Shown here: positions 1-64,000 of the stretch, one piece after another
How the letters are laid out: each line of letters begins with the position of its first letter
How positions within the stretch are numbered: the stretch's first letter is position 1
IMG/VR virus record: IMGVR_UViG_3300014638_000001
Length of the DNA stretch: 64,000 nucleotides
Strand: one strand, 5' to 3'
Origin: a virus
Notes under the pieces: model-generated
Told to the model about the DNA's origin: nothing
Seen by the model: only the letters and a program-made list of their open reading frames with translations
Database searches by the model: none
Translations under genes and position numbers: made by a program

Positions 1-22
1 TTACCGCCACTGGAGGTGCGCC

Positions 23-406
23 ATGGCACGGCAGTGGTCGCTTGAGGAAAGACGAAGAAGGGTTGCAGCGCTTCGCAAGGGGCCTGAAAGGAGCACGACG
101 ATGCTGGAACGTTTGAAAAGCCTGAACATCGAGGGGATGGATCTCGATGAGGCCGTGGCGCTACGCATGTTTGCGGGGCAGTTGCGGGATTTCTACGAAA
201 AGATGCAACTTGAACCGCCAGAATGGCTTGACACGCGCATCAAGGAGTTGTCGCGCGAGATCAAGTCGCGGACCGCGGATATGCTCGAGAAGCGGCTGCG
301 CGAAGCCAAGGCTCGCCGGGAAGCGTTGAAGCCGGCGACCGAGCGGCGTGAGGAAGTTGACGCCGAGATCAAGCGCCTGGAAGAGCAACTCGCAGGGCAA
401 CCGTAA
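23..406 (+). CDS. hypothetical charged/coiled-coil protein, 127 aa
   Basis: GGAGGT SD at 12-17, ATG at 23, followed by a terminator. Confidence 0.75.
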   Translation: MARQWSLEERRRRVAALRKGPERSTTMLERLKSLNIEGMDLDEAVALRMFAGQLRDFYEKMQLEPPEWLDTRIKELSREIKSRTADMLEKRLREAKARREALKPATERREEVDAEIKRLEEQLAGQP

Positions 407-430
407 GAATACCCGGTTGGGGGAGTGCAG

Positions 431-465
431 ACGGCCGGGTCGAAAGGCCCGGCCGTTTTGTTTTT
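431..465 (+). terminator. Rho-independent terminator
   Basis: ACGGCCGGG(TC)-GAAA-(GG)CCCGGCCGT hairpin followed by TTTGTTTTT. Confidence 0.85.
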
Positions 466-541
466 GTCGTAGAGCGCGACCGGTCGAGCGCCCTGCCTCT
501 CAAGCAGGTGATAGTCGGTCCAATTCCGACCTACGACGCCA
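466..541 (+). tRNA. tRNA-Glu(CTC), non-canonical (A8, T-loop TCCAATT)
   Basis: Acceptor GTCGTAG/CTACGAC, anticodon arm CCTGC-CTCTCAA-GCAGG, encoded CCA. Confidence 0.85.
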
Positions 542-542
542 T

Positions 543-618
543 GGCGCAGAGCACGAACGGATGAGTGCCTTCTCTTTCAAAGAAGTGATAGTGGGGTCAG
601 CACCCACCTGCGCTACCA
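543..618 (+). tRNA. tRNA-Glu(TTC), non-canonical (A8, T-loop GTCAGCA)
   Basis: GGCGCAG/CTGCGCT, CTTCT-CTTTCAA-AGAAG, T-stem GTGGG/CCCAC, CCA. Confidence 0.8.
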
Positions 619-620
619 AT

Positions 621-697
621 GCCCCGGTCGTCCAACGGCAGGACGCCTGACTTTGACTCAGGAGATCATTTGGGTTCAATTCCCTGCCGGGGTGCCA
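621..697 (+). tRNA. tRNA-Gln(TTG)
   Basis: GCCCCGG/CCGGGGT, CCTGA-CTTTGAC-TCAGG, GGTTCAATTCC, CCA. Confidence 0.85.
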
Positions 698-703
698 AAA
701 ACT

Positions 704-1210
704 TTTCCCGATACGCAAGCGTTTTCGGGTATACTGGGCGTGTCAGTGAGAGACCCTGTCAGGACCGAGGCGCAATCGGAGAAACTGTGCTGGCGGGCGG
801 AGAAAATTAGAGCCGCTTAACAACCCGGAGAAAGACGGGCTTGCATCGTAAATCCGCCGATCGTGAATGCGGATGAGTTTCCGGAACCTCATAAAGTGCC
901 GGTGGGGTGTCGGCTGTCGCCCGGTTCGCCGGCTGTCCGTTATCAGCCGGCACGAATTTCTGGAAGGAGGGTCACGACCATGAAGACAGCGTAGGAGGCT
1001 AACTTCATGATCGTGTATCACTTCAAGGGCGCGCGGCGCCGCTTGCTGGATCGGGAACGCTTGGAACGAGGCGAACCCAAACAGAATCGCGAGCGTAACC
1101 GTTCGCTCAACTGCCGTTTCCCGAAAGAAGGGAAGGCATATCGCCTGAAAGGGCGGGCTCGGTTCAAGACTGGGAAGAAGAACCGGGATCGTAAGAAGAG
1201 CAGTTTGTAG
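704..1210 (+). ncRNA. candidate large (~500 nt) structured ncRNA, family unassigned
   Basis: Long-range complementarity 705-721 with 1040-1057, 752-757 with 968-973, 1109-1114 with 1200-1205; many local hairpins with purine-rich/GNRA loops; lies between tRNA genes. Strand inferred from the array. Confidence 0.6.
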
Positions 1211-1211
1211 G

Positions 1212-1229
1212 CACTCCTATATAGGAGTG
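1212..1229. repeat. 18-bp palindrome CACTCCTATATAGGAGTG, copy 1 (perfect)
   Basis: Intergenic, between the ncRNA candidate and tRNA-Trp. Confidence 0.95.
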
Positions 1230-1234
1230 TTTGT

Positions 1235-1308
1235 GCCCCGGTTGCCGATGGTGAGGCGGAACGGCTCCAACCCGTTTCTTCGGCGTTCGAATCGTCGCTG
1301 GGGTGCCA
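1235..1308 (+). tRNA. tRNA-Trp(CCA)
   Basis: GCCCCGG/CTGGGGT, AACGG-CTCCAAC-CCGTT, GTTCGAATC, CCA. Confidence 0.88.
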
Positions 1309-1309
1309 T

Positions 1310-1387
1310 GCGTCGGTAGCTAAATTGGATTAAAGCTCTTGACTCTTAATCAAGTGATTGCGGGTTCGACTCCCGCCCGACGCACCA
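1310..1387 (+). tRNA. tRNA-Lys(CTT)
   Basis: GCGTCGG/CCGACGC, CTTGA-CTCTTAA-TCAAG, GGTTCGACTCC, CCA. Confidence 0.92.
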
Positions 1388-1394
1388 AAGTTTT

Positions 1395-1471
1395 CAGCGA
1401 GTAGGCAAGCCTGGAGAGCCGCCTGGCCTGGGACTAGGAAATCGTTGGTTCAAATCCAACCTCGCTGACCA
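1395..1471 (+). tRNA. tRNA-Pro(TGG) with C33
   Basis: CAGCGAG/CTCGCTG, CCTGG-CCTGGGA-CTAGG, GGTTCAAATCC, CCA. Confidence 0.88.
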
Positions 1472-1485
1472 GAATTGGAGGCAGC

Positions 1486-2043
1486 ATGACGCGAAGATGG
1501 TTCTTTGGGATGGCCGGTGGTGTTGGTGGCTGGTTCGGCATTAAGCCGGCTATGGCAAAACCTACGCCGCCGGCGATCAAGCAGAGCCCACGGGTTACTT
1601 ATTCTACATTAATCGGCGCTCCTGGATACGTTTTCGTAAGCCTGTATTTTGACGTCGAATGGAATGCAGAAATGAAGATGACAGTTGGGCGCCCCGGTTC
1701 CCATCCATTAACCACGAGTTGGATCACAGGTCCATATCCAGGGAACCCCAGTCGGCGTCGTTGGCTTGGATTCACGTCGATATCTGGGCTCGTAGCTCAC
1801 CCACCGTTACTGCTGACGCTGACGAGTGATCGGCCCTTTGTGGTCCACCAGGTGGTGCCGTCGTACCGGCTGCCAGCGGCTGACAGAATCTCGGAACTTC
1901 GCGAGGCGCGTCATGTTTTGGATGGTCTTACGGACAAGTCGCCGCGGCAACGCGCACTTGAGATTGAATCTGCATCGGCTCGCGAACAGATCCATGAAGC
2001 TCGCGTGCAGCGGTACAACGATGCCATGAAGGGTTTTGATTAA
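1486..2043 (+). CDS. hypothetical protein with twin-arginine (Tat)-like N-terminus, 185 aa
   Basis: GGAGG SD; N-terminus MTRRWFFGMAGGVGG...AMA. Confidence 0.65.
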   Translation: MTRRWFFGMAGGVGGWFGIKPAMAKPTPPAIKQSPRVTYSTLIGAPGYVFVSLYFDVEWNAEMKMTVGRPGSHPLTTSWITGPYPGNPSRRRWLGFTSISGLVAHPPLLLTLTSDRPFVVHQVVPSYRLPAADRISELREARHVLDGLTDKSPRQRALEIESASAREQIHEARVQRYNDAMKGFD

Positions 2044-2081
2044 GCCCGGCTCGTTTAGCGGCCAGGACCGGCGGTTTGTAA
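2044..2081 (+). pseudogene. 5' half of a tRNA (anticodon loop TTTGTAA, Thr-like), no 3' half
   Basis: GCCCGGC-TC-GTTTAGCGGCCAGGAC-C-GGCGG-TTTGTAA, then unrelated sequence ahead of the HNH gene. Confidence 0.5.
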
Positions 2082-2113
2082 CATAGATCAAGCCGTGTTA
2101 TAATTGACATGGT

Positions 2114-2578
2114 TTGGGGACTAAAACATGCAGTAAATGCAAGAGAGAATTGGAGAAGGAGGTATTCGCCCCGAGGGATGGTAATCCAAACAAGCTAGCG
2201 TCATGGTGCCGAGAATGCACTCGTTCTTGGGCGAATCTTCAATATTCAACAAATTCAAAACGTAGGCAGGCAATCGCTGATAATAGAAAGCTGTGTAAGT
2301 TACGGAATTACGCGCTCTTGTCCACGTTGAAGGATTTCCCGTGCATCGATTGCAAGAACCGTTTCCCGGCCTGCTGTATGGATTTTGACCACATCAGAGG
2401 CAAAAAGTTGCATAATGTGGCTTGGTTGGTCAATGTTTCAGAGCGTAGACTTCTTGAAGAGATCGCGAAGTGTGACCTAGTCTGTGCCAATTGTCATAGA
2501 ATCAGGACGGCCAGGCGAGGCGGATGGTTTAAAATGAATGCCGAGATAGCACAAGTTGGCGGTGCGCCGGTTCTGTAA
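2114..2578 (+). CDS. HNH endonuclease (free-standing, in tRNA array)
   Basis: CSKC..CREC zinc knuckle; CIDC..DFDH..CDLVCANCHRIRT HNH motif; TTG start. Confidence 0.85.
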   Translation: MGTKTCSKCKRELEKEVFAPRDGNPNKLASWCRECTRSWANLQYSTNSKRRQAIADNRKLCKLRNYALLSTLKDFPCIDCKNRFPACCMDFDHIRGKKLHNVAWLVNVSERRLLEEIAKCDLVCANCHRIRTARRGGWFKMNAEIAQVGGAPVL

Positions 2579-2616
2579 ACCGGAGGTTGCGAGATCGTGG
2601 CTCGCTCTCGGCTCCA
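2540..2616 (+). tRNA. tRNA-Thr(TGT), C33, aberrant T-loop ATCGTGG
   Basis: GCCGAGA/TCTCGGC, CCGGT-TCTGTAA-ACCGG, T-stem GCGAG/CTCGC, CCA. Confidence 0.75.
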
Positions 2617-2617
2617 T

Positions 2618-2691
2618 GCCTCGGTAGCTCAGTGGCAGAGCAGTGGTTTCGTAAACCACCGACGAGAGTTCAATTCTCTCCCTTGGCTCCA
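2618..2691 (+). tRNA. tRNA-Thr(CGT)
   Basis: AGCTCAGTGGCAGAGC D-arm, GTGGT-TTCGTAA-ACCAC, GAGTTCAATTCTC, CCA; two acceptor-stem mismatches. Confidence 0.82.
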
Positions 2692-2699
2692 GAGTTTAC

Positions 2700-2774
2700 G
2701 CGGTGGTGGCCGAGAGGCAAGGTACCTCACTGTCTATGAGGACAACGCGGGTTCGAATCCCGTCCATCGCGCCA
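2700..2774 (+). tRNA. tRNA-Asp(GTC)
   Basis: GCGGTGG/CCATCGC, CCTCA-CTGTCTA-TGAGG, GGTTCGAATCC, CCA. Confidence 0.9.
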
Positions 2775-2775
2775 A

Positions 2776-2849
2776 GCGGGTGTGGCTCATTGGTTGAGTT
2801 CCAGCCTTCCAAGCTGGCCAAGAGAGTTCGATTCTCTCCACTCGCTCCA
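2776..2849 (+). tRNA. tRNA-Gly(TCC)
   Basis: GCGGGTG/CACTCGC, CCAGC-CTTCCAA-GCTGG, U73, CCA. Confidence 0.92.
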
Positions 2850-2854
2850 AAGTT

Positions 2855-3115
2855 ATGAAGACGATCGAGGTGCTGATTCCTGGTAAGTGCTCGATGATCC
2901 GCGGCGCTCTCGCCACGTGTGCGATCGAGGGGAACCAGTTCGCGATCGATGCGATCGAGACCATCCGGCGTGTGGATATCGGCGAGCCGGTTGGGGCGCG
3001 GTACGCGAAGCAGTTGAATGAGTTTTTGAGCGGGCGTAATTCAGCGGCAGAATGTCTGACTGCCAGTCAGAACGTCGCGGGTTCGAGTCCCGCCGCCCGC
3101 ACCAAGCCCTTGTAG
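2855..3115 (+). CDS. possible small hypothetical protein whose 3' end overlaps tRNA-Gly(GCC)
   Basis: Fills the 180-nt gap between tRNAs with phage-like codons; weak SD. Confidence 0.35.
   Translation: MKTIEVLIPGKCSMIRGALATCAIEGNQFAIDAIETIRRVDIGEPVGARYAKQLNEFLSGRNSAAECLTASQNVAGSSPAARTKPL
3030..3104 (+). tRNA. tRNA-Gly(GCC), A73 discriminator
   Basis: GCGGGCG/CGCCCGC, TCTGA-CTGCCAG-TCAGA, GGTTCGAGTCC, ACCA. Confidence 0.92.
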
Positions 3116-3179
3116 CTCGACGGTCGAGCATTCGGCCTTTAACCGAATGGACTGGGTCCGATTCCCAGCGAGGGCACCA
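3106..3179 (+). tRNA. tRNA-Lys(TTT), C33, T-loop TCCGATT
   Basis: GCCCTTG/CGAGGGC, TTCGG-CCTTTAA-CCGAA, CCA. Confidence 0.85.
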
Positions 3180-3186
3180 AAGATTG

Positions 3187-3445
3187 GATGTAGTTGGTCA
3201 TAGGGCAAGGCTCCTTCAGGGCGGCTGGCCGCCAAGCAAGCGCTATGGCCGTAAAACCCCAAGGGAGACCGAAAGCCCGAAAGGGCATGGAGAATGCCGG
3301 TGAGGACGAAAGAAAACCATGCAGGGTTTGTCCAAGAGGCCGAGCTAGATCCCCCGGAACGGCATGGCGGGCCGGGAACGACACAGGACGGTGAAGCACG
3401 TCCGTCCGAAAGATGACCGCGGGGTTACGAGGTAGCTTCTACATG
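3187..3445 (+). ncRNA. candidate ~260-nt structured ncRNA, family unassigned
   Basis: Ends pair (ATGTAG 3188-3193 / CTACAT 3439-3444); helices GGTCATAG/CTATGGCC, GCCC-GAAA-GGGC, GGCAT/ATGCC, GGAC/GTCC, CCCGG/CCGGG, GGACG/CGTCC. Confidence 0.5.
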
Positions 3446-3447
3446 AT

Positions 3448-3524
3448 GCCGGGCAACCACGCTGGTCGCGTGGACTGGTCCTACAAACCAGCACAGTGGA
3501 GTTCGATTCTCCGGCCCGGTACCA
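3448..3524 (+). tRNA. tRNA-Val(TAC), A8 and C33
   Basis: GCCGGGC/GCCCGGT, CTGGT-CCTACAA-ACCAG, GGAGTTCGATTCTCC, CCA. Confidence 0.82.
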
Positions 3525-3525
3525 C

Positions 3526-3600
3526 CCTCGAGAGGCTCTCCGGACGAGCAGTCGGCCGATAACCGACAGGGAGATGGTTCGATTCCATCCTCGAGGACCA
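3526..3600 (+). tRNA. tRNA-Ile(GAT), A8 and C33
   Basis: CCTCGAG/CTCGAGG, GTCGG-CCGATAA-CCGAC, GATGGTTCGATTCCATC, CCA. Confidence 0.85.
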
Positions 3601-3646
3601 AGTTCTATGACTAAAAGACTGGCAACAGATCAAGATTATATGATCC

Positions 3647-3725
3647 GCTGGCGTAGCTCAAGACCGGCCAGAGCACATGGCTTATAACCGTGAGGTTCTT
3701 GGTTCAAATCCAAGCGCCAGCACCA
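3647..3725 (+). tRNA. tRNA-Ile(TAT)
   Basis: GCTGGCG/CGCCAGC, CATGG-CTTATAA-CCGTG, GGTTCAAATCC, CCA. Confidence 0.88.
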
Positions 3726-3759
3726 GGTTCCGATGTTAGAATACTGAGGAGGAATTTTC

Positions 3760-4140
3760 ATGACGCAGATAGAAGCCGACAATTACAACATCACGCTGCC
3801 CATCACGACAGCCGCGGAAGCGAATGCCTGTTTCATGCAACCCGCACAATTGCAAGACGTTGACGCGAGTGGCAAGACCACGATTTACTTACGGCCGTAC
3901 GAATGTGCGACCAAATCCGGCGCACAGATGCTCGCGACCGCTGTTGGTGGGTCAATCAACGGCCAATTGATCCCCAGCCTGAAGGTCTCGCCGACGATCT
4001 ACACGGTCATCTGGCCAGACAATAGCAGCTCGCTTGCCGGTTGGTATATCTACAACTGGCTGATTCTGCATGGCTGGAACTGGAGTGGCGGAATTGATGT
4101 TGGATCGCCGCTGGCCTGGACCGCGCCGGCAGCGAAGTAA
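3760..4140 (+). CDS. hypothetical protein, 126 aa
   Basis: GAGGAGG SD, ATG, fills gap between tRNAs. Confidence 0.7.
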   Translation: MTQIEADNYNITLPITTAAEANACFMQPAQLQDVDASGKTTIYLRPYECATKSGAQMLATAVGGSINGQLIPSLKVSPTIYTVIWPDNSSSLAGWYIYNWLILHGWNWSGGIDVGSPLAWTAPAAK

Positions 4141-4145
4141 GCTAT

Positions 4146-4219
4146 TCCGGGATAGCTCAGTGGCAGAGCTCAGTTTTGGTAAAGCTGCGACTCGGGTTCG
4201 ATTCCCGGTCCTGGATCCA
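4146..4219 (+). tRNA. tRNA-Thr(GGT)
   Basis: TCCGGGA/TCCTGGA, CAGTT-TTGGTAA-AGCTG, GGTTCGATTCC, CCA. Confidence 0.85.
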
Positions 4220-4225
4220 GATTAT

Positions 4226-4380
4226 GCCGCCGTAGCTCAGTGGTGGATGTGCGGCTTCGAAGCGTTGTCCGGACCGCGCTTCGGGGTGCATCACATCTCC
4301 CATGTGGGGTGACCTGCATGGCTTTGAGAGCACCGACTGTGGAAGCCGGAGCATGGATGGTTCGAATCCTCCCGGCGGCT
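4226..4380 (+). tRNA. His(GTG)-like tRNA with 82-nt structured insertion in the D-loop (4245-4326); irregular anticodon stem, no encoded CCA
   Basis: GCCGCCG/CGGCGGC acceptor; removing 4245-4326 restores GCTCAGTGGTAGAGC; CTGTGGA loop; GGTTCGAATCC. Confidence 0.6.
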
Positions 4381-4390
4381 TTACCCACAT

Positions 4391-4466
4391 TCCGGGGTAG
4401 CCGACGTGGTCAAGGCACTGGCCTGAAACGCCAGCAATAGTCGTTCGATTCGACTCCCCGGAACCA
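4391..4466 (+). tRNA. tRNA-Phe(GAA)
   Basis: TCCGGGG/CCCCGGA, CTGGC-CTGAAAC-GCCAG, GTTCGATTC, CCA. Confidence 0.88.
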
Positions 4467-4536
4467 GACATTAACTGTGGTGGAACCAAGGCACTACGGC
4501 TTGACAGATCGCCGGATTACTTGCAAAATAGAAGAT

Positions 4537-4824
4537 ATGCACCAAACACCACGCAGAGTTCGAATAGGGCTGCGTGACAGAATGCTCGTTAGAATGGCGG
4601 AATCCTGGCCATCCCCTCCGAAGACTTTCAGTAAATTCCAACGTGAACGGCTTCGCAAGTCATTCGAAGTGGTTGATTTGTACTTAGATAGAGGGATGAC
4701 GGTCAGTGAAATCGCCAAAAGGCGGCACTGCACGCATCAGATGATTTCACTGATTTTGAAGCTGGGGATAGATTACCTGTTGGAGACCGGCACGATTCGA
4801 GTTATCGAGGAATTAGCAGCTTAA
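4537..4824 (+). CDS. helix-turn-helix protein (sigma70 region 4-like)
   Basis: RGMTVSEIAKRRHCTHQMISLIL HTH; TTGACA-17-CAAAAT at 4501-4529 favours the ATG 4537 start. Confidence 0.65.
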   Translation: MHQTPRRVRIGLRDRMLVRMAESWPSPPKTFSKFQRERLRKSFEVVDLYLDRGMTVSEIAKRRHCTHQMISLILKLGIDYLLETGTIRVIEELAA

Positions 4825-5135
4825 CTGAGCGCGCTGGCTGCAGAGCCTATCACGTGGCTTGGCTGGCCAACAATGTGCTGTTCTTCCAGGTAACCAAGAG
4901 CCTTCTGCATGCCGAGAGCTAGACAGTGTGTGCCGTGGTAATCCTTCCCACTGTTGACGTGATCTCCTAACCGCTCCAGTGCCCGCTGCATCCCACGCGC
5001 CAGATGGACGGTCTTGTCCATCGCGCGCCCGTCGTTGATCTCGCCTAATGACTTGAAGAAATCTACCGTTGTTGGATTAACCCTTCCAAAAATTCGTACC
5101 CGCTTCGTGCCTTCCGGCAATTTGTTTCGTCCCAT
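4821..5135 (-). CDS. small putative DNA-binding protein (ribbon-helix-helix-like N-terminus), 104 aa
   Basis: MGRNKLPEGTKRVRIFGRVNPTTVDFFKSLG; TTGACA-17-CAAGAT upstream on the minus strand. Confidence 0.5.
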   Translation of the reverse strand: MGRNKLPEGTKRVRIFGRVNPTTVDFFKSLGEINDGRAMDKTVHLARGMQRALERLGDHVNSGKDYHGTHCLALGMQKALGYLEEQHIVGQPSHVIGSAASALS

Positions 5136-5190
5136 CGTATAAACATCTTGAACTCTACGCGATAATCTGTCAACATTAAAGCGATTCTTT

Positions 5191-5634
5191 ATGACTGAAG
5201 TCATCGTTACGGTGTTCGCGACGCTCGCGTTCGTGGCTGCGGTCGCCTGGGGTGTGCTGCTATTCCGGGCGTGGAAGAAACAAAACGAGAGCCGGGCAGC
5301 CCTCCAAGCGGCAATCGAGGCCCATACTGGCAGTTTGAAAGCGATCTCTGAGCATTCCGCCACGCTTGAAAAGATGGTTGACGGATTCATCGGGGTCAGT
5401 AAAACCCAAGTTGAATATCTGGAACGTGTTGAGAAGGCTGTCGACACCTTCCGCAAGGGAATCTTCCAATCAGTGCCGGCACCGGCCGGCGACAGTTTCC
5501 AGGAGTACGATGAAGAGGCGGCCAGCCGTGAGGGTGAAATCCAGGAGTACATGCGTAGCGGGATGCCGCGGAAGGAAGCCGAAGCGCGTGTTGGCCAGGC
5601 TGACATTTGGAAAAGGATGACAGTGCAACGATGA
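5191..5634 (+). CDS. membrane-anchored coiled-coil protein, 147 aa
   Basis: N-terminal hydrophobic helix; ATGA overlap with next gene. Confidence 0.75.
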   Translation: MTEVIVTVFATLAFVAAVAWGVLLFRAWKKQNESRAALQAAIEAHTGSLKAISEHSATLEKMVDGFIGVSKTQVEYLERVEKAVDTFRKGIFQSVPAPAGDSFQEYDEEAASREGEIQEYMRSGMPRKEAEARVGQADIWKRMTVQR

Positions 5635-6434
5635 CCAGGGCTAAACTGATTCAGATCGCTAGGTTCACTTTGCGTGCACACGCCGGCGATCCGCTGGAGC
5701 AGGTTGCGACCGCGCTTGCCGACGGCATTGAGCTCTTTCTGAAGATGGAAGCAGAAATTGGCGAAGAGACTCCAGAACGTTTGCCGGATCCAATTGGAGA
5801 CGTGTTTGACACCAAGGCCGCCGACTTTAAGACCAGCCGGCTACCGGCATCGCCTGCCATCCAGAAGGCGCCGCCGGAAGCTCCCCGCGAGCCACAGCGT
5901 CTCGTTGTCATGCCGGATTCTCCGGAAGCGCGAGAAGCATTGCTGGCGCCGCGGCCCGATCCCGGCGCACCACCGCCATTGCGCCCACCGGAGACTCCAG
6001 CGAAGCTGACCGTTTTGCCGTCTACCGAGCCACTCGCGCAGGCGCCAGGTGAGAAGATTTATTGGCGTGTCGAGAAGATTTCCGAGATTCTTCACGCTCA
6101 GACGCCGCCAAAGATCAAGATCGTCGTCGAACATCCCGAGCGTGGGGAGATCCCGATCATGCTCGAACGGAACGTGGTGATCGGTGCCGGCTTCGATAGC
6201 GTTAAACTCTCCTACAAACCTGTTTGGGCAACTGATGACATGAGCGTGCAAGCCACGTTCTCGACCACTCAGAAGGAACTGCCGATCGGTGAGGAGGTTG
6301 AGAAATTGCAGGCTAACGCCATCAAACTCTATTCCCCACGGCCGCGCACGCTTCGGTCGACCACGCCGCCAAATTACGATCAGAGCTCTTATGGTGCCCT
6401 GCTGCGCATCGGCATTGACGCCGGGACTGTCTAA
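5631..6434 (+). CDS. hypothetical protein with Pro-rich linker
   Basis: ATG at 5631 overlaps upstream TGA. Confidence 0.75.
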   Translation: MTRAKLIQIARFTLRAHAGDPLEQVATALADGIELFLKMEAEIGEETPERLPDPIGDVFDTKAADFKTSRLPASPAIQKAPPEAPREPQRLVVMPDSPEAREALLAPRPDPGAPPPLRPPETPAKLTVLPSTEPLAQAPGEKIYWRVEKISEILHAQTPPKIKIVVEHPERGEIPIMLERNVVIGAGFDSVKLSYKPVWATDDMSVQATFSTTQKELPIGEEVEKLQANAIKLYSPRPRTLRSTTPPNYDQSSYGALLRIGIDAGTV

Positions 6435-6646
6435 TGCCAGTAATCCGCGTAATTATATCGAACGGTGAAATTTACGATCTTGCTGTACCGTCAATACCTT
6501 ACGACTACAGAGTCCCAGTTTTCAAGGCACCCGACTGGAAGCAGATTTTCAGTGGAGAGACCCCAGAGAAGCCAACGGTCGAAACCGAAATCCTAAAGTA
6601 CGACTGCGAACTCAGCCTGAGCGCTGGAATCCCTACCTACCTCTAA
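6434..6646 (+). CDS. hypothetical protein, 70 aa
   Basis: TAATG translational coupling. Confidence 0.65.
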   Translation: MPVIRVIISNGEIYDLAVPSIPYDYRVPVFKAPDWKQIFSGETPEKPTVETEILKYDCELSLSAGIPTYL

Positions 6647-6650
6647 AAAC

Positions 6651-6668
6651 CACTCCTATATAGGAGTG
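6651..6668. repeat. 18-bp palindrome, copy 2 (perfect)
   Basis: CACTCCTATATAGGAGTG, intergenic, upstream of the packaging genes. Confidence 0.95.
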
Positions 6669-6771
6669 CCCGCCAGATTAAACCAAGTTGTCAACTTTTA
6701 TCTCCTAAACAATTGACTTGCTTAGAGATCCCCTTCGGCTGATAATCGTAGTCGGATAACCCTGGGATGAC

Positions 6772-7272
6772 ATGGGAGAGAGATCAAATTTGGGATTCAC
6801 CGCTGAAGATCGTAGGGTCCTGAACCAACTACCGGTCATTCTGCAAAACATGAATGACAAGGTGGAAGGCATGTCTCAGCGCATTCTGCGCATTGAGGAC
6901 CAAAAGGCAACTCGCTCAGAAGTCACTGATTTGGAAAGGCAAATTATCAGTCGCCTAGATAATTTACGCGATTGGATCTCGAAGATTGAAAAGGAAAAAG
7001 CCGATCGGGCCGAACTCTCAACCAACGATGTCGGTGACCACGAAAAGCGGCTCCGGGCGGTTGAAGCTAAGGTGCAGACCCCACCACAGCCATGTCTCGA
7101 TCACGACGAACGGCTCCGCACCCTGGAGCTGGAAGTCACCGGATTGCCGGAGGCTATCGAAGATCTCGGCAAGTTAAAGGAGTGGCGGTTCTGGACGATC
7201 GGCTGGTGCGCTGGCGCCACTCTGGTGATCGTGGCATGCGCCTGGGTAGTCGATTTAGTGGTGAAGCACTGA
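6772..7272 (+). CDS. coiled-coil protein with C-terminal TM helix (XhlA/holin-like architecture)
   Basis: Heptad repeats, then FWTIGWCAGATLVIVACAWVVDLVV. Confidence 0.7.
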   Translation: MGERSNLGFTAEDRRVLNQLPVILQNMNDKVEGMSQRILRIEDQKATRSEVTDLERQIISRLDNLRDWISKIEKEKADRAELSTNDVGDHEKRLRAVEAKVQTPPQPCLDHDERLRTLELEVTGLPEAIEDLGKLKEWRFWTIGWCAGATLVIVACAWVVDLVVKH

Positions 7273-7709
7273 TGCCGGGGACAAAGCGCAAACGGGTGAG
7301 GAAGAGTCTCATCGAGAAACTCCCGGAGAGAATCCGAGAATCCGCGGTGATGCGTCGGCAGTCCATCCGCCCGAGCAGTATGACGAAGTACCAGCAGCAG
7401 ATGCTGTTGCTGTTCATGCCGGAAATCTCCCGGTGGTTTTTCGCTCGGCTCATGGACGGTGTCAAACGCGGGAACAAGACAGATCAGGCATTGTGGGCTG
7501 AAATGGCTGGGCATATCCAGCGCAAGAACGGCATCAACATCAACCAGCAGATCCTGAGCCAGCAGAACGTGAACGCGACGGCGCCGCGGTATTCGATGGA
7601 CCAGATTGTTCGAGAGCTCCAGGAACAAACCGAAATGAAGACGATCGACACGACGCTCGCAATCGAGCCAGGAGGCAGCGATGTTAACAACGTCGCGGTG
7701 GAAGCGTGA
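7272..7709 (+). CDS. putative terminase small subunit (positional), 145 aa
   Basis: ATG coupled to upstream TGA; basic N-terminus; overlaps the TerL start. Confidence 0.45.
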   Translation: MPGTKRKRVRKSLIEKLPERIRESAVMRRQSIRPSSMTKYQQQMLLLFMPEISRWFFARLMDGVKRGNKTDQALWAEMAGHIQRKNGININQQILSQQNVNATAPRYSMDQIVRELQEQTEMKTIDTTLAIEPGGSDVNNVAVEA

Positions 7710-10700
7710 CGTCGGCGTCGATGAACTCGTCGAGCATTTCGATCAGGAGAAGTACCTCGCCGACTGCAGTGTTCTAACGGTCGTGGAGATCCGTCAGCTC
7801 GCTGCCGAGATCAAGCGGTGTCAGGAAAGCTTCGAATACGCCGCGAGAAATTATTTTAAGATCATCAACAAGCAGCGGGAAGATCAGTATCTGACCTTGA
7901 ACGAGGGCCAGGACGTACTGCTGGAGAAAATCTACCGGCTGCGGGATCGCGGTAAACCACAGAAACTACAGATCATCAAAGCACGCCAGCTCGGAGCCAT
8001 GCATCCCACGACCAACGTGTTGACGGCAGAGCTCAATTGGGTACGAATCGATTCTCTCCGGCCAGGCCAGAAAATCATTGGCGTCGACGAGTTCCCGGCT
8101 GGCGGCCGTGGTGTTGGTAGAAAATTCCGTACTGCTGTTGTTCTCAAAAAGTGGACTGTCCAGAAGGAGGCATTTCGGATCACGATGGGAAACGGTGCCA
8201 TCTTGACGGCCACGGGAGATCACCCCTTCTTATGCAAGAAACGCGGCAATGTCCAGACCGAATGGCGATTGACCGCCGAGCATCCAAAAGGCAAGAAATC
8301 CTCATCGCCAATTCGGGTTGGTGATGAGATTAGGTGCGTAATTCCGCCATGGTATCGCGAGCAGGCTTTTGAGTTTGATGACGGATGGTTTGCTGGATTG
8401 ATGGACGGCGAAGGATCCTTGCGGGCGAAGAAAAACGGCGGCATTGAGGCGACGGTATCCCAGGTAGCTGGGCCGGTTCTTAACCGCGCGGCTCGCTACC
8501 TAGACTCGCACGGGTACCCATTCGCTGTTGATGTCGACAAACGAAAGAAGGCGGATAGTACGAAACTTGGCGATCAGCCGGTATACAAGCTTGTGCTGAA
8601 CAGTATCCCGCAGGTATTAAGACTTCTTGGGAACACCAGGCCAACGCGATTTGAGGGAAGGGATATATGGGAGGGAAAAGACTTACCTAACAACGGCGTA
8701 GGCCAATCATGGCAAAAAGTAGTCTCCATTGAATCGATTGGCGAGCAGGAGATGGTGGACATTGAAACCAGCACGGGAACGTTCATCGCGGAAGGCTTTA
8801 TCACCCACAACTGTTCGACATTGATCGAGGCGCTGATCGCCTGGCGCACGATGTTTTTCCCGAATGTAGCCGCGATGGTGGTCTCGCACGTCGGCACGCA
8901 CGCCAGCTTCCTGTTCCAGAAGATGGTCCACATCTACGACCAATTGCCATGGTGGATGAAGCCGATGCTCGCCTCGCGTAAGGAAGAGGAGGGGCTTGTT
9001 TTTAAGAATCCTGAGCCGGAATTACGTCGCGTGGATCCAGGGTTAAATTCCAGTGTGATTGTCCAGGCAGCCACACAGGTCTCGGGCGTTGGTGAGGGCT
9101 ACACCATCAATGCGATGCACTTCTCCGAGTACTGCAGCGTCGACGATTCCAAGGCGCGCGAAATCATTGAGGGTGACATGGTGCACGCGCTGGCGCCCAA
9201 TGTGGGTACTTTCGCGATCTTGGAATCCACAGCGAAGGGTGCTGGCCGGTTTTCTGAGGATTTATGGGTTGCGAATGTGGATCTAGCTGAAAAGGCTGAC
9301 TGGTATACAGTCTTCTTGCCATGGTTTTTTGAAAAACAGCGCGTAGTGGCTCCGGAAGATGGCTGGCGCCCAAGCGAGCCCGAACTCGCGATGCGTTTGC
9401 GTGTCGAGAAAGAGTGGGTGCAGTGCACTCATTGTGGCGAGTTCCGCGAACGTTACTTCAAAACGTTTGACATCAAAGGCAGTGAATGCACGGACTGCCA
9501 CAAGGGTACTCGAGAACCGTATCTCCTCAGCGATCCGCAGCTCGCCTGGATGCAGGAGCGCGTGCTCAATGCGCGCCGGCGCGGTCCGGAATCACTGAAA
9601 GAATTGCGCCAGGAATTGTGCACGACGGCCGAAGAGGCGTTTCAAATTTCTGGCATCGCTGTCTTCCCCGAGGATACGCAGGAGTTTGTGAACGAGACGA
9701 TTTGCCCGGCGGTTTGGACCGGAAACCTCGATCGCAAAGGCAAGTTTCACTGCTCGATTCGGGAAGTCGATGAGAACGGCAAAGAACACTTCAAGTGTTT
9801 CCAGGAATGGTGCACGGTGGATCATCGCTGGGATCTGGAAAGTCCCCTACAGATCTGGGAACTTCCGGAACCAGGCGCGCGGTACTGCATTGGTGTGGAT
9901 ATCGCCGAAGGGTTGGCAACCGAGAAATCGGACTACTCAGTATGCTGGGTAAATAAGATCGGTGATGCGCCGTCGCCAGACACACACGTTGCGACTTATC
10001 GATCGAATTCAATCAATCCGTCTGACCTAGCCGCCGTCTGCAACTTCCTTGGCCGTTGGTACAACGAAGCACAACTCTCGATTGAGTACAACGTCTATCA
10101 GACGACCGGCGACAACGTCAAGAATTTCTATCAGTACCCAAATCTATTCCGGTGGAAGCACTACGACTCCGTGACCGGGATGAACTCGAACAAGCTGCAC
10201 TGGCTCACACAACAGAATTCGAAACCGCAGCTATGGCAGACCGGCGTTCGCGCGCTTCGCGAGCGTTCGTGGTTCATCCACGACAAGATGTTCGCGCACG
10301 AGATGAAACGATTCCAGAAAGAGGAATACGACTCAAAGAAAGCGGAAGCCGAGACGAACTTTCATGACGATGTCATCATGGCTGCGCTGATCGCGCGCTA
10401 CACCAGTCACGATCTTGATTCCTACGACGAGAACGCCTATGCGGCCGCGGATGCTGGGCCGGCATTTGTCCAGATGCTCGAGTGGACGATGGATTGCCTG
10501 ACCTGCAAATTCACATGGCAAGCTAACAATCCAGAAGAGTACAGGCGTTGCCCATCACCGAAATGCAATTCGCCGATGTTGCATGGCAAGCCGAACACCA
10601 AAGAGGGACCCACTAAGCTGGGGGGAAAGTACGTTTTCCAGCAGATCGAAGAAGAAGTCAATGAGCTCGATACCCTGCCGGAAGACGGCACGTTAGAAAG

Positions 10701-10722
10701 GAATTTGGCACCAATCCTATGA
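7681..10722 (+). CDS. terL: terminase large subunit with intein
   Basis: IIKARQLG|CST Walker A; MHFSEY Walker B; ESTAKG; YCIGVDIAEG nuclease; HDDVIMA. Confidence 0.93.
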   Translation: MLTTSRWKRDVGVDELVEHFDQEKYLADCSVLTVVEIRQLAAEIKRCQESFEYAARNYFKIINKQREDQYLTLNEGQDVLLEKIYRLRDRGKPQKLQIIKARQLGAMHPTTNVLTAELNWVRIDSLRPGQKIIGVDEFPAGGRGVGRKFRTAVVLKKWTVQKEAFRITMGNGAILTATGDHPFLCKKRGNVQTEWRLTAEHPKGKKSSSPIRVGDEIRCVIPPWYREQAFEFDDGWFAGLMDGEGSLRAKKNGGIEATVSQVAGPVLNRAARYLDSHGYPFAVDVDKRKKADSTKLGDQPVYKLVLNSIPQVLRLLGNTRPTRFEGRDIWEGKDLPNNGVGQSWQKVVSIESIGEQEMVDIETSTGTFIAEGFITHNCSTLIEALIAWRTMFFPNVAAMVVSHVGTHASFLFQKMVHIYDQLPWWMKPMLASRKEEEGLVFKNPEPELRRVDPGLNSSVIVQAATQVSGVGEGYTINAMHFSEYCSVDDSKAREIIEGDMVHALAPNVGTFAILESTAKGAGRFSEDLWVANVDLAEKADWYTVFLPWFFEKQRVVAPEDGWRPSEPELAMRLRVEKEWVQCTHCGEFRERYFKTFDIKGSECTDCHKGTREPYLLSDPQLAWMQERVLNARRRGPESLKELRQELCTTAEEAFQISGIAVFPEDTQEFVNETICPAVWTGNLDRKGKFHCSIREVDENGKEHFKCFQEWCTVDHRWDLESPLQIWELPEPGARYCIGVDIAEGLATEKSDYSVCWVNKIGDAPSPDTHVATYRSNSINPSDLAAVCNFLGRWYNEAQLSIEYNVYQTTGDNVKNFYQYPNLFRWKHYDSVTGMNSNKLHWLTQQNSKPQLWQTGVRALRERSWFIHDKMFAHEMKRFQKEEYDSKKAEAETNFHDDVIMAALIARYTSHDLDSYDENAYAAADAGPAFVQMLEWTMDCLTCKFTWQANNPEEYRRCPSPKCNSPMLHGKPNTKEGPTKLGGKYVFQQIEEEVNELDTLPEDGTLERNLAPIL
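7996..8811 (+). mobile_element. intein, 272 aa, Ala1 (class 2-like), LAGLIDADG endonuclease motif
   Basis: G|AMHPTT...TATGDHPF (block B)...WFAGLMDGEG...MVDIET (block F Asp)...ITHN|C. Confidence 0.9.
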
Positions 10723-11042
10723 CCACAGAAGAAGTAGTTTACGACGAAGTCGGCCGTGTGAAAGGCGAATGGTATTTTGATCCAATCGACCTGCCGGCGC
10801 TCAATGAACGCGCCGCAATATGTGGGCGCGATCGCCAGCACCTCATCCAGGACTTCTGTAGCGAAGTCTGGGAGAAAGGGTGGATCTGGGAATTCACGCC
10901 AAAGGACGAAGTCAGCATCCGGTTGACTCTCGAGCAACGTCGAAAGTTGGAAGAGATCCTGGACGTCAAGGCGTTGACCGGCGACGATCTGTACAACTTC
11001 ATCACGGGTCTCGCCGAATCGCCAATTAAGTTTGGGAGTTAA
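10719..11042 (+). CDS. hypothetical protein, 107 aa
   Basis: ATGA overlap with terL. Confidence 0.75.
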   Translation: MTTEEVVYDEVGRVKGEWYFDPIDLPALNERAAICGRDRQHLIQDFCSEVWEKGWIWEFTPKDEVSIRLTLEQRRKLEEILDVKALTGDDLYNFITGLAESPIKFGS

Positions 11043-11044
11043 CC

Positions 11045-11446
11045 GTGCCGGTTTACGAGAGCTACTGCCGGTCGTGCCATTCGATCAAGGAGTGGTACGC
11101 GAAGCACTTCACGGACGTGGCAGAGAACCCGTTCTGTGACTGTGGCGAGCCGATGGTGCGCGTGGCATCGCGGTTTGGCGTGGTCTTCAGCGGCACGATC
11201 ACGACCAAGTACAACGACAACCGTGGCGTCGACAGCGCACATCAGGAAGGGCATTGGGCCTATCGCGTGAAGAGTTCGAAGAGCGGTCATCCGGAGCCGG
11301 TGTTCATCGAGACGTTTCAGCAACAGCGGGAGTTCTGCAAGGAAGAGGGGCTGGTCAATCCGAAAGATCTGCCGAACATGGAGGCTGATTCGGAAGGTAA
11401 ATTTCGATCGAACGCCGGCATGGGGATGCCAGGGGTCTGGGTATGA
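11045..11446 (+). CDS. FmdB-like zinc-ribbon protein
   Basis: MPVYESYCRSC...CDCGEPMVRVAS. Confidence 0.8.
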   Translation: MPVYESYCRSCHSIKEWYAKHFTDVAENPFCDCGEPMVRVASRFGVVFSGTITTKYNDNRGVDSAHQEGHWAYRVKSSKSGHPEPVFIETFQQQREFCKEEGLVNPKDLPNMEADSEGKFRSNAGMGMPGVWV

Positions 11447-11488
11447 AATATGTGATCAAAACACGTCAAGTGACTGTAAGATAAACAC

Positions 11489-12196
11489 ATGGATATGTTC
11501 GCCACAATAACCCCAGAGCGCGTAATCTCACCGTTTGCCGATGATTGTATTCGCAAGCGGGAACGGGTGCGCTACGACTCGCTGACCGAGAAACGCACGT
11601 GCGAGATGTGCAAGTCGGACTTCGATTGTCGCATCTGGCGCAAAGGCAATCGCGGCCGGTACTGCTCTAAGAGCTGTGCTACAAGGGCGCACTGGGCCAA
11701 GGGAAAGACGATGCCGAAAAAGAACGACATTCAAAACTACCGGCAACTCGTCATCCACGGACATCCGCTGGCGTCGGCTAATGGACAAGTCAAGGAGCAC
11801 CGCGCGGTTCTATACGCCAAGATCGGTCCCGGCAAACATCCATGTCACTGGTGCGGGAAGGAAGTCGAGTGGTTGCCCGGTGAAGGCATGAAGGGCAATG
11901 TGCTGATTGCTGATCATGTCGATGAGAACTTTCTGAACAACGACCCGGACAACCTCGTACCTTCGTGCTCTGTCTGTAATTCCCGGCGCGTGGTCGGATC
12001 GCACAAGGGAAGAGTGCTGGATTCGGAGGTGTTCATCGAGCGTTTAGATGGCTGTCGCATACGGTGTGTTACGCGAAAATGCCAACGGTGCGGAGTCGAA
12101 TTCAAAGCAAGATTAGTAAACGTGGCACGCGGCCGTGGTAAGTATTGTTCGATTCACTGCCGAGCCAAAATGGCCGGTCGTAAGAAGACAAAATAA
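11489..12196 (+). CDS. HNH endonuclease with flanking zinc fingers
   Basis: CEMC..YCSKSC; HGHPLA..VKEHRAVL..CHWC..ADHVDENFLNNDPDNLVPSCSVCN; CQRC..YCSIHC. Confidence 0.85.
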   Translation: MDMFATITPERVISPFADDCIRKRERVRYDSLTEKRTCEMCKSDFDCRIWRKGNRGRYCSKSCATRAHWAKGKTMPKKNDIQNYRQLVIHGHPLASANGQVKEHRAVLYAKIGPGKHPCHWCGKEVEWLPGEGMKGNVLIADHVDENFLNNDPDNLVPSCSVCNSRRVVGSHKGRVLDSEVFIERLDGCRIRCVTRKCQRCGVEFKARLVNVARGRGKYCSIHCRAKMAGRKKTK

Positions 12197-14058
12197 TGGC
12201 AATTTTCCAAATTCCAAGAGGACCACTTTATGTAGGTAAAGCTGAACAAGCCGACCTTTCTGATGACTACACGCGCAGTATGTTGATGTGGAGGGACGCG
12301 GCGCGAGAAGAGGCTGTGGATACTCTGAATATGAACCCGGAATTTCAAGAGATCCAGATGTATGTGGATTTCCTCGAGGGTAGGCAATGGAATGCGAACC
12401 GGCCGAAGTATCGCTCACGCTTCTTTGACAACCGGATCTTCGATATGCGGCTGTCGACAATCAGCTTGCTCACCGACATCCGCCCGACGATCGACGTGTC
12501 TGCGAGCGTGCAAGCCTACAAACAACAGGCTGAGATTGCCGAAAAGATTATCCATGCCGAGTGGACTCGCCAGCAACTCGACATTCGCCTGGCTGACGTT
12601 GTGGACCACGCCATGTTCGGAACCGGCTACTGGAAGCTTGGCGCCGTGATGCCCGGTCGCCTCACCGTGGTGGCATGCGGCATGGATAGCGTGCTGCCGA
12701 TCCAGCCTGGCCCGACGCTTCAGGAATCCAGCGCGATCATGTATCGGACGTATAAGCCGATTCAGTGGTTCAGGAACATCTGGGGTGCGAAGGCCGATGG
12801 GCTAGAGAAGGAATCGACTTCGGCGAGCTGGACCAATTCGTCTAACGATTACGTGCGCCCTGGTCACATCCCGGAGTACACCTGGAATGCGCTGTCGCCG
12901 GCGATGCGTTACCACCTCGGGATCCGGTCGCTGCGCCGCACGCCGCATGGCAGCCAAGATCAATTCCCGGTCATTGAGCTCGAGGAATACTGGGTTGACG
13001 ATCCTGAGCTCAACGATTCCATGGAAGAAGTTTTGGTGCAGGACCCGGATATCCCATTGAGCCAGCACAATTATTGGTACCGGGTGATGCCGAATGAACG
13101 CCTCTGGCCGCGGAAACGTCACATCGTGTTTGCCGGCGATCGCATTATGCACGATGGCCCATCGCCGTACTGGCATGGTCTGTACCCGTTCGCGAACCTG
13201 ATGCTGATGCCGGTGGTCTGGGCGCCCAGCGGTCTGTCGAAATACCGCAACCAGATGCCGCTCAACCAAGCCATCAACCACATCGGTGCCGGCATCAACG
13301 ACGTAGTCGAGCGCGTCATCCGGCCGCAGATGATTTCCAAAGACGGCGCGATCCGCGACGCCACCTGGAACAAATTCTTCCCGGACATGCCGGGCGGCAA
13401 ATTGAAGTTGAACGCGAACGCACAGGTTGCACAAGACGTCAGGTATTTGGATCCGCCGGTCATCCCGCCATACACGCAACAGCACCTGAGCGGCTACCTG
13501 ATCCCAACGTTTAACCAGCGCGCCGGAACGATGGACATGAGCGCGCTGACGAAAAAGAAGCAGGTGCCAGGTGCCGATTCCATCGAACAAATGCGGGATT
13601 CAATGACCGCACCATTCCGCATGGAGTCACGCTACGTTGAATCGTTCTTGATCCAGGCCGGGATTCAGGCGATCTCGAACATTTTCCAGTACTACACCTG
13701 GGAGCAGCGCATGCGCATGTTGGGTGCCGACGGTCAAACCTGGGAAGACTTCGACTACGACCCGCGCAGTATGGTGCCGGCGAGCCAGCCGAAGGAAGAC
13801 CACTGGAAGCTGTTCTCAATCCTCATCAAGCAGGGATCACTTCACGGCGCTTCCAAGGATCGGGAGAAGATGATGGCGATCCAGTTGGCCAAAATGAACA
13901 AGATCTCCCTGCGCGAGCTCTACCGCCGGCTGGAAGTTGCCAACGGCGATCAAATCATCAAGGAAATGGCCGAAGAAGCGAAAGCACTCGGACCTCCACC
14001 GCAGAATGGTCGCACACCACGCGGCGGTCGCGGCGAACGCACCGGCAAAGAAGGCTAG
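12196..14058 (+). CDS. portal protein (P22-like), 620 aa
   Basis: Size, position after terL, FDNRI..DxxDHAMFGTGYWK and SKYRNQMPLNQAIN motifs. Confidence 0.85.
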   Translation: MAIFQIPRGPLYVGKAEQADLSDDYTRSMLMWRDAAREEAVDTLNMNPEFQEIQMYVDFLEGRQWNANRPKYRSRFFDNRIFDMRLSTISLLTDIRPTIDVSASVQAYKQQAEIAEKIIHAEWTRQQLDIRLADVVDHAMFGTGYWKLGAVMPGRLTVVACGMDSVLPIQPGPTLQESSAIMYRTYKPIQWFRNIWGAKADGLEKESTSASWTNSSNDYVRPGHIPEYTWNALSPAMRYHLGIRSLRRTPHGSQDQFPVIELEEYWVDDPELNDSMEEVLVQDPDIPLSQHNYWYRVMPNERLWPRKRHIVFAGDRIMHDGPSPYWHGLYPFANLMLMPVVWAPSGLSKYRNQMPLNQAINHIGAGINDVVERVIRPQMISKDGAIRDATWNKFFPDMPGGKLKLNANAQVAQDVRYLDPPVIPPYTQQHLSGYLIPTFNQRAGTMDMSALTKKKQVPGADSIEQMRDSMTAPFRMESRYVESFLIQAGIQAISNIFQYYTWEQRMRMLGADGQTWEDFDYDPRSMVPASQPKEDHWKLFSILIKQGSLHGASKDREKMMAIQLAKMNKISLRELYRRLEVANGDQIIKEMAEEAKALGPPPQNGRTPRGGRGERTGKEG

Positions 14059-14237
14059 GCGTCAACTTTATTGTAAGGCTTGTCTAAATCCCTGTTGTAG
14101 GTCCAGCCGGTTTCCCGCGAGTATCCGTGCCCCATTAATGGATGGTACAGAGTGCAGTTCTCCTCTGAATGCAAGCGCCCAGCCTGACAATCGGGGCAGG
14201 TTGGATTCGGTGTCCGCTGTTCATTCCCGTAGATCAT
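14055..14237 (-). CDS. small hypothetical protein (CPDC motif), 60 aa, probably leaderless
   Basis: MIYGNEQRTPNPTCPDCQAG...; TATACT 6 nt upstream of the ATG on the minus strand. Confidence 0.5.
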   Translation of the reverse strand: MIYGNEQRTPNPTCPDCQAGRLHSEENCTLYHPLMGHGYSRETGWTYNRDLDKPYNKVDA

Positions 14238-14329
14238 CACGCTAGTATAACGCAAGTAAAACGATAAAGGTTGACGTGAAACTTTAACTTTTATTGTCAA
14301 CCTTTTGAAAACAGGCAATTTAGCTTGAC

Positions 14330-14353
14330 TTGACAAATTGTTTGCCGTACCTT
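14330..14353 (+). promoter_or_regulatory. TTGACA-12-TACCTT promoter-like site (short-spacer class)
   Basis: Upstream of the head operon; same 12-nt spacing as 21186, 34945, 39134 and 50964. Confidence 0.45.
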
Positions 14354-14434
14354 GATTGCGAGGGCGCGCATAAGCGTTCCCTGAGTACCTACCGGGTTTC
14401 AAGCCCGTGCAGGGGAAAGGAGACACCGATCATT

Positions 14435-14491
14435 ATGTTCACCAACGAGCAGAAGAACCGGCGTAAGAAGGGTCGTAAGAAGCACCGCTAA
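14435..14491 (+). CDS. basic microprotein MFTNEQKNRRKKGRKKHR (18 aa)
   Basis: AGGAGA SD upstream; below the ORF-track cutoff. Confidence 0.5.
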   Translation: MFTNEQKNRRKKGRKKHR

Positions 14492-14579
14492 CGACCCGCC
14501 CCGAGGAGGGGTTAAGCGGTAAAGGCTCGGAGCGGCGGCCGCGCTGGGTAGCCGCTCAAAAGTTTTGTGTGAGGTGAGC

Positions 14580-14657
14580 GTGAAAAAGGGTGGAACCAAA
14601 GTTCGGATGCCGTGGATGGGCATCGGGCGGCCGAAAGGCGGGAAGAAACGGAAATGA
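14580..14657 (+). CDS. basic microprotein MKKGGTKVRMPWMGIGRPKGGKKRK (25 aa)
   Basis: GAGGTG SD, GTG start, ATGA coupling to next gene. Confidence 0.6.
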   Translation: MKKGGTKVRMPWMGIGRPKGGKKRK

Positions 14658-14968
14658 GCGTACGCAGCGGTCAGTTTCAAATGGTCGGCGACCAGAAGGC
14701 GATCGGCAAGCGTCCCATCGCTTCGCCGTCCTCGGATCCACGTAGTGGCCAATTCCAAATCCCCGGCGATCAAGCGAAGTTGTCACGTAAATCCCACCAA
14801 TCGCCTTCTTCTAATCCTCGTAGTGCTCAATTCCAACTCGTCGGGGACCAAACTCCATTGCCTCGCGGCTTCGTGAAAGGCTGGGGCAACGCGGCAAAAC
14901 TACCGCTTTCGGATCGTGCCAAGAAGCAGTCATCGACTGCGGCTGGCGGCGGTAAGAGGGGTCGGTAA
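14654..14968 (+). CDS. basic protein with three RS(G/A)QFQxxGDQ repeats, 104 aa
   Basis: ATG at 14654 coupled to upstream TGA. Confidence 0.7.
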   Translation: MSVRSGQFQMVGDQKAIGKRPIASPSSDPRSGQFQIPGDQAKLSRKSHQSPSSNPRSAQFQLVGDQTPLPRGFVKGWGNAAKLPLSDRAKKQSSTAAGGGKRGR

Positions 14969-14971
14969 TCG

Positions 14972-15361
14972 ATGGCGTCGTTTGCGCCTCCGGCTCCGAT
15001 GCAACCGCCTGAAATCAGGGCGCAGCAGCAAGCACCGCGACCAAACCCGGTGTTCATGCAGGGCCAGGCGTTGCAGCAGCCAGGCGGCAATCTGATTGGC
15101 CAGCTTACCCAACAGATTCAGCAACTTGAGAAGTTGATCGGCGACATGAATATGACGATCGAGCAGGTGCATAAACCGCTCGCAGCTCTATTGGTCCCGA
15201 TCGCGAAGTCAGGGCAAGCCCTGAAGCAGGAAGTGCAAAAAATCCAAGCGCGCGAACAACAGCAGCAAGGTGGTCCGCAGCAGAGTGCGCAGCCGGGCGG
15301 GCCAGCCGGCGCGAATGTGCCAAATCCGGCGGAGGGGTCGGCGCCACCGATGGCGGCGTAA
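14972..15361 (+). CDS. Gln/Pro-rich head-associated protein, 129 aa
   Basis: ORF between portal and scaffold; GAGGGG SD. Confidence 0.75.
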   Translation: MASFAPPAPMQPPEIRAQQQAPRPNPVFMQGQALQQPGGNLIGQLTQQIQQLEKLIGDMNMTIEQVHKPLAALLVPIAKSGQALKQEVQKIQAREQQQQGGPQQSAQPGGPAGANVPNPAEGSAPPMAA

Positions 15362-15362
15362 C

Positions 15363-15380
15363 CACTCCTATATAGGAGTA
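15363..15380. repeat. 18-bp palindrome, copy 3 (17/18); its AGGAG is the SD of the scaffold gene
   Basis: CACTCCTATATAGGAGTa. Confidence 0.92.
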
Positions 15381-15381
15381 A

Positions 15382-16281
15382 GTGATGGGAGCATTTGACG
15401 AAATCTTGAAGGTGGCCGATGAGGCCGATCGGACGGTGCTGAACAAGTACCCCGACCTGAAGAAGTTTGTCGATGAGCGCGATGTGCTCGCGACCGAAGT
15501 CAATACGCTCCGGCCGAAGTTCAAAGAAGCCGATGAGGCTGCGAAGAAGTGGGAAGCCTGGCGGTTTCAGAACTGGGATCAGGACGCCGGCACCACCAAG
15601 ACCGAAAAGGCTATGGCAGAGATGTACCGGGCAGAGGCAGCGCGCGCCGCGGCATTGGAAGCCGCTTCAGGAGCAGATATGACGTTTGAAGAGATTCTGA
15701 CAAATTTGCAGCAGAAGGGGTTCGCGACTAAGGCCGAGATCGAGCAGGTGATCACCGAGAAGACCAAGACGTTCGCGACCAAGGAAGACACGACGAACGT
15801 CGGCAACAACCTGGACAAGGCCATGCAATTCGTCTACGCGAAGAGCTACAACCTGGGCCGCCGGCACGAGAAGGAATTCGGTGAAGAGCTCGACATGGCC
15901 GCCGTGCTGACCTATATGGGAAAGAACCAGATCGCCGATCCAGAGTTGGCCTACAGCCAGATGATCGCGCCGAAACGCGAAGAGCTCCGCAAAAAGCAGG
16001 CGGACGAGTTGGCCGCGAAACATACGAAAGAACTGGAAGACGCGAAGAAGGCCGGTATCGAGGAAGGCGCGAAGAAGACCGCAATGTCCCAGCGCGTTCC
16101 GACCGACCAGCAAGGTCCTGGCGGTCTGGGTCATCTGCAGCGCGCCCAGTTGGACCGCTCGCTTGTGAAGAAGGACACCAACGGGGCACCCGAAGTCCCA
16201 ACGGGCGTGAAGCTCGGTGACGGTGTTCTCACGCAGCTTGGGTGGGAAGAGTTATTGAAGAGCCGCGAGGCGGCAAGTTAA
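15382..16281 (+). CDS. putative capsid scaffolding protein
   Basis: Helical charged 299 aa just upstream of the MCP. Confidence 0.7.
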   Translation: MMGAFDEILKVADEADRTVLNKYPDLKKFVDERDVLATEVNTLRPKFKEADEAAKKWEAWRFQNWDQDAGTTKTEKAMAEMYRAEAARAAALEAASGADMTFEEILTNLQQKGFATKAEIEQVITEKTKTFATKEDTTNVGNNLDKAMQFVYAKSYNLGRRHEKEFGEELDMAAVLTYMGKNQIADPELAYSQMIAPKREELRKKQADELAAKHTKELEDAKKAGIEEGAKKTAMSQRVPTDQQGPGGLGHLQRAQLDRSLVKKDTNGAPEVPTGVKLGDGVLTQLGWEELLKSREAAS

Positions 16282-16287
16282 GTGGAT

Positions 16288-16800
16288 CTACGAAACCAAC
16301 CCGAGTTTTTTGTGACGCGCGAGATAATCGATCGCGGCGAGCAACAGACCTGGATCGTCCCGAAATGCACCGAGCCCAAGATTGCATTGGTGGCAGAGCA
16401 AACTTCGTGTCTGCTTAGTGGCGTGGTCATGGTCGACGTGCAGGCTATTGGTCCGGCGGTTTGTGCCGGTTGGCGGGCGACCGCAGATTGCGCACAGGCC
16501 ATTTTGTTCGCGTTCCATGCGCTCGTAAGTTTCTTCGTCAATGCCGTAGTTCCAGCGCGCTTGACGCAGTTTGTTAGAGCGCCTCTCTGGGGTGCTCATC
16601 ACTCGCTCGTAAATCTCCGCGTTATTCGGGAGGATATCGAGCGGTTTTATAAAGCGTCTCGTTGGTTTCTTCTTCGAACACCGCGGCATGTGCTGAAACA
16701 AGCGGTTGTAGCTGAACATTTCGCCGCAATGCGGACATGGTTTCAAGACCCAACTACGTGGCCTAATTCGATGTTTTCCAGGCTCTGGTGTGGGCATCAA
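16288..16800 (-). CDS. endonuclease VII-like (His-Me) endonuclease, inserted antisense
   Basis: EQNGLCAICG..SLHVDHDHATKQTRSLLCHQCNLGLGAFRDD. Confidence 0.88.
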   Translation of the reverse strand: MMPTPEPGKHRIRPRSWVLKPCPHCGEMFSYNRLFQHMPRCSKKKPTRRFIKPLDILPNNAEIYERVMSTPERRSNKLRQARWNYGIDEETYERMEREQNGLCAICGRPPTGTNRRTNSLHVDHDHATKQTRSLLCHQCNLGLGAFRDDPGLLLAAIDYLARHKKLGLVS

Positions 16801-16859
16801 GAACAGTATGTGATAGCAGCTAACTTGCTGTCAATAAACAGATTGCAGGAGGTAGTACT

Positions 16860-17840
16860 ATGGCCCTGAGCCTGACGGAATTGGACGCCTATACTCTCAA
16901 GTATATCGTCCCACGCACCACGGACGTGATCTTCTTGAACTCGCCCGTGTTTACGCGCCTACACACGCGCAACATGGAGCGGTTCAACGGCGGTCTCCAG
17001 ATCCAGCGCCCGATCATCGTCGGTGAGCTGAATGGTGACGCGCTCGGCCGCGGCGACGCAATGAACGTCGACTTCGTAACGACCGACACGGCGCTCGTGA
17101 TCGACATCAAGGCGTACTACGTGAACATCACACTGTTCGGCTTCGACTCGATGCGCAACGACGGTGAGCTGGCGATCTTCAGCCAGGTTGAAGTCAAGTT
17201 CCAAAACGCCGCACTCAAGATGGCAAAGCTGCTCGCGACCAATATGTACCTGAACGGCATCTTGGCCAGCCGGGCGAAGCACATCGACGGTTTCAGCGAA
17301 TGGTACGACGACGGCAACGTGTACCCGCAGATCGGCGGCATCAACCGCGCTGACATCACGCCGGTCACCTCGCCGTCCACGGTCGGCGGCCTGAACGCTT
17401 TCACCCAGACCATCAGCACCTTCACCCTGCCGACGCTCAATACGGCTTACGGCAATGCGTGGTTTGGCAACGATCACCCGGACCTGATCGCAGCGACCCA
17501 GAATGGATGGAACCTCATCTGGAACGCCATCCAGCCGAACCAGCGCTACTACGACAAGGATTCCGACCTCGGCATCGCCGGCTTCCAGGCGTTCCGCTTC
17601 AACGCGGCCGAAGTGGTCATCGACAAGTACATGCCGACCGGCACAAACGGCGTCATGTTCGGGTTCAACACCAAGTACATCGAATGGTACTTCTCGACCA
17701 ACCCGAAGTTTCAGTTCGGCTTTACTGGGTTTAAAGAGTCAAATAACACGATCGACGTCGCAGGTCAGTTCTTGGTCGGCAGCAACATCGTAGTCCCGAA
17801 CCCAAGATCAGGTTTCAAGTTGCTCTCAACTCTTTTCTAA
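16860..17840 (+). CDS. major capsid protein (HK97 fold), 326 aa
   Basis: GGAGGT SD; strongly biased codons; position after scaffold; LTELDAYTLKYI..DVIFLNSPVF..GGLQIQRPI. Confidence 0.85.
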   Translation: MALSLTELDAYTLKYIVPRTTDVIFLNSPVFTRLHTRNMERFNGGLQIQRPIIVGELNGDALGRGDAMNVDFVTTDTALVIDIKAYYVNITLFGFDSMRNDGELAIFSQVEVKFQNAALKMAKLLATNMYLNGILASRAKHIDGFSEWYDDGNVYPQIGGINRADITPVTSPSTVGGLNAFTQTISTFTLPTLNTAYGNAWFGNDHPDLIAATQNGWNLIWNAIQPNQRYYDKDSDLGIAGFQAFRFNAAEVVIDKYMPTGTNGVMFGFNTKYIEWYFSTNPKFQFGFTGFKESNNTIDVAGQFLVGSNIVVPNPRSGFKLLSTLF

Positions 17841-17907
17841 TCAATAACTTAGAAAATTGTTGACAAAGTATACAGGTTCTGTTATGTTTAACTCGGAGAT
17901 TGATGAA

Positions 17908-19029
17908 ATGGAACAACGCAAGGTAAGCCGAGAAGAGCTAGCGGACTTGTATCTGAATAAGGGTCTGTCGCAGAGGCAGATTGGGGAGCAATTCGACGTC
18001 GCCACCAGGACGGTCGGAAAGTGGTTACGGACAGACGGTATTCAGGCGCGACCACGTGGGGCGCCGCTTGGTTGCAACACCGGCGCGCGCAAGGCGCCGA
18101 TCATCCGTGAAGATCTCGAACGCATGTATGTGGCCGAGGGGAAGACGCAGGCGGAGATCGCGGAGATGTACGGCATCAGCGAATGGGCGATTGGGAAACG
18201 GCTGCGCGCTTTTGGGATTGGTTCGCGTCCGAGAAATTGGGTGCGCGAAGAGCCACGAAAACAGCAGTTCACCGAGCAGGATCTTCGGCAACTTTACTCT
18301 GTTGAGCGGCGGAGTATGAAGGAGATCGGCGAGCGGTACGGGATGAATCCGATCTCGGTCGCGAAATGGCTACGCCGGTATGAAATCCCGATTGAAACTC
18401 CGTGGGAACGGCGAGCCGTTAAGCTTGACCCGGCAGAGCTACGTAAACTGTATGAGCAGGATGGATGGACTTTAAAGCAAATCGCGCAGCACTTCGGCTG
18501 TTCGCTGTGGACGGTGCGGTGGAACTTCCGGCGAAATGAAATTCCGATCGCGACGGCAGAGATCCGGCGCCAGAAAGCCACTATTGAATTGAGTAAGACA
18601 TCAACGACATCGGACCACAAGGGTTATCCGACCGTTCGCCAATACAGCGATGCGACCAATTTTGAGGTTGTTTTAGAGCATCGCGCGGCCGTTGAAGCGG
18701 CCATGGGGCGCGCGTTGGAGGCTTGTGAGATCGTCCACCACTTGAATATGGACAAGCGCGATCCGCGGGTTGAAAACCTAGCCGTGCTACCGAATAATGT
18801 GGTACACGCGCGGGTCCATAAGTACATGGAGCGCATCGCGGTTTACCTTTGTGGACTTGGTTTGATTCGGCCGGAGCCGCTGGGATTTGACACTGAAATT
18901 TTCTGGGCGGGCCGCTGGATCAAACGGATTGATCTGTTGGCAAACGCACAAGTACAGGCCCCGTTGAATGCCCTGGATTTTCTGGGGCACGAGGAGATTT
19001 TTGAGTCCACCGTCGTGACGGTGAACTAA
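17908..19029 (+). CDS. HNH endonuclease with five tandem HTH repeats
   Basis: Repeated L.xLY...G.(S/T).xxIA..Y/FG.S...V..WLR..GI units; EHRAAVE..VHHLNMDKRDPRVENLAV; own TTGACA-17-TATGTT promoter at 17860-17888. Confidence 0.85.
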   Translation: MEQRKVSREELADLYLNKGLSQRQIGEQFDVATRTVGKWLRTDGIQARPRGAPLGCNTGARKAPIIREDLERMYVAEGKTQAEIAEMYGISEWAIGKRLRAFGIGSRPRNWVREEPRKQQFTEQDLRQLYSVERRSMKEIGERYGMNPISVAKWLRRYEIPIETPWERRAVKLDPAELRKLYEQDGWTLKQIAQHFGCSLWTVRWNFRRNEIPIATAEIRRQKATIELSKTSTTSDHKGYPTVRQYSDATNFEVVLEHRAAVEAAMGRALEACEIVHHLNMDKRDPRVENLAVLPNNVVHARVHKYMERIAVYLCGLGLIRPEPLGFDTEIFWAGRWIKRIDLLANAQVQAPLNALDFLGHEEIFESTVVTVN

Positions 19030-19041
19030 GGAGAAGCACTT

Positions 19042-19611
19042 ATGCAGAGACTCGATGTTGGCTTGGGGATGGGCGGCGCGCTGCAGCTCGTCAAGTACAC
19101 CATCACCTATCAGGACCTGGCGACGTACATCAGCACGCAGACGCAGACGTTTAACCTCTACCAGGATCCACCGTCGATCGGCGCCGTCTCGGTGACCACG
19201 CCGGCGAACTTCATCATCCCGCAGGGCGGCGTCAACGTGGGTGTGAAGATTCACCACACGTCCTCGTTCAATGGCTCCTCCTCGACCGGGACGATGAGCA
19301 ACGTGACGGTCTCGGTTGGCACCCAGAACTCCGGCCCGGCCTTCCTGGCATCGCCATTCAACGTCTTCCAGGCGCCCGGCGACAACGTGCTCCAAGAAAC
19401 GGCGAATTTCAAGAGCGGTCAGATGTCGTCCGCGGTTGTCACTGTGACGGTGACCACAACCGGCTCGGCGATGTTGAGCACCATGTATCAGGGGTCGGTT
19501 GACCTGTACTTGTGCAACTTGAACGTCTCGACGGCGAACATCGGCACCGTGGCCGGCGTGACCTCGGTGGCGTTGCTGCCGAACGCTTCGGGCGCTGGAA
19601 CGGGCGTCTAA
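19042..19611 (+). CDS. putative virion structural (decoration) protein
   Basis: AGGAG SD, S/T/V-rich beta protein after the MCP. Confidence 0.7.
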   Translation: MQRLDVGLGMGGALQLVKYTITYQDLATYISTQTQTFNLYQDPPSIGAVSVTTPANFIIPQGGVNVGVKIHHTSSFNGSSSTGTMSNVTVSVGTQNSGPAFLASPFNVFQAPGDNVLQETANFKSGQMSSAVVTVTVTTTGSAMLSTMYQGSVDLYLCNLNVSTANIGTVAGVTSVALLPNASGAGTGV

Positions 19612-19623
19612 TAGGAGCCTCGT

Positions 19624-20184
19624 ATGGCGATCATTTCACACAACGATATCCGCCCCGATGGGCTGCGGATTTTTTACGGTACGGCACCGCCGGGCTCGAG
19701 CTCGGATGGCACGTACTACACCGGCGAAGTCATTGTCGCTATCGGCAGCACGCCCGGACAACCAACCGGATGGCGGTGCGTGGCTGGGGGCACACCCGGT
19801 AACTGGGTCGCCCTGGGGCTTTCGACCGAGCCGTACACGCTGGGTCCGTATAACGGCAGCTCGCCGAACTTTGCGATCCCGCTTTCCAATAGCTATATCA
19901 TCCAGGGTGTGTCCGTTTGCTATACGTCGGTGGCGGGATCTGGTACGGTCACAGTCGAGCGCGATACCGGGTCGACGTGGCCTGGCAGCGGCGGTGTAGC
20001 TCAATTAGTGGCACCGATTTCGCTCATGAGCACGGCGACGGTCACTTATACAGGGACGGTTATCGGCAGTCCGGCAATTTTCAGCGGCGGTTTAGACCGC
20101 ATTGGAGTTGTGTTCACGCCGAATTCTGCCATGGGCGGGCTCGGTTCGATGTACATCACTATTGTGATGGCACAGGTCATCTAA
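19624..20184 (+). CDS. putative virion structural protein
   Basis: AGGAG SD, G/S/T-rich. Confidence 0.7.
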   Translation: MAIISHNDIRPDGLRIFYGTAPPGSSSDGTYYTGEVIVAIGSTPGQPTGWRCVAGGTPGNWVALGLSTEPYTLGPYNGSSPNFAIPLSNSYIIQGVSVCYTSVAGSGTVTVERDTGSTWPGSGGVAQLVAPISLMSTATVTYTGTVIGSPAIFSGGLDRIGVVFTPNSAMGGLGSMYITIVMAQVI

Positions 20185-20193
20185 GGAGATTCT

Positions 20194-20640
20194 ATGGGAT
20201 TGATTGAAAGCAAATCACAGCTCGTGGTGCTGACTAAGCAGTGGACAAACCAGAGTTTCCTGGCCGGTTCCAGCTTCCCGGAGCTTGGTTCGGCTGAAAC
20301 CTTGTTCGTTGCTGATCGACCGTACATGATCGTATCGGTCATTGAAAAGCACACCGTCGCCGCTGGTTCGACCACGCTTCAGTTATTGGGAGTGCTCGGC
20401 TCGACCACGCTTGGCTCTGCCCCCCCATTGCTGGCCTCGACAATTCCAATCGGGGGAACCGTCAACATCTACAACCAGGGCATCTTGTTCGGATCGGCAG
20501 TCTTGAGCACCTCTACTCCACTGGGCACGACGGCGATTGCCCCGGTTCTCGGGCTTGGAGATTCTATCGTTCTCCAGTACACGACGGCAAATTTACTGCC
20601 GCCAGTTGGTTGCCTGACGGTTGTCCTACAGACGATCTAA
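20194..20640 (+). CDS. putative virion protein, paralog of 20650..21114
   Basis: MGLIESKSQLVVLTKQW..LFVADRPY. Confidence 0.75.
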   Translation: MGLIESKSQLVVLTKQWTNQSFLAGSSFPELGSAETLFVADRPYMIVSVIEKHTVAAGSTTLQLLGVLGSTTLGSAPPLLASTIPIGGTVNIYNQGILFGSAVLSTSTPLGTTAIAPVLGLGDSIVLQYTTANLLPPVGCLTVVLQTI

Positions 20641-20649
20641 GGAGACTTT

Positions 20650-21114
20650 ATGGGCCTTGTCGAAAGCCATTCGCAACTCGTGGTGCTGACCAAGCAGTGG
20701 TCGCAGGGCAGTGGTCTGATAACTTTTACCGGCAGCACATTGACCGTTTTGCCGTTCGATACGCAGTTCACCACGCAGTTGTTCGTTGCGGATCGGCCCT
20801 ATCAGGTTGTCTCGGTGATCGAGCGTCACAGTGTGTTGGGGTCGACCCCTGTCATGCTCGTTGGCGCGCTCGGCTCTACGCCACTTGGATCTGGTACCCC
20901 GTTACTGGCTTCGACCATCCCAACGTTCAGTGTCGCTAATATTCCAAATTTCGGCACGCTGTATGGTTCGGCGGTGCTCAGCGGGTCTACCGCGTTCGGC
21001 ACCACAGCGACTTCTCCTATTCTCGGATCGGGTGACGCACTCGGGATTGTATATGGCTCTGCCGGGCTCTTGCAGCCAGTGGGGAGTCTTCAGGTTATTT
21101 TACAAACGGTCTGA
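20650..21114 (+). CDS. putative virion protein, paralog of 20194..20640
   Basis: MGLVESHSQLVVLTKQW..LFVADRPY. Confidence 0.75.
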   Translation: MGLVESHSQLVVLTKQWSQGSGLITFTGSTLTVLPFDTQFTTQLFVADRPYQVVSVIERHSVLGSTPVMLVGALGSTPLGSGTPLLASTIPTFSVANIPNFGTLYGSAVLSGSTAFGTTATSPILGSGDALGIVYGSAGLLQPVGSLQVILQTV

Positions 21115-21142
21115 TCGTCGGCTCGCCATGCCGATTTTCTCC

Positions 21143-21178
21143 GAGCGCGCAACTTCGTCATGGTTGCGCGCTCTTTTT
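21143..21178 (+). terminator. Rho-independent terminator
   Basis: GAGCGCGCAAC-9nt-GTTGCGCGCTC-TTTTT. Confidence 0.85.
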
Positions 21179-21185
21179 ATTTCTG

Positions 21186-21209
21186 TTGACAGAAATTAAC
21201 GGTTAAAAT
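21186..21209 (+). promoter_or_regulatory. TTGACA-GAAATTAACGGT(12)-TAAAAT promoter; ATG 6 nt downstream (leaderless)
   Basis: No SD before ATG 21216. Confidence 0.6.
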
Positions 21210-21215
21210 GCGGCC

Positions 21216-24200
21216 ATGAGCTTGCCTCCTATCACAACCGTACACGCGACAGCGTTCGAGCAGTGGGATTATGACACGCCGAACACGACCGGCATAGGAG
21301 GTTCCGAGACAAGCCAAATCGAGTTGAGTTGGAGGCTCGCACGCCGTGGATACGACGTGATGACCTACGCCCCGGTGCCCTGGGAAGGCGTACGTGAATG
21401 GCGCGGATCGAAGTGGGCGCCGCTCACAGCGGTCGATTGGAAGCGGCCCGGCATCTGGCTGATTTACCGCCAGCCGTCAGCGCTCGACAACTTCCCAGAC
21501 AACCATCCCGACCAGCGGCTCTACCTGGTCAGTCAGGATGTCACCTATCCCGACTGGACGAAGGAGCGCATGACGAAACTCGATCGCTTCATGGCGCTTT
21601 GCCAGACCCATGCGCAAGACCACCGCACGCGCTGGCCGGGCTTCGATGAGAAGATCTTTGTTTCCGCCAACGGTATCAAGCGCGACCTCATCGAACAGAT
21701 TGAAAAAGAAGGGATAAAACGCAATCCTCGGAAAATGATTTATGCGTCGTCGCCGGACCGCGGCTTGGTCTGCTTACTCAAAGTCTTCAAGCGGGCGCAG
21801 GAATGGGTGAAGAATCTCGAGCTCCACGTCTTCTACGGTTTCGACAACATCGACAAGCTCATCGCCTCGAACCAAAACAACAAAGATTACGCAAAATTGA
21901 AGGCCGAAGTCACAAAACTCTGCCAGATGCCGGGCGTGATCTGGCGCGGCCGCATCAACCAGCCGGACCTGATCCGGGAATGGTTCAGCGCCGGCATCTG
22001 GTGCCACCCTTCGGTCTTCACCGAAACCGGCTGCATCACCTCGATGGAGGCGCAGGCGTGTGGCGCTATCCCGATCACGACGCCGATCTGGGCGGTGGCC
22101 GAGAACGTCAAGCACGGCATGTTTATCCAGGGGAACCCGTACATCGATCCGATCGTCCAGGCGCGCTTTGTGAGCGCCATCTACCGGCTGGTCGCCGATG
22201 AGAAACTCCAAGCGGACATTCGGGCCGAGATGATCCCCGAAGCACGCTTCCGCTTTGATTGGGAAAAGGTGGTCGACGGTCTAGAACGCGAATTCCACTC
22301 CCATATAGGAGTGATTTCGCCGAAGCCGATCGTCAAGAACGCTCCGAACCGGTTCATTTTGTACTCGCCGATTTCGCTCAGTCAATGGGATTGGAACAAC
22401 ACGGAGAGCGGCATCGGCGGCTGTGAGACCTCGGTTGCGGAAATGGCTTGGCGGCTGCAGCGCGCTGGCAGCGAAGTGATCGTCTACGCCCCCGTCCCGT
22501 TTGACGGCGAGCGGGAGTGGCGCGGAACTAAGTGGCGCCCGGTGGACAAGGCCGATTTCTCGATCCCTGGCACCTGGTGCATCTACCGCGTCCCGCAGAT
22601 GCTGCATAAGTTCGACCGGAACCGTGATGACCAGGTGATCTGGCTCATGATGCAGGATTGGGATTACGACTGGAAGGGTTTTGATCGCATGGATCGGGTG
22701 GTGACGTTATGCCACACGCACGAGAAATGGCTGCTGGAGCGGCATCCGGAGCTCAAACCGAAACTCCACGTCACCTCGAACGGTATCAAGGTGGACTTGA
22801 TCGAGGAGATCGAGAGAACCAACGAACTCCCACCACGCAATCCGCGGAAAATGATTTATGCGTCGTCGCCGGACCGCGGGCTGAAGCGGCTACTTGAGAT
22901 CTTTGCTAAGGCCCAAGCTCAACAGGACCCGGCGCAACCGCTCGAACTTCACGTGTTTTACGGATTCGATGGTCTCGAACAGCTTGTCGCCCGGAATCCG
23001 GATTCGGCGCCGCTGCTCAAAGACCGGGAAGAAATCCAGAAGCTGGCGGGGACGATCCCTGGCGTGCATCTACGTGGTCGTGTTTCACAGACCGAACTCT
23101 ATCGCGAATGGTTTTCAGCCGGCATCTGGTGCTATCCGACCGATTTCGCTGAGATGAGTTGCATCACCTGCCAGGAAGCGCAGGCGATGGGGGCGATCCC
23201 GGTGACCTGCGAAGCATGGGCACAGGGTGAGAACACGTTATTCGGCATCACTATCACCGGAGACCCGGCGATTCCGGGGGTTCAGGACGAATTTGTCAAG
23301 CAGCTTGTGTCAATCGCGAACGATATCCCGCGGCAAGAACGCATCCGGGCGGAAATGATGCCAGCCATCCGCCAGCGCTTCGACTGGAATCGCCACGTGT
23401 CGCAGTGGGAAGACTGGACAGAAGAAGACCGTGTCGTGCATGAAACCCAGATCTGCCGTGGCTGCGGCGAAGACAAGCTCGAGACTGTACTCGATTTGGG
23501 CGAACAGGCGATCGCCGGCTACTTCCCGGAGCCCGGCGAGAAAGTGCTTCTGGCGCCACTCGAGCTGGTGCGCTGCACCGCCTGCGATCTCGGCCAATTG
23601 CGGCATTCGGTGGATCGCCGGGCGCTATTCGCCGGCGCCTACGGCTACCGCTCTGGAATCAACGAAACCATGCGCGGGCACCTGAAGGGAATCGCCAAGG
23701 AATTCAAGGTGAAGAGCGGCGATCTGGTGGTGGACATCGGCTGCAACGATGGAACGTTTCTGGAGAACTTCCCGGTGCGCTCGCGCGTTGGTTATGATCC
23801 ATCGGAGATCTGCCCATCCAAATACCATCGGGACTTCTTCAGCCAGGAGCACTTCGAGAAACATCACCCCGGCAAGAAGGCGAAGGTGGTGACTTCGCTG
23901 GCGATGTTTTACGACCTCGAGGATCCGCTCGAATTCGCCAAGCAGGTGCACGGCATCCTAGCCGATGACGGGATCTGGGTGATCGAGGTTCAGGATTTCG
24001 CCGAGACTGCCAAGAAATCGGCCTTCGACACAATCTGCCATGAGCATCTGACCTATTGGGACGCCACTAGGCTGGAAGAAGTCCTCGTGCGCTCTGGCTT
24101 CGTTTCCGTCAAAGTCGACTACAACTCTATTAATGGTGGCAGTATGCGGGTACACGCGATGAAGGTTGTCGTCCGTGAATCAGGACCAAAACCGTATCCA

Positions 24201-24608
24201 CTGATGCCGATCATTTGGAAACAATTTGCCGCAGACGCACACTGGGCGCGCGCGTCACTTAAGAAGACGCTGGAAGAGTTGAACGGCAAACAGATCTGGG
24301 GCTATGGCGCATCGACCAAGGGCAATGTGCTGCTGCAGTTCTGTGGTATTACGAACAAGGAGATCGTGGCGATCGCCGATCGTAACCCGGAAAAGTGGGG
24401 TAAGGTGACGCCAGGTAGCAACATCCCGATCGTTTCGGAAACGCTCATGCGCCAGGCGAAGCCGGATTACCTACTGGCCTTACCATGGGCCTTTATGGAG
24501 GAATTCCGCAAACGTGAGCCATGGGCACGCTGGATTGTGCCATTCCCCGAGGCGCACATCCTCGGGGCGGCTGAAAGTGATGCAGTGGAGGTGCCTGTAT
24601 GCTCCTAA
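21216..24608 (+). CDS. fusion of two tandem GT4-like glycosyltransferase domains and an NDP-sugar C-methyltransferase-like domain, 1130 aa
   Basis: Duplicated GIGG(S/C)ETS...KMIYASSPDRGL...ETGCITSMEAQA units; CRGC..LDLG..CTAC, DIGCNDG, CHEHLTY, YGASTKG, PDYLLALPW. Confidence 0.88.
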   Translation: MSLPPITTVHATAFEQWDYDTPNTTGIGGSETSQIELSWRLARRGYDVMTYAPVPWEGVREWRGSKWAPLTAVDWKRPGIWLIYRQPSALDNFPDNHPDQRLYLVSQDVTYPDWTKERMTKLDRFMALCQTHAQDHRTRWPGFDEKIFVSANGIKRDLIEQIEKEGIKRNPRKMIYASSPDRGLVCLLKVFKRAQEWVKNLELHVFYGFDNIDKLIASNQNNKDYAKLKAEVTKLCQMPGVIWRGRINQPDLIREWFSAGIWCHPSVFTETGCITSMEAQACGAIPITTPIWAVAENVKHGMFIQGNPYIDPIVQARFVSAIYRLVADEKLQADIRAEMIPEARFRFDWEKVVDGLEREFHSHIGVISPKPIVKNAPNRFILYSPISLSQWDWNNTESGIGGCETSVAEMAWRLQRAGSEVIVYAPVPFDGEREWRGTKWRPVDKADFSIPGTWCIYRVPQMLHKFDRNRDDQVIWLMMQDWDYDWKGFDRMDRVVTLCHTHEKWLLERHPELKPKLHVTSNGIKVDLIEEIERTNELPPRNPRKMIYASSPDRGLKRLLEIFAKAQAQQDPAQPLELHVFYGFDGLEQLVARNPDSAPLLKDREEIQKLAGTIPGVHLRGRVSQTELYREWFSAGIWCYPTDFAEMSCITCQEAQAMGAIPVTCEAWAQGENTLFGITITGDPAIPGVQDEFVKQLVSIANDIPRQERIRAEMMPAIRQRFDWNRHVSQWEDWTEEDRVVHETQICRGCGEDKLETVLDLGEQAIAGYFPEPGEKVLLAPLELVRCTACDLGQLRHSVDRRALFAGAYGYRSGINETMRGHLKGIAKEFKVKSGDLVVDIGCNDGTFLENFPVRSRVGYDPSEICPSKYHRDFFSQEHFEKHHPGKKAKVVTSLAMFYDLEDPLEFAKQVHGILADDGIWVIEVQDFAETAKKSAFDTICHEHLTYWDATRLEEVLVRSGFVSVKVDYNSINGGSMRVHAMKVVVRESGPKPYPLMPIIWKQFAADAHWARASLKKTLEELNGKQIWGYGASTKGNVLLQFCGITNKEIVAIADRNPEKWGKVTPGSNIPIVSETLMRQAKPDYLLALPWAFMEEFRKREPWARWIVPFPEAHILGAAESDAVEVPVCS
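22296..22313. repeat. 18-bp palindrome, copy 4 (17/18), intragenic (HSHIGV), in the linker between the two GT domains
   Basis: CACTCCcATATAGGAGTG. Confidence 0.88.
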
Positions 24609-25285
24609 TGCGCCAATCGATTGGCACTGTCGCCTATATGGGCGGCCTGATGGCGGTGCCGGAGCCGTTCGTATGGTCACTGGTACAAATGATCCAGTAC
24701 TCGAACGAGCACCTCTGTGGTCCAAACCAGATCATCCATTTGACGAAGTCCATCACGAGCTACCATGCCTGGGCGCGCAACGGCATCGCGGACAACATTC
24801 TTGGCGATTGGGTGCTGATGCTTGATACTGACCAGACATTTGAGCCGGATCTGGTTTGCCGAATGGTTTCTCTGCTGAACGAATTTGACCTTGATGTGCT
24901 GACCGGGCTCTACCACTACAAAATCCCGCCGCACAACCCAGTGCTCTACGCCTGGGAACCGAACAAGCGGCAATTCCACGGGATCGCCGGCTGGCAGACC
25001 ATCGGCCGACTGTTGCGCGTTGATTGCGCCGGCGCTGGTTGCCTCATGGTCCGGCGGCGAGTGTTCGAGCGCATCACCAATGAGCTCCACCAGAAACCGT
25101 TTGATCCGATCGGTGAGTGGAGTGAGGATTTCAGCTTTTTTGTGCGACTGATTCAGTTGGGCATCAAGGTCTATTGTGCCCCGGACATCGAGACCTACCA
25201 CCTGATGATTCAACCGATCAGCTCCGAGCATGCGGATTATATGAACGTAGCTGAGGCTCCGCCAGAGCTGGTCAAACGGATGTGA
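24599..25285 (+). CDS. GT2-like glycosyltransferase
   Basis: WARN..WVLMLDTDQTF..CAGAGCLMVRRRVF..EDFSFF..G.KVY. Confidence 0.85.
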   Translation: MLLMRQSIGTVAYMGGLMAVPEPFVWSLVQMIQYSNEHLCGPNQIIHLTKSITSYHAWARNGIADNILGDWVLMLDTDQTFEPDLVCRMVSLLNEFDLDVLTGLYHYKIPPHNPVLYAWEPNKRQFHGIAGWQTIGRLLRVDCAGAGCLMVRRRVFERITNELHQKPFDPIGEWSEDFSFFVRLIQLGIKVYCAPDIETYHLMIQPISSEHADYMNVAEAPPELVKRM

Positions 25286-25294
25286 AGGAGCAAT

Positions 25295-25657
25295 ATGAAA
25301 ATCGCCTCGTTCGGTCCTAATGCTTCGCTGATGGTGCTGGAGTGGCGACCATGGCTCTATCAGTTGGTGTCGGCCGTGGTCTCCGGAGGCGCCGGCGCAG
25401 TGACGACAGCCGCTATCTCTCCGATCATGGATGCGACGAAGTACAACCCGACGCACTGGGCTTATTACCAGTTCATTGGCCTGATGTTTCTCGGAACCGG
25501 ATTTCTCAAGTTGTTCTTCTTTCTGGATACTCACCCGATTCCGGATATCGAAACGGTGACCACCGTGCAAACCGTGGAGCAGCAAGAGCATCCGCCGGCT
25601 ACGGTCACGAAGACTGTGCAGACCACGGAAACCGCCCCAAAGAAAGAGAAGGAGTAA
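25295..25657 (+). CDS. membrane protein, holin-like, 120 aa
   Basis: Two hydrophobic segments; AGGAG SD. Confidence 0.6.
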   Translation: MKIASFGPNASLMVLEWRPWLYQLVSAVVSGGAGAVTTAAISPIMDATKYNPTHWAYYQFIGLMFLGTGFLKLFFFLDTHPIPDIETVTTVQTVEQQEHPPATVTKTVQTTETAPKKEKE

Positions 25658-25659
25658 CT

Positions 25660-25860
25660 ATGCCGATCATCTCTGTGCTCATCACCCTGGTTGTTGTGGG
25701 TGTCCTGTTGTGGCTTGTCAACACTTACATCCCGATGGACGGGAAAATAAAGAACATCCTGAACGTCGTGGTGATCATTCTTGTTGTGCTCTGGCTGCTG
25801 AGTGTGTTTGGGGTTTTCAGCGCCGGAAGCCTTGGAAACGTACCTCAATACAGGAGATAA
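25660..25860 (+). CDS. small two-TM membrane protein (Thivi_2564-like)
   Basis: MPIISVLITLVVVGVLLWLVNTYIPMDGKIKNILNVVV; GGAG SD. Confidence 0.75.
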   Translation: MPIISVLITLVVVGVLLWLVNTYIPMDGKIKNILNVVVIILVVLWLLSVFGVFSAGSLGNVPQYRR

Positions 25861-25908
25861 ACCATCGCACAGTTCACCGACAATTTATTTAGTCTCACCG
25901 GCCGAGTC

Positions 25909-27036
25909 ATGAGCTTTCGGCCGAACCTCGACCGAAACCTTGTCCAGGGCTGGCTAAACGACCGCGTGCGCCAAGCGCTCGACTCGCGCACTTACTGGGC
26001 TGACTTACTGTCTCACGGAGTCCTGTCGATCCCAAACTTCTACAAGAACGGAACCGTAAACGTGACGACTGGATCGACGATCGTCGCCGGCGGGATCCCG
26101 GACACTCAAGGCAACACGACCTCGTGGCCCGTGGATGACAAAGTGAACACCACGGTTGCCTCCGGTATCAATGAAATAGGCTATGTGGTAGTAACTCCGG
26201 TTTCGATGTTGAATATTATGCCCGACACCTATCTCTACGTGGATGCTGCCGGGACTCCGGAGACCGTCGCCGTCGTGCGCACCACGGCGACAACCTTCAC
26301 GGCGCAATTCCAGTTCGTGCACCCAGCGGCCGCGACCACGCTCACGTCTTCCTCTCTCACTGGAATGCAGTTCCGTACCGACGAATCGAGCCCGGTCTTC
26401 ACTGTGACGTCAGTCCAGAATGCAAATCAATTGACTATCGATCTGCCATGGGGCTACAACAACTTGACCAATTCGCCATACCAGATCGTGAAGTCATATT
26501 TCACCTTGGCGCCAGACCTCAAGGATTTGTTGTTCATGATCGACGCCTATCAGGGCATTCCGCTGCGCATCCACGTATCTGTTATGGAGATCAACTGGCG
26601 GGATCCGCAGCGGTCGTCGACCGGGCCGCCGCTAGCTGTTGTTGACCTGGCACCTTCCGCCGGCGGCAGCATGCAATACGAGCTTTGGCCGTGGCAATTC
26701 GGAGCGTACCAGCTCGGGTTCATCTATCAGAAGCAGTGGCCGGATATGCTGAACGACACCGACCGGCCGCCGTGGTTCATTAACCCGAGTGTTTTCATGT
26801 ACGGAGCACTCGCAGATGCGTTGAACTTTAAAGTCAACGAGAAAGACGTGTACCACAACCCGAAGTTGGCGATGCACTACGAGCAGAGATTTATGAGGGG
26901 GCTCGAAGACGCTAAAAATGCCGACGAATCCAAATTCCAGCGCGCGTTCGACTTCAACTTCGAGCAGTTGTTCGGATCGGCCGGAGCCAACTTCTGGCAG
27001 TCGCACGATCCCGATGTGATTTCCTGGAATCTGTAG
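25909..27036 (+). CDS. head-tail adaptor/ring protein paralog 1 with inserted beta domain
   Basis: WLNDRVRQ N-helix; YELWPW..LND TD.PP..VFMYGALA..YEQRF. Confidence 0.6.
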   Translation: MSFRPNLDRNLVQGWLNDRVRQALDSRTYWADLLSHGVLSIPNFYKNGTVNVTTGSTIVAGGIPDTQGNTTSWPVDDKVNTTVASGINEIGYVVVTPVSMLNIMPDTYLYVDAAGTPETVAVVRTTATTFTAQFQFVHPAAATTLTSSSLTGMQFRTDESSPVFTVTSVQNANQLTIDLPWGYNNLTNSPYQIVKSYFTLAPDLKDLLFMIDAYQGIPLRIHVSVMEINWRDPQRSSTGPPLAVVDLAPSAGGSMQYELWPWQFGAYQLGFIYQKQWPDMLNDTDRPPWFINPSVFMYGALADALNFKVNEKDVYHNPKLAMHYEQRFMRGLEDAKNADESKFQRAFDFNFEQLFGSAGANFWQSHDPDVISWNL

Positions 27037-27104
27037 GCCGCAACTATAAGAAATCATTTGTGATGTCAGAAATGACGGATCACAATTGATGGAAGGAGTT
27101 TCGA

Positions 27105-27218
27105 ATGAAGAAGGGAAGACTCAAGAAAGCGAAAATGTACGGTGGCCGCAAGAAGCTGGACAAGGAAGCCCGCGAGACCACACACAGGACCGGCAAGCGC
27201 GGCAAGAAGCGGCGCTAA
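27105..27218 (+). CDS. basic microprotein MKKGRLKKAKMYGGRKKLDKEARETTHRTGKRGKKRR (37 aa)
   Basis: AAGGAG SD. Confidence 0.65.
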   Translation: MKKGRLKKAKMYGGRKKLDKEARETTHRTGKRGKKRR

Positions 27219-27242
27219 CTCAAGTACGAAAAGGACAAGCAC

Positions 27243-27365
27243 ATGCCCAAATTGAAAAAGGATCGGATGTACCGGCACGGCAAGAAGCGCGGGATTCACG
27301 CAATGCACCGCTCGGCGTTGGAAACTGCGCACAAGAGCAAAAGCGTCCGCAAGAAGAAGCGGTAG
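27243..27365 (+). CDS. basic microprotein MPKLKKDRMYRHGKKRG...KSVRKKKR (40 aa)
   Basis: AAGGA SD. Confidence 0.6.
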   Translation: MPKLKKDRMYRHGKKRGIHAMHRSALETAHKSKSVRKKKR

Positions 27366-27366
27366 C

Positions 27367-27384
27367 CACTCCTATATAGGAGTG
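27367..27384. repeat. 18-bp palindrome, copy 5 (perfect)
   Basis: Intergenic. Confidence 0.95.
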
Positions 27385-27395
27385 AGGGAGAGCCT

Positions 27396-27740
27396 ATGAC
27401 CAAAAGTGTCCCTCCTGGACCGAACACGAACGACACCGGCCCACGGTCGGTGGAACACTACATCACGCAGGCTAACCGGCAGAACTTGGGATTCGAGCAT
27501 CCGGTGGCCGCGTTCGCGCGCGCGAAGACGCGAGAGCTGAACCGGCACGATGCTGCCCGGATCGAGCAGAAGAACACCGGTATGCGCCAGAGCAAAGCGG
27601 AGATTATGGCTAACCAGAAGAAGTGGGAAGCCGAGTGCCGGGATCGCGAAGCGATGCGCCACTATGAGCACCACTTCACCGACATGCGCGGGGCGAACAC
27701 GGTGAAGCGCGCCAATATCGTAGTGAAAAAGGTGGAGTAA
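27396..27740 (+). CDS. hypothetical protein, 114 aa
   Basis: GGGAG SD. Confidence 0.7.
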   Translation: MTKSVPPGPNTNDTGPRSVEHYITQANRQNLGFEHPVAAFARAKTRELNRHDAARIEQKNTGMRQSKAEIMANQKKWEAECRDREAMRHYEHHFTDMRGANTVKRANIVVKKVE

Positions 27741-27743
27741 CCC

Positions 27744-28025
27744 GTGCCGACCACCGTTGATGAGCGCACCCCTGAAGGGATGGTAACGTACATTATCACG
27801 TACGCCCTGCCAGACGGGCACATCATTGAGTGTTATCGTCAGGATTTTGCGCCCACAAATGACTTAGACGAGGCCCATTCGTGGTTATTGCGAAAAGCTA
27901 AGATGGAAAAGGAACTCTTTGATGGATGGAATGCCGAGCATGGATTTGTGCCAAATCCCGTTCCATACGTCGCGGGGAACTGGGGATGGAAGGCGTATGT
28001 GAAGGCGGAGGCGGTCAGTACGTGA
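27744..28025 (+). CDS. hypothetical protein, 93 aa
   Basis: GGAG SD, GTG start. Confidence 0.65.
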   Translation: MPTTVDERTPEGMVTYIITYALPDGHIIECYRQDFAPTNDLDEAHSWLLRKAKMEKELFDGWNAEHGFVPNPVPYVAGNWGWKAYVKAEAVST

Positions 28026-28676
28026 ATGCCTCAATATCAGCTCCAAGACTTGGACGCCCGCGTTCTCGACCGGTTGGAGGGAAACTCGCTGTTCTACGTC
28101 CAGACGGAACGCTACAACGCCATCAACGAAGCACTGCGCGTTCTCAACGTCTTCACGGGGTTCACTCAGGCTGTGGTTTCGGTGCCGGGCGGTACGCAAA
28201 TCGGCCGGTACATTTACGATCAGCCGGCGGGTCTACTCTTTCCCATGGCGGTGGCCTTCAACAACCGGCAGTTGCGGCGCACGACGTTTCGCGCGCTCAC
28301 CCAGCGCTACCGGCTCTGGTATCAGGACACGGCTACAAGCTTCGGGCCTGTGGCGGAATGGTGGCCGATCGGCACGCAGAAGTTCGGCATCCACCCGGCT
28401 GACGTCATTGGCGGGCTCCCGCTCGCCATTGTCGGCGTCGTCGAGCCGACGCTGTTGGTCAATCCCACGGACGTCATTGACCTGCCGGATGAGTACACCC
28501 AGATCATCGATGACTACGCGGCACACGTGTTGCAGTTGAAGGAAGGTGGAAAGATCTTTGCCGACGCGAGTTTGCTCTACCAGAAGTTCCTGAGTGTCAT
28601 GAAGGATTACGGCCGCTGGCGCTATTTGGTCCAGCCCCGGTACTGGATTGAGGCGCAGGCTGTCAAGAAGGGCTGA
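28026..28676 (+). CDS. head-tail adaptor/ring protein paralog 2
   Basis: YNAINEALR..LPDEYTQIIDDYAAH..LYQKF. Confidence 0.7.
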   Translation: MPQYQLQDLDARVLDRLEGNSLFYVQTERYNAINEALRVLNVFTGFTQAVVSVPGGTQIGRYIYDQPAGLLFPMAVAFNNRQLRRTTFRALTQRYRLWYQDTATSFGPVAEWWPIGTQKFGIHPADVIGGLPLAIVGVVEPTLLVNPTDVIDLPDEYTQIIDDYAAHVLQLKEGGKIFADASLLYQKFLSVMKDYGRWRYLVQPRYWIEAQAVKKG

Positions 28677-29509
28677 TGACTTACGTGTCCGACATATACG
28701 ATGCCGTGTGCGCTGTGCTTTTGGAACCCGTGTTGTCCAACTTACCGGAGACGACCGGCTTGCAGCTTGGTATGCTTACCGTCGACCAATTTCTCGGGTT
28801 CTTTTCTAGCGCGTTCAAGGACTTTACTCAGGAATCCGGGCTTGTCAAAAAGTTATTTTGCCAGGCCGTGACAAACGGCACAGGAGTATACACGGAAGCC
28901 GACGCCCAGATGCAGGTTGAGGATGTATTCTACAACAACCGTTTCCTGAGTCCGACGGATTCTTACAATCTCGATGCGCTGTTCCTTAACTGGCGGACCG
29001 CTACTGGCGCACCGCAAACCTGGAATGAAGATCGCGTCACCGTGAAAGCGATCCAACTCGTGCCGGCGCCGATCATCAACGGGAATACAGTCGGCGTGTC
29101 GGCGAACTACTTCGGCACACTCAGTGCCGTGACGAATCCAGTCAACTTCACCTTCAGTACCACAGCACCGTTTTACGGGACGATCAGTAGCTATTCCGGT
29201 GGGTCTTATCTGGATCCGATTTCGGCCGAGTTTGGGACAGTCAGCAACTTGGTTCCGTCTAGCGCGAACCTGATGATGTCATCGACGGCGCTCCCAGTGC
29301 AGAGTAAAACCTACGCGCTCACGGATCTGATTCAAGGGATACCGGACAGCTTCACGGTGTATCTGAAGTACGGCGTGCTCGAGCGTGTTTTCAAGATGGA
29401 TGGAGAAATGAAGGATGAACTCCGAGCACGCTATTGCGCTGCTCGTTTCCAGGAAGGCGTTAACCTCGCGCGCGCCATCATGCAGGAAGTCGAAGAGGAA
29501 AAAATGTAA
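28676..29509 (+). CDS. head-tail adaptor/ring protein paralog 3
   Basis: WRTATGAPQ..IPDSFTVYLKYGVLERVFKMDGE. Confidence 0.7.
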   Translation: MTYVSDIYDAVCAVLLEPVLSNLPETTGLQLGMLTVDQFLGFFSSAFKDFTQESGLVKKLFCQAVTNGTGVYTEADAQMQVEDVFYNNRFLSPTDSYNLDALFLNWRTATGAPQTWNEDRVTVKAIQLVPAPIINGNTVGVSANYFGTLSAVTNPVNFTFSTTAPFYGTISSYSGGSYLDPISAEFGTVSNLVPSSANLMMSSTALPVQSKTYALTDLIQGIPDSFTVYLKYGVLERVFKMDGEMKDELRARYCAARFQEGVNLARAIMQEVEEEKM

Positions 29510-29772
29510 TGGCCACACCAGTCATCACTCTCACACCGCGGCCAATCTTCAAGGAAGATTGCTCGCTAACAATCTCGCCAGTGCCGGTTACAACGAGTGC
29601 TAACGTACTCACCGCTTCCGGGAGCGTCCCGGCGACGGTGCATGCGATGGATATCGTGTTCTACAGCTCGCTCGTAGTCGCTGCCAACGACGCTGCAGCG
29701 GCGGCCGCCGGCGTCGCCGTTGGACAGCTCTACGTGACCGGATCGAGCGTGCTGCAAACCAGGATGACCTGA
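29509..29772 (+). CDS. small tail-associated protein, 87 aa
   Basis: C-terminal ANDAAAAAAGVAVGQLYVTG motif; coupled. Confidence 0.7.
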   Translation: MATPVITLTPRPIFKEDCSLTISPVPVTTSANVLTASGSVPATVHAMDIVFYSSLVVAANDAAAAAAGVAVGQLYVTGSSVLQTRMT

Positions 29773-29912
29773 TGGAAAACGACAAACTTCAAGACATCAT
29801 CATCGAGGTTCCAATCGCCGAAAACGACGAAGACGCAAAAGCCAAAAACGTGCGTCAGGGGGAACTATATTCCACTCCAGATGGCGAACTTCGGGTCAGG
29901 ATGCTTGAATGA
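29772..29912 (+). CDS. small protein, 46 aa (MENDKLQD...ENDEDAKAKNVRQGELYSTPDGELRVRMLE)
   Basis: Coupled at both ends (TGATG, ATGA); not in the ORF track. Confidence 0.65.
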   Translation: MENDKLQDIIIEVPIAENDEDAKAKNVRQGELYSTPDGELRVRMLE

Positions 29913-32900
29913 ATCAACCGGCGCCATACAAACAAACCACGAAGGTCTTCGGCAACATGGGGATGGTCACGAAGTTGGACCCTGCCCAGTTGCAAGAGGG
30001 CATGTTCCAGCAATTAAACAACTTAGTGAGCTTACAGGAAGGCGCCATCGTCACTCGCAACGGGTTTTTCCGTATCAATTCAACGCCGCTGACGGACAAT
30101 TTCGGCAATGTTCTCGATTTCATCCACGTGCTGGCTAGGTTGGCAACGGGATCTAACGCAGCGAACAACTATCGCTACTTGGGCAGTGGCCAGCAAATCT
30201 TTCGTGTGTCCTCGACGGTGAATCCGATCGCCGGCTATGCCGTGGCGACGCTAGGCAATGGCACCAACCTCAACGAATTTGGCGCCTACTGGAGCATGGT
30301 GGCGTACCGCAAGAACTCAAGCGGATTGCCTTACGCCTACTTTGCTACTCCGACGCTGATGCTCAAAGACGTGTTGACGGACACGCCTAATGGCAATCTG
30401 CAGCCACTCGAGAAGTTTGGAATCGATCGCCCAGTGTTCCCGATGCGCGCGGCAATCGGCGCCGCCCTGCCGACGACCACCAGCAGCGGAAGCTGCAACA
30501 CCCAGCTTTACACGGTCATCAATGTCAGCGGCAGCCCATTCAGCATTTCCTGGGGATCCGGCACACCCATCACCATCAATGGGCAGCCTTACGTGATCAC
30601 CGCGGTCCAGGACGTGAACCACTTAACCATCCAGACCTCGGCCGGATATCAGAACGGGGTCGGTTTCACTGTTACGTTTGCCACCAATCCTGGCCCGAAT
30701 GCGACGATCACCGACTACACCTACGTTTACACCTTTAGGAATCCAATCACGGGGGCAGAATCCAACCCTTCTATGTTCATGGTCACCGGCCTGTCACCGG
30801 TGAACCAAGCTGTCAATTTGACGATCAGCCCGATCTGCCCGGCGCCGCAACAGCCGAACGACATCACTCAGGCCGTCTACGTCGATCCACAGATCTATGG
30901 CCCGAATTCGATTGCGATCTACCGCGCTGGCGGCTCTTTTGCTGACAACTTCTATCGTTTAATCGGCTATACGCAAGCCAACACAAACACCGTAACTGGA
31001 AGTCAAGTAAGCACTTCGGGCTACAATGTCGCACTCACCACTGGAGCGTTTTTCAATATCAACTGGCCGACCGGAACCCCCATCACGATCAACAACGTCG
31101 TGTATACGATTCAGCAGGTGACTTCCACGACGGCACTTACGTTGCAGCAGTCAGCCGGCACCCAGACCAATGTCGCCTATTCTCAGACGTTCAGCCTGTC
31201 GACCGACGTGACTTTCATCGACACAATGTCGGATGCGGCGATCGCCAGCAACCCACAGGCGCAATTCGACAATGATCCGCCGGTCACTTCCACCTTGCCG
31301 ATTGCGTTTTCTGCCAGCATCAACGCCTTTGTTTCTGGTGGCACGGCAGGCAATATGGCCGAATATACCCTGACCGTCAACCAGGGATTCGCACCTGGCC
31401 AAACCGACCTCGCGGAAGTTCTGCGGCCGGGCACCGCATTGAGTATCGGGACAGGCAACACACAAGAATTCGCCGTGCTTGAAGCGATTACCGGCAACCT
31501 GCAGATCCGGACTTTCTTCCAGTACACGCACAGTACCGGGGAGACTGTAAGCACTGGCAGCGTCTCGAACCAGCCTTGCAGTCTCTCGGCGCTGGCTTTC
31601 AACTCGCTATTCCTCGCCGGCGACGTAAACAACCCGACCTATCTCTACAAGTCCAAGACTGGCATCCCGGAGTCCTTCCCCGTTGTGGACCTCGAAGATG
31701 GCTCGCCGGGGTCGATCGAAGTCGGCAGCCCGTCGAATCCGATCATCGCCATCACGGAATTCAACGGACAAATCGTTTGCCTAAATCGCGACAACATTTT
31801 CGTAGTCAACGTCTGGAATGGGGCGATGACGGATCCGATCATCTCGCCGGCGCAGCGCGGGCTGTACGGCCAACAGGCATGGTGCAAGGTCGACAATGCC
31901 ATCTGGTACGTCTCCTATGATGGCATCTACGCCTGGTCCGGCGGCCCATCCACTAAAATGAGCGAGCCGATCGACCCCTTTTTCAAAGGTGAGACGGTCA
32001 ACCAATTCGCCCCGGTCAGTTTCAGTACGGTCCCGGACGGCAATGGCGTAAGCGACGTCGCCTTCATGCAATTGAGTTACTTCCGCAATGAGGTGAGATT
32101 CCTCTACCGGGACACCGCCGGCAACACGCCCCTGCTTCGCTACCATACCATCTACAACCGCTGGTCAATCGATACGCTTTATGTCACGGACACTTATGCG
32201 ACGACGCCGTTGTCGATGTTGTTTGAAGAAGATACCGGTGATTTGCTGGTTGGCACCATCGAAAGCTCGAGCGGTGGGCCTTTCCAGGGTTATCTGAATC
32301 AGATGGACATGCCGATCACGTCCACTGCGCTGGACACGACCGATGGATTCACCGATGCCGCCCAGGACAACGGGCATCCGATCTCATGGTTTCTACTCAC
32401 GAATTTCTACACCTTGGGAATGCCGTCATTACAGAAGCAGTTCGGCGACATCGTGTTTGAGCTGCAAAATCCTTCAACCGTGACAGTGAACGTTTACTAT
32501 GATTTCTCAACCACGCCGGATCCTATTGACGTGTTCGTCATCCCGCAAGCCGTTGGACGGCGCCGCGTGGTGCTGCCACTGAAATCTGGGTCCGCCCAGG
32601 AAGCCTACGCGATCGCCTTCAAGATCAGCGGCACAACCGCGACTCCCGTGACGCTGTACACGATCACGTTTAATTACCTGCCACTGGAGCAGATCCAGCT
32701 CGGTCGCGCGCTCGACTGGGACAACCTTGGTTGGCCGTACGACAAGAAACTGCAGCAGCTCACTATCGAATATGACACTCAAGGGGAAGCAGTCACGCTG
32801 AACCTCGACATGTCGAGCGGGATCAGCCCAGCGCTCGAGACCCAAACGTTCCAGACCGTCACCTTGCGGAGTCCAACAAGCACGCTGGCAGTTGGCCCGG

Positions 32901-33712
32901 TGCGCAATCGGGACAACTTCCCGATCCCGAATGATGTGATTTGCAAAGCCATCCGGCTCCGACCAACGCCGCCTTCGACGAATTTCAAAGTTTGGGACTA
33001 TGGTTTTGATTTCATCAAATATCCTCCAGACAAGGTCCTCTTTACGGACTGGGAAGATCTGGGGTACCTGTGTGATAAAGTGTTTCGCGAGATCCTGCTC
33101 ACGATCGATACGGGCTCCGTCGATTGTGAAGTGGACCTCTGGTTGGACGGTGTGGAGCGCCAGAGCTGGTACATCAATACCTCGACGATTGATCGCGATC
33201 GGATATTAACAACCTCCAGCGATATCGTGGGGAAAAGTGTCCGTCTGGTCTTCACACCGGCAGCCGGGGGTAAAGCCCAGCTTTTCAATTACAAGTACAA
33301 CTGGATTGTCGACCCATGCGCCGTGTTGCACTGGGATTCGTATGAAACGGCTTTTCAGTACGATGGCTTCAAGTTCATCAAACAAGTCTGGGTGGAGTAC
33401 GTGTGCGAAAGTTCATTGACGGTCAAGATCTTCCGGGATATGAATCAGCAATTCCTCTCGACAACATTGCCGCCGCACACGTACCGCAACGTCGAACGCT
33501 TCTATTTGCCGCCGATTTCCACGAGTGGGTATACGAACAAGAGCAAGGTCTACCGGTTCACCATCGATCCGTGCAACACCTGTTCGCCGTTCAAGCTCTA
33601 TAAGGACGGCACGAAAGTGGAAGTCATGTACTTGTCCGGCGACCAGCGCCAGGGTTATCAGCAGCAGCCGCTCTGGGAGAAGATTCCCATTGATGTGCCG
33701 CCTGGAGCTTAG
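29909..33712 (+). CDS. tail nozzle/stabilisation protein (P22 gp10 / T7 gp12-like beta-propeller), 1267 aa
   Basis: FGNMGMVTKLDP..LQEG..LNNL N-terminus; LFLAG..LYKSKTG.PESFP; IIAITEF; WYVSYDGIYAW. Confidence 0.8.
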   Translation: MNQPAPYKQTTKVFGNMGMVTKLDPAQLQEGMFQQLNNLVSLQEGAIVTRNGFFRINSTPLTDNFGNVLDFIHVLARLATGSNAANNYRYLGSGQQIFRVSSTVNPIAGYAVATLGNGTNLNEFGAYWSMVAYRKNSSGLPYAYFATPTLMLKDVLTDTPNGNLQPLEKFGIDRPVFPMRAAIGAALPTTTSSGSCNTQLYTVINVSGSPFSISWGSGTPITINGQPYVITAVQDVNHLTIQTSAGYQNGVGFTVTFATNPGPNATITDYTYVYTFRNPITGAESNPSMFMVTGLSPVNQAVNLTISPICPAPQQPNDITQAVYVDPQIYGPNSIAIYRAGGSFADNFYRLIGYTQANTNTVTGSQVSTSGYNVALTTGAFFNINWPTGTPITINNVVYTIQQVTSTTALTLQQSAGTQTNVAYSQTFSLSTDVTFIDTMSDAAIASNPQAQFDNDPPVTSTLPIAFSASINAFVSGGTAGNMAEYTLTVNQGFAPGQTDLAEVLRPGTALSIGTGNTQEFAVLEAITGNLQIRTFFQYTHSTGETVSTGSVSNQPCSLSALAFNSLFLAGDVNNPTYLYKSKTGIPESFPVVDLEDGSPGSIEVGSPSNPIIAITEFNGQIVCLNRDNIFVVNVWNGAMTDPIISPAQRGLYGQQAWCKVDNAIWYVSYDGIYAWSGGPSTKMSEPIDPFFKGETVNQFAPVSFSTVPDGNGVSDVAFMQLSYFRNEVRFLYRDTAGNTPLLRYHTIYNRWSIDTLYVTDTYATTPLSMLFEEDTGDLLVGTIESSSGGPFQGYLNQMDMPITSTALDTTDGFTDAAQDNGHPISWFLLTNFYTLGMPSLQKQFGDIVFELQNPSTVTVNVYYDFSTTPDPIDVFVIPQAVGRRRVVLPLKSGSAQEAYAIAFKISGTTATPVTLYTITFNYLPLEQIQLGRALDWDNLGWPYDKKLQQLTIEYDTQGEAVTLNLDMSSGISPALETQTFQTVTLRSPTSTLAVGPVRNRDNFPIPNDVICKAIRLRPTPPSTNFKVWDYGFDFIKYPPDKVLFTDWEDLGYLCDKVFREILLTIDTGSVDCEVDLWLDGVERQSWYINTSTIDRDRILTTSSDIVGKSVRLVFTPAAGGKAQLFNYKYNWIVDPCAVLHWDSYETAFQYDGFKFIKQVWVEYVCESSLTVKIFRDMNQQFLSTTLPPHTYRNVERFYLPPISTSGYTNKSKVYRFTIDPCNTCSPFKLYKDGTKVEVMYLSGDQRQGYQQQPLWEKIPIDVPPGA

Positions 33713-33714
33713 TT

Positions 33715-34032
33715 ATGGCAACACCATCCAACCAGCAGTTCTCGTTTGTCACAATCACAAAGACTGACCTGGAAAAAGGAGACCCGACCCGGCTCAATCA
33801 GGCGCTGCGCTTCATTGCCGAGCAGTTGGCCGCGACACAGGGTGGCCAGGGGCCGTTCACCTTCAAGGCCGGGCCGTTTACGTTCAACGGGAAGGTGACG
33901 GTGAACGGCGGCCTAGTGGTGGTGCTGCCGAAATTCAGTGGGAACCAGGCCGCTAAGGCCGGCGGTTTGGTAGTGGGCCAGCTTTATCAATCAACCGGGT
34001 CTTCAGTTGGTCAGGTAATGGTCGTATACTAG
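33715..34032 (+). CDS. tail-associated protein, 105 aa
   Basis: C-terminal GNQAAKAGGLVVGQLYQSTG motif. Confidence 0.7.
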   Translation: MATPSNQQFSFVTITKTDLEKGDPTRLNQALRFIAEQLAATQGGQGPFTFKAGPFTFNGKVTVNGGLVVVLPKFSGNQAAKAGGLVVGQLYQSTGSSVGQVMVVY

Positions 34033-34050
34033 CGCAAGAAGGAGAAATCG

Positions 34051-34254
34051 ATGAAACTCACGGGGTTTAATCTGCAGTCCAAGGATCACGAAAACGGGCA
34101 GCTTGTATTCCAGCATGCTTTTAGCGGCAACTGTTTCACGATTGCGGCGACGCCAGAAGAGATGCGCCACTATCGCATTGGCGAGTACTACGATTTGCAT
34201 TTTGCATTGAACAACTTACACCACGAGAAAGCCAGCGGAGCGCAGGCCGCGTAG
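34051..34254 (+). CDS. hypothetical protein, 67 aa
   Basis: AAGGAG SD. Confidence 0.65.
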   Translation: MKLTGFNLQSKDHENGQLVFQHAFSGNCFTIAATPEEMRHYRIGEYYDLHFALNNLHHEKASGAQAA

Positions 34255-34257
34255 CAA

Positions 34258-34899
34258 ATGTTCATCGCCAAAATCCCGGAATTCAAAGGCCAACTTTCTG
34301 TCGTCGTCCACCGGGCGAATGGCAGCACCGAAAAAGAGCGTATCGTCTCCAGCGATATGCTCTACACGCAGCCACGCAGCTTCTGGCGGGCTTTGTGGCG
34401 CCGGTTGAGGCGAGAGGCCCAGATCCCCGCGGCGATGGGTTTCACGGCCTTCCTGGCGTGGATGCTGGATCACGAATTCGGCGTCAGGGCGCCCATGATG
34501 TACAGCTTGGTGACGACCGCCGGGGTCAACTACCTCTGCAATAACTTCGCCAATGCCGGCGGCGCCAATGTCGCCAACTTCCTGTACCACGAAACTGGCA
34601 CCAGCAACACGCCAGCGACCATCAGCCAGACTGATTTGAGCGCTCCGATCAGCCAAGCGCGTGTCGCGGGCTCGAACAGCAATCCGGCCGCCGGGCAGTT
34701 CCTCAGTTCAGCCACGATCGCCTACAGCAACACGTACACGCTTCAGGAATGGGGTCTGTACTCATCTCTCGGTGCTGGGTTGCCGCCGACCGGTGGAACG
34801 CTCTGGGACCGTCGGGTAATTTCGCCACCACAGGGCGTGAATTCCGGAGATTCTGTTACTTATTCCTATCTCGCGATTGCTACGGCGGGTGGCTCTTAG
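34258..34899 (+). CDS. putative tail structural protein
   Basis: LVTTAGVNY..GTSNTPATISQTDL..LQEWGLY..LWDRRV. Confidence 0.7.
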   Translation: MFIAKIPEFKGQLSVVVHRANGSTEKERIVSSDMLYTQPRSFWRALWRRLRREAQIPAAMGFTAFLAWMLDHEFGVRAPMMYSLVTTAGVNYLCNNFANAGGANVANFLYHETGTSNTPATISQTDLSAPISQARVAGSNSNPAAGQFLSSATIAYSNTYTLQEWGLYSSLGAGLPPTGGTLWDRRVISPPQGVNSGDSVTYSYLAIATAGGS

Positions 34900-34944
34900 T
34901 AGTTGACATTTATTCCTCGTAAGTCATTGAAAAAATAGATTCAG

Positions 34945-34968
34945 TTGACAGAAATTACGCGCTATCCT
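34945..34968 (+). promoter_or_regulatory. TTGACA-GAAATTACGCGC(12)-TATCCT promoter-like site
   Basis: Intergenic; matches the short-spacer class. Confidence 0.55.
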
Positions 34969-34995
34969 TCTCTCTGAAAAGGTTGGAGGGAATTC

Positions 34996-35430
34996 ATGAA
35001 AGCGTATGCTACCAGCGGCCAGGTTACCGGGGCTTCGACCAAAACCATCATCTCACTGCGGGCCACCTCCTCGCGCCGCCCGAAACTACTTCAGGTTGTC
35101 ATTGGATGCGAGGGCACGCCGGCTGACAACGTGGCTGAGTTCGCAATTCGCCGCTTCACCGTCGATGGCACCGGCACGGTCGGTAGCTGCTACCAGGCTG
35201 ATCTTGCTGATGGCACCCCTGTGGTCACGACCCAAAACAACTACACCACCGAGCCGACGTACATTGGCGGCAACATGTATGAGATCTCGCTTAACCAGCG
35301 CGCCACGGTGATTTGGAATGCACCACTCGGCGCCGAACCATCAGTGACGCTCGGTAGCGGCGGCATCGGCATCCAGGCGATCACGGCACCAACTCTGCCA
35401 TACACAATCGGACTTTTGTGGGATGAATAG
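34996..35430 (+). CDS. putative virion structural protein, 144 aa
   Basis: GGAGG SD; beta-rich. Confidence 0.7.
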   Translation: MKAYATSGQVTGASTKTIISLRATSSRRPKLLQVVIGCEGTPADNVAEFAIRRFTVDGTGTVGSCYQADLADGTPVVTTQNNYTTEPTYIGGNMYEISLNQRATVIWNAPLGAEPSVTLGSGGIGIQAITAPTLPYTIGLLWDE

Positions 35431-35487
35431 ACTCAATAGCTTACGTGTTATTGATGGTACTTGGTAGGAGTGATATAATGACTCATT

Positions 35488-36372
35488 ATGAGCAAAAAAT
35501 CACACGCCGAGTACATGCGGAAATGGCGCAACGGGAACGAAGACTATGCCGAATACATGCGTCAATATCGCCAAGAGAATCGCGACAAGATTGCTAGCGA
35601 TCATCAAGCTTGGCGCCAGCGTAACCAGAAACGTAACGCTGAACTGGCGCGCGAGTGGATTGTTAAAAATCCCGTTCTTGCTGCCTGTATCCGCAAGGCT
35701 CAGGCGGCCAACAGCCGTTTTCCTGGAAGACTCACGGCGCAGGATGTCTTTGAGATTATCGAGCGTTCTGGCTATAAGTGCCACTGGTGTGGTAAAGAAA
35801 ATCTACGGGGGCCAGATTTGACGTTGGAGCATTTACAGCCGGTGAATGACAAGCGGTATCTCACGGTCGCCTGTCGCTCGTGCAATGGGGCGCATAAGCA
35901 CAAATATTCAGATCGCATCCCGATCACCCCGGAGGAGCGAAAGGCTAAAGATGCCGTTCGCCTACGTGGTTGGTATCTCAACAATCAAGATCTCCAGCGC
36001 CAGCGGCAGCGTGATTATGAGGCTCGCATCAGGCTTCGGGAACAAGGATTTCCCGTTGATGATGCGCCTCGGACTAAGGCGATCAAGTGGAATCAGGCAC
36101 ACAGCGATATCAAACCGGCTGGCACATCGATGGCACAATTCCTCCACTCTCACGTAAAGTCTTCCATGGCACGCTATTCCGGCGACATCACGATCAACGA
36201 TGTGCGCGAGATCATCGACCGGGAAGAGCGGAAGTGCCGCTGGTGCGGCAAAGAGCGCCTTTTCGGCGAAGACCTGACGCTTGAGCACCTCGACGAAACG
36301 AATGCGAAAGAAGCGATCGTTCTGGCGTGCCGGTCGTGTAACTCAAAGAAGTTACAGGAGGTAACAATTTGA
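35488..36372 (+). CDS. HNH endonuclease with duplicated HNH modules
   Basis: Twice: YM/WxR..SRxxGxxTxxDV.EII.R...KCxWCGKE.L.G.DLTLEHL....ACRSCN; TTGATG-17-TATAAT upstream. Confidence 0.82.
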   Translation: MSKKSHAEYMRKWRNGNEDYAEYMRQYRQENRDKIASDHQAWRQRNQKRNAELAREWIVKNPVLAACIRKAQAANSRFPGRLTAQDVFEIIERSGYKCHWCGKENLRGPDLTLEHLQPVNDKRYLTVACRSCNGAHKHKYSDRIPITPEERKAKDAVRLRGWYLNNQDLQRQRQRDYEARIRLREQGFPVDDAPRTKAIKWNQAHSDIKPAGTSMAQFLHSHVKSSMARYSGDITINDVREIIDREERKCRWCGKERLFGEDLTLEHLDETNAKEAIVLACRSCNSKKLQEVTI

Positions 36373-36836
36373 GCGTAGTCTCCCCGCTCTATGGATCGAG
36401 CGGCCAAACCATCACGTGCACGTTCACTTCGCTCGGCGGAAGCTCACAGCGATGCTCCCTAGCGGTCGCGAGCGCTTCCGGAAGCAGCCTTGAAGTGTTT
36501 GTTGGAGTAGAGGCCACCACGGGTCCAGGCGGCGCTGGTTCGGTCAACGTCTACGGATACGGCACTGCGAACGGTGGAACAAATTACACTGACGGTGTGC
36601 CGGGAACCGATTCGGCGGTTGTGCTCACCAGTCCACCAAACGTCAGAATCATCGGCACAATCAACTGCCCTTCCAGCGGGTCGAGCTACATCGGCGGGCC
36701 TTTCCCGTTGAGCCTTGCCTTTGGGGGTACGATGCCGGACCACTGGGGCATTGTCGTGGAAAATGCAACAGGAACTTCGCTTGCCGGCTCGTCCTGCAGC
36801 GCCTGGTATCAGTCGGTTCAACAACAGGTCGTCTAG
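36369..36836 (+). CDS. putative virion structural protein, 155 aa
   Basis: GGAGGT SD, TTG start overlapping upstream stop. Confidence 0.65.
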   Translation: MSVVSPLYGSSGQTITCTFTSLGGSSQRCSLAVASASGSSLEVFVGVEATTGPGGAGSVNVYGYGTANGGTNYTDGVPGTDSAVVLTSPPNVRIIGTINCPSSGSSYIGGPFPLSLAFGGTMPDHWGIVVENATGTSLAGSSCSAWYQSVQQQVV

Positions 36837-36851
36837 GAGGAGGGCCTAGCG

Positions 36852-39131
36852 ATGGCACTCCTCTATCGCACACTTCGCTCGAGCCTCAAGCCGATCCTCG
36901 GCCTCAATGACATCAGTGCCCCTTCTGCGCAGAATCTGCAAGCTGGGTACCTGCTCAACGAAGCAGGCGGCGCGGTCCTCCATGATGTGCGTGGCGTCAC
37001 GCCGGCGCAGCTCTCCGGAACTTACAACTGGCTACAAGGTCCAAGCGGGCCGGTAGTCAACTTCAACGGTGGGCTCGCCACTGGCCCATCTGCCGCACTT
37101 GACCCGTTCACAATCGGGTTCTGGCTGAAGTTGAGCACAGTGGCGCCGTCCAACCAGGACCCAATTTGTAAGTGCGATTCCTCTATCGGCCATGGTTGGA
37201 TTATCCAGGTTGAATCGAGCGGTGGTGGAAATATCCGGTTTGATGCCGCATTCACCGGAGCGAATAACTTTCAGCTTCAAATGGCGGTCCCAGACACGAC
37301 ACACTGGCATTTCTACGTCTTTTACTGGGACAAAACCGGAGCCCACACCGGCGGCAACAGCAACGATGCGCACTCAGGCATCTATCTTGATGGCAAGCCT
37401 GCATTCATCAATACGGCGATCAGTGGCAGTGGCAGCCGCGTCTCCGATTCCGGCCAGCCCTTGACATTTGGTGCATTTACAGGCGGGATTTCCCCGCTGA
37501 GCAACGGGCAAATTGGATCCGTGTTCTTTTGGAATCGCATCGTTTCAGAGGCGGAAATTCAGGATCTTTACACTAAGACCTACCCCGCCATTAGGCCCTT
37601 GCATGTTTACCCAGCGCCACCGCCAATCCCCTCGCAGGACTATATCTTCTACGATTCCTTCGATTACCACCTCAAACAACAGCTAGCCCAGAAGTCATTC
37701 AATAGAAATGTCGAAACAGAAGGTTTCTGGGGGGAAGTGGTGCCAACCGGGGTTCCGACGTTCGGTTATGCTTTCGACGACCGCACCGATTACCGACAGG
37801 CTCCACTGCGCGCCGCTCACTTCCCGCGCGACCAGGTTGCTTTCCTTGACTTCGCGCCAGTAACGCCCGTGGTGCCATCCCAGGATTACATCTTCTATGA
37901 TTCGTTCGACTATCGCGCGGCCGCCAGCCGGATTCAGCAGGCACATTTCGATCGAAACGCGGTTTTGAGCAACTTTCAAGCAACGGTTCCACCGTCATTC
38001 GGCTGGAATTTCTATGACTCCTTCGATTACAAGGCACGGCAGAATCGCTTGGCGCACTTTCCGCGCGACTACGTGGCTGATGCCGGCATCATCTTTGCGG
38101 CAACCGGCGCGGCCGCGGCACCCAGCATCGGCTACCTGTTCTACGATTCCTTCGACTACAACAAAGCCAAGCGGTTGAATCTGCAGTTCCCGCGGAATTA
38201 TGTGGACAACACAGCGGCGCTATTCACGCCGGTTGGGTTGAGCGTTCCCTCGCAGGACTACATCTTCTACGACTCGAACGACTACGTAGGGCACGCGCGC
38301 CAGGCCGCGCAGCATGCGTTTCGACGGGACTACGTCGCCGAGCCACCGTGGAGTGCTCTTATCACACCGGCCTTTGTGGACCCGGCCGGCTGGTATCCCA
38401 TCGTCACGCCGATCTCTGTCCCGGTACGCCAGCGACAAAGTTACTTCTATATAGGAGTGCCGAATGATCTCCGCGATGGCACCCTGTTGCCGGCCTGGAA
38501 TTTCCTGCAAATCGGAGATTCGTCGCAAGAGCCATTGCGCCAGCGGGAATTGTTTCGACGCCTGCAACAGAATGTCGACCCAGTGAAGCCACCAAAGACC
38601 TTCCTGAGCGTCTTTTTCAGCGCCACCTGGGCACCATGGAACGCCAATCTGAGCAAGGCCGCAACCCGTAATTTCGTGGCGAGGATGCAAGCCTGGGCGG
38701 CGAGTCTCTCGATATTGTCACCGCACCCGCCGGCAATCGTCGGCTTCATGCTCAACGTGTGCTCGGAGTCGCGTCTGCTCGCAGCCATAAAGTACACCAT
38801 AGCAACAGTTTGCCAAGATCCAAGGACGGTCACCGTGCCTCTCAATACAACGCCAGTTTGCATGACATTCGTGAAAGACCCACAAGCCACCACCGACTAT
38901 TCGATCGACTGGACGATGCCGCTCACCGCCGCCTCGGACACGATTAAGACCTCTTCCTGGGCTACCGATCCAGGGGTCGCGGTGGCGAAATCAACTTACG
39001 TCGGCTATGTGGTCACCGCGTTCATCTCGGGTGGCACGGTGGGCTCCAGCTACTCGGTCACAAACACGATCACCACTCCCGGCGGGCGCACGCTGGCACA
39101 GAACTTTATCGTCAAAGTGCAATTGCTATAG
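36852..39131 (+). CDS. tail fibre/receptor-binding protein: LamG-like lectin domain, six aromatic repeats, C-terminal fibre-adaptor domain
   Basis: FTIGFWLK..WHFYVFYW..YLDG..GQIGSVFFWNRIVSEAEIQDLY; KDPQATTDYSIDW. Confidence 0.8.
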   Translation: MALLYRTLRSSLKPILGLNDISAPSAQNLQAGYLLNEAGGAVLHDVRGVTPAQLSGTYNWLQGPSGPVVNFNGGLATGPSAALDPFTIGFWLKLSTVAPSNQDPICKCDSSIGHGWIIQVESSGGGNIRFDAAFTGANNFQLQMAVPDTTHWHFYVFYWDKTGAHTGGNSNDAHSGIYLDGKPAFINTAISGSGSRVSDSGQPLTFGAFTGGISPLSNGQIGSVFFWNRIVSEAEIQDLYTKTYPAIRPLHVYPAPPPIPSQDYIFYDSFDYHLKQQLAQKSFNRNVETEGFWGEVVPTGVPTFGYAFDDRTDYRQAPLRAAHFPRDQVAFLDFAPVTPVVPSQDYIFYDSFDYRAAASRIQQAHFDRNAVLSNFQATVPPSFGWNFYDSFDYKARQNRLAHFPRDYVADAGIIFAATGAAAAPSIGYLFYDSFDYNKAKRLNLQFPRNYVDNTAALFTPVGLSVPSQDYIFYDSNDYVGHARQAAQHAFRRDYVAEPPWSALITPAFVDPAGWYPIVTPISVPVRQRQSYFYIGVPNDLRDGTLLPAWNFLQIGDSSQEPLRQRELFRRLQQNVDPVKPPKTFLSVFFSATWAPWNANLSKAATRNFVARMQAWAASLSILSPHPPAIVGFMLNVCSESRLLAAIKYTIATVCQDPRTVTVPLNTTPVCMTFVKDPQATTDYSIDWTMPLTAASDTIKTSSWATDPGVAVAKSTYVGYVVTAFISGGTVGSSYSVTNTITTPGGRTLAQNFIVKVQLL
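37630..38340 (+). repeat. six ~45-aa repeats P(S/T)(QD/xG)YxFYDSFDY...HFxR(N/D)YV
   Basis: Seen directly in the translation; CCxTCxCAGGAxTAxATCTTCTAxGA recurs at ~37630, ~37876, ~38247. Confidence 0.8.
38442..38459. repeat. 18-bp palindrome, copy 6 (16/18), intragenic (YFYIGV)
   Basis: tACTtCTATATAGGAGTG. Confidence 0.8.
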
Positions 39132-39133
39132 TG

Positions 39134-39157
39134 TTGACCGAAATCTTCGCGTAGGAT
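39134..39157 (+). promoter_or_regulatory. TTGACC-GAAATCTTCGCG(12)-TAGGAT promoter-like site
   Basis: 10 nt before ATG 39168, no good SD. Confidence 0.55.
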
Positions 39158-39167
39158 TGGGGTTAGT

Positions 39168-39962
39168 ATGGCGATCCAGTACAGTGGCGGTCCGATCGTT
39201 TACAACAACTTCCTGGGCGATACCATCGCCGATCTCAAAAACGGCATCAACACGAACCTCTCGAACGCTGGCTGGAGCTCCTCGGTAGTGGCCGGGGGTT
39301 ACACGCTGACCTGCGCATTGACCCCGCAATCACTGCAGTGCTCGATCAAGCTGCTCGACAACGGCACCAGCGTCACGATCCAGTTCTGCAACGTGGCCTT
39401 GACACAGCTCGGCGTCATCCACACCTCCACGCCGGCCGCCAACAAACGGTACCAGATCCTCGCCGATCCTTACCAGTTCTTTCTGTATTTGCCGAACGTG
39501 TCGACGCCATCGAGCGGCGCCATTATGGGCGGGGTTCCATGGATCCCGGCATTCCTACAGGCCGGCACAACCACAGCCATCTGGTCAATCGGCGACGGTG
39601 CGGGCAACGCGACGTTTCGGAATAGCCTCGCGCCGAATTCTTCGGATACTGACTATCAGTTCAACGCCAATGTCGGCAGCGGGTCCGGGCAGGGTAGTCC
39701 ACAGCTCTTCGGCGTCCAAAGCAATGCGACTACGCTGGGTCTGGCAGGTCTCTGGTTTAATAATGCCGCGATCATCTGTGAGCCGATGTTGGGCTACGGA
39801 ACCAGTAACAACGCGCTTCCGGTGATCGTCGGCGAATTGTGGGATGCCGCGCTGGTGATGCAATCCTACCAGCTCGATCTGCAGACAAATTTCAACAGCC
39901 ACAATTACACCAACATCACCGACAACAACGCCAACGGCAGCCTGTTTGTCGCGACTACATAG
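39168..39962 (+). CDS. tail protein paralog A (MAIQYSG family), 264 aa
   Basis: Shared GW..TPxxL..YQFFxY..EP.L..GxLWDAAL motifs. Confidence 0.75.
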   Translation: MAIQYSGGPIVYNNFLGDTIADLKNGINTNLSNAGWSSSVVAGGYTLTCALTPQSLQCSIKLLDNGTSVTIQFCNVALTQLGVIHTSTPAANKRYQILADPYQFFLYLPNVSTPSSGAIMGGVPWIPAFLQAGTTTAIWSIGDGAGNATFRNSLAPNSSDTDYQFNANVGSGSGQGSPQLFGVQSNATTLGLAGLWFNNAAIICEPMLGYGTSNNALPVIVGELWDAALVMQSYQLDLQTNFNSHNYTNITDNNANGSLFVATT

Positions 39963-39971
39963 GAGGTTTTT

Positions 39972-41618
39972 TTGTCGATCCAATATTCGGGCACCGTGAT
40001 CAACGACAGCTTCACCGGGCAGTCGGTGCAAAGTATTCTCGACGGAATCAAGACCGCGCTGCTTGCCGCAGGTTGGACGCTGTACAACCGGCATCGCGCT
40101 GGCGCGACGTTTCTGAATTATCCGTTCAACGGAATCCCTGCTAATGGCGAATGGGTTGAGATCGGCCAAACCGTCTACAAGTTCTACACGTCCACACCTT
40201 TCACGGACGGATCCTTCCCGGTGTTCGCAGGCTCCGGCGCTTCCGCACAAACCTGTTTCTCAAATCTCGGGAGCGCAATTCAAAACAATGACCCCATTTT
40301 CAACTGCATTCAGGCTGGTACATTCGATCTCCCGCAAGCATGGAATGGAGTCCAAATCGTAGCCGGCAGCAGTACGACAGCCTACAACAACATCACGCTA
40401 GGCGTGGACAGCGCTAATTTAGGGAGCTGGTTCGTGACTCCTGCTGCATCTACCGGCGTGGGGATTACCACCGAGGGTGGTTGGGAGTTGGAATCGCAAC
40501 AGACTGGAGAAGGCTTGAAGCTGCGCGTGCGCCTGGTCGGAGAGTTCAACCCATCAGCGGGGCTCCAAGCGAATCTGTACGTCACAACAGTGCTAGAGGA
40601 CACCACCAGCGCGGTTTATTCGATCACTGTTAACCCGGTTTTGACCTATCGGATCATCTGCGGGCCGTACCAACTGTTCATTTTCGCCAGCGAGTCAACC
40701 ACGAACGGTACGGCCGTGTCTGGCGGCGTTCCTTATTTGCAGAGCTTTCTTGTCCCAAATCCGATCACGGCCGCTACTTCGGCAACGCCAGTCCAGTGTA
40801 CAACGCTCAACGCACACGGCTTATCGACCGGCCAAACCATTTCGATTACGGAAGCGCTCGAAAAGATGACCATCGGATCGATGGGGCGCCAGCCAAGCGG
40901 CTTACAAACCGGGAACATTCTCGTCAGCGGCAATAACACGTTCCGGACCGGAGACACAGTACGAATTAGCACCGGCGACGCTGTAGTCGACGGAATCTAC
41001 ACCATCAGCAACGTCAGTAGCACCTCATTCTCGCTCGACAACTCCACGCCGAATATCGGGACGGCAACCGGCTTCTGCTACGGGCCGAAACATTCTGTGA
41101 ACGGTACCTGGACCGTCACGGTGATCGACAACTTCAACTTCACATTGAATGGTTCTGTGGGCGCCGGCTCGCAGCCGTATTACGGCGTCGGATTGGTGGC
41201 TGCGCCAGGCACACTGAACCGCGCTATCTGGTCAGTCGGGTCTTCTGGCGCCAACTTCCGCACGGGCCTGTACTCCGCCGGCAATGCGCAATTCATGGCG
41301 CTGAACTCGGCGAGTTACGAAGCGCTGACGAATATCGATCAGGCCAATCCGCGTTTAGTGATGCCGGGATTGCCTGGCAAGCCCTTGAATTTCTCTAACG
41401 GATGCGCAGCAGTGATCGAGCCGCTCATTGCCGCCGGCGCGAATGGGGCTGGCTCGCCGCCAATGGTCTTCGGACAGCTCTGGGACTCAGCTCTGGTGAC
41501 GACGATCTACACGCTGGACATTGAAACCAGCTTTGACAACCATAACTACCACTTGTACAGCTCGCAAGTTGGCGACTCCACACACTTCCAGGGCGGCTTT
41601 TTCTTGGCAATTTCGTGA
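39972..41618 (+). CDS. tail protein paralog B with inserted domains, 548 aa
   Basis: Same core as 39168; ITAATSATPVQCTTLNAHGLSTGQ (E1-FCCH-like insert). Confidence 0.75.
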   Translation: MSIQYSGTVINDSFTGQSVQSILDGIKTALLAAGWTLYNRHRAGATFLNYPFNGIPANGEWVEIGQTVYKFYTSTPFTDGSFPVFAGSGASAQTCFSNLGSAIQNNDPIFNCIQAGTFDLPQAWNGVQIVAGSSTTAYNNITLGVDSANLGSWFVTPAASTGVGITTEGGWELESQQTGEGLKLRVRLVGEFNPSAGLQANLYVTTVLEDTTSAVYSITVNPVLTYRIICGPYQLFIFASESTTNGTAVSGGVPYLQSFLVPNPITAATSATPVQCTTLNAHGLSTGQTISITEALEKMTIGSMGRQPSGLQTGNILVSGNNTFRTGDTVRISTGDAVVDGIYTISNVSSTSFSLDNSTPNIGTATGFCYGPKHSVNGTWTVTVIDNFNFTLNGSVGAGSQPYYGVGLVAAPGTLNRAIWSVGSSGANFRTGLYSAGNAQFMALNSASYEALTNIDQANPRLVMPGLPGKPLNFSNGCAAVIEPLIAAGANGAGSPPMVFGQLWDSALVTTIYTLDIETSFDNHNYHLYSSQVGDSTHFQGGFFLAIS

Positions 41619-41624
41619 GGTGCA

Positions 41625-43295
41625 ATGGCTATCCAGTATACGGGCTCCGTGCAAACCACGACTTTCTCCGGAGCGAGCGTCAATTCTATTCTCGATGGCA
41701 TCAAAAACGGTCTCACTGCTGGCGGTTGGACGCTCGTTAAGAATCGTTTTCGTGCGCAGAATACCTTCACGAATGAGCCATTTTTGGAGAATCCATTCAA
41801 CGGGGAGATCCGCGGAATCGGTGCGACAAACTATCTCTTTTTGAATACGGCAATCGGTTGTCCAACTGTGCAGATCGAGCCAAGCGCATCGGGCTCGATC
41901 TTCAATTGGAGTCTGCAAATCAATGCCTGTGACCCTCTATTCTACTCGCCCTTCGGCGGGCAGGTGCCAGCACAGACCGACGCGCGCGCGCCATCCTATC
42001 TGTACATTGTGGCTCAGCACGATGGCACGGTCGGAAACAACCAAGCCTGCACATTACAGAGCGCGAATTTCGGGACCTGGCAATCTGGCGTCACCTTCGG
42101 TGGCGGCTGGGAGATGGTCTCGGCAATAACGCCAGAGGGGCTGCAGATCAAAGTTCAGGCGGTCTGTGACTTCATCTTCGGCGTTGGAATCGTCGCTGAC
42201 ATCTATATTTCCTCCGTGCTCGAAGACGTCATCAGCCAGCCAATTCAAATCAACGTGCAGAATGTCGCTTACACAGTTACCGCGGATCCGTACCAGTTCT
42301 TTCTCTACCAGAACGGCAGTGCGAACGCCTTCACATCGGCAAGCGGTGGCACGCCGTACCTCTATTCGATCACCGCACCGCTGCTCATTTCGAGCGTGGT
42401 TGCTCCGCTGAACGGAAGCGTCACCTGCCAGACGGCGAGCCCTCATGGCCTAGTCAATGGGCCAAACGGGACTGGCCCGATCATCCAGATTTTCGAAGCA
42501 CGGGAAACGATGGGGGTCAGCGGATCGAATGTCAGTTCGTTGCCTAGCGCACTCGGGAACACCTTTTTGCAAGCGGCATCGGATTTCCAGAATGGTGATG
42601 TGATTCAATTAACAGGAAGTGGGGCTGCAACGGATGGAACCTTCAAAATTCACAATGTGATTCCGTTCAATGCGTTGTCCGGGACACCGGGGTTCACCCT
42701 CGACAACACGCTTGGGGTGTCTGGTTTAGGGGGAACGATTATCGGGCCAGCTCATAGCATCAATGGCAGTTGGCAAATCACAGTTGTCGACACGACGCAT
42801 TTCGTTCTGAACGGCGCGGTTGGCACCGGTATCCAGTACGTCGCGAACACTGGGCTGGTCGCCGCCGCGAACCACATCGCCCGCTGCCTCTGGGGTTTTG
42901 GGTCGAACAGCAATTATAATCTCCGGAACTCGCTGCGATCGGATTCGAACGCGCAATTCATCTGCGTCAATGGTGCCAGCTATAACCAACTCAACCAGGG
43001 GGATCCGGCTGCCCCACGCTTTATCTACCCCGGCATACCGGGTCAGCCCCTGCGTTACAGCAACGGCTGTGCCGTTCTGATGGAACCGCTGTTAGCCGCC
43101 GGCTTGGATGGCACGAGCAGCCACGCGCAAGTTCTTGGCCAGCTCTGGGATGCCGCGTTGATCACCGGCGCTTTCATGACAGATCAGCAATCGGCTGTCG
43201 ACGCGCATAACTTTTCGGCGTACTGTAATGACCAGGGACAGACCTTCCCTCTGCCGCTCATCTTGCAGGGTAGCCTTTGGATCGTGTATCAGTAG
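41625..43295 (+). CDS. tail protein paralog C with inserted domains, 556 aa
   Basis: Collinear with 39972. Confidence 0.75.
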   Translation: MAIQYTGSVQTTTFSGASVNSILDGIKNGLTAGGWTLVKNRFRAQNTFTNEPFLENPFNGEIRGIGATNYLFLNTAIGCPTVQIEPSASGSIFNWSLQINACDPLFYSPFGGQVPAQTDARAPSYLYIVAQHDGTVGNNQACTLQSANFGTWQSGVTFGGGWEMVSAITPEGLQIKVQAVCDFIFGVGIVADIYISSVLEDVISQPIQINVQNVAYTVTADPYQFFLYQNGSANAFTSASGGTPYLYSITAPLLISSVVAPLNGSVTCQTASPHGLVNGPNGTGPIIQIFEARETMGVSGSNVSSLPSALGNTFLQAASDFQNGDVIQLTGSGAATDGTFKIHNVIPFNALSGTPGFTLDNTLGVSGLGGTIIGPAHSINGSWQITVVDTTHFVLNGAVGTGIQYVANTGLVAAANHIARCLWGFGSNSNYNLRNSLRSDSNAQFICVNGASYNQLNQGDPAAPRFIYPGIPGQPLRYSNGCAVLMEPLLAAGLDGTSSHAQVLGQLWDAALITGAFMTDQQSAVDAHNFSAYCNDQGQTFPLPLILQGSLWIVYQ

Positions 43296-44585
43296 ATGGC
43301 TTTCATCATCAATTTCGTCACCCCGCGCAACGTCGGGAACGCCACTACCTGGATCCAGATCCCGGAGAGTTTACAATTCACCGCGGGCGGTAAAACAGCC
43401 GCCGGTGGCGCTTCCTTACTTGGCGCCGTTGCGGTCGGTGAACAAGGTATCGGCTTTGACGAATGCGTGCAGCAGTCTTCGGGTGTCCTAGCAATCAGCT
43501 TCCAGGACATCCATGCGCTGGACAAAACCACCGAAAATGCTCCTATCCTGGAAGATCAATATGAGCTTCCGGCGAATACGGCGAATGCGAATACCTGGCA
43601 GCCGATGAATCCGTTCCCATGGCCAGTGGCGGGATTCTCGGATTTCTCCTGGCAGCCGATGAATTCCGGGACAATGAGCAACCCGTGCGCCGTAGGCGCG
43701 AACGTCGCCGGCTCGAACGCTCCGTTCGACGGCGTGATGTCGCCTGGTTCATGCTTGCTCACAGAGAGCTTCATGGATGGCGCCTTTGCGCCTGGCTCGT
43801 GCCTGCAGGGTTTTAGTTTCATGCTTGGAGCGGAAGCTATCCCGCGCTGCGCTGCCGAATGGAATGGTTGCCAGCTCTCGCATATCGTTCCACCACCACT
43901 ACCACCAATTGCGCCACAGCCTGTGCTGCCGCCCAGCATACCGCCACCATCGACATTGGGCTCCGGATTCCAATGCGAGATCATTTTCCAGAAGGCGCCA
44001 CAAGACATCATCGACTTCTCGGAAGTCTGGGGCAACTGGCTGATCGGGAGCGATACGATCGTTTCTGCATCTTGGGCGGCCGATTCTGGGTTGACGATTC
44101 TTAGCTCGAGTTTCACCGCGACCACAACCACCGTGTTTGTGAGCGGCGGCATAGCCGGACAGATCTATGCCCTCCGTGGCGCGATCGCCACAGCCGCCGG
44201 CCGTATTGAATTGCGATCTGCATTGGTTTACGTGCTGACCTGCAATCCGAACTCGGCATCGCCCCCATCGAAAGCAGCAATCCAGTGCTTCCGGATTGCC
44301 CCGAAGAACCCGGCATCCGTTGTCGATATTCAGATCAGTTGGGCTTCCTACCTGGTGCCGGGGGATTACATCCTCAATTCGAGCTGGTTTGGCCCAGGTG
44401 GCGTCGGCTTAGGATCAAGCACCTACACACAGAATTCCGCGTCAGTGCGAGTGTCTGGGGGGATTTCTGGCACCAACTACGCGATCACGAACCTGATAAC
44501 TACAGCGCTAGGGCAAACAGCAGTTCGCCGGGTGGAAGTAGAAGTCGGCACCTGTATAACGACCAACTCACCGCAGCAATCCTGA
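43296..44585 (+). CDS. tail protein with two C-terminal fibre-adaptor domains
   Basis: KAPQDIIDFSEVWGNWL and KNPASVVDIQISWASYL, homologous to the 39131 C-terminus. Confidence 0.72.
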   Translation: MAFIINFVTPRNVGNATTWIQIPESLQFTAGGKTAAGGASLLGAVAVGEQGIGFDECVQQSSGVLAISFQDIHALDKTTENAPILEDQYELPANTANANTWQPMNPFPWPVAGFSDFSWQPMNSGTMSNPCAVGANVAGSNAPFDGVMSPGSCLLTESFMDGAFAPGSCLQGFSFMLGAEAIPRCAAEWNGCQLSHIVPPPLPPIAPQPVLPPSIPPPSTLGSGFQCEIIFQKAPQDIIDFSEVWGNWLIGSDTIVSASWAADSGLTILSSSFTATTTTVFVSGGIAGQIYALRGAIATAAGRIELRSALVYVLTCNPNSASPPSKAAIQCFRIAPKNPASVVDIQISWASYLVPGDYILNSSWFGPGGVGLGSSTYTQNSASVRVSGGISGTNYAITNLITTALGQTAVRRVEVEVGTCITTNSPQQS

Positions 44586-44589
44586 CCGG

Positions 44590-44607
44590 CACTCCTATAT
44601 AGGAGTG
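44590..44607. repeat. 18-bp palindrome, copy 7 (perfect), between convergent genes
   Basis: CACTCCTATATAGGAGTG. Confidence 0.95.
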
Positions 44608-44611
44608 TTTT

Positions 44612-45034
44612 TTAGAGTGTCCCGTTATCGCTCTTGCCGTTGGCGGTCGCCTTCCAAGCCAATAGCGGCGTCCCGATATCGAACTGAATCGTAAGGCTGT
44701 CGGAACCCGATGTGAGCGTCTTGGAGACACTCACGCCCGGCTGAAGCACATCGGTGTAGGTGCCGATGAGTGTGGTCCCTTTCTCACAGATTCCGGTGAC
44801 TTGGCTGTACATGGCCGCGCGCGGAGCCATGGTCGGGCGCTGGGTGACGGAGATGTCGCAGGAGAGTGCCCCGGCAGTCACACGCACGCCGGTTGTAACA
44901 CCGTTTTTGTTGGTGAACCGGGTGACGTCACCAGCCCGGACATTGGTTTGCGCCCGTGTGTTGATGGCAACATTGAGGAGAAAGCCTAGTGTTAGGGTGG
45001 CAAAGGTTAAAAGCGTGAACGTGTCAACTTTCAT
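44612..45034 (-). CDS. secreted/periplasmic hypothetical protein, 140 aa
   Basis: N-terminal signal peptide (…INTRA|Q); TATACT 7 nt upstream (leaderless). Confidence 0.7.
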   Translation of the reverse strand: MKVDTFTLLTFATLTLGFLLNVAINTRAQTNVRAGDVTRFTNKNGVTTGVRVTAGALSCDISVTQRPTMAPRAAMYSQVTGICEKGTTLIGTYTDVLQPGVSVSKTLTSGSDSLTIQFDIGTPLLAWKATANGKSDNGTL

Positions 45035-45049
45035 GTTGACAAGTATACG

Positions 45050-45172
45050 CTAATTGCCGACGCCCATCATAGGCAATTGCTGCTGGGCTGCTGTGACCAC
45101 TACGGGTGTCACCGTTGCGGCGATCGCGCCACCAAATTCCAGGACCGCAGTTTCAACTCCACCGAACATCAT
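45050..45172 (-). CDS. small hypothetical protein, 40 aa
   Basis: AAGGAGG SD; MMFGGVETAVLEFGGAIAATVTPVVV... Confidence 0.5.
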   Translation of the reverse strand: MMFGGVETAVLEFGGAIAATVTPVVVTAAQQQLPMMGVGN

Positions 45173-45188
45173 AGTTTAATGCGCCTCC

Positions 45189-46466
45189 TTAGAAAGTGTA
45201 CACCCAAGCCGCGCCATTTGCGCCCGGTCCGCCGCTCCCGCCCGTGGTTGTCCCGGCGCCGCCGCCACCACCACCACCACCCGGCCAGCCGCCGGCGCCG
45301 CCATTCACCCCATTGCCACTCCCAAAAAAACCGCCGCCGCCGCCGCCAGCCCCCGCGAGTGTGCTGTTGCCGCTTGGCCCGGCGGACCCGGCTAAACCGT
45401 TGCCGCCGCCAGCTCCGCCTGTGCCGCCAGAGTAAGTCCCGGAGGCACCGCCAGCAGCCCCGGCAGCATTTGTATTTGACGTTGTGCCACCGGCCCCGCC
45501 ACCACCACCGCCGGCACCGTAGATAGCTCCACCGCCAGCTAAACCAGCGCCGCCGGCGGCCAGTGCTCCACCGCCCGCTCCGCCGCCATACTCGGCCGAC
45601 AAGCCAGATGAGCCAGCAGCACAGCCGGCACCCTTGCCAGCAAAGCCATAAGCAGCGGCAACCGTCTGCGGACTACCTCCTGTGCTGCTGGTTGTACTAC
45701 CATTGAGGCCGGCGCCGCCGGTCCCCCCACCGGCGCCTCCGCAGACATTCGCAGCGCGGCCGCCGACACCGGCGCCACCACCATAGGCTGCCAGTGTTGA
45801 ACCGAACCACGTGTTACCGCCAGCCGTGCCAGTACCACCCGCGGCGTTAACTCCAGGAGCCCCAACGAGGCCGGCCGATCCGACCGTTACTGTAATGGTC
45901 GACGCCAGGTCGGCTAAATTGTAAACGGCACTCGCATAAGTGCCACCACCACCGCCTGTTCCGCCAGCGCGGCTGCTGCCGGTGGACTGTCCAGATCCAC
46001 CACCACCGCCACCACCTGCGCCAATTAAGATGACCTTGCAAGCATTAAAGGATCCAGCGGTTGGTTTGGTCCACGTGAAAGCTCCGGCGCCCCCCGCCGA
46101 GCCGAAGACCTGCACGTCCACGTGCGGCCGCATGTCGGTGTTTAGGAACTTCGCTGTGACGCCGGCAACCATTTGATAGCTGCCACCGGCCGTGTTCTTG
46201 TTCGTAGCGACTGTATTTTCTTGCGCACGGATGACGTTGATGGTGTCCGTGGAAATGGAATTTACGCGAATAATTTCGACATTCGGATCTGTGCTCGGAT
46301 CGGAATATCCAGCCACATCCCACCAAACGGCGTTGAAGCCGCCCGTGGCGTTGATTGTCGGCAGCAGGGCACCATTGCCAGAAACAAGCTGGATGCTAGT
46401 TGCGCCGGCACTATAGCCTGTGGAAACAGTGACTCTTGAAAAGTTTTGTGTTTTGTCAATCGCCAT
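45189..46466 (-). CDS. glycine-rich tail fibre protein, paralog 1
   Basis: MAID..NF..V; FTWTKPT..CKVILIGAGGGGGGG; GGx repeats; GANGAAWVYTF. Confidence 0.8.
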   Translation of the reverse strand: MAIDKTQNFSRVTVSTGYSAGATSIQLVSGNGALLPTINATGGFNAVWWDVAGYSDPSTDPNVEIIRVNSISTDTINVIRAQENTVATNKNTAGGSYQMVAGVTAKFLNTDMRPHVDVQVFGSAGGAGAFTWTKPTAGSFNACKVILIGAGGGGGGGSGQSTGSSRAGGTGGGGGTYASAVYNLADLASTITVTVGSAGLVGAPGVNAAGGTGTAGGNTWFGSTLAAYGGGAGVGGRAANVCGGAGGGTGGAGLNGSTTSSTGGSPQTVAAAYGFAGKGAGCAAGSSGLSAEYGGGAGGGALAAGGAGLAGGGAIYGAGGGGGGAGGTTSNTNAAGAAGGASGTYSGGTGGAGGGNGLAGSAGPSGNSTLAGAGGGGGGFFGSGNGVNGGAGGWPGGGGGGGGAGTTTGGSGGPGANGAAWVYTF

Positions 46467-46469
46467 AGC

Positions 46470-47756
46470 TTAAAAGGAGTAGATCCAGGCCCCGCCATTC
46501 GCGCCAAGGCCGCCATTTCCACCGACTGTTGTTCCGGCGCCGCCGCCACCACCACCACCACCCGGCCAGCCGCCGGCGCCACCCGTCCAGGTTGCACCGC
46601 TGCCGCTGCCAAGAACGCCACTGCCGCCGCCGCCAGCCCCCGCGAGTGTGCTGTTGCCGCTTGGCCCGGCGGACCCGGCTAAGCCGTTGCCGCCGCCAGC
46701 TCCGCCTGTGCCGCCAGAGTAAACCCCGGAGGCACCACCGGCGCCTCCCGCGGCGCTGGCATTTAGCGTCGTGATCCCGGCCCCGCCGCCACCACCGCCG
46801 GCACCGTAGATAGCTCCACCGCCAGCTAAACCAGCGCCGCCGGCGGCCAGTGCTCCACCGCCGGCACCGCCGCCGTATTCAGCCGAAAACCCAGTGCTGC
46901 CGACTGAACAGCCGGCGCCTTGGCCACCCGCGGCAGCGACAGCTAGCGCAGTCTGTGGGGCACCCCCTGTTGTGGAAACAGCGCCGCCGTTACCGCCAGC
47001 CCCGCCAGTACCGCCGCCACCCCCGCCGGCGATGGCGGTCCGGATCGTTCCACCGCCGGCGCCACCACCATAGGCTGCGATTGTGGATCCGAACCACGTG
47101 TTCCCGCCCGCCGTGCCGCCCGTGCCTGTTGCGGTCGAACCTCCACTGCCATTCAACCCAGCAGAACCGACCGTGACTGTGACGGTGGAGCTGAGATCAC
47201 TGAAGTTGTAGATGACTTGTGCCAGGGCACCACCACCGCCGCCTGTTCCGCCAGCGCGGCTGCTGCCACTCGCCTGGCCCGCGCCGCCACCGCCGCCACC
47301 ACCACCGCCGACGAGTACGACTTTGCAATTCTGGAAATTCCCGGCGGTTGGCTTCGTCCACGTGAACTGTCCGGCGCCACCCGCCGAGCCGAAGACCTGC
47401 ACGTCCACGTGCGGTGCGACGTCCGTGTTTAGCCACTTAGCCGTGAGCCCAGCGATCATCAGATAGCTGCCGCCCGCGGTGTTCTTGTTGGTCGCCACCG
47501 TGCCTTCTTGTGCACGGATCACGTTGACCATGTTGCTGCCAGTGGAGATGGAATTGACACGGACGATCTCTACGTTCGGATCTGAAGTCGGATCCGCATA
47601 AGAGGCCGCATTCCACCAGACCGTGTTGAAGCCGCCCGTGGCGTTGATTGTCGGTAACGGAGTGACGCTGGCTAAGGCGATTTGCGTGGAACTGTTGGTA
47701 TAGCCCGCTGAGCCTACGATTACCTTTGCAAAATTCGCTGCTTCATCGATTGCCAT
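46470..47756 (-). CDS. glycine-rich tail fibre protein, paralog 2
   Basis: Collinear with 45189; long identical DNA stretches. Confidence 0.8.
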   Translation of the reverse strand: MAIDEAANFAKVIVGSAGYTNSSTQIALASVTPLPTINATGGFNTVWWNAASYADPTSDPNVEIVRVNSISTGSNMVNVIRAQEGTVATNKNTAGGSYLMIAGLTAKWLNTDVAPHVDVQVFGSAGGAGQFTWTKPTAGNFQNCKVVLVGGGGGGGGGAGQASGSSRAGGTGGGGGALAQVIYNFSDLSSTVTVTVGSAGLNGSGGSTATGTGGTAGGNTWFGSTIAAYGGGAGGGTIRTAIAGGGGGGTGGAGGNGGAVSTTGGAPQTALAVAAAGGQGAGCSVGSTGFSAEYGGGAGGGALAAGGAGLAGGGAIYGAGGGGGGAGITTLNASAAGGAGGASGVYSGGTGGAGGGNGLAGSAGPSGNSTLAGAGGGGSGVLGSGSGATWTGGAGGWPGGGGGGGGAGTTVGGNGGLGANGGAWIYSF

Positions 47757-47757
47757 G

Positions 47758-50265
47758 TCAGTTATAGAAAAGGTTCATGACGATGTCGCCTGAACCCACT
47801 GCAGTGGAATCGGCCGCCGGCGCGTTGACAGTGACCGCGTAACCGAGTCCGGACCCGAAAGTGATGCCGGCGTTGTACTCAGCCGCGAGCATGCCGGCGC
47901 CGTTTGCGTTGCCAGGGATAGGCAGCGTGACGATTGGTGTGTCGGTGCCAACCGAAATTGTGGTGCCCTTGCTGTAGAGCTTCACGTACCGAATCGAGGC
48001 ATTGGTGTTGACAATAGCCCAGCCGTATAGCGAGCTCGGGCTGCTTTTGACACATGAACCGTTGGTCGTGTTCAGCGAGATCAAGCTATTGCAGAAATGG
48101 CCAGAGCCGGAGACGATGGGGACCTGGGTGACATTGATTAAACCGCCACTGCCGATAACTGAGAGGGCTCCACTCGCGGTGCTGCCGATGATGCCGATGG
48201 CACCCCCACTGCCGGTGATCGGGAACGTCCCCCCACTACCAACGACCGAAAGCGCTCCGCTCGAGGTGCTGCCAAGGATTCCAAAAACCCCTCCACTCCC
48301 AGCAACCGCCCAAGGTGAGGTGCCTTGTGTCACTGCAATAGTGCCACCGCTGCCCACCACCGAAAGCGCTCCGCTCGAGGTGCTGCCGACGATCCCGAAC
48401 ACGCCACCGCTGCCCGTCACGGCCCATGGCGTCGTACCTTGTGTCGCGGCGATGGTGCCACCGCTGCCCACCACCGAAAGCGCTCCGCTGGCCGTGCTGC
48501 CAATGATCCCGATGATTCCACCAGATCCGGTGATAGGGAAAACTCCGCCACTGCCAACAACCGAGAGTGCGCCACTCGATGTGCTGCCGACAATTCCGAC
48601 AACACCGCCGCTGCCAGTCACCGGGAACAGACCGCCGCTGCCCGTGACAACCCACTGCGAACTGCCCTGGTAAACGGTTGCACTTCCACTGATCGGGAAG
48701 AGCCCACCGCTGCCGACAACCGACCAGGGCGCGCTGCCTTGGTAGGCGGTCGTCGAGCCGCTCGATGCTCCACCGCCAACCTGGACATTCACGAGAAGAT
48801 TACCGCTACCGTCGACATTGAGCGCCGCCATCTTGCCAGTTGGATTCTGTGCGCCAACGGCCGTGCCCGCCGATGGGAACGAAGAACCGAAGTTCGACGA
48901 AGTGCCGCCGGAGCCGCCACCGGCGACGATGTTCACGCGCAGCGCGGTATTTACTGTGTCGACAACGTTGGCGCCGCTCAGCGCCGTACCGCCTAATTGG
49001 CTGACGTTCGCCCCAATCAATCCACCGCTGCCTGTCACTGGGAATAAGCCAGCACTGCCGGTCACGGAAACCGGCGAACTGCCCTGCAGAACTGTCACGG
49101 TACCGGCCACGGCAACTGGGGAACTGCCTTGCAGAACAGTGATTTGACCGCCTGAGCCGACCACGGCAACTTGCCCACCTGAACCAACAACCGCCCACGG
49201 CGGAGTGCCCTGGTAAACGGTCGCTGAGCCATTGATCGCAACCTGGACAGCATTTTGAGAAGCGTTTAAAGCGACCGCGTTTAGAGCAACAATCGTCGAG
49301 CCTTGCCACGCAGTCAATAAGGACTTCGTAAGTTGTACGTGTGCGCCGGTAGCGAACGGGTCAACGACTTCCGTGATGTTGCCAAACGCCGGTGAGAATT
49401 TGTGGATAGTTTGTAACTGGAATACAGTCTGGGCTACCGCGCCGTTCGTGTAAACAATACGGAAATACTCAGCTCGAGTTGGTGTTGTAATGATGAGTGC
49501 GTTCCCGCCAAGCGTGTACGTGTAGGCATCGGTTTCGTGCCAATTAACCCCGTCAGACGAAAATTGAAGAGATACTCCATTCGTGGCGGAACTCTGGTCA
49601 GAGTAGATATAGACGTTCGTCGCCGTTTGGTTAAAGACGTTGAGCGCGACTCCGGTGAAAACGCCACCGGCGCTGCCAAGGATCGCGGTTGAACTATTTC
49701 CGGAATCAAGCGTCCCGTTGAAAACGGTGATTGCGCCCTGGTCCGACGCAACGGCAACAGGAATCGACTTTGCCATTGTCGTTTGGCCCAGCGAAATAGA
49801 ACTACCTCCTACAGCGATCAAGTTGTCGTTGACCGTGGTGCCCTGATAAACGGTCGCCGATCCGTTGATTTGGACGCTGCCCGTTACCGGGAAAAGCCCG
49901 CCACTGCCGACAATGGACCATGGCGGATTGCCCTGATAGGCCGTCGTTGACCCTGTGGAGCTACCGCCGCCGCCACCGCCGACGGCTACATTGACCAGCA
50001 AGTTGCCGCTGCCATCGACGTTCATGGCGGCCATTTTGCCGCTAGGGTTCTGAACGCCCGCCGCGGTACCGGCCGATGGGAAGGACGACCCAAAGTTCGA
50101 GGATGTGCCACCCGCGCCGCCGCCAGCAACGATGTTTACGCGAAGAGCCTGATTGCCCTGGTCGACAACGTCAGCGCTGCCAAGAGTCGCCCCGCCAACC
50201 TCAACCAGATTGACATTGCCCCCCGAACCGCCACCCGATGCGTCGCCGCCGCCTTTGAAAATCAT
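47758..50265 (-). CDS. repeat-rich fibre protein with VxGSGG repeats and internal duplication, 835 aa
   Basis: ALRVNIVAGGG.GGTSSNFGSSFPSAGTA..QNP.GKMAA.NVDGSGNLLVNV.VGGG occurs twice; many GALSVVGSGG units. Confidence 0.78.
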   Translation of the reverse strand: MIFKGGGDASGGGSGGNVNLVEVGGATLGSADVVDQGNQALRVNIVAGGGAGGTSSNFGSSFPSAGTAAGVQNPSGKMAAMNVDGSGNLLVNVAVGGGGGGSSTGSTTAYQGNPPWSIVGSGGLFPVTGSVQINGSATVYQGTTVNDNLIAVGGSSISLGQTTMAKSIPVAVASDQGAITVFNGTLDSGNSSTAILGSAGGVFTGVALNVFNQTATNVYIYSDQSSATNGVSLQFSSDGVNWHETDAYTYTLGGNALIITTPTRAEYFRIVYTNGAVAQTVFQLQTIHKFSPAFGNITEVVDPFATGAHVQLTKSLLTAWQGSTIVALNAVALNASQNAVQVAINGSATVYQGTPPWAVVGSGGQVAVVGSGGQITVLQGSSPVAVAGTVTVLQGSSPVSVTGSAGLFPVTGSGGLIGANVSQLGGTALSGANVVDTVNTALRVNIVAGGGSGGTSSNFGSSFPSAGTAVGAQNPTGKMAALNVDGSGNLLVNVQVGGGASSGSTTAYQGSAPWSVVGSGGLFPISGSATVYQGSSQWVVTGSGGLFPVTGSGGVVGIVGSTSSGALSVVGSGGVFPITGSGGIIGIIGSTASGALSVVGSGGTIAATQGTTPWAVTGSGGVFGIVGSTSSGALSVVGSGGTIAVTQGTSPWAVAGSGGVFGILGSTSSGALSVVGSGGTFPITGSGGAIGIIGSTASGALSVIGSGGLINVTQVPIVSGSGHFCNSLISLNTTNGSCVKSSPSSLYGWAIVNTNASIRYVKLYSKGTTISVGTDTPIVTLPIPGNANGAGMLAAEYNAGITFGSGLGYAVTVNAPAADSTAVGSGDIVMNLFYN

Positions 50266-50513
50266 GCAAACCTCGCCTTAATCCAAGCCCACAGCCCGGC
50301 TGTGTCTACCCACCGCATACCGTCCCAGCGCGGCCGTTTGAGATGCGGCGGCAAGTAAGCCGTGATGATGCCGGCATGGTAGCCGGGCGCATCCCGCGGT
50401 ACGGAGACTTCGGAGGTGATGAAGCCTTTCTCGTCGATCACGTAGCCGCGCACCTGTGTGAAGCCTCTTGGGTAACTCACGGTGATCGAATTGGGGTATT
50501 GGACAGTGAGCAT
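50262..50513 (-). CDS. small tail fibre assembly-like protein, 83 aa
   Basis: YVIDEKGF..RPRWDGMRWV; coupled. Confidence 0.6.
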   Translation of the reverse strand: MLTVQYPNSITVSYPRGFTQVRGYVIDEKGFITSEVSVPRDAPGYHAGIITAYLPPHLKRPRWDGMRWVDTAGLWAWIKARFA

Positions 50514-50869
50514 CAGTAGATCTCGTAGGTGATCATCACGCCGTCGCCTGGGTTGTCGGCATCGATGTAGAACTGGTTGAGCTCATACACATTCGTGCCT
50601 GGCCCGGAAGTGAAAGAGATGGCTTCGTTGGCTGTCTCGAAATACCACAACACATTGGTGTAATTGGTCTTATCCGCCGGGCTGCTGTTGCTCAACAGAT
50701 AAACTTTATTGCCGATGCTATTACTGGAAAGCGATCGGACAACGAAGGCGGAGACCGGCTGTTGATAGCCGTAGTCGCTTTGCAGGGTCGATTGCGATGC
50801 CAGCGGCATCGCCGGCAGCGGCACGCCAGGGGTCGGCTTGATGGCGCCGGTGGAGGCAATGAGAGCCAT
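50513..50869 (-). CDS. putative virion protein (ATG 50869 preferred to TTG 50914)
   Basis: MALIASTGAIKPTPGVPLP..NELNQFYIDADNPGDGVMITYEIY. Confidence 0.65.
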   Translation of the reverse strand: MALIASTGAIKPTPGVPLPAMPLASQSTLQSDYGYQQPVSAFVVRSLSSNSIGNKVYLLSNSSPADKTNYTNVLWYFETANEAISFTSGPGTNVYELNQFYIDADNPGDGVMITYEIY

Positions 50870-50963
50870 ACTCAACCGGATTATAAGGCATGGAGTATCA
50901 GGTATTTCCGTCAACCTTTTTCATCCATCAGATAAGCTTTGTTTTGCCAACTTTCTGATTCTG

Positions 50964-50987
50964 TTGACCGAAATTATGGTTTACCAT
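50964..50987 (+). promoter_or_regulatory. TTGACC-GAAATTATGGTT(12)-TACCAT promoter; ATG 6 nt downstream (leaderless)
   Basis: Same geometry as 21186, including the GC(G/A)GCC 6-mer before ATG. Confidence 0.6.
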
Positions 50988-50993
50988 GCAGCC

Positions 50994-51614
50994 ATGAGCG
51001 CTGTCGCTGAACCGATTCACTCCTATATAGGAGTGAATCTGCCGGTTGTCCGTGAAGACAAGAACCAGGTTTACTTTCTTGACAGGCTGATCGTGGCGCC
51101 GAATCCAAGCGAGCAAATGCTGGCCTACGCTTATCTGGAATTCGAGCGGCAGGGCTTGAACAAGTACATCTGGTACGAAGGGGTTCCGTCGCTTTCCTGG
51201 TATCTTGCCGAGTTCAAAAAGATGGTGGTGCTCGGCTGCTATGAGGATGTCGACGGCATCGCGCAGATCCGCGGGCTCGGCTGGGTGAACACTCTGACGC
51301 TCATGGGCGGCAAATTCAAGAAGGCTGAAGTTGGGATGGCCTTTTTCAAGGAGGTCCCACACGGCCACACGCATTCGTTTGGTTTGATGATGGTCGACCA
51401 CGCGATCACGCACGTGGGGCTCGATGCGATGTTCGGCGCAACCCCGGTGAAGAATCCGGCCGCGATCCGCTACATGCAGAAGCTCGGCTTTAGCCACTGC
51501 GGCCCGGTGGAGAACTACTGTTCCTTCAATGGCGAGTTGTGCGCGTGTGAAATCAGTTGGATGACCCGTGAAAAATGGGAGCAGATCCGCCCGTTCCGGG
51601 TCGAGAAGGAGTAA
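50994..51614 (+). CDS. GNAT-family acetyltransferase-like virion morphogenesis protein
   Basis: KAEVGMAFF..MFGATPVKNPAAIRYMQKLGF; typical position before ejection genes in podophages. Confidence 0.78.
   Translation: MSAVAEPIHSYIGVNLPVVREDKNQVYFLDRLIVAPNPSEQMLAYAYLEFERQGLNKYIWYEGVPSLSWYLAEFKKMVVLGCYEDVDGIAQIRGLGWVNTLTLMGGKFKKAEVGMAFFKEVPHGHTHSFGLMMVDHAITHVGLDAMFGATPVKNPAAIRYMQKLGFSHCGPVENYCSFNGELCACEISWMTREKWEQIRPFRVEKE
51014..51039. repeat. 18-bp palindrome, copy 8 (perfect at 51018-51035, extended to a 26-bp palindrome), intragenic (HSYIGV)
   Basis: GATTCACTCCTATATAGGAGTGAATC. Confidence 0.95.
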
Positions 51615-51617
51615 GCC

Positions 51618-52247
51618 GTGGGTGGCCCAAATCTATCCGCGCAACAAAGTCTAGGGGCTGAACAGCAAGCCTTGCTCGGCCAGGAAGTCGGTGCCTCACA
51701 AGGCACGCTTGGCCAGATGCAATCGATCCTTGGGCCGCTGGTGCAAACCTACGAGCAGCAGCAGCAGCTTCAGCAGCCGGCCATCCAGTTCGCGCAGGGG
51801 CTGGCCTCCGGCAACCCAGCAGACGTTACCAAGGCGGCCGCCCCACAGCTCTCTCAGATCGCGCAACAATACGCTGGGGCGAAGCAGAACATCCTGGACA
51901 CCACGCCGAAGGGTGCCGCGCAGGACTTCGCGCTGATGCAATTACCGCAACAGCAAGCGAACACAACTGCGGGATTGCTTGGCGGCGAAGTCAATGCCGG
52001 CATGAATACTCTGCTCGGGCTGGGGCAGGGGGCGCAAGGTGCGCTAGGAAACATCGCCAGCGGGCTAGGTGGTCTGAGTATGCAGCAACTCGGTGCTGGA
52101 TTGACGTCCGGGCAAGGCGCGAGCCAGACGAATCAATCGGTAATGAATGCGCAGGCACAGCAGAAGGCGAATACGATGAATTTTCTGGGCAGTCTGTCGG
52201 GCGCCGCGGGTACCGCTGCAAGTGGCGGTGTCTTCGGCAGTCTTTAG
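51618..52247 (+). CDS. DNA ejection/pilot protein (Q/G/A-rich), possibly extended by +1 frameshift to 52395
   Basis: Composition and position after GNAT; ends CTT TAG. Confidence 0.72.
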   Translation: MGGPNLSAQQSLGAEQQALLGQEVGASQGTLGQMQSILGPLVQTYEQQQQLQQPAIQFAQGLASGNPADVTKAAAPQLSQIAQQYAGAKQNILDTTPKGAAQDFALMQLPQQQANTTAGLLGGEVNAGMNTLLGLGQGAQGALGNIASGLGGLSMQQLGAGLTSGQGASQTNQSVMNAQAQQKANTMNFLGSLSGAAGTAASGGVFGSL

Positions 52248-52396
52248 CAATGTTTTTGGTGGGGGTGGGAGCACTGCGTCTCCTATGGGCATCGTGACGA
52301 ACCCGTACGGCGAGGCGGGCTCTTTGACTCCTTCGAACGTGAACACGAGTTTGCCAAGCTGGTTACAGCCAAGCATGCCGTCGTACGGCGGGTAAA

Positions 52397-53944
52397 ATGC
52401 CACAACAACAGCCTCCACAATTCGACTTCAATCCGGGAGCGGTGCAAGGTCCCTTTAGTGGTATGCTCACGGGCCAAGCGCCGACGTACCAGACCGCGCC
52501 GAACACTGGCTGGAGCACAAAGACCGGTTCAGTACTCAATGTGGTGACGAGCTTCCTGGGCGGCATCGAACGAGGTCGGGTCAAGAGCTATGAGCGCGAG
52601 CAGCAACAGGAAGCCAAGCAGCGCGGCGTGGTGATGGACTACATCAACATGAAGCTGCGCGATCCGAACCTCACCGATGAAGGCCGCGCCGCGCTCGAGA
52701 AGCAAGGCATGCAGTACATGGCGCGGACTGTCCTCAGCGAAACCGATGGCAAGGGGAAGAAGAAGGGTGGGGATGAGCAACAAGGGATCATGGGACACAT
52801 CGCTGGCGCGTTCCACGATATCGCCCTGGGCATGGTTGGCGGACAGTTGCCTAAAAAAGGCAAAGGCGAAGACATCGACCCAGCGCAGTTCATGGCGAAT
52901 GTTGACGCTTTGTCGCAAAACCCGAAATTCTCGAAGGCGGCGGCCGTACAGATGGCACAACAGCAAGTCCAGAATATCCTCAAACAAGTGCCTACCGGTG
53001 CCGACCAACAGGTGATCCTACGTGCATTGCAAGGTAGCCCAGACCAACCGGGACCGTTGGTCGTGATGCAGAAGAATATGGATCCGCAGGCGTTCAGGGA
53101 TTATGTCGGAAATCTCATTGGCGGTTATGCGGAGCCATTACGCACAGCCGGAACGTTCCAATCCAAGCTCGCTGAACTTGAGAAGGCCGGCGTCCACCTA
53201 ACTGAAGCCCAAAAACAACAAGCCGGCGAAGCTTACATGGGCGTGAAACAGCAGGCGGAACGTTTTATGCCGTTCTTCCTGGATGGCCGCCAAGCGCCGG
53301 ACAGTGTAACCCAGGATGCCATGGGTAATCCGATTGATCGTACCGGAAACACCCAATACAAGATCGAAGAGGGAACTAACCGATGGTTCCCGGCGACCGC
53401 TGGCCCTGTTGGTGGTACCAGGGCGATCACGGGACCAGACGGGAAACCGGTGATTGTCCGTGGTGCTGAGGCAATCGGCAAAACACCAGCACCGCCACAA
53501 CTAAGGCCCGAAGAGATCAAGAAAGCGGCCGCTGCCCGTTTCCAGAAGATCCAGGATACCGAGCAGGCTGAATACGAAAAAGCCGACAAGCAATGGGCCG
53601 AGATCAAAGCTATCACAGATAATCGAAACGCGGATGCTCTTAAAAAGAAGCTTGGTGTCGACGCTACCGGCTTCACTTCGGATCAGTGGAAAGCGGTGCG
53701 TGTGATGGCCGACAACGAGCGGGCACGCGCGCGCAACGAAGCTTTACAGCGCAAGCAATTGGCGGTCGACCAAGCGAACCGGGAATTTTACGGTATGGAT
53801 ACGAACTATGCGAAAGAAGCTGAGGGCGGTGGCGGTGAAGCGCCGCCAGAAACACGCGCCGGTGGTGGAGAAACCCCAGGCGCAAGGCCGGGTGGATGGA
53901 CAAACGATCATGTGAATAAGTTTCAATCGCTTATTCATCAATAA
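52397..53944 (+). CDS. internal virion/ejection protein, 515 aa
   Basis: Position and composition. Confidence 0.7.
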   Translation: MPQQQPPQFDFNPGAVQGPFSGMLTGQAPTYQTAPNTGWSTKTGSVLNVVTSFLGGIERGRVKSYEREQQQEAKQRGVVMDYINMKLRDPNLTDEGRAALEKQGMQYMARTVLSETDGKGKKKGGDEQQGIMGHIAGAFHDIALGMVGGQLPKKGKGEDIDPAQFMANVDALSQNPKFSKAAAVQMAQQQVQNILKQVPTGADQQVILRALQGSPDQPGPLVVMQKNMDPQAFRDYVGNLIGGYAEPLRTAGTFQSKLAELEKAGVHLTEAQKQQAGEAYMGVKQQAERFMPFFLDGRQAPDSVTQDAMGNPIDRTGNTQYKIEEGTNRWFPATAGPVGGTRAITGPDGKPVIVRGAEAIGKTPAPPQLRPEEIKKAAAARFQKIQDTEQAEYEKADKQWAEIKAITDNRNADALKKKLGVDATGFTSDQWKAVRVMADNERARARNEALQRKQLAVDQANREFYGMDTNYAKEAEGGGGEAPPETRAGGGETPGARPGGWTNDHVNKFQSLIHQ

Positions 53945-53949
53945 AATGA

Positions 53950-56900
53950 ATGGCCGATACAGATTACAATCCGTTTGCCGGGATAGAGCCTGCCAGGCCG
54001 CGTCAAGTTCAGGTCGAACCTCGTAATATTCCACAGCGTTACAACAACCCTGGCAACCTGCGCGACCCCGTGACAAAGCAGTTCAAATACTTCAACACCA
54101 CACAAGAAGGTTGGCGCGCACTTCGTGAAGATTTATCAGCAAAGATGACCGGTAAGACCAAAACCGGCCTGACGCCGAATAGCACACTCTATGAATTCGC
54201 CCAAATCTATGCACCTGACAAGGATAGGAATGACCCGAAAGCTTACGCAGAATTCATCGCTGGCGAATTGAAAGTCAAGACCGATACTCCGATCGGCCGC
54301 CTCGGTGACAAGGTGGACCAGTTTGCCAAAGTAGTTGCAACCAAAGAGGGCTTTTTTGATCGCCCAAGGACGGCGGCAAGGCCGGCGAAGGTAGCGGCTA
54401 AGCCAAGCGCAGAATACAATCCATTCGACGAATCTTCGGTACCACAGCAAGAAGAAGCCAAGCCCGAGAAACCACGCGAACCGCAAAACTTCTGGACGAC
54501 TTCGGTATTCCGACCGGTTGGCAGTGAATCATTCAAAGAAACCTCGGACAAGTATCTGACGGCCCTGAGAGAACAACTGCCGGAATCATTGCGCGGCAAC
54601 TACGCCGTGGGCCTCGCAGAAGAAGCTGCCAAGCTGCCGGCCGAGATGTTCGAATTCATCACGTCGCCAGCCGGGATTGCTCTAGCCGCAATCAACGGGA
54701 GCCGGTACACGGCGATTGGAAAATACACGGCACCAGTGGCGGCTGCAGTAGATGTTGGCTTCGGTCTGCAACAAGGAGCACAAGCGATAACGGGCGGCGT
54801 GCAGATTGCCATGGGGGATCACTCTCCCGCACGTGTCGTAGAAACAATTTCGGCTGCCGCGTTTGGCGCCGCTGGTGTTACTGCGGGCAAGAAAGTCTGG
54901 GGAAAAACCTCAACTTATGGTCCCGACCTCACGGCACGCACCGAGAGGAAACAGCAGATCATCGCCGAGACGGATCTAAGCAAAATCAAGGACGATCCCA
55001 ACCGAGCTATTTCTAAGTTCCTGACCATGGCTCCGGAAACTCGCGGCGAAAAGATTCGTGCTTGGATCTATCAAAATGGGCCGCGCAGCGTGGCGGCAAT
55101 GGCTAATATCCGAAGGACACAACTCGGCGAAATCGCCATGGATGTGCAACGTGATCGCCTGGAGTATCTCAAGGTAGCAGAGCAAAACCGAAATTACACG
55201 GCAGCCCAGCTCCGTCGAATCGTTCCGGCAGATGAATTAAAGATCGATAAGATGGGCTATGCCATCCAGGGCAGTATTTCAGAGAGCGAGCTCTCGCCGG
55301 CGGCTAGGAAGGGTTTAGGCATACATCGCGAATTCCAGCGCAATGAAGTCGCGAGACTTAAGGAAGCGCACGGGGAAGAAATCGAGCTCCAGGATGCTGA
55401 TGCCTACATCAACCAAGCTTGGGACATGGATGATTTGGCAAGGCAAGTTGCTGGGCGAAAAGGCCGTCCCGTAGATCAGGACTGGGTGACAAGATCGGCC
55501 ACGAGGGGCATTCTGCGTGATCGCAACCTGACCAGGCGTGTCATCCCGGACTATAGAACCGGCATGGAAGAAGGCATCGAGATCGATGGCGAGAACTACA
55601 AGTTGAAACCGCGTTATGACAACATCGTTGACGTCATGAAAGCGCGGGATGAAGTACTTTCGAATGCGATCGCCAACAAACGTCTCGCCGATGTAGTGCG
55701 CTCGATGGCTGGCATTTTGAGCGAGGATGAAGCAGAGCAGTTGGGTGTTCGGTCGTTCTACAAGAAAGCGCCAGAAGCAACCGCGTTATACAAAGCAACC
55801 TACGCCGGAACGACCAAGGCTGGAGAGGTTATCAGGGAACGCCGTCCCATTTACGTGCACCCCGATTTAGAGATGCTTGTGAAGGCGGTTTTTGACAAGC
55901 CTTATACCACGGGTAAACCATGGTTAATTCGACTGGAACGTGCCCGCAGCGGGCAGAAACGGATGGCATTCAATCTCTCATTCTTTCACCCAGGTGCTAT
56001 CAGTGAGCAGGCTCAGGCAGCAAACGTATTTGCACAGAGCCCATTGAAGACTATCGGGCAATTCTGGTTTCTGAACCCGGAGTATCGTAAGGGCTGGGCG
56101 AACTCACTGTGGCGAGTCGCGCATAAGGAAGGAGTGCCACCATACGATCCGCCGGCGCTGCGACCGGACATGCAAGGTCCATTTTTAGAGATGGTCGAAC
56201 ATGGTGTGCAGCTCATGACTCGTGGCCAGAGAGAAGCTGTGCTCGGATGGATCAAAGACAAAAGTCCAGAAATGGCACATGGGTCGCTACAGAAAGCTGC
56301 GCAGATCGCACACATTACCGAAGAGCCCCTGTGGGATTTCTATAATCAATCCGTACAAGTGGCAACCTGGAATAATTTGGTTGACGCTGAATTGAAGGCA
56401 CTTGAGAAGCGAAATCCGAATCCGACAGCCCTGCAAATCAAAGAAGTCAAGCGCACCGTGGCTGACTTCATAAACAATGCCTATGGTTCCATCAACATGG
56501 AGGCACTCCTCATGGACCCGCGGGCGCGATACTGGACGCAGATGTTGGTCTTGGCGCCATCTTGGACAATGTCCAACCTTCGCACGCCGTTGATGATTTT
56601 TGAGAATGCCACAGGCACTCGTCTGGCGAGCAGGTGGGCTATGGGTGCAGCCTTCACTTGGTTTTTGACGTTGCAAACCATGAACTATGCCATGACGAAA
56701 TGGTACAACGCCCCCGATAAGAATGGAAAGACGGGCGGACATTTCACATGGGACAACCCAGGGCCGCCGATGACTTCCCTCGGGCAGGTCGGTATGCGTG
56801 CGGTCCCGAACGTGAATGCCCTCCGGATTTATGTTGGCAAAAACGCAGAGAGTGGCGCTGAAGAGTACATCACGCTGGGGAAGAATTTCGTTGAACCGGC

Positions 56901-57456
56901 CAAGTTATTCATCGATCCAGCACGTTATTTGGGGTCGAAGTCCGGCAGTATTATTGAGCAGGCCGCTGTGCAGGCTACCGGCTATGCTCCTGGAACCGGC
57001 TACAAAGAGATCGACACCAGCCATGGCTCCTGGAATAGAAAGTCGCTAGTGCAGCGTATTGCTGCGCTCACGGGCATCTACATCCCAATTTCGCTGCGGC
57101 CGGTGCTGCAATCCGGTGAACACGCGCTGGCGCCAGGAATCTTTCCGAAGCCAAACCTGTCGGCGAGCCCGCTTGGTTACCCGATTGGACATGGAGCGAC
57201 AAAACCCCAGCTTGTTGCCGCACTTAAACTTGCTATGGAGGCTGGTGACCAAGAAGTGATTCAGCAATTGGCCGTGGTCGCGCGCATGAACAACATCCCA
57301 TTCAAGGGTGCAAACTCGGTTTGGCAGCAATATCGACGGGAAGAAACGGCAGAACGTAAACAAATTGGTGGGCATCACGTTACGTCTGGCGCATTTGGCG
57401 GTAATCTTGGTGGTGAAGAGCCGCCAGCCGCCAGAGAGGTAAACCCGTTCGAGTAA
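53950..57456 (+). CDS. large internal virion protein with N-terminal lysozyme-like domain, 1168 aa
   Basis: RYNNPGNLR..FNTTQEGWRAL..YAP..NDPKAY. Confidence 0.78.
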   Translation: MADTDYNPFAGIEPARPRQVQVEPRNIPQRYNNPGNLRDPVTKQFKYFNTTQEGWRALREDLSAKMTGKTKTGLTPNSTLYEFAQIYAPDKDRNDPKAYAEFIAGELKVKTDTPIGRLGDKVDQFAKVVATKEGFFDRPRTAARPAKVAAKPSAEYNPFDESSVPQQEEAKPEKPREPQNFWTTSVFRPVGSESFKETSDKYLTALREQLPESLRGNYAVGLAEEAAKLPAEMFEFITSPAGIALAAINGSRYTAIGKYTAPVAAAVDVGFGLQQGAQAITGGVQIAMGDHSPARVVETISAAAFGAAGVTAGKKVWGKTSTYGPDLTARTERKQQIIAETDLSKIKDDPNRAISKFLTMAPETRGEKIRAWIYQNGPRSVAAMANIRRTQLGEIAMDVQRDRLEYLKVAEQNRNYTAAQLRRIVPADELKIDKMGYAIQGSISESELSPAARKGLGIHREFQRNEVARLKEAHGEEIELQDADAYINQAWDMDDLARQVAGRKGRPVDQDWVTRSATRGILRDRNLTRRVIPDYRTGMEEGIEIDGENYKLKPRYDNIVDVMKARDEVLSNAIANKRLADVVRSMAGILSEDEAEQLGVRSFYKKAPEATALYKATYAGTTKAGEVIRERRPIYVHPDLEMLVKAVFDKPYTTGKPWLIRLERARSGQKRMAFNLSFFHPGAISEQAQAANVFAQSPLKTIGQFWFLNPEYRKGWANSLWRVAHKEGVPPYDPPALRPDMQGPFLEMVEHGVQLMTRGQREAVLGWIKDKSPEMAHGSLQKAAQIAHITEEPLWDFYNQSVQVATWNNLVDAELKALEKRNPNPTALQIKEVKRTVADFINNAYGSINMEALLMDPRARYWTQMLVLAPSWTMSNLRTPLMIFENATGTRLASRWAMGAAFTWFLTLQTMNYAMTKWYNAPDKNGKTGGHFTWDNPGPPMTSLGQVGMRAVPNVNALRIYVGKNAESGAEEYITLGKNFVEPAKLFIDPARYLGSKSGSIIEQAAVQATGYAPGTGYKEIDTSHGSWNRKSLVQRIAALTGIYIPISLRPVLQSGEHALAPGIFPKPNLSASPLGYPIGHGATKPQLVAALKLAMEAGDQEVIQQLAVVARMNNIPFKGANSVWQQYRREETAERKQIGGHHVTSGAFGGNLGGEEPPAAREVNPFE

Positions 57457-57457
57457 G

Positions 57458-60262
57458 GTGATCTTTATGCCCGATATGACGGTCAGCAAATACGTTAAAG
57501 CGTTCACTTCGGTGCTCGCGGATCCAGATCCAAAGTTCGACAAATACCGTGAGTTTGCTACGCAAATTGAAAATGACCCCAAATACAAGAACGGCATCAG
57601 TGCCAATGATTTCGCACTGATGCTCCAAGCGCAGTTCCCGAAATCTGATGTCCATATCACCGATTTGAAAGTCCCCAGCGCCCCCAGCGCCGGCGGTGGC
57701 GATTATTTGTCGGCATTGAAGCGCGGTTTTCATGAAGGCTCACAGGCCCTGGACGTGGCATACGCCAACCTTGCCGGCCTCGGTTCTGCCGGGCTGGAAG
57801 GCATCTCCAGATTGCCAGTTCCTGGGATGCAAAGAGTCGCCCCGGAGCAGGACCCGCTGCGGACGGGTGAAAAATATCTCCGCGGCTTGGCACAGCGTGA
57901 AGGCGCACGCGCACAGGCTATTCCGGAATCTCGCGGTGTTGGACCAAATATTGCCGAGGCGATTCCAGAAACAGCCGGGTCTCTTGTCCCGGCTTTAATT
58001 GGGGCTGAAGCCGGCGGGCTACCAGGCATGGCCACGGCGGCCGGTGTGCAATCGGCGGAGCAGGGGCCACTGCCCGCCGGAGCGGCGATGCTGGCGACCG
58101 AGATGGTGGGTAAAACCGTGCCGGGGGTGGAACGGCGGGCAGCTAAAATCATTGGTGAACCAGCCGCGCGTTGGGCGGTCCCGGCGGCTTATGGCGCCGC
58201 GGCCGGTGGTGGAAGCTATCTCCGCGGCGCCTCACCAGAAAAAGCTCTAGCGCAGGGCCTTGTCACCGGCGGTATGGCCGCTACGCAAACTAGCCGTGGC
58301 GAACCAAAAGCTAAGACGACCGAAACTGCTGCGCCGAAAGGTGAATCTCCACCGGCGGCCCGCGAGCCAGGCCAGATTGATCGTACCGATTGGCCGGCTG
58401 ATGTTCGTTCACTGCCAAAAGAACAACTCGAGGGTGCCTATCGGGCGGCTTACCACAAAACGCAGGAACTCCAGCCAAGGATGGATTTGGCGGATACCGC
58501 CTTAAGTGAGGCTCGTGCACGGCTGAAGAGCTATGAGGCCGAAAAGGACAAGCTGGATTTCAGTCCAACTCCGACATCAACCAAGGAATCCACAAGGATC
58601 GATAAGGATATTGCCGAGCAGAAAGATCACATCAAAAAACTTGAAGAACGGCACCGCGTACTAAGCGCGGAGTATCGTAGATGGTCCAGCGCTTTCGGGG
58701 AGGCTCGCGATCGTGCCCAATTTGAAAAGGCACCATGGTATTACGCGCAACCGCCGGCCGTCAGGGAAGAAGTTGGAGCGCCACAACAAAAGGCACTCGT
58801 GCGACAACAACCAACCGAAGTCGCTAAACAGCAACCGCCGATAAACGTACCACCGCAATACGGGGCAGAGCAATCTGGGCCTATCCGACAGCCGGGCACA
58901 GTGCTCGCCGGAGAACTCGCCGCTGCGCCAGTGGCTCGTGCGCCGTACCGGCAGCCAGGCCAGCCGCAAGCCCGTGTCGGCGCCGGGCAGGAGCCGGCCC
59001 AACTGCCGCCGGGCACTCAACCATTTGAGATGATGGGCGCTCAGCCGCCAATGCCACGTGGTCGCAGAATCGAAGCTGGCGAACCAACAAGCGTGCGTGA
59101 GGCGATTGCAGAAAAACCGAAGGCGTCTGTCGAAAAACGTGAGGCGTCCGTAGGCAAACTAGCACCTAAAAAGGCCGCGGAGCCGCCAAAAGCCAGAGTC
59201 GCCAAGACAGCAGAACCACCGAAGGCGCGCCGTGAAGCCAAAGCCGCCACGAAGGCCGCGGAGCCGCGCAGTTTGACTGCTGGTACGCACTACGTGGTCA
59301 AGGACACCAACCCGGATCTCGGCCTGTACAAGGGCGAAACCGTGATCTACAGCGGCCCATACGGCGGCAAGTACGGTTTCGACGTCATCGACCCGGACAC
59401 CGGCCAAAAGAGTCTGATGCAGATTGAAGCTTCGACGCCCATGAAGGACATCCTGGACAATCTCGAAGAGCCAGGCGAAAAAAAAAAGAGACCAGGTGAC
59501 AAACACCTCGGAGACTCCCCGCAGGCGGTAAAGGCGAAGGCTGAAGAACAGCCCAGTATTCTGGGCGAGATTAAAAACAAGATCGGCGAATGGCTTGGGC
59601 CGAACGTACCACGCGAGGAAGCAACCGGCGAGAAAGTGCCCCAAGGTGAAGGCGATTACAGCGTGGCGTATTCGCGTGCCACACGTCGGCCGATTATCAT
59701 GGCCCATTCCAAAGAGGAAATGGACAAGCTCGCGGGAGGCGACTACGGCGCCACGTTCCTGAAACCTGGCGACGTCGGGGTAGGCGGTGGGCCGCTCGCT
59801 CAGGTGGTCCGCAAATCGCTCCGTGAAGGCCCGGTCTCTGTAGTCGGTCCGGATGTGGCAGCGCCAATGGAGCCGGCAACACCCGGCAAAATGCAAGGCA
59901 CGGTGCAGCACGAGGTCATCCACCAGATGCTCGGTGAAACCAAGGTGCCCACGGAAAAGTTCCTGTCAGCGCTGCCGCCGGATATCGCGGAGCCCATGCG
60001 CGCGCATCTGACCAAGAATTTTCCGAAGTCGAAGTGGGGCGAGGAAATCCCCGCGCACCTCGGCGCTTCGGGCGTGGTGGCGCCAGGCTCGGATCCGCGT
60101 GTCAACCAGGCGGAAACGATCGGCCTCTCGCCGGAACAGGCGCAAAAGGCATGGAAGGTCTATTTGTCACTATTAGCCAAGCAGGATCCCAAGAAAGCGG
60201 CTAAACTGAAAGCGCACATGGGTGCGGACACGGATGCGACGCCGCCGGCGTCAAGGAAATAA
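57458..60262 (+). CDS. large internal virion protein, 934 aa
   Basis: Long ORF adjacent to the previous gene. Confidence 0.75.
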   Translation: MIFMPDMTVSKYVKAFTSVLADPDPKFDKYREFATQIENDPKYKNGISANDFALMLQAQFPKSDVHITDLKVPSAPSAGGGDYLSALKRGFHEGSQALDVAYANLAGLGSAGLEGISRLPVPGMQRVAPEQDPLRTGEKYLRGLAQREGARAQAIPESRGVGPNIAEAIPETAGSLVPALIGAEAGGLPGMATAAGVQSAEQGPLPAGAAMLATEMVGKTVPGVERRAAKIIGEPAARWAVPAAYGAAAGGGSYLRGASPEKALAQGLVTGGMAATQTSRGEPKAKTTETAAPKGESPPAAREPGQIDRTDWPADVRSLPKEQLEGAYRAAYHKTQELQPRMDLADTALSEARARLKSYEAEKDKLDFSPTPTSTKESTRIDKDIAEQKDHIKKLEERHRVLSAEYRRWSSAFGEARDRAQFEKAPWYYAQPPAVREEVGAPQQKALVRQQPTEVAKQQPPINVPPQYGAEQSGPIRQPGTVLAGELAAAPVARAPYRQPGQPQARVGAGQEPAQLPPGTQPFEMMGAQPPMPRGRRIEAGEPTSVREAIAEKPKASVEKREASVGKLAPKKAAEPPKARVAKTAEPPKARREAKAATKAAEPRSLTAGTHYVVKDTNPDLGLYKGETVIYSGPYGGKYGFDVIDPDTGQKSLMQIEASTPMKDILDNLEEPGEKKKRPGDKHLGDSPQAVKAKAEEQPSILGEIKNKIGEWLGPNVPREEATGEKVPQGEGDYSVAYSRATRRPIIMAHSKEEMDKLAGGDYGATFLKPGDVGVGGGPLAQVVRKSLREGPVSVVGPDVAAPMEPATPGKMQGTVQHEVIHQMLGETKVPTEKFLSALPPDIAEPMRAHLTKNFPKSKWGEEIPAHLGASGVVAPGSDPRVNQAETIGLSPEQAQKAWKVYLSLLAKQDPKKAAKLKAHMGADTDATPPASRK

Positions 60263-60265
60263 AAG

Positions 60266-60283
60266 TACTCCTATATAGGAGTG
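60266..60283. repeat. 18-bp palindrome, copy 9 (17/18), intergenic
   Basis: tACTCCTATATAGGAGTG. Confidence 0.92.
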
Positions 60284-60298
60284 AAAAAGGAGAAAGCG

Positions 60299-61099
60299 AT
60301 GAAATCACTGGTGCTTCTTGTACTCATTGCCGGCTTGGCTGCGGCGCAAACGGCTACCGTTACCGGCACGGCCACGATTAACGGTTCGCCGGAATCCGCC
60401 AATGTCACACTGACGATTCTGCCGAAGTCCACCGTCTCGATTGCATTACCCACGAGCGCAACGAATACGACGGCGGGCTCAACGGTGAACCTGGTGATCG
60501 TGATGACGACCACCAGAATGCAGCCTGCGGCTCTGCAGTTCTCGGTGAGCGGACCATCGACAACCTTCAGCAGTTTGACCGTCACGGCAGGCGCCGGAGC
60601 CACAGCGGCCGGCAAAAGCATCACGTGCGCCGCGCCGACCACGCCGGTAGCTGGGACCGTCCAGCAAAACTGTGTTCTGGCTGGAGTTAACACTACGACG
60701 ATTCCGACCGGAGCCCAGATCGCGACCGTAGCCGCAGTGGTGTTGGCAACGGCGCCGGCGGGCACCGTCAGTGTGACACTTTCCGCCTTGACCGTGTCAA
60801 ATGTCTTCGGGTACGGTATGGTCTCAACCATCTCCACTGCCACCGCCTCGGTGGTAGTCTCGCCAACCATGGCCTTGAACTGCGCGCCGGATACCAACTC
60901 TGTGCCGAATGCGCTGGCAAACCAACTTGAACCTGGGGAGCAGTTGACCTGCAGCGTAACGCTTAGCGCGCCAGTGACGGCCGCAACGACCGTTACATTG
61001 AGCTCGAGCGCGACGCTCGATCCTGGCGCCACGGTGCCGGCTTCGGTGTCGATCGCCAGCGGTGCTACCAGCCAGACCTTCACAGCAACGGGAATTTAA
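60299..61099 (+). CDS. secreted T/A/V-rich protein with cohesin/Ig-like domains
   Basis: AAGGAG SD; signal MKSLVLLVLIAGLAAA|Q; PAALQFSV..AGAGATAAGKSITC. Confidence 0.72.
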   Translation: MKSLVLLVLIAGLAAAQTATVTGTATINGSPESANVTLTILPKSTVSIALPTSATNTTAGSTVNLVIVMTTTRMQPAALQFSVSGPSTTFSSLTVTAGAGATAAGKSITCAAPTTPVAGTVQQNCVLAGVNTTTIPTGAQIATVAAVVLATAPAGTVSVTLSALTVSNVFGYGMVSTISTATASVVVSPTMALNCAPDTNSVPNALANQLEPGEQLTCSVTLSAPVTAATTVTLSSSATLDPGATVPASVSIASGATSQTFTATGI

Positions 61100-61110
61100 G
61101 GAGGTACAAG

Positions 61111-61293
61111 ATGCCTTCCAGCCAAGTGATGCACGAGTGGAAAGCGGGTCGGCTTCACAGTGGCCGTGGCAAGAAGACGGCCAGTGGCCGCAGGAAAAAA
61201 GGTCCGATCGTCAAGAAGCGGAATCAGGCTATTGCGATCAAGATGTCGATGGAGCGCAAGGAAAAGAAAGCCCGCAAAAAGACCCGCCGGTGA
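61111..61293 (+). CDS. small basic protein (DUF6496-like), 60 aa
   Basis: AAGGAGG SD; VMHEWKAGRLHSG..GPIVKKRNQAIAI. Confidence 0.75.
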   Translation: MPSSQVMHEWKAGRLHSGRGKKTASGRRKKGPIVKKRNQAIAIKMSMERKEKKARKKTRR

Positions 61294-61554
61294 TATACTG
61301 GCCGCAAGTAGTACCCAATCTGTTAGGGAGTGGGCAGGCAGGTCGTGAGATATTCCTGCCCACGTGCCGGGTAGTGGCTACTGATGCGTTGGTTAAATAT
61401 GCACTTGGCCGCGTGACTGCTCCGACCGAACCTCTGGACTTCCGCATAAAGATTCACGTACAATTGCATCGTAGCAAATTTGGCAACGAAATTTTCATCG
61501 AGTGGTTTCATCGCTCGTAATTTGTTGCAAGCAAATACAATGAGTACGTTGTTA

Positions 61555-61584
61555 TTGCAATTTCACTTGCGTTTTCTGTACCAT
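61555..61584 (+). promoter_or_regulatory. sigma70-like promoter TTGCAA-18-TACCAT facing the 33-aa peptide gene (possible antisense RNA)
   Basis: AT-rich context, TG extended -10. Confidence 0.4.
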
Positions 61585-61656
61585 CAGTTTGTACGTGCTG
61601 CGTTTTTCGGTAAGCCGTAAAAACGGCGACCATTTTGGCGACATTGAAAAAGGCCC

Positions 61657-61758
61657 TCACCAGTTTTGAGGCCAGTGGGGGCAGGGTGTTATCCAGACCA
61701 GAACCACAGCAGCTACGCCGGGCCTGATCTGGATAATCAGGAGGGCAACGAGTTGCAT
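61657..61758 (-). CDS. 33-aa hydrophobic peptide MQLVALLIIQIRPGVAAVVLVWITPCPHWPQNW
   Basis: GGAG SD 8 nt upstream; stop lies in a GGCC..GGCC-TTTTT terminator hairpin. Confidence 0.55.
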   Translation of the reverse strand: MQLVALLIIQIRPGVAAVVLVWITPCPHWPQNW

Positions 61759-61820
61759 CGTTGCTTCTCCATTCTCCGAGGGTATATTTCAGGGCTGCAA
61801 CCCTGAGTCACCTCGGGAAT

Positions 61821-61914
61821 TGGTGCGGTGGGGGTGGGAGTTGCACCCACAAATCCCCCCTTAGGAGATTACGGTTTAAAAGACCGTTCGGCTAGCTGAT
61901 TGCCATCCCCACCG
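61821..61914 (-). tRNA. class II (long variable arm) tRNA-like gene with UUU anticodon and extended acceptor stem
   Basis: CGGTGGGG/CCCCACCG; D-stem GGC/GCC lacking GG; ACGGT-CTTTTAA-ACCGT; 7-bp V-arm; GTGGG-TGCAACT-CCCAC; ends GCACCA. Confidence 0.75.
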
Positions 61915-61968
61915 TTGCTCTAAAGATTCTCACAAAAAACGCTAAACACGGCAATACCGCTCCCTGGG

Positions 61969-62415
61969 TCAGCTTTTTTTGCGCTCGTGCTTCCTGTGTT
62001 CAGCCCATTGCTGAATGAATACCTTGTGGTCCGGGGTGACGCATGTGCCCTTGTAGTCGTTATCAAACGCGGAAGGCATGGCCGCCCGAAGAGATGCCGT
62101 AAGATTGGGTGCCGGTTCTGTTCTGAGCAAGACCAGATTTTCTAAGGCTTCCGCCTCAGCTTGGCCGAGAGAGTCGAGCCATCGTTTCATCTTTACTTTG
62201 TAGCGTTTGCGCTTCCACCAACCCATACACCAGGCTGTGATTCTCCCTGTAAGGTCAACGAAAATAAGGAATAGAACCAGCACCTCGATGACGAGCATCC
62301 ATTCATCGACTGGTCTGGTATCAGGGCCTAGTATGTGCCGCAGGGTGTCCAGCATAATCAGCAAGACAACCAGCAGTCTAGCAAGGCTAGGCCATTTTGG
62401 GGCAGACCAACGCAT
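61969..62415 (-). CDS. membrane protein (two TM) inside the cassette; start uncertain (first ATG lies in the TIR)
   Basis: LLVVLLIMLDTL..WMLVIEVLVLFLIFVDLTG. Confidence 0.6.
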   Translation of the reverse strand: MRWSAPKWPSLARLLVVLLIMLDTLRHILGPDTRPVDEWMLVIEVLVLFLIFVDLTGRITAWCMGWWKRKRYKVKMKRWLDSLGQAEAEALENLVLLRTEPAPNLTASLRAAMPSAFDNDYKGTCVTPDHKVFIQQWAEHRKHERKKS

Positions 62416-62441
62416 CAGTAGCCACTACCACGTGCCGCACG

Positions 62442-62606
62442 TCAAATTCGGTTCTCACCAAACTTCCGCTTGAGTTTATCCTCAGCCGCGCGCATCATTC
62501 GCTCACGGCGCTCTCTCTGGTTAAGCCGCTTGGCAACACGAGCTTGCTGGCGAGTCATGTAGCCTTCCACTTCAGCGTGCACCTTGTCTCGCCGCTTTTT
62601 ACGCAT
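62442..62606 (-). CDS. small basic protein, 54 aa (MRKKRRDKVHAEVEGYMTRQQ...)
   Basis: Overlaps the hydrolase stop; not in the ORF track. Confidence 0.55.
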   Translation of the reverse strand: MRKKRRDKVHAEVEGYMTRQQARVAKRLNQRERRERMMRAAEDKLKRKFGENRI

Positions 62607-63009
62607 GGTAGAAACGGACACCGTCGAGCTGCACCGTCATCTTGTCTACAGCGAACCAGGGATCTCGAGCACGCACTGCGTCGAGCTGATCGAGCGGTTC
62701 GGATTCCCAATAGACAGCGCCGCCCGTGGTATCGGTTGTGACCTGTGCCGGGATCTGTTCGATCTCCTGCCAGGCAGCCCAGTCTTCTGGAATCCCGTCA
62801 TTAGCGAACACGGCATCGGTGCTCCCTGGATTGAACGAGGAGACCTGTTCCGGTTGGAGAATGCAGCGCACTAGCGTGGGGCGAAAAGGAGCCATCCCAA
62901 CCCGGTTGTGCAGCGCCCACCAAATGCCGATACGCGCGGCCTGGGATTGGCCGCGAGCTTCCCGGAAGATTGCAATCAAACACAGCCACACTTCGTAAGT
63001 GAAAGTCAT
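62599..63009 (-). CDS. SleB/Hydrolase_2-type cell wall hydrolase (endolysin candidate)
   Basis: CLIAIFREARGQ..HNRV..QVSSFN..TTGGAVYW..GVRFYH. Confidence 0.85.
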   Translation of the reverse strand: MTFTYEVWLCLIAIFREARGQSQAARIGIWWALHNRVGMAPFRPTLVRCILQPEQVSSFNPGSTDAVFANDGIPEDWAAWQEIEQIPAQVTTDTTGGAVYWESEPLDQLDAVRARDPWFAVDKMTVQLDGVRFYHA

Positions 63010-63417
63010 TTATTGGTCCTCCAAAACAATTCTGGTTTCCCATTCGTCCACGGTGAGCATTGCGGGATAGATAGTAATCGTGTGGTTGCAACTCGAGATA
63101 CTGTCGTTTTCCAACACGCCATAGCGCACGAGTAAGTCCAAGACCGTTGAGACGATATTGTCGCGGTCGACGTTGACGCGCGCGACTTTAAAATAGAACT
63201 CTATTTTCGGGTGCCTCAGCTTCAAATCGCGCATGTCGCCGGGGATCTGAAGGCCAGCCCGATCCATGGCATCCTTCACCGCAGATTTGGTGCGGATGCC
63301 CATGTACGTGGAACCAGCGACGCCTTTCTTGGTGTCTTTCTTCCGCTTGCGTAGTGTCGCCACTTTCTCATTTTTGTGGCTTGGCAGTTCGCCGAAAAGT
63401 GTGAGTTCGTATTTCAT
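63010..63417 (-). CDS. RusA-like Holliday junction resolvase
   Basis: LPSHKN..DRDNIVSTVLDLLV..GVLENDS. Confidence 0.75.
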   Translation of the reverse strand: MKYELTLFGELPSHKNEKVATLRKRKKDTKKGVAGSTYMGIRTKSAVKDAMDRAGLQIPGDMRDLKLRHPKIEFYFKVARVNVDRDNIVSTVLDLLVRYGVLENDSISSCNHTITIYPAMLTVDEWETRIVLEDQ

Positions 63418-63626
63418 TTGGTTGACCTGTATGGGATCACTCGAAGAGGCCCAGCACCATCAAAAATGCTACGGCATGTGAAGCATATGTGCAGCAAAGG
63501 CTGGGCACCCGGCCCCTGCACTGGCCCCTTCTCGAAATCTTGCGCGAAATACGTATCTGGGCCAAGGTTGTAGGTCATCGATCCGCACTTGGCGCATGGG
63601 AAGTACTCCTGCAGCACGTACTTCAT
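63414..63626 (-). CDS. small zinc-finger protein, 70 aa
   Basis: CAKCGS..HICFTC; ATGA overlap. Confidence 0.6.
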   Translation of the reverse strand: MKYVLQEYFPCAKCGSMTYNLGPDTYFAQDFEKGPVQGPGAQPLLHICFTCRSIFDGAGPLRVIPYRSTK

Positions 63627-63985
63627 AGCCGGTTTTCGCGATGACGTTTGCGGTGGCAAGCCCCGCAAAGTCCATCGAGGTTGCCCCGATCACGGCGGCC
63701 GCGCGCCCGCGGGATCCGGTGATGACGCTCCATTTGGGCGCGTGCCACCGTGCGCCCGCAATCCAGGCAGCGGCCACCCTGCTCGGCGTAAACTTTGTCC
63801 CCCTCAATGTCGTAGAGCTTCTCGATCAACATCTTCAAAGCCACCTTCTCGCCTTCTGCGCTTTCGGTTTTGGCAAGCACCTTCCCTTCGTCATCGTAGG
63901 CGGCGAATTCAGCGACTTTCACTCCTATATGGGAGAGCCGGTTGATCGTGTATCCGCAGATCTTCTCAGCTTGAGCTATCGTCAT
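63623..63985 (-). CDS. small HNH endonuclease
   Basis: GGRCLDCG..MERHHRIPRARG..NLDGLCGACHRKRH. Confidence 0.85.
   Translation of the reverse strand: MTIAQAEKICGYTINRLSHIGVKVAEFAAYDDEGKVLAKTESAEGEKVALKMLIEKLYDIEGDKVYAEQGGRCLDCGRTVARAQMERHHRIPRARGRRDRGNLDGLCGACHRKRHRENRL
63920..63937. repeat. 18-bp palindrome, copy 10 (16/18), intragenic on the minus strand (LSHIGV)
   Basis: CACTCCTATATgGGAGaG. Confidence 0.8.
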
Positions 63986-64000
63986 TGTATTTCATGGGTT

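Follow-up and report, generated by a model that had tools for sequence, protein, structure and literature searches.

The 64-kb stretch of phage DNA analysed here (“the window”) carries, at 61370–62429, a 1,060-bp element that is very probably a non-autonomous derivative, that is, a mobile insertion cassette (MIC), of a 3.5-kb passenger-carrying, single-ORF insertion sequence (IS) of the IS1 family. The terminal inverted repeats (TIRs) that bound it are 24 nt long and 100% complementary, with 1,012 nt between the arms, and the 8-bp target-site duplication ACGTGCCG borders both of them directly, so that the perfect TIRs and exact direct repeat described in the first-pass annotation were both re-found (Table 1). 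An alternative reading of the direct repeat, given by the repeat tool, has 10 bp, CCACGTGCCG, because the last two bases of the TIR are CC. Within the window the TIR 24-mer occurs at no other site at up to three mismatches (≤3), and 100 shuffles gave 0 matches. Its first bases, GGTAGTG, fit the GGnnnTG of IS1-type ends, for which TIRs of ~20–30 bp are the criterion, and the 8 bp of the duplication lie within the IS1-family range of 8–9 bp. The longest ORF inside the element encodes 148 aa, in agreement with the claim that no transposase-sized ORF is present, and an IS1-type transposase is absent from the window copy. The G+C content is 0.44–0.55 inside the element versus 0.58–0.65 in the flanks.

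Table 1. Features of the cassette and its insertion site (window coordinates; a dot marks features given without a strand).
Feature	Position	Strand	Basis or remark
Hairpin, arms 61330–61338 and 61355–61363	61330–61363	.	Sequence; conserved in element-free L007, L009 and L011
Left duplication copy, ACGTGCCG	61362–61369	.	Sequence
Left TIR, 24 bp, GGTAGTG start	61370–61393	+	Repeat search; same TIR in L006, L018 and L020
A+T-richer subterminal part of the left arm, no convincing ORF	61394–61654	.	Common with the full-length allele
Intrinsic-terminator-like hairpin and T run	61655–61671	-	Closes the minus-strand cargo unit
33-aa hydrophobic ORF, putative gene	61657–61758	-	ORF list; no inter-allele variation
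Segment unique to the mini allele, 147 bp, holding the tRNA-like gene	61823–61969	-	Replaces 2,597 bp (L006 4447–7043)
Irregular class II tRNA-like gene	61826–61913	-	Rfam, relaxed ARAGORN, minimum-energy cloverleaf
Extended -10-like motif, TGTGAGAAT	61926–61934	-	Seen on aligning both alleles
148-aa orphan protein ORF	61969–62415	-	ATG inside the right TIR
Right TIR, 24 bp	62406–62429	-	Repeat search
Right duplication copy	62430–62437	.	Sequence

The window is phage DNA, with a large terminase (7681–10722), HNH endonucleases, tail-fibre-like proteins and 16 ordinary tRNA genes at 466–4466 (ARAGORN, default settings). The carrier is a peat phage of ~100 kb, and all contigs with the 148-aa protein represent this same phage with the same neighbours. 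The insertion point sits between two convergent gene blocks, directly after a hairpin that lies downstream of a DUF6496-like gene (61111–61293) and shares 2 nt with the duplication; both the hairpin and the convergent setting had been proposed and are confirmed here. Adjoining the element are a cell-wall hydrolase relative (62599–63009) and a RusA-like gene, and the cargo is encoded on the minus strand, in the same orientation as the phage operon ending 5 nt before the duplication. A check of related phages for the absence of the block, which had also been called for, was positive: where the hydrolase is 76–83% identical at the amino acid level (L007–L011 and L104), the hairpin after the DUF6496-like gene is kept and there is no IS, the sequence running from the hairpin straight into the convergent gene or into other small genes.

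The exact empty allele did not turn up: the predicted empty-site 24-mer is absent from viral contigs, and in a search through the flanking 60-aa protein (80 blocks indexed) all of the 24 longest contigs read carry the cassette. Contigs from three DNA runs contained no joints, no empty site and no alternative allele, a result that carries no weight because such contigs drop rare variants. The insertion had been called recent on account of the intact TIRs and duplication, but as the cassette is in every one of the 24 contigs and the exact empty allele was not seen, “recent” applies only in a relative sense. Choice of the target by promoter homing was set aside, since inspection, by eye only, revealed no -35 box at the distance stated for it.

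The IS1-type ends had led to the prediction of a cognate autonomous IS, and this is borne out by a 103,375-bp JGI contig (L006), found through those members of the 148-aa protein cluster that have a different C-terminus. Its flanks are 99.1% and 99.7% identical to the window, and the element that it carries at this site is 3,510 bp long (L006 3987–7496), its 24-nt TIRs and its duplication being those of the window element. The core of this element encodes a single-ORF transposase of 314 aa, in which zinc finger, HTH and IS1 DDE lie in one frame. The protein scores 39.9 bits against Pfam DDE_Tnp_IS1 (PF03400; cut-off 24.1) and 41.9 bits against the NCBIfam IS1/IS1595 zinc-binding domain (NF050000; cut-off 28), while its match to the NCBIfam IS1 family transposase model (NF033558; E 8e-26, 91 bits) falls under the curated cut-off of 100. 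Also in the core are four small ORFs, for 89, 85, 145, and 75 aa, and the gene of a normal tRNA-Asp(GTC), which ARAGORN and Rfam (48.5 bits) place at L006 6961–7034. The same transposase is present on three further short contigs, and L017 and L125 each join the phage flank to core-specific sequence. The full-length allele is known from short-read metagenome contigs, L017 and L125 ending soon after they enter the core, and the 3.5-kb form may be a chimeric assembly path that leads through the shared 450-bp arms into a host-borne copy.

Outside the core, the two alleles are nearly the same. Two positions of the 453-nt left arm differ between the window and L006, the arms being 100% and 99.6% identical, and the first 38 nt also match L018, a non-phage contig described below. 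The right end is identical in both alleles up to and including codons 1–110 of the 148-aa ORF; in the stretch of codons 111–139, 16 codons are changed, 11 synonymously and five by conservative non-synonymous replacement, and past the stop codon the window and L006 sequences are unrelated. L125 is a third allele, window-like at three of the differing sites and L006-like at the rest, which places its breakpoint about 20 nt further on. Mosaic junctions of this kind point to homologous recombination between diverged copies rather than to a simple, clean deletion.

The 147 bp that take the place of the core include the class II tRNA-like gene of the earlier annotation, which is upheld by its long variable arm and by a score of 38.4 bits with the Rfam tRNA model (gathering threshold 29; E 7e-6), the alignment having a ~20-nt insertion at the variable arm. 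ARAGORN does not call the gene by default and reports it as an 89-nt tRNA-Lys(ttt) at a relaxed threshold. The minimum-energy fold is a five-arm cloverleaf (-39.9 kcal/mol, z -2.8), composed of acceptor (8 bp counting C-1:G73, otherwise 7 bp), D (3 bp), anticodon (5 bp), variable (8 bp, or 7–8 bp) and T (5 bp) stems. G73 is present in the 7/5 reading of the acceptor branch, which comes from the Infernal alignment, and the minimum-energy fold gives 8/5. The anticodon loop is CUUUUAA, with UUU as the anticodon; the T loop, UGCAACU, is non-canonical, the D arm is weak and the D loop has no GG. A canonical tRNA-Lys(UUU), with a class I body, G18G19 and a UUCRA T-loop, is excluded by the long variable arm, the missing GG and the UGCAACU loop; a normal tRNA-Lys(ttt) is encoded elsewhere in the phage, at 3106–3179.

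The tRNA-like gene of the window and the tRNA-Asp of the full-length allele are each preceded by a similar short motif (GTGAGAA..ATCTTT); in the window it can be taken as an extended -10-like box, TGTGAGAAT, at a distance of 12 nt from the gene, and we infer that this could be a promoter. The sequence of the gene has no match below E 0.07 in five Acidobacteriota genomes and was thus not copied recently from a host tRNA in any of these five, and a 21-mer from its T-arm and acceptor was found, among viral contigs, in the same phage only. All copies of the gene are identical, so that covariation offers no evidence of its maintenance. In a wetland metatranscriptome, a 296-nt contig matches the 3′ part of the tRNA at 43/46 positions and reads CUUAAAA (UAA) in the anticodon region. 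Judged by this match, a diverged sister of the tRNA module is present in the RNA library, possibly through carry-over of DNA.

The 148-aa protein has two hydrophobic stretches, at about residues 10–30 and 35–64. Searches in Pfam, PHROGs, NCBIfam, and PADLOC returned no family for it, only its own 90% cluster was found among 5.8 billion proteins, and its best Atlas score, 0.78, is at an uninformative level. The excess of synonymous changes between the alleles identifies the ORF as a real gene, under purifying selection, and an exact 157-nt contig in the same wetland metatranscriptome covers 62115–62259 of it. Its AAA codon is not enriched. In the 33-aa ORF, the Shine–Dalgarno sequence and the AUG lie inside a predicted hairpin, and the 191 nt of RNA downstream of the tRNA-like gene (61640–61830) are highly structured (z -5.9); with these features, the region of the 33-aa ORF resembles, at the level of predicted structure, type I toxin mRNAs. 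No protein family was found for any of the cargo ORFs.

Taken as a history, these observations suggest that the element was inserted by an IS1-type transposase, in a cut-and-paste reaction that duplicated 8 bp, between the two convergent phage operons and directly after the terminator-like hairpin. The window allele would have retained both 24-bp ends, the gene of the 148-aa membrane protein and the 453-bp left arm with the 33-aa ORF and the terminator, the 2.6-kb core (transposase, four small ORFs and tRNA-Asp) having been swapped for 147 bp with the promoter-like motif and the tRNA-like gene. We favour, with moderate confidence, a single transposition, by which the element entered this phage lineage, and a later exchange of its core through homologous recombination. 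The cargo would probably be transcribed both by read-through from the phage operon and from the tRNA's own promoter, transcription stopping at the terminator at 61655–61671, and movement of the cassette would now require the cognate transposase in trans.

The first-pass description of an IS-mobilised mini-element is thus right in that the element is IS1-derived and non-autonomous, while a jump of its own is unsupported, for scans of viral, genome and metagenome collections, themselves incomplete, yielded no mini-element at a second site or with other flanks. An origin through recombination at the present site is no less likely, because the full-length allele lies at the identical site within the identical duplication. 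In these searches, blastn of the mini-element against 50,697 phage records gave no match, a TIR 20-mer was not found in a set of one genome per species, and the five single hits of a degenerate TIR pattern in viral contigs, with neither a partner repeat nor a transposase, were taken as chance. MICs are expected at several sites with different duplications, and here the scans gave a single phage site, a weak negative.

Four other explanations were weighed against derivation from the full-length IS. That the 1,060-bp mini-element itself jumped into the phage, moved in trans by an IS1 relative residing in the host, the full-length “allele” being a later recombinant or an assembly path into a host copy, is unlikely in our judgement. 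The mini form does dominate (50 contigs have ORF variants whose C-terminus is of the mini type, versus 4 with the full-length type), its TIRs and duplication are intact, the L017 and L125 contigs break just inside the core, and recombination requires a second copy somewhere in any case; however, the genome and metagenome scans contained neither a mini copy elsewhere nor a host-flanked copy of either form, and the 103-kb contig holds the full form at the same duplication. It is very improbable that the TIRs bound not a transposon but an invertible DNA switch that a site-specific recombinase would flip. A perfect 24-bp inverted repeat around ~1 kb looks like such a switch, but the flanking 8-bp direct repeat is a signature of transposition, the segment has one and the same orientation in every contig examined, no invertase gene is nearby and the cognate IS1 transposase has been identified. 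An artefact of assembly, a general risk with metagenome contigs that the earlier annotation had asked to be checked, is next to inconceivable as the source of the repeats: many samples, in assemblies from NCBI, ENA, JGI, and Logan, show the same structure, and three runs carry it with 0 differences.

The remaining alternative concerns the state of the cassette rather than its origin. It could be a decaying relic, with a tRNA pseudogene and small ORFs that are non-functional hitch-hikers without a role for phage or host, and we consider this possible, if on balance doubtful. The rejection of the tRNA by ARAGORN at default, the D loop without GG and non-canonical T loop, the want of a family for any cargo ORF and the identity of all copies, which leaves no measurable selection, all speak for decay; yet every stem of the cloverleaf is intact, the 148-aa ORF has 11 synonymous versus 5 non-synonymous codon differences between the alleles, the metatranscriptome contig matches this ORF exactly, and the cassette is retained in every contig of the phage that was read. 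Phage genomes, moreover, usually shed ballast.

Two kinds of named element come closest to the cassette, contrary to the suggestion that no element of this kind had been named (PMC3129680). ISs that carry passenger genes have been termed “transporter IS” (Siguier, Gagnevin & Chandler 2009, as cited in PMC3129680), and the cassette resembles passenger-carrying, single-ORF ISs of the IS1 family in its GGnnnTG ends, its TIRs of ~24 bp, its 8-bp duplication and its cognate full-length element, which has a one-frame transposase and relatives that carry passengers. Unlike these, the window copy has no transposase and resides in a phage genome, and tRNA or tRNA-like genes are carried in the group. 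Mobile insertion cassettes are exemplified by MIC231, derived from IS231 (De Palmenaer et al. 2004, as cited in PMC3129680; the concept is also found in PMC3913671). As in a MIC, TIRs of the cognate IS (24 nt, identical in L006) bracket passenger genes without a transposase, so that mobility in trans is presumed; the cassette differs in deriving from IS1 rather than the IS4 family, in its one known insertion site and in having an RNA gene among the cargo. The window cassette is, in these terms, an IS1-family MIC with an RNA gene in its cargo, in a phage setting that is new.

[quoted passage not shown] A phage moron is an extra transcription unit of lower G+C content, with its own terminator, between phage operons. 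The cassette answers to this description in all three respects (lower-G+C unit, own terminator, position between operons), the difference being that its route of acquisition is visible in the IS ends and the target duplication. Insertion sequences are scarce in phage genomes; here, an IS is fixed in an abundant peat phage, with its autonomous and non-autonomous forms as alleles of one site, and the allele pair is natural material for the study of trans-mobilisation.

The kin of the transposase form a very large set of proteins of ~310–320 aa, named IS1 family transposase in their sources and in many cases from Terriglobia, the closest relative of the 314-aa protein being 66% identical. We fetched 80 genomic loci, mostly from Acidobacteriota and some from Planctomycetota, and in about 40 of them TIR pairs of the GGTAGTG(T/G) type could be defined, mostly with 8-bp duplications; GGTAGTG or a close variant of it is shared by about 30 relatives. 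The bounded relatives are 1,850–6,337 bp long (median about 3.4 kb), and the group is thus one of IS1 elements with passengers. Among their 150 non-transposase ORFs are those for XRE-type HTH, Peptidase_M78, P63C, SocA/Panacea, HicB, TIR, GmrSD, and dCTP-deaminase-like proteins, and by these sequence assignments the cargo of the relatives is of the toxin–antitoxin and defence type. A maximum-likelihood tree places a Bryobacterales copy as the sister of the phage transposase (support 98/92), which fits an acidobacterial host. The identical 24-nt TIR also occurs, with other cargo, in two non-phage metagenome contigs, L018 and L020; the former has a transposase fragment that is 68% identical and a homologue of the 75-aa ORF beside its other cargo, and the latter adjoins a bacterial obg gene.

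Some of these relatives carry tRNA genes. ARAGORN finds a tRNA gene inside 8 of the 40 bounded elements, five of which are supported by Rfam at 42–69 bits, and a same-strand tRNA gene lies at most 400 nt upstream of the transposase in 11/78 related IS1 loci, mostly from Acidobacteriota, versus only 2/71 control stretches with a tRNA. The anticodons in the 11 loci are CUG (four), ACU (two), GGU, GCU, GGC (in a tRNA of 91 nt) and UUA (90 nt), with one that could not be parsed, and several of them do not suit the tRNA body. Carriage of a tRNA is scattered across the acidobacterial part of the transposase tree. We found no description in the literature of tRNA or tRNA-like genes in IS1.

Irregular tRNAs, including GGU and GCU types, and allo-tRNAs have been described from Acidobacteria and peat metatranscriptomes by Mukai et al. 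(2017; PMC5389517), who do not name IS1 and for whom a long variable arm and G73 are elements that SerRS needs. The window tRNA has in common with them a long arm (7–8 bp), G73, where allo-tRNAs have G73 or U73, a non-serine anticodon (UUU) unfit for its body and weak pairing between D-loop and T-loop, and the related IS copies carry GGU and GCU, the very anticodons of irregular tRNAs in that work. Its acceptor branch, however, is 7/5 or 8/5, so that it falls outside the definition of an allo-tRNA, which is a 12-bp branch of 8/4 or 9/3, and it has a short D stem with a 9-nt loop instead of a long stem with a tetraloop. Irregular tRNAs of Acidobacteria are hereby tied to a concrete vehicle, as 11/78 relatives of the IS1 lineage carry a tRNA similarly placed before the transposase, and a tRNA module appears that is exchangeable by recombination and has been carried into a virus.

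A more far-reaching reading, which we put forward tentatively and hold to be rather improbable, is that the tRNA-like gene is a functional, exchangeable module of a large Acidobacteriota IS1 lineage, consisting of a promoter and a tRNA placed beside a toxin-like small ORF or upstream of a transposase, that the phage expresses as a suppressor or decoy, with IS1 as the vehicle for irregular tRNAs. Were this so, the RNA in the phage would accept serine and act as a missense suppressor at AAA/AAG codons or, alternatively, it would be a non-translating decoy or regulatory RNA, for instance against nucleases that cut tRNA-Lys(UUU), and IS1 elements would spread “allo” or irregular tRNAs of soil bacteria and pass them into phages. 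Charging and use of the RNA would make it a missense suppressor that is mobile; without them it would be a regulatory or decoy RNA in the shape of a tRNA.

The tRNAs of the relatives do not seem to serve rare codons of their own transposases, an idea that we rejected because the transposases of the elements with a tRNA show no excess of the cognate codon (counts versus median: AGT 2 and 1 vs 1; CAG 6–7 vs 7; ACC 3 vs 7; GAC 5 vs 8). Whole elements of two tRNA-bearing loci, L021 and L029, are single copies in their own genomes. The distance from the 3′ end of the tRNA to the start of the transposase is about 120–155 nt in the measured loci (n = 7), except for L058 among them with about 200 nt, and in five loci (L021, L029, L037, L049, and L058) the tRNA is followed by a conserved leader.

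Sixteen tRNA genes of ordinary type form an array in the phage, among them tRNA-Lys(ttt) and tRNA-Asp(gtc), and therefore the anticodons of both IS alleles, UUU in the transposase-less cassette and GTC in the full-length allele of the sibling phage contig L006, are already present in the phage as normal tRNAs.

Coordinates of the features discussed, by sequence
Feature	Sequence	Position	Remark
tRNA gene array	window	466-4466	16 genes
tRNA-Asp(gtc)	window	2700-2774	member of 466-4466 array
tRNA-Lys(ttt)	window	3106-3179	member of 466-4466 array
Structured RNA	window	61640-61830	minus strand
Region matched by X25 contig	window	61811-61856	3' part of tRNA-like gene
Cassette membrane protein	window	61969-62415	
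Cell-wall hydrolase relative	window	62599-63009	
Leader-trailer pairing	L006	6949-7043	
Junction of element ends	L018	1636-1720	
Host tRNA gene	L054	3117-3190	
IS1 relative	L054	3240-5844	

In L006, a 19-nt leader-trailer pairing (89% complementary) lengthens the acceptor stem of the tRNA-Asp, an extension not usually seen in simple tRNA genes. For the cassette's own tRNA-like gene, a 296-nt RNA contig from the wetland metatranscriptome run X25 matches the 3' part at 43 of 46 positions, with UAA in the anticodon region vs UUU in the window; the contig looks like a diverged sister of the tRNA-like module, and the sister may be expressed.

The RNA around the 33-aa hydrophobic ORF is predicted to fold into a very stable structure (-81.9 kcal/mol, z -5.9), which encloses the SD sequence and AUG of the ORF and has a terminator at its end. 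It matches no Rfam family and, by analogy, resembles the mRNA of a type I toxin. The cassette's membrane protein, with two hydrophobic segments, is encoded two genes after the phage's cell-wall hydrolase relative, on the same strand; no phage holin was identified, and a putative holin-like use of the cassette protein is conceivable.

Within the tree of related IS1 transposases (L021-L100), a tRNA gene that precedes the transposase on the same strand is found in Acidobacteriota copies only and in none of the Planctomycetota copies. The Bryobacterales copy L087 has an ARAGORN tRNA call at relaxed threshold, on the opposite strand. In L054, approximately 50 bp separate the inserted IS1 relative from a tRNA gene of the host, which scores 70.8 bits with Rfam and lies outside the element. 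On the non-phage metagenome contig L018, only 7-8 bp lie between the end of the element that has the identical TIR and the point where another end of this type, diverged in sequence, begins. Two related elements appear to be stacked in one target.

Follow-up and report, generated by a model that had tools for sequence, protein, structure and literature searches.

A serine-like tRNA gene with a lysine anticodon as cargo of an IS1-family transposon derivative in an uncultured phage

The cassette and its class II tRNA gene

The window, i.e. the complete 64,000-nucleotide stretch of IMG/VR record IMGVR_UViG_3300014638_000001 that was analysed, belongs to an uncultured phage of at least 100 kb, which is abundant in peat and wetland metagenomes and for which no close relative was found among GenBank phages. 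The locus of interest is a cassette bounded by inverted repeats and a target-site duplication (Table 1). Its minus strand carries, in this order, the gene of a 148-aa protein, a tRNA gene, a set of strong hairpins including a 33-codon ORF, and a terminator-like hairpin. This tRNA, hereafter the cassette tRNA, lies outside the phage's own tRNA arrays and is cargo of the cassette. In the phage, about 30 tRNA genes are grouped in two arrays, one at 466-4466 of the window and a second one (L019:9447-11766) which was reached beyond the window.

Table 1 Features of the cassette, the cassette tRNA and the sister element. Positions refer to the window unless a contig is named
Feature	Position	Strand	Basis or content
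Cassette, 1,060 bp, transposase-less IS1-family derivative	61370..62429	.	Inverted ends and comparison with L059
Terminal inverted repeat GGTAGTGGCTACTGATGCGTTGGT, 24 bp	61370..61393	+	0 matches expected by chance
Terminal inverted repeat, second arm, holding the start codon of the 148-aa ORF	62406..62429	-	Perfect 24-bp match
Target-site duplication ACGTGCCG, left copy, 8 bp	61362..61369	+	Direct repeat
Target-site duplication ACGTGCCG, right copy	62430..62437	+	Direct repeat
Empty insertion site, expected sequence …CCCACGTGCCGCACGTC…			
148-aa cargo protein	61969..62415	-	Translation
147-nt segment (55-nt leader and cassette tRNA), 2,597 bp in the sister strain instead	61823..61969	-	blastn against L050
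Whole cassette tRNA	61914-61821	-	C-GGUGGGG-AU-GGC-AAUCAGCUA-GCC-GA-ACGGU-CUUUUAA-ACCGU-AAUCUCCUAAGGGGGGAUU-U-GUGGG-UGCAACU-CCCAC-CCCCACC-G-CACCA
C(-1), possible partner of G73 in an 8-bp acceptor (8/5 reading)	61914	-	Sequence and fold
Body of the cassette tRNA, G1 to G73	61826..61913	-	Acceptor GGUGGGG/CCCCACC, D-arm GGC-AAUCAGCUA-GCC; Rfam, ARAGORN -ps, MFE
Anticodon UUU in loop C32-U33-UUU-A37-A38	61878..61880	-	Read from sequence
Variable arm, 20 nt, AAUCUCCU-AAG-GGGGGAUU + U, 7-8 bp	61851..61870	-	Rfam alignment and fold
T-arm GUGGG-UGCAACU-CCCAC	61834..61850	-	Rfam alignment and comparison with phage tRNAs
3' tail CACCA after G73, CCA out of register	61821..61825	-	Sequence
Conserved hairpin module directly 3' of the tRNA slot	61640..61822	-	Fold, ORF list, terminator scan
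33-codon hydrophobic ORF in the module, GGAGAA upstream	61657-61758	-	ORF list
Terminator-like hairpin and U-run in the module	61671-61655	-	Terminator scan
Full IS1-family transposon, 3,510 bp	L059:4487-7996		314-aa transposase and passenger ORFs
Second slot tRNA, class I	L050:5961-6032	+	Also in L059; directly upstream of the TTCCCGAGG... module

A preliminary description of this DNA had placed a tRNA fold with a long variable arm here on the minus strand, and the fold was recovered from the sequence itself, Rfam, ARAGORN with the -ps option and minimum free energy (MFE) folding. Rfam model RF00005 aligned with the gene end to end (model positions 1-71) with a score of 38.4 bits (gathering threshold 29 bits) and E = 1.3e-6 in the 551-nt local search space, or about 1e-4 when scaled to the whole window; the IMG/VR copy of the gene again scored 38.4 bits. 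The ARAGORN check proposed in the preliminary description gave a result that depended on the threshold: the default run missed the gene, as did a whole-window Rfam run with gathering filters, whereas the relaxed -ps run called a tRNA-Lys(ttt) of 89 nt. The MFE fold and the centroid were both a cloverleaf with a long extra arm (-39.9 kcal/mol; z = -3.06; 1 of 200 shuffled sequences equally stable), the cloverleaf was kept when the gene was folded within its 575-nt context, and all 28-29 stem pairs were intact. The cassette tRNA is thus a genuine, structurally intact class II tRNA gene.

Most of the structural details described before were reproduced, namely A at position 8, a 3-bp D-stem (GGC/GCC, with an optional U.G fourth pair) whose 7-9-nt loop AAUCAGCUA contains no GG, a perfect anticodon stem (ACGGU/ACCGU, 5 bp, flanked by an A.A mismatch) with loop CUUUUAA, and a T-loop UGCAACU. 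U33 and A37 provide a canonical anticodon-loop context. Two stem lengths had to be revised in part. The 8-bp acceptor can form through the additional C(61914):G(61826) pair, but both programs aligned 7 bp (G1-C72, G2-C71, U3-A70 and G4-C69 among them) with G73 as the discriminator; the long variable arm is where it had been placed, with 7-8 bp counted instead of 7. The 3' end GCACCA is present, although its CCA is out of register, by 2 nt with the 7-bp acceptor and by 1 nt with the 8-bp acceptor. The elbow is not canonical, since G18G19 are missing from the D-loop and position 55 of the T-loop is G; U54, C56 and A58 are retained. The UGCAAC(U) motif of the T-arm loop is also seen in the GCAACG/CGUUGC hairpin loop of the downstream module, and the first module hairpin has a related UUGCAG; besides the T-arm, the sites concerned are 61781-61806 and 61745-61765 (both minus strand). 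The T-arm and 3' strand matched the Tymovirus tRNA-like element model at 19.9 bits, under the cut-off.

The class II tRNAs of the phage itself are Ser(CGA), Ser(GCU), Tyr, Leu(UAG) and Leu(CAA). For identity, the acceptor stem, T-arm and discriminator (31 positions) were compared across all phage tRNAs. The cassette tRNA differed from Ser(GCU) at 5 and from Ser(CGA) at 6 of the 31 positions, and from each of the other 27 at 10 or more; G73 is common to it and both tRNA-Ser genes. Because it is nearest to the two tRNA-Ser genes and has G73 and an 8-bp variable arm, its body is of the serine type, and the SerRS identity set (long variable arm, G73, Ser-type acceptor stem) is present. The anticodon is not a serine one (NGA or GCU) but UUU, with the U36-A37 of tRNA-Lys. 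The 4-5-nt variable loop and A73 of a tRNA-Lys body are replaced by a 20-nt arm and G73, whereas A73 and a class I body are found in the Lys tRNAs of the phage itself. The mismatch between the tRNA body and its Lys anticodon, as claimed in the preliminary description, was upheld by the Ser-type acceptor/T domain, G73 and the long variable arm: judged by its sequence, the cassette tRNA is a serine-type body with the lysine anticodon UUU. An Ala identity, which had also been considered, was not supported, pair 3:70 being U:A. The normal Lys(UUU) tRNA mentioned there exists, together with a Lys(CUU) tRNA.

Among the phage's 30 tRNAs, the cassette tRNA alone lacks the D-loop GG and an encoded, in-register N73-CCA, both of which are found in 29/29 others, and its T-loop UGCAACU with G55 is unique. 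C33 occurs in 8 of the other 29, including the ordinary Lys(UUU), A8 occurs in five, and several have non-UUC T-loops. The 38 bits of the cassette tRNA are exceeded by every other scored tRNA gene of the phage except one (range 34.6-70 bits). Its sequence was identical in three other contigs of the phage that were compared, and these contigs therefore give no evidence on selection. In the phage's genes, 16 of every 1,000 codons are AAA and 24 are AAG, with Lys codons making up 4%.

No genes for tRNA processing, RNA repair or synthetases were found in the window ORFs scanned. At 4226-4380 (plus strand), an Rfam tRNA match of 35.4 bits is spread over 155 nt, which suggests a large insert. A 1,013-aa ORF at 7681-10719 (plus strand) has an intein splicing domain (Pfam PF14890, below the curated cut-off). 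The second tRNA array is adjoined by a 75-aa gene (L015:1470-1697, minus strand) with an Acb2/Tad1 hairpin domain, which occurs in anti-CBASS/Thoeris sponge proteins.

The IS1-family element and its tRNA slot

A feature overlooked in the preliminary description is that the tRNA is the cargo of an IS1-family transposon derivative. The IS1 hallmark, inverted ends with a target duplication of 8-9 bp, was found in the window cassette; a DDE_Tnp_IS1 transposase is missing from this copy, and the sister copy at the same insertion site has one. The inverted repeats were also considered as the borders of an invertible segment, which was rejected because the 8-mers beside them are repeated in direct orientation and a transposase is encoded in the full copy. 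No further copy of the inverted repeat was found in about 84 kb of the phage, and 401 genomes from a single phylum had no match when as many as 3 mismatches were allowed. The 19-mer of the repeat had 4 matches in GTDB genomes, all diverging past base 19, and they were discarded as chance. A '76-aa gene' over the left repeat looks spurious; with the insertion removed, it would run antisense through the neighbouring genes.

The AlphaFold2 model of the 148-aa protein (pLDDT 89.5) has two transmembrane helices and a winged-helix-like C-terminal domain. There are 37 remote homologues of this protein, and no tRNA was found beside its homologues at four other loci examined (49-40% identity), so the tRNA is not a fixed partner of the family. 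The model had no significant match in the PDB, and its best match among AFDB clusters was a weak one to 'Superinfection exclusion protein B' (E 0.03, TM 0.51). As a weak lead, this SieB-like resemblance of the predicted structure would place the cassette in phage-phage conflicts. At 62413-62445 (minus strand), TTGACG, 12 nt, TAGTGG and 6 nt precede the ATG of the 148-aa ORF. This arrangement may represent a hybrid promoter with a leaderless start, the -35-like box of the candidate being in phage DNA and the remainder in the duplication and inverted repeat. An antisense 'mask' RNA beside the cassette tRNA was not found within 1.5 kb on each side in a scan that set aside the gene's own opposite strand (best duplex -17 kcal/mol).

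The 90%-identity cluster of the 148-aa protein includes a 161-aa variant on a 103-kb contig, L050, which is from the same phage, the flanks being 99% identical in blastn. In this sister strain the insertion agrees with the window cassette in its inverted ends, its site and its 8-bp duplication, and the element is 3,510 bp long. The 2,597 bp found there in place of the 147 nt of the window hold no trace of those 147 nt and contain three small ORFs, the 314-aa transposase, a 75-aa ORF and a tRNA. The transposase matched DDE_Tnp_IS1 (PF03400) at 39.9 bits (cut-off 24.1) and has an InsA-type zinc ribbon. The passenger ORFs in L059 (145, 85, 89 and 75 aa) gave no informative family match. The left part shared by the two elements is identical over 346 nt and then has 17 differences in the last ~85 nt before the junction, and the shared right part, from the hairpin module to the cassette end, has 2 differences in 443 nt. 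This sequence pattern indicates that the swap arose by recombination with a diverged sister element rather than by simple deletion. The short form with the cassette tRNA is the commoner one, with about 50 contig records versus 4 for the long form.

The tRNA in the sister slot is of canonical class I type, has GG and UUC, and is found by default ARAGORN (RF00005, 48.5 bits). Its anticodon loop ACGUCAC gives the anticodon GUC (Asp) and has C33, and its acceptor GGGCGGC/GCCGUCC contains G3:U70, which together with A73 are alanine marks; the 3' end is CCU in place of CCA. It showed no sequence kinship with the phage's Ala or Asp tRNAs or with the cassette tRNA. By these marks, it is a candidate Asp-to-Ala miscoding tRNA.

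A relative of the cassette tRNA was present in a wetland metatranscriptome, in a 296-nt contig with a depth of 16. It is the sole known sister of the cassette tRNA, and 106 nt of this RNA contig are all that is available of it. The contig matches 61856-61811 of the window without gaps (43/46 identical), covering the variable-arm end, T-arm, acceptor 3' strand, CACCA and trailer. In the sequence upstream, CGGTCTTAAAAACCGTAAT..., the anticodon stem and the loop flanks are identical, the anticodon loop is CUUAAAA, which gives the anticodon UAA (Leu), and the variable-arm sequence then differs. C32, U33, A37 and A38 are conserved between the two, their differences are confined to the loops and variable arm, and the first hairpin of the module shows a compensatory change from A-U to G-C in the contig. 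The contig starts about 2 nt inside the tRNA 5' end, ends near the terminator, and is deeper than the neighbouring ORF. Its ends fit a processed or separately started RNA, which makes expression likely but is a hint, as contigs cannot prove ends.

Searches for further relatives covered several data sets. A 19-mer of the UAA sister had no match in IMG/VR and one chance match inside a coding gene in JGI metagenomes. In IMG/VR, the T-arm/acceptor pattern matched the phage's own contig and, by chance, three non-tRNA sequences. The generic anticodon-arm pattern returned just ordinary Trp, Leu and Cys tRNAs and one Sec-like tRNA, and the hairpin-module pattern returned the phage's own contig alone. 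A blastn 'distant' search against phages and E. coli genomes gave nothing meaningful, a query by way of antisense ORFs had no match in the protein database, and the RNA-run search with the cassette tRNA alone gave no run.

Possible roles of the slot tRNAs

SerRS and AlaRS ignore the anticodon of their tRNAs, and LysRS recognises its tRNA chiefly by the UUU anticodon. A missense role, as raised in the preliminary description, is plausible for the cassette tRNA because its Ser-type body does not fit the Lys anticodon, and this role gains weight because the two sister tRNAs of the same slot show the same kind of mismatch. The reading that we prefer, though tentatively, is that the cassette tRNA is charged with Ser by an anticodon-blind synthetase and is able to miscode AAA/AAG. 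According to this reading, it would be transcribed together with, or just after, the gene of the 148-aa membrane protein, and RNase P would cleave the precursor at G1. After 3' trimming and CCA addition it would be charged by SerRS with the anticodon unread, and Ser would be placed at some AAA/AAG codons, while LysRS would probably compete for the tRNA via the anticodon. The cassette would then carry a miscoding and potentially toxic tRNA, comparable to an allo-tRNA, on an ordinary 7/5 frame. It has been reported that a long variable arm and G73/U73 mark SerRS substrates, that SerRS accepts 7/5, 8/5, 8/4 and 9/3 frames, and that allo-tRNAs which combine a Ser or Ala identity with a foreign anticodon are active in decoding in E. 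coli and toxic (Mukai et al., PMC5389517). For both slot tRNAs that are fully sequenced, SerRS or AlaRS is the enzyme suggested by the acceptor marks, and the anticodon is that of another amino acid; the discriminator is wrong for the anticodon-cognate enzyme in each case (G73 versus A73 for Lys, A73 versus G73 for Asp). Since sister cassettes hold other mismatched tRNAs, the mismatch may be deliberate and not a product of decay.

Several points weigh against Ser charging and miscoding. SerRS contacts the tRNA elbow, and charging may fail as the elbow is altered (no GG, G55). The in-register CCA is not encoded and must be added after transcription. Lys-to-Ser miscoding would damage the phage's own proteins, given its use of AAA and AAG, and LysRS reading the UUU anticodon could leave the tRNA simply charged with Lys.

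The main rival explanation, which is possible but on the unlikely side, is that the slot holds a non-decoding, tRNA-like element for processing or stability, either an RNase P / RNase Z signal or a protective 5' cap, and that the tRNA fold parts the membrane-protein mRNA from the downstream RNA with its hairpins and small ORF. If the fold served as a processing signal only, then the anticodon, CCA end and elbow bases would be free to drift. This agrees with the two unrelated tRNAs in the slot beside an almost unchanged module, with the missing in-register CCA in both the cassette tRNA and the L050 tRNA, with the loss of D-loop GG and T-loop U55 from the former, and with the placement of the sister differences in loops and variable arm. 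The RNA contig is also unbroken from the tRNA 5' end through the module, as if the tRNA stayed attached. However, drift is unlikely to have given Ser and Ala identity sets with matching discriminators in both full tRNAs, the L050 tRNA is otherwise fully canonical, and four anticodon-loop bases (C32, U33, A37, A38) have been kept between the cassette tRNA and its UAA sister. Should the processing explanation hold, the locus would clearly illustrate, for bacteria, how a mobile element can put a tRNA fold to new use as a signal for RNA processing.

It is quite unlikely that the cassette tRNA acts as a Lys-accepting spare, charged by LysRS via the anticodon, or as a decoy against cutters of tRNA-Lys(UUU) (PrrC-type, PARIS AriB), for which the odd body of the tRNA would be uncleavable or a sponge. 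There is a precedent in phage T5, which defeats PARIS with its own uncleavable tRNA-Lys (PMC11464382), and a conflict setting would be consistent with the heavy investment in tRNA genes (about 30, 8 with C33) and with the weak superinfection-exclusion likeness of the cassette protein. However, the phage already owns Lys(UUU) and Lys(CUU) tRNAs, the G73 and Ser-type body are poor for LysRS, and the sister anticodons UAA and GUC indicate that the slot is not Lys-specific. Furthermore, no anticodon-nuclease or RNA-repair gene was found in the parts examined. A dead relic, i.e. a decaying and functionless tRNA-Ser or tRNA-Leu pseudogene trapped in the cassette, is improbable: the low Rfam score and the loss of conserved elbow bases and CCA end would fit it, and an allo-tRNA pseudogene overlapping a transposon-related ORF has been reported (Mukai et al., PMC5389517), but every stem pair is intact, the short form is the common one, and the metatranscriptome contig with the sister copy is covered more deeply than the neighbouring ORF.

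Beyond Ser charging and miscoding by the cassette tRNA itself, the three slot tRNAs may be read jointly. The exchangeable 'tRNA slot' of IS1-family transposons in peat phages would then be stocked with deliberately mis-identified 7/5 tRNAs (Ser bodies with Lys or Leu anticodons, an Ala acceptor with Asp), which anticodon-blind synthetases would charge and which would form, with the SieB-like protein, a mobile miscoding weapon or toxin in phage-phage or phage-host conflict. We regard this joint reading as unlikely.

To our knowledge, natural tRNAs with clashing identity and anticodon are rare and have so far been mainly odd-shaped allo-tRNAs. In the phage, this clash is found on an ordinary cloverleaf, and the new aspect is a mismatched tRNA on a canonical frame in an exchangeable slot of a phage IS1-family transposon. 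Three versions (Ser/Lys, Ser/Leu and Ala/Asp) in one exchangeable slot point to selection for miscoding or for another use. The cassette is compact and suited to E. coli-type reporter assays. The locus is also a warning for annotation, as such tRNA genes are overlooked by default ARAGORN and a filtered Rfam run.

Comparison with known systems

With the IS1 family, the element shares the 24-bp ends starting with GGT and the 8-bp target duplication, and the full copy also shares the transposase with its InsA-type zinc ribbon and DDE_Tnp_IS1 domain. It differs in that the full copy reaches 3.5 kb with several passenger genes and a tRNA, and the window copy has lost the transposase. IS1-like relatives with GGTAGTGG ends and an 8-bp duplication were found in other viral contigs. 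A 3.1-kb IS1-like element in another viral contig (L056:2484-5628) has 25-nt ends GGTAGTGGGTCACTTTGAAA... and the duplication CGCGCCCT, and no tRNA was detected in it. A 71-nt RNA was seen 120 nt upstream of an IS1-like transposase (55% identical to that of L050) at L052:1547-1617 and L053:583-653. Only the tRNA-like ends of the tmRNA model match this RNA (31.8 bits, below the cut-off), which has G3:U70, an ACCA end and a single long hairpin as its middle part.

Compared with bacterial tRNA-Sec (8/5 frame, 6-bp D-stem with 4-nt loop, UCA), the cassette tRNA fits in the possible 8/5 frame alone. Separately, IMG/VR 3300045988 contigs (L021, L027, L035, L037) carry a tRNA-like phage gene whose anticodon loop is CUUCAAA (UCA) and whose variable arm is very long; it could be a Sec-type or opal-suppressor tRNA. 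The tRNA-Lys with which T5 counters PARIS (PMC11464382) is likewise an additional tRNA brought by a phage, with a Lys anticodon and a body unlike that of the host, but it is an ordinary class I tRNA with anticodon-stem changes, whereas the cassette tRNA is a Ser-type class II tRNA with G73. The acceptor GGUGGGG is one pair away from that of the phage's tRNA-Ser(GCU). The T-stem GUGGG/CCCAC, G73, long variable arm and 3-bp D-stem are shared with the phage's tRNA-Ser genes, from which the cassette tRNA differs by the UUU anticodon, the absence of G18G19 and of 20a/20b, the T-loop UGCAACU and the lack of an in-register CCA.

The allo-tRNAs (Mukai et al. 2017, Nucleic Acids Res 45:2776, PMC5389517) have in common with the cassette tRNA a long variable arm (8 bp here), G73 (G73/U73 in allo-tRNAs), a Ser-type identity and a non-cognate, i.e. 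non-serine, anticodon, and their Ala-type G3:U70 identity with a non-cognate sense anticodon is paralleled by the L050 sister. Likewise, both come from peat or soil material, are linked to mobile elements and have sister copies with different anticodons; in data from peat and forest soil, allo-tRNAs have been seen in the vicinity of toxin-antitoxin loci and of genes related to transposons (PMC5389517). However, allo-tRNAs are defined by a 12-bp branch split 8/4 or 9/3, a Sec-like D-arm and a lengthened (6-bp) anticodon stem (PMC5389517). None of these was found, so the allo-tRNA membership considered in the preliminary description was given up. In place of the 8/4 or 9/3 split, the cassette tRNA is 7/5 (8/5 with C-1:G73) with a 5-bp T-stem; in place of the Sec-like long D-stem with tetraloop, it has a D-stem of 3-4 bp and a loop of 7-9 nt; its anticodon stem is 5 bp; and, unlike the allo-tRNAs, it is carried by an IS1-family element inside a phage.
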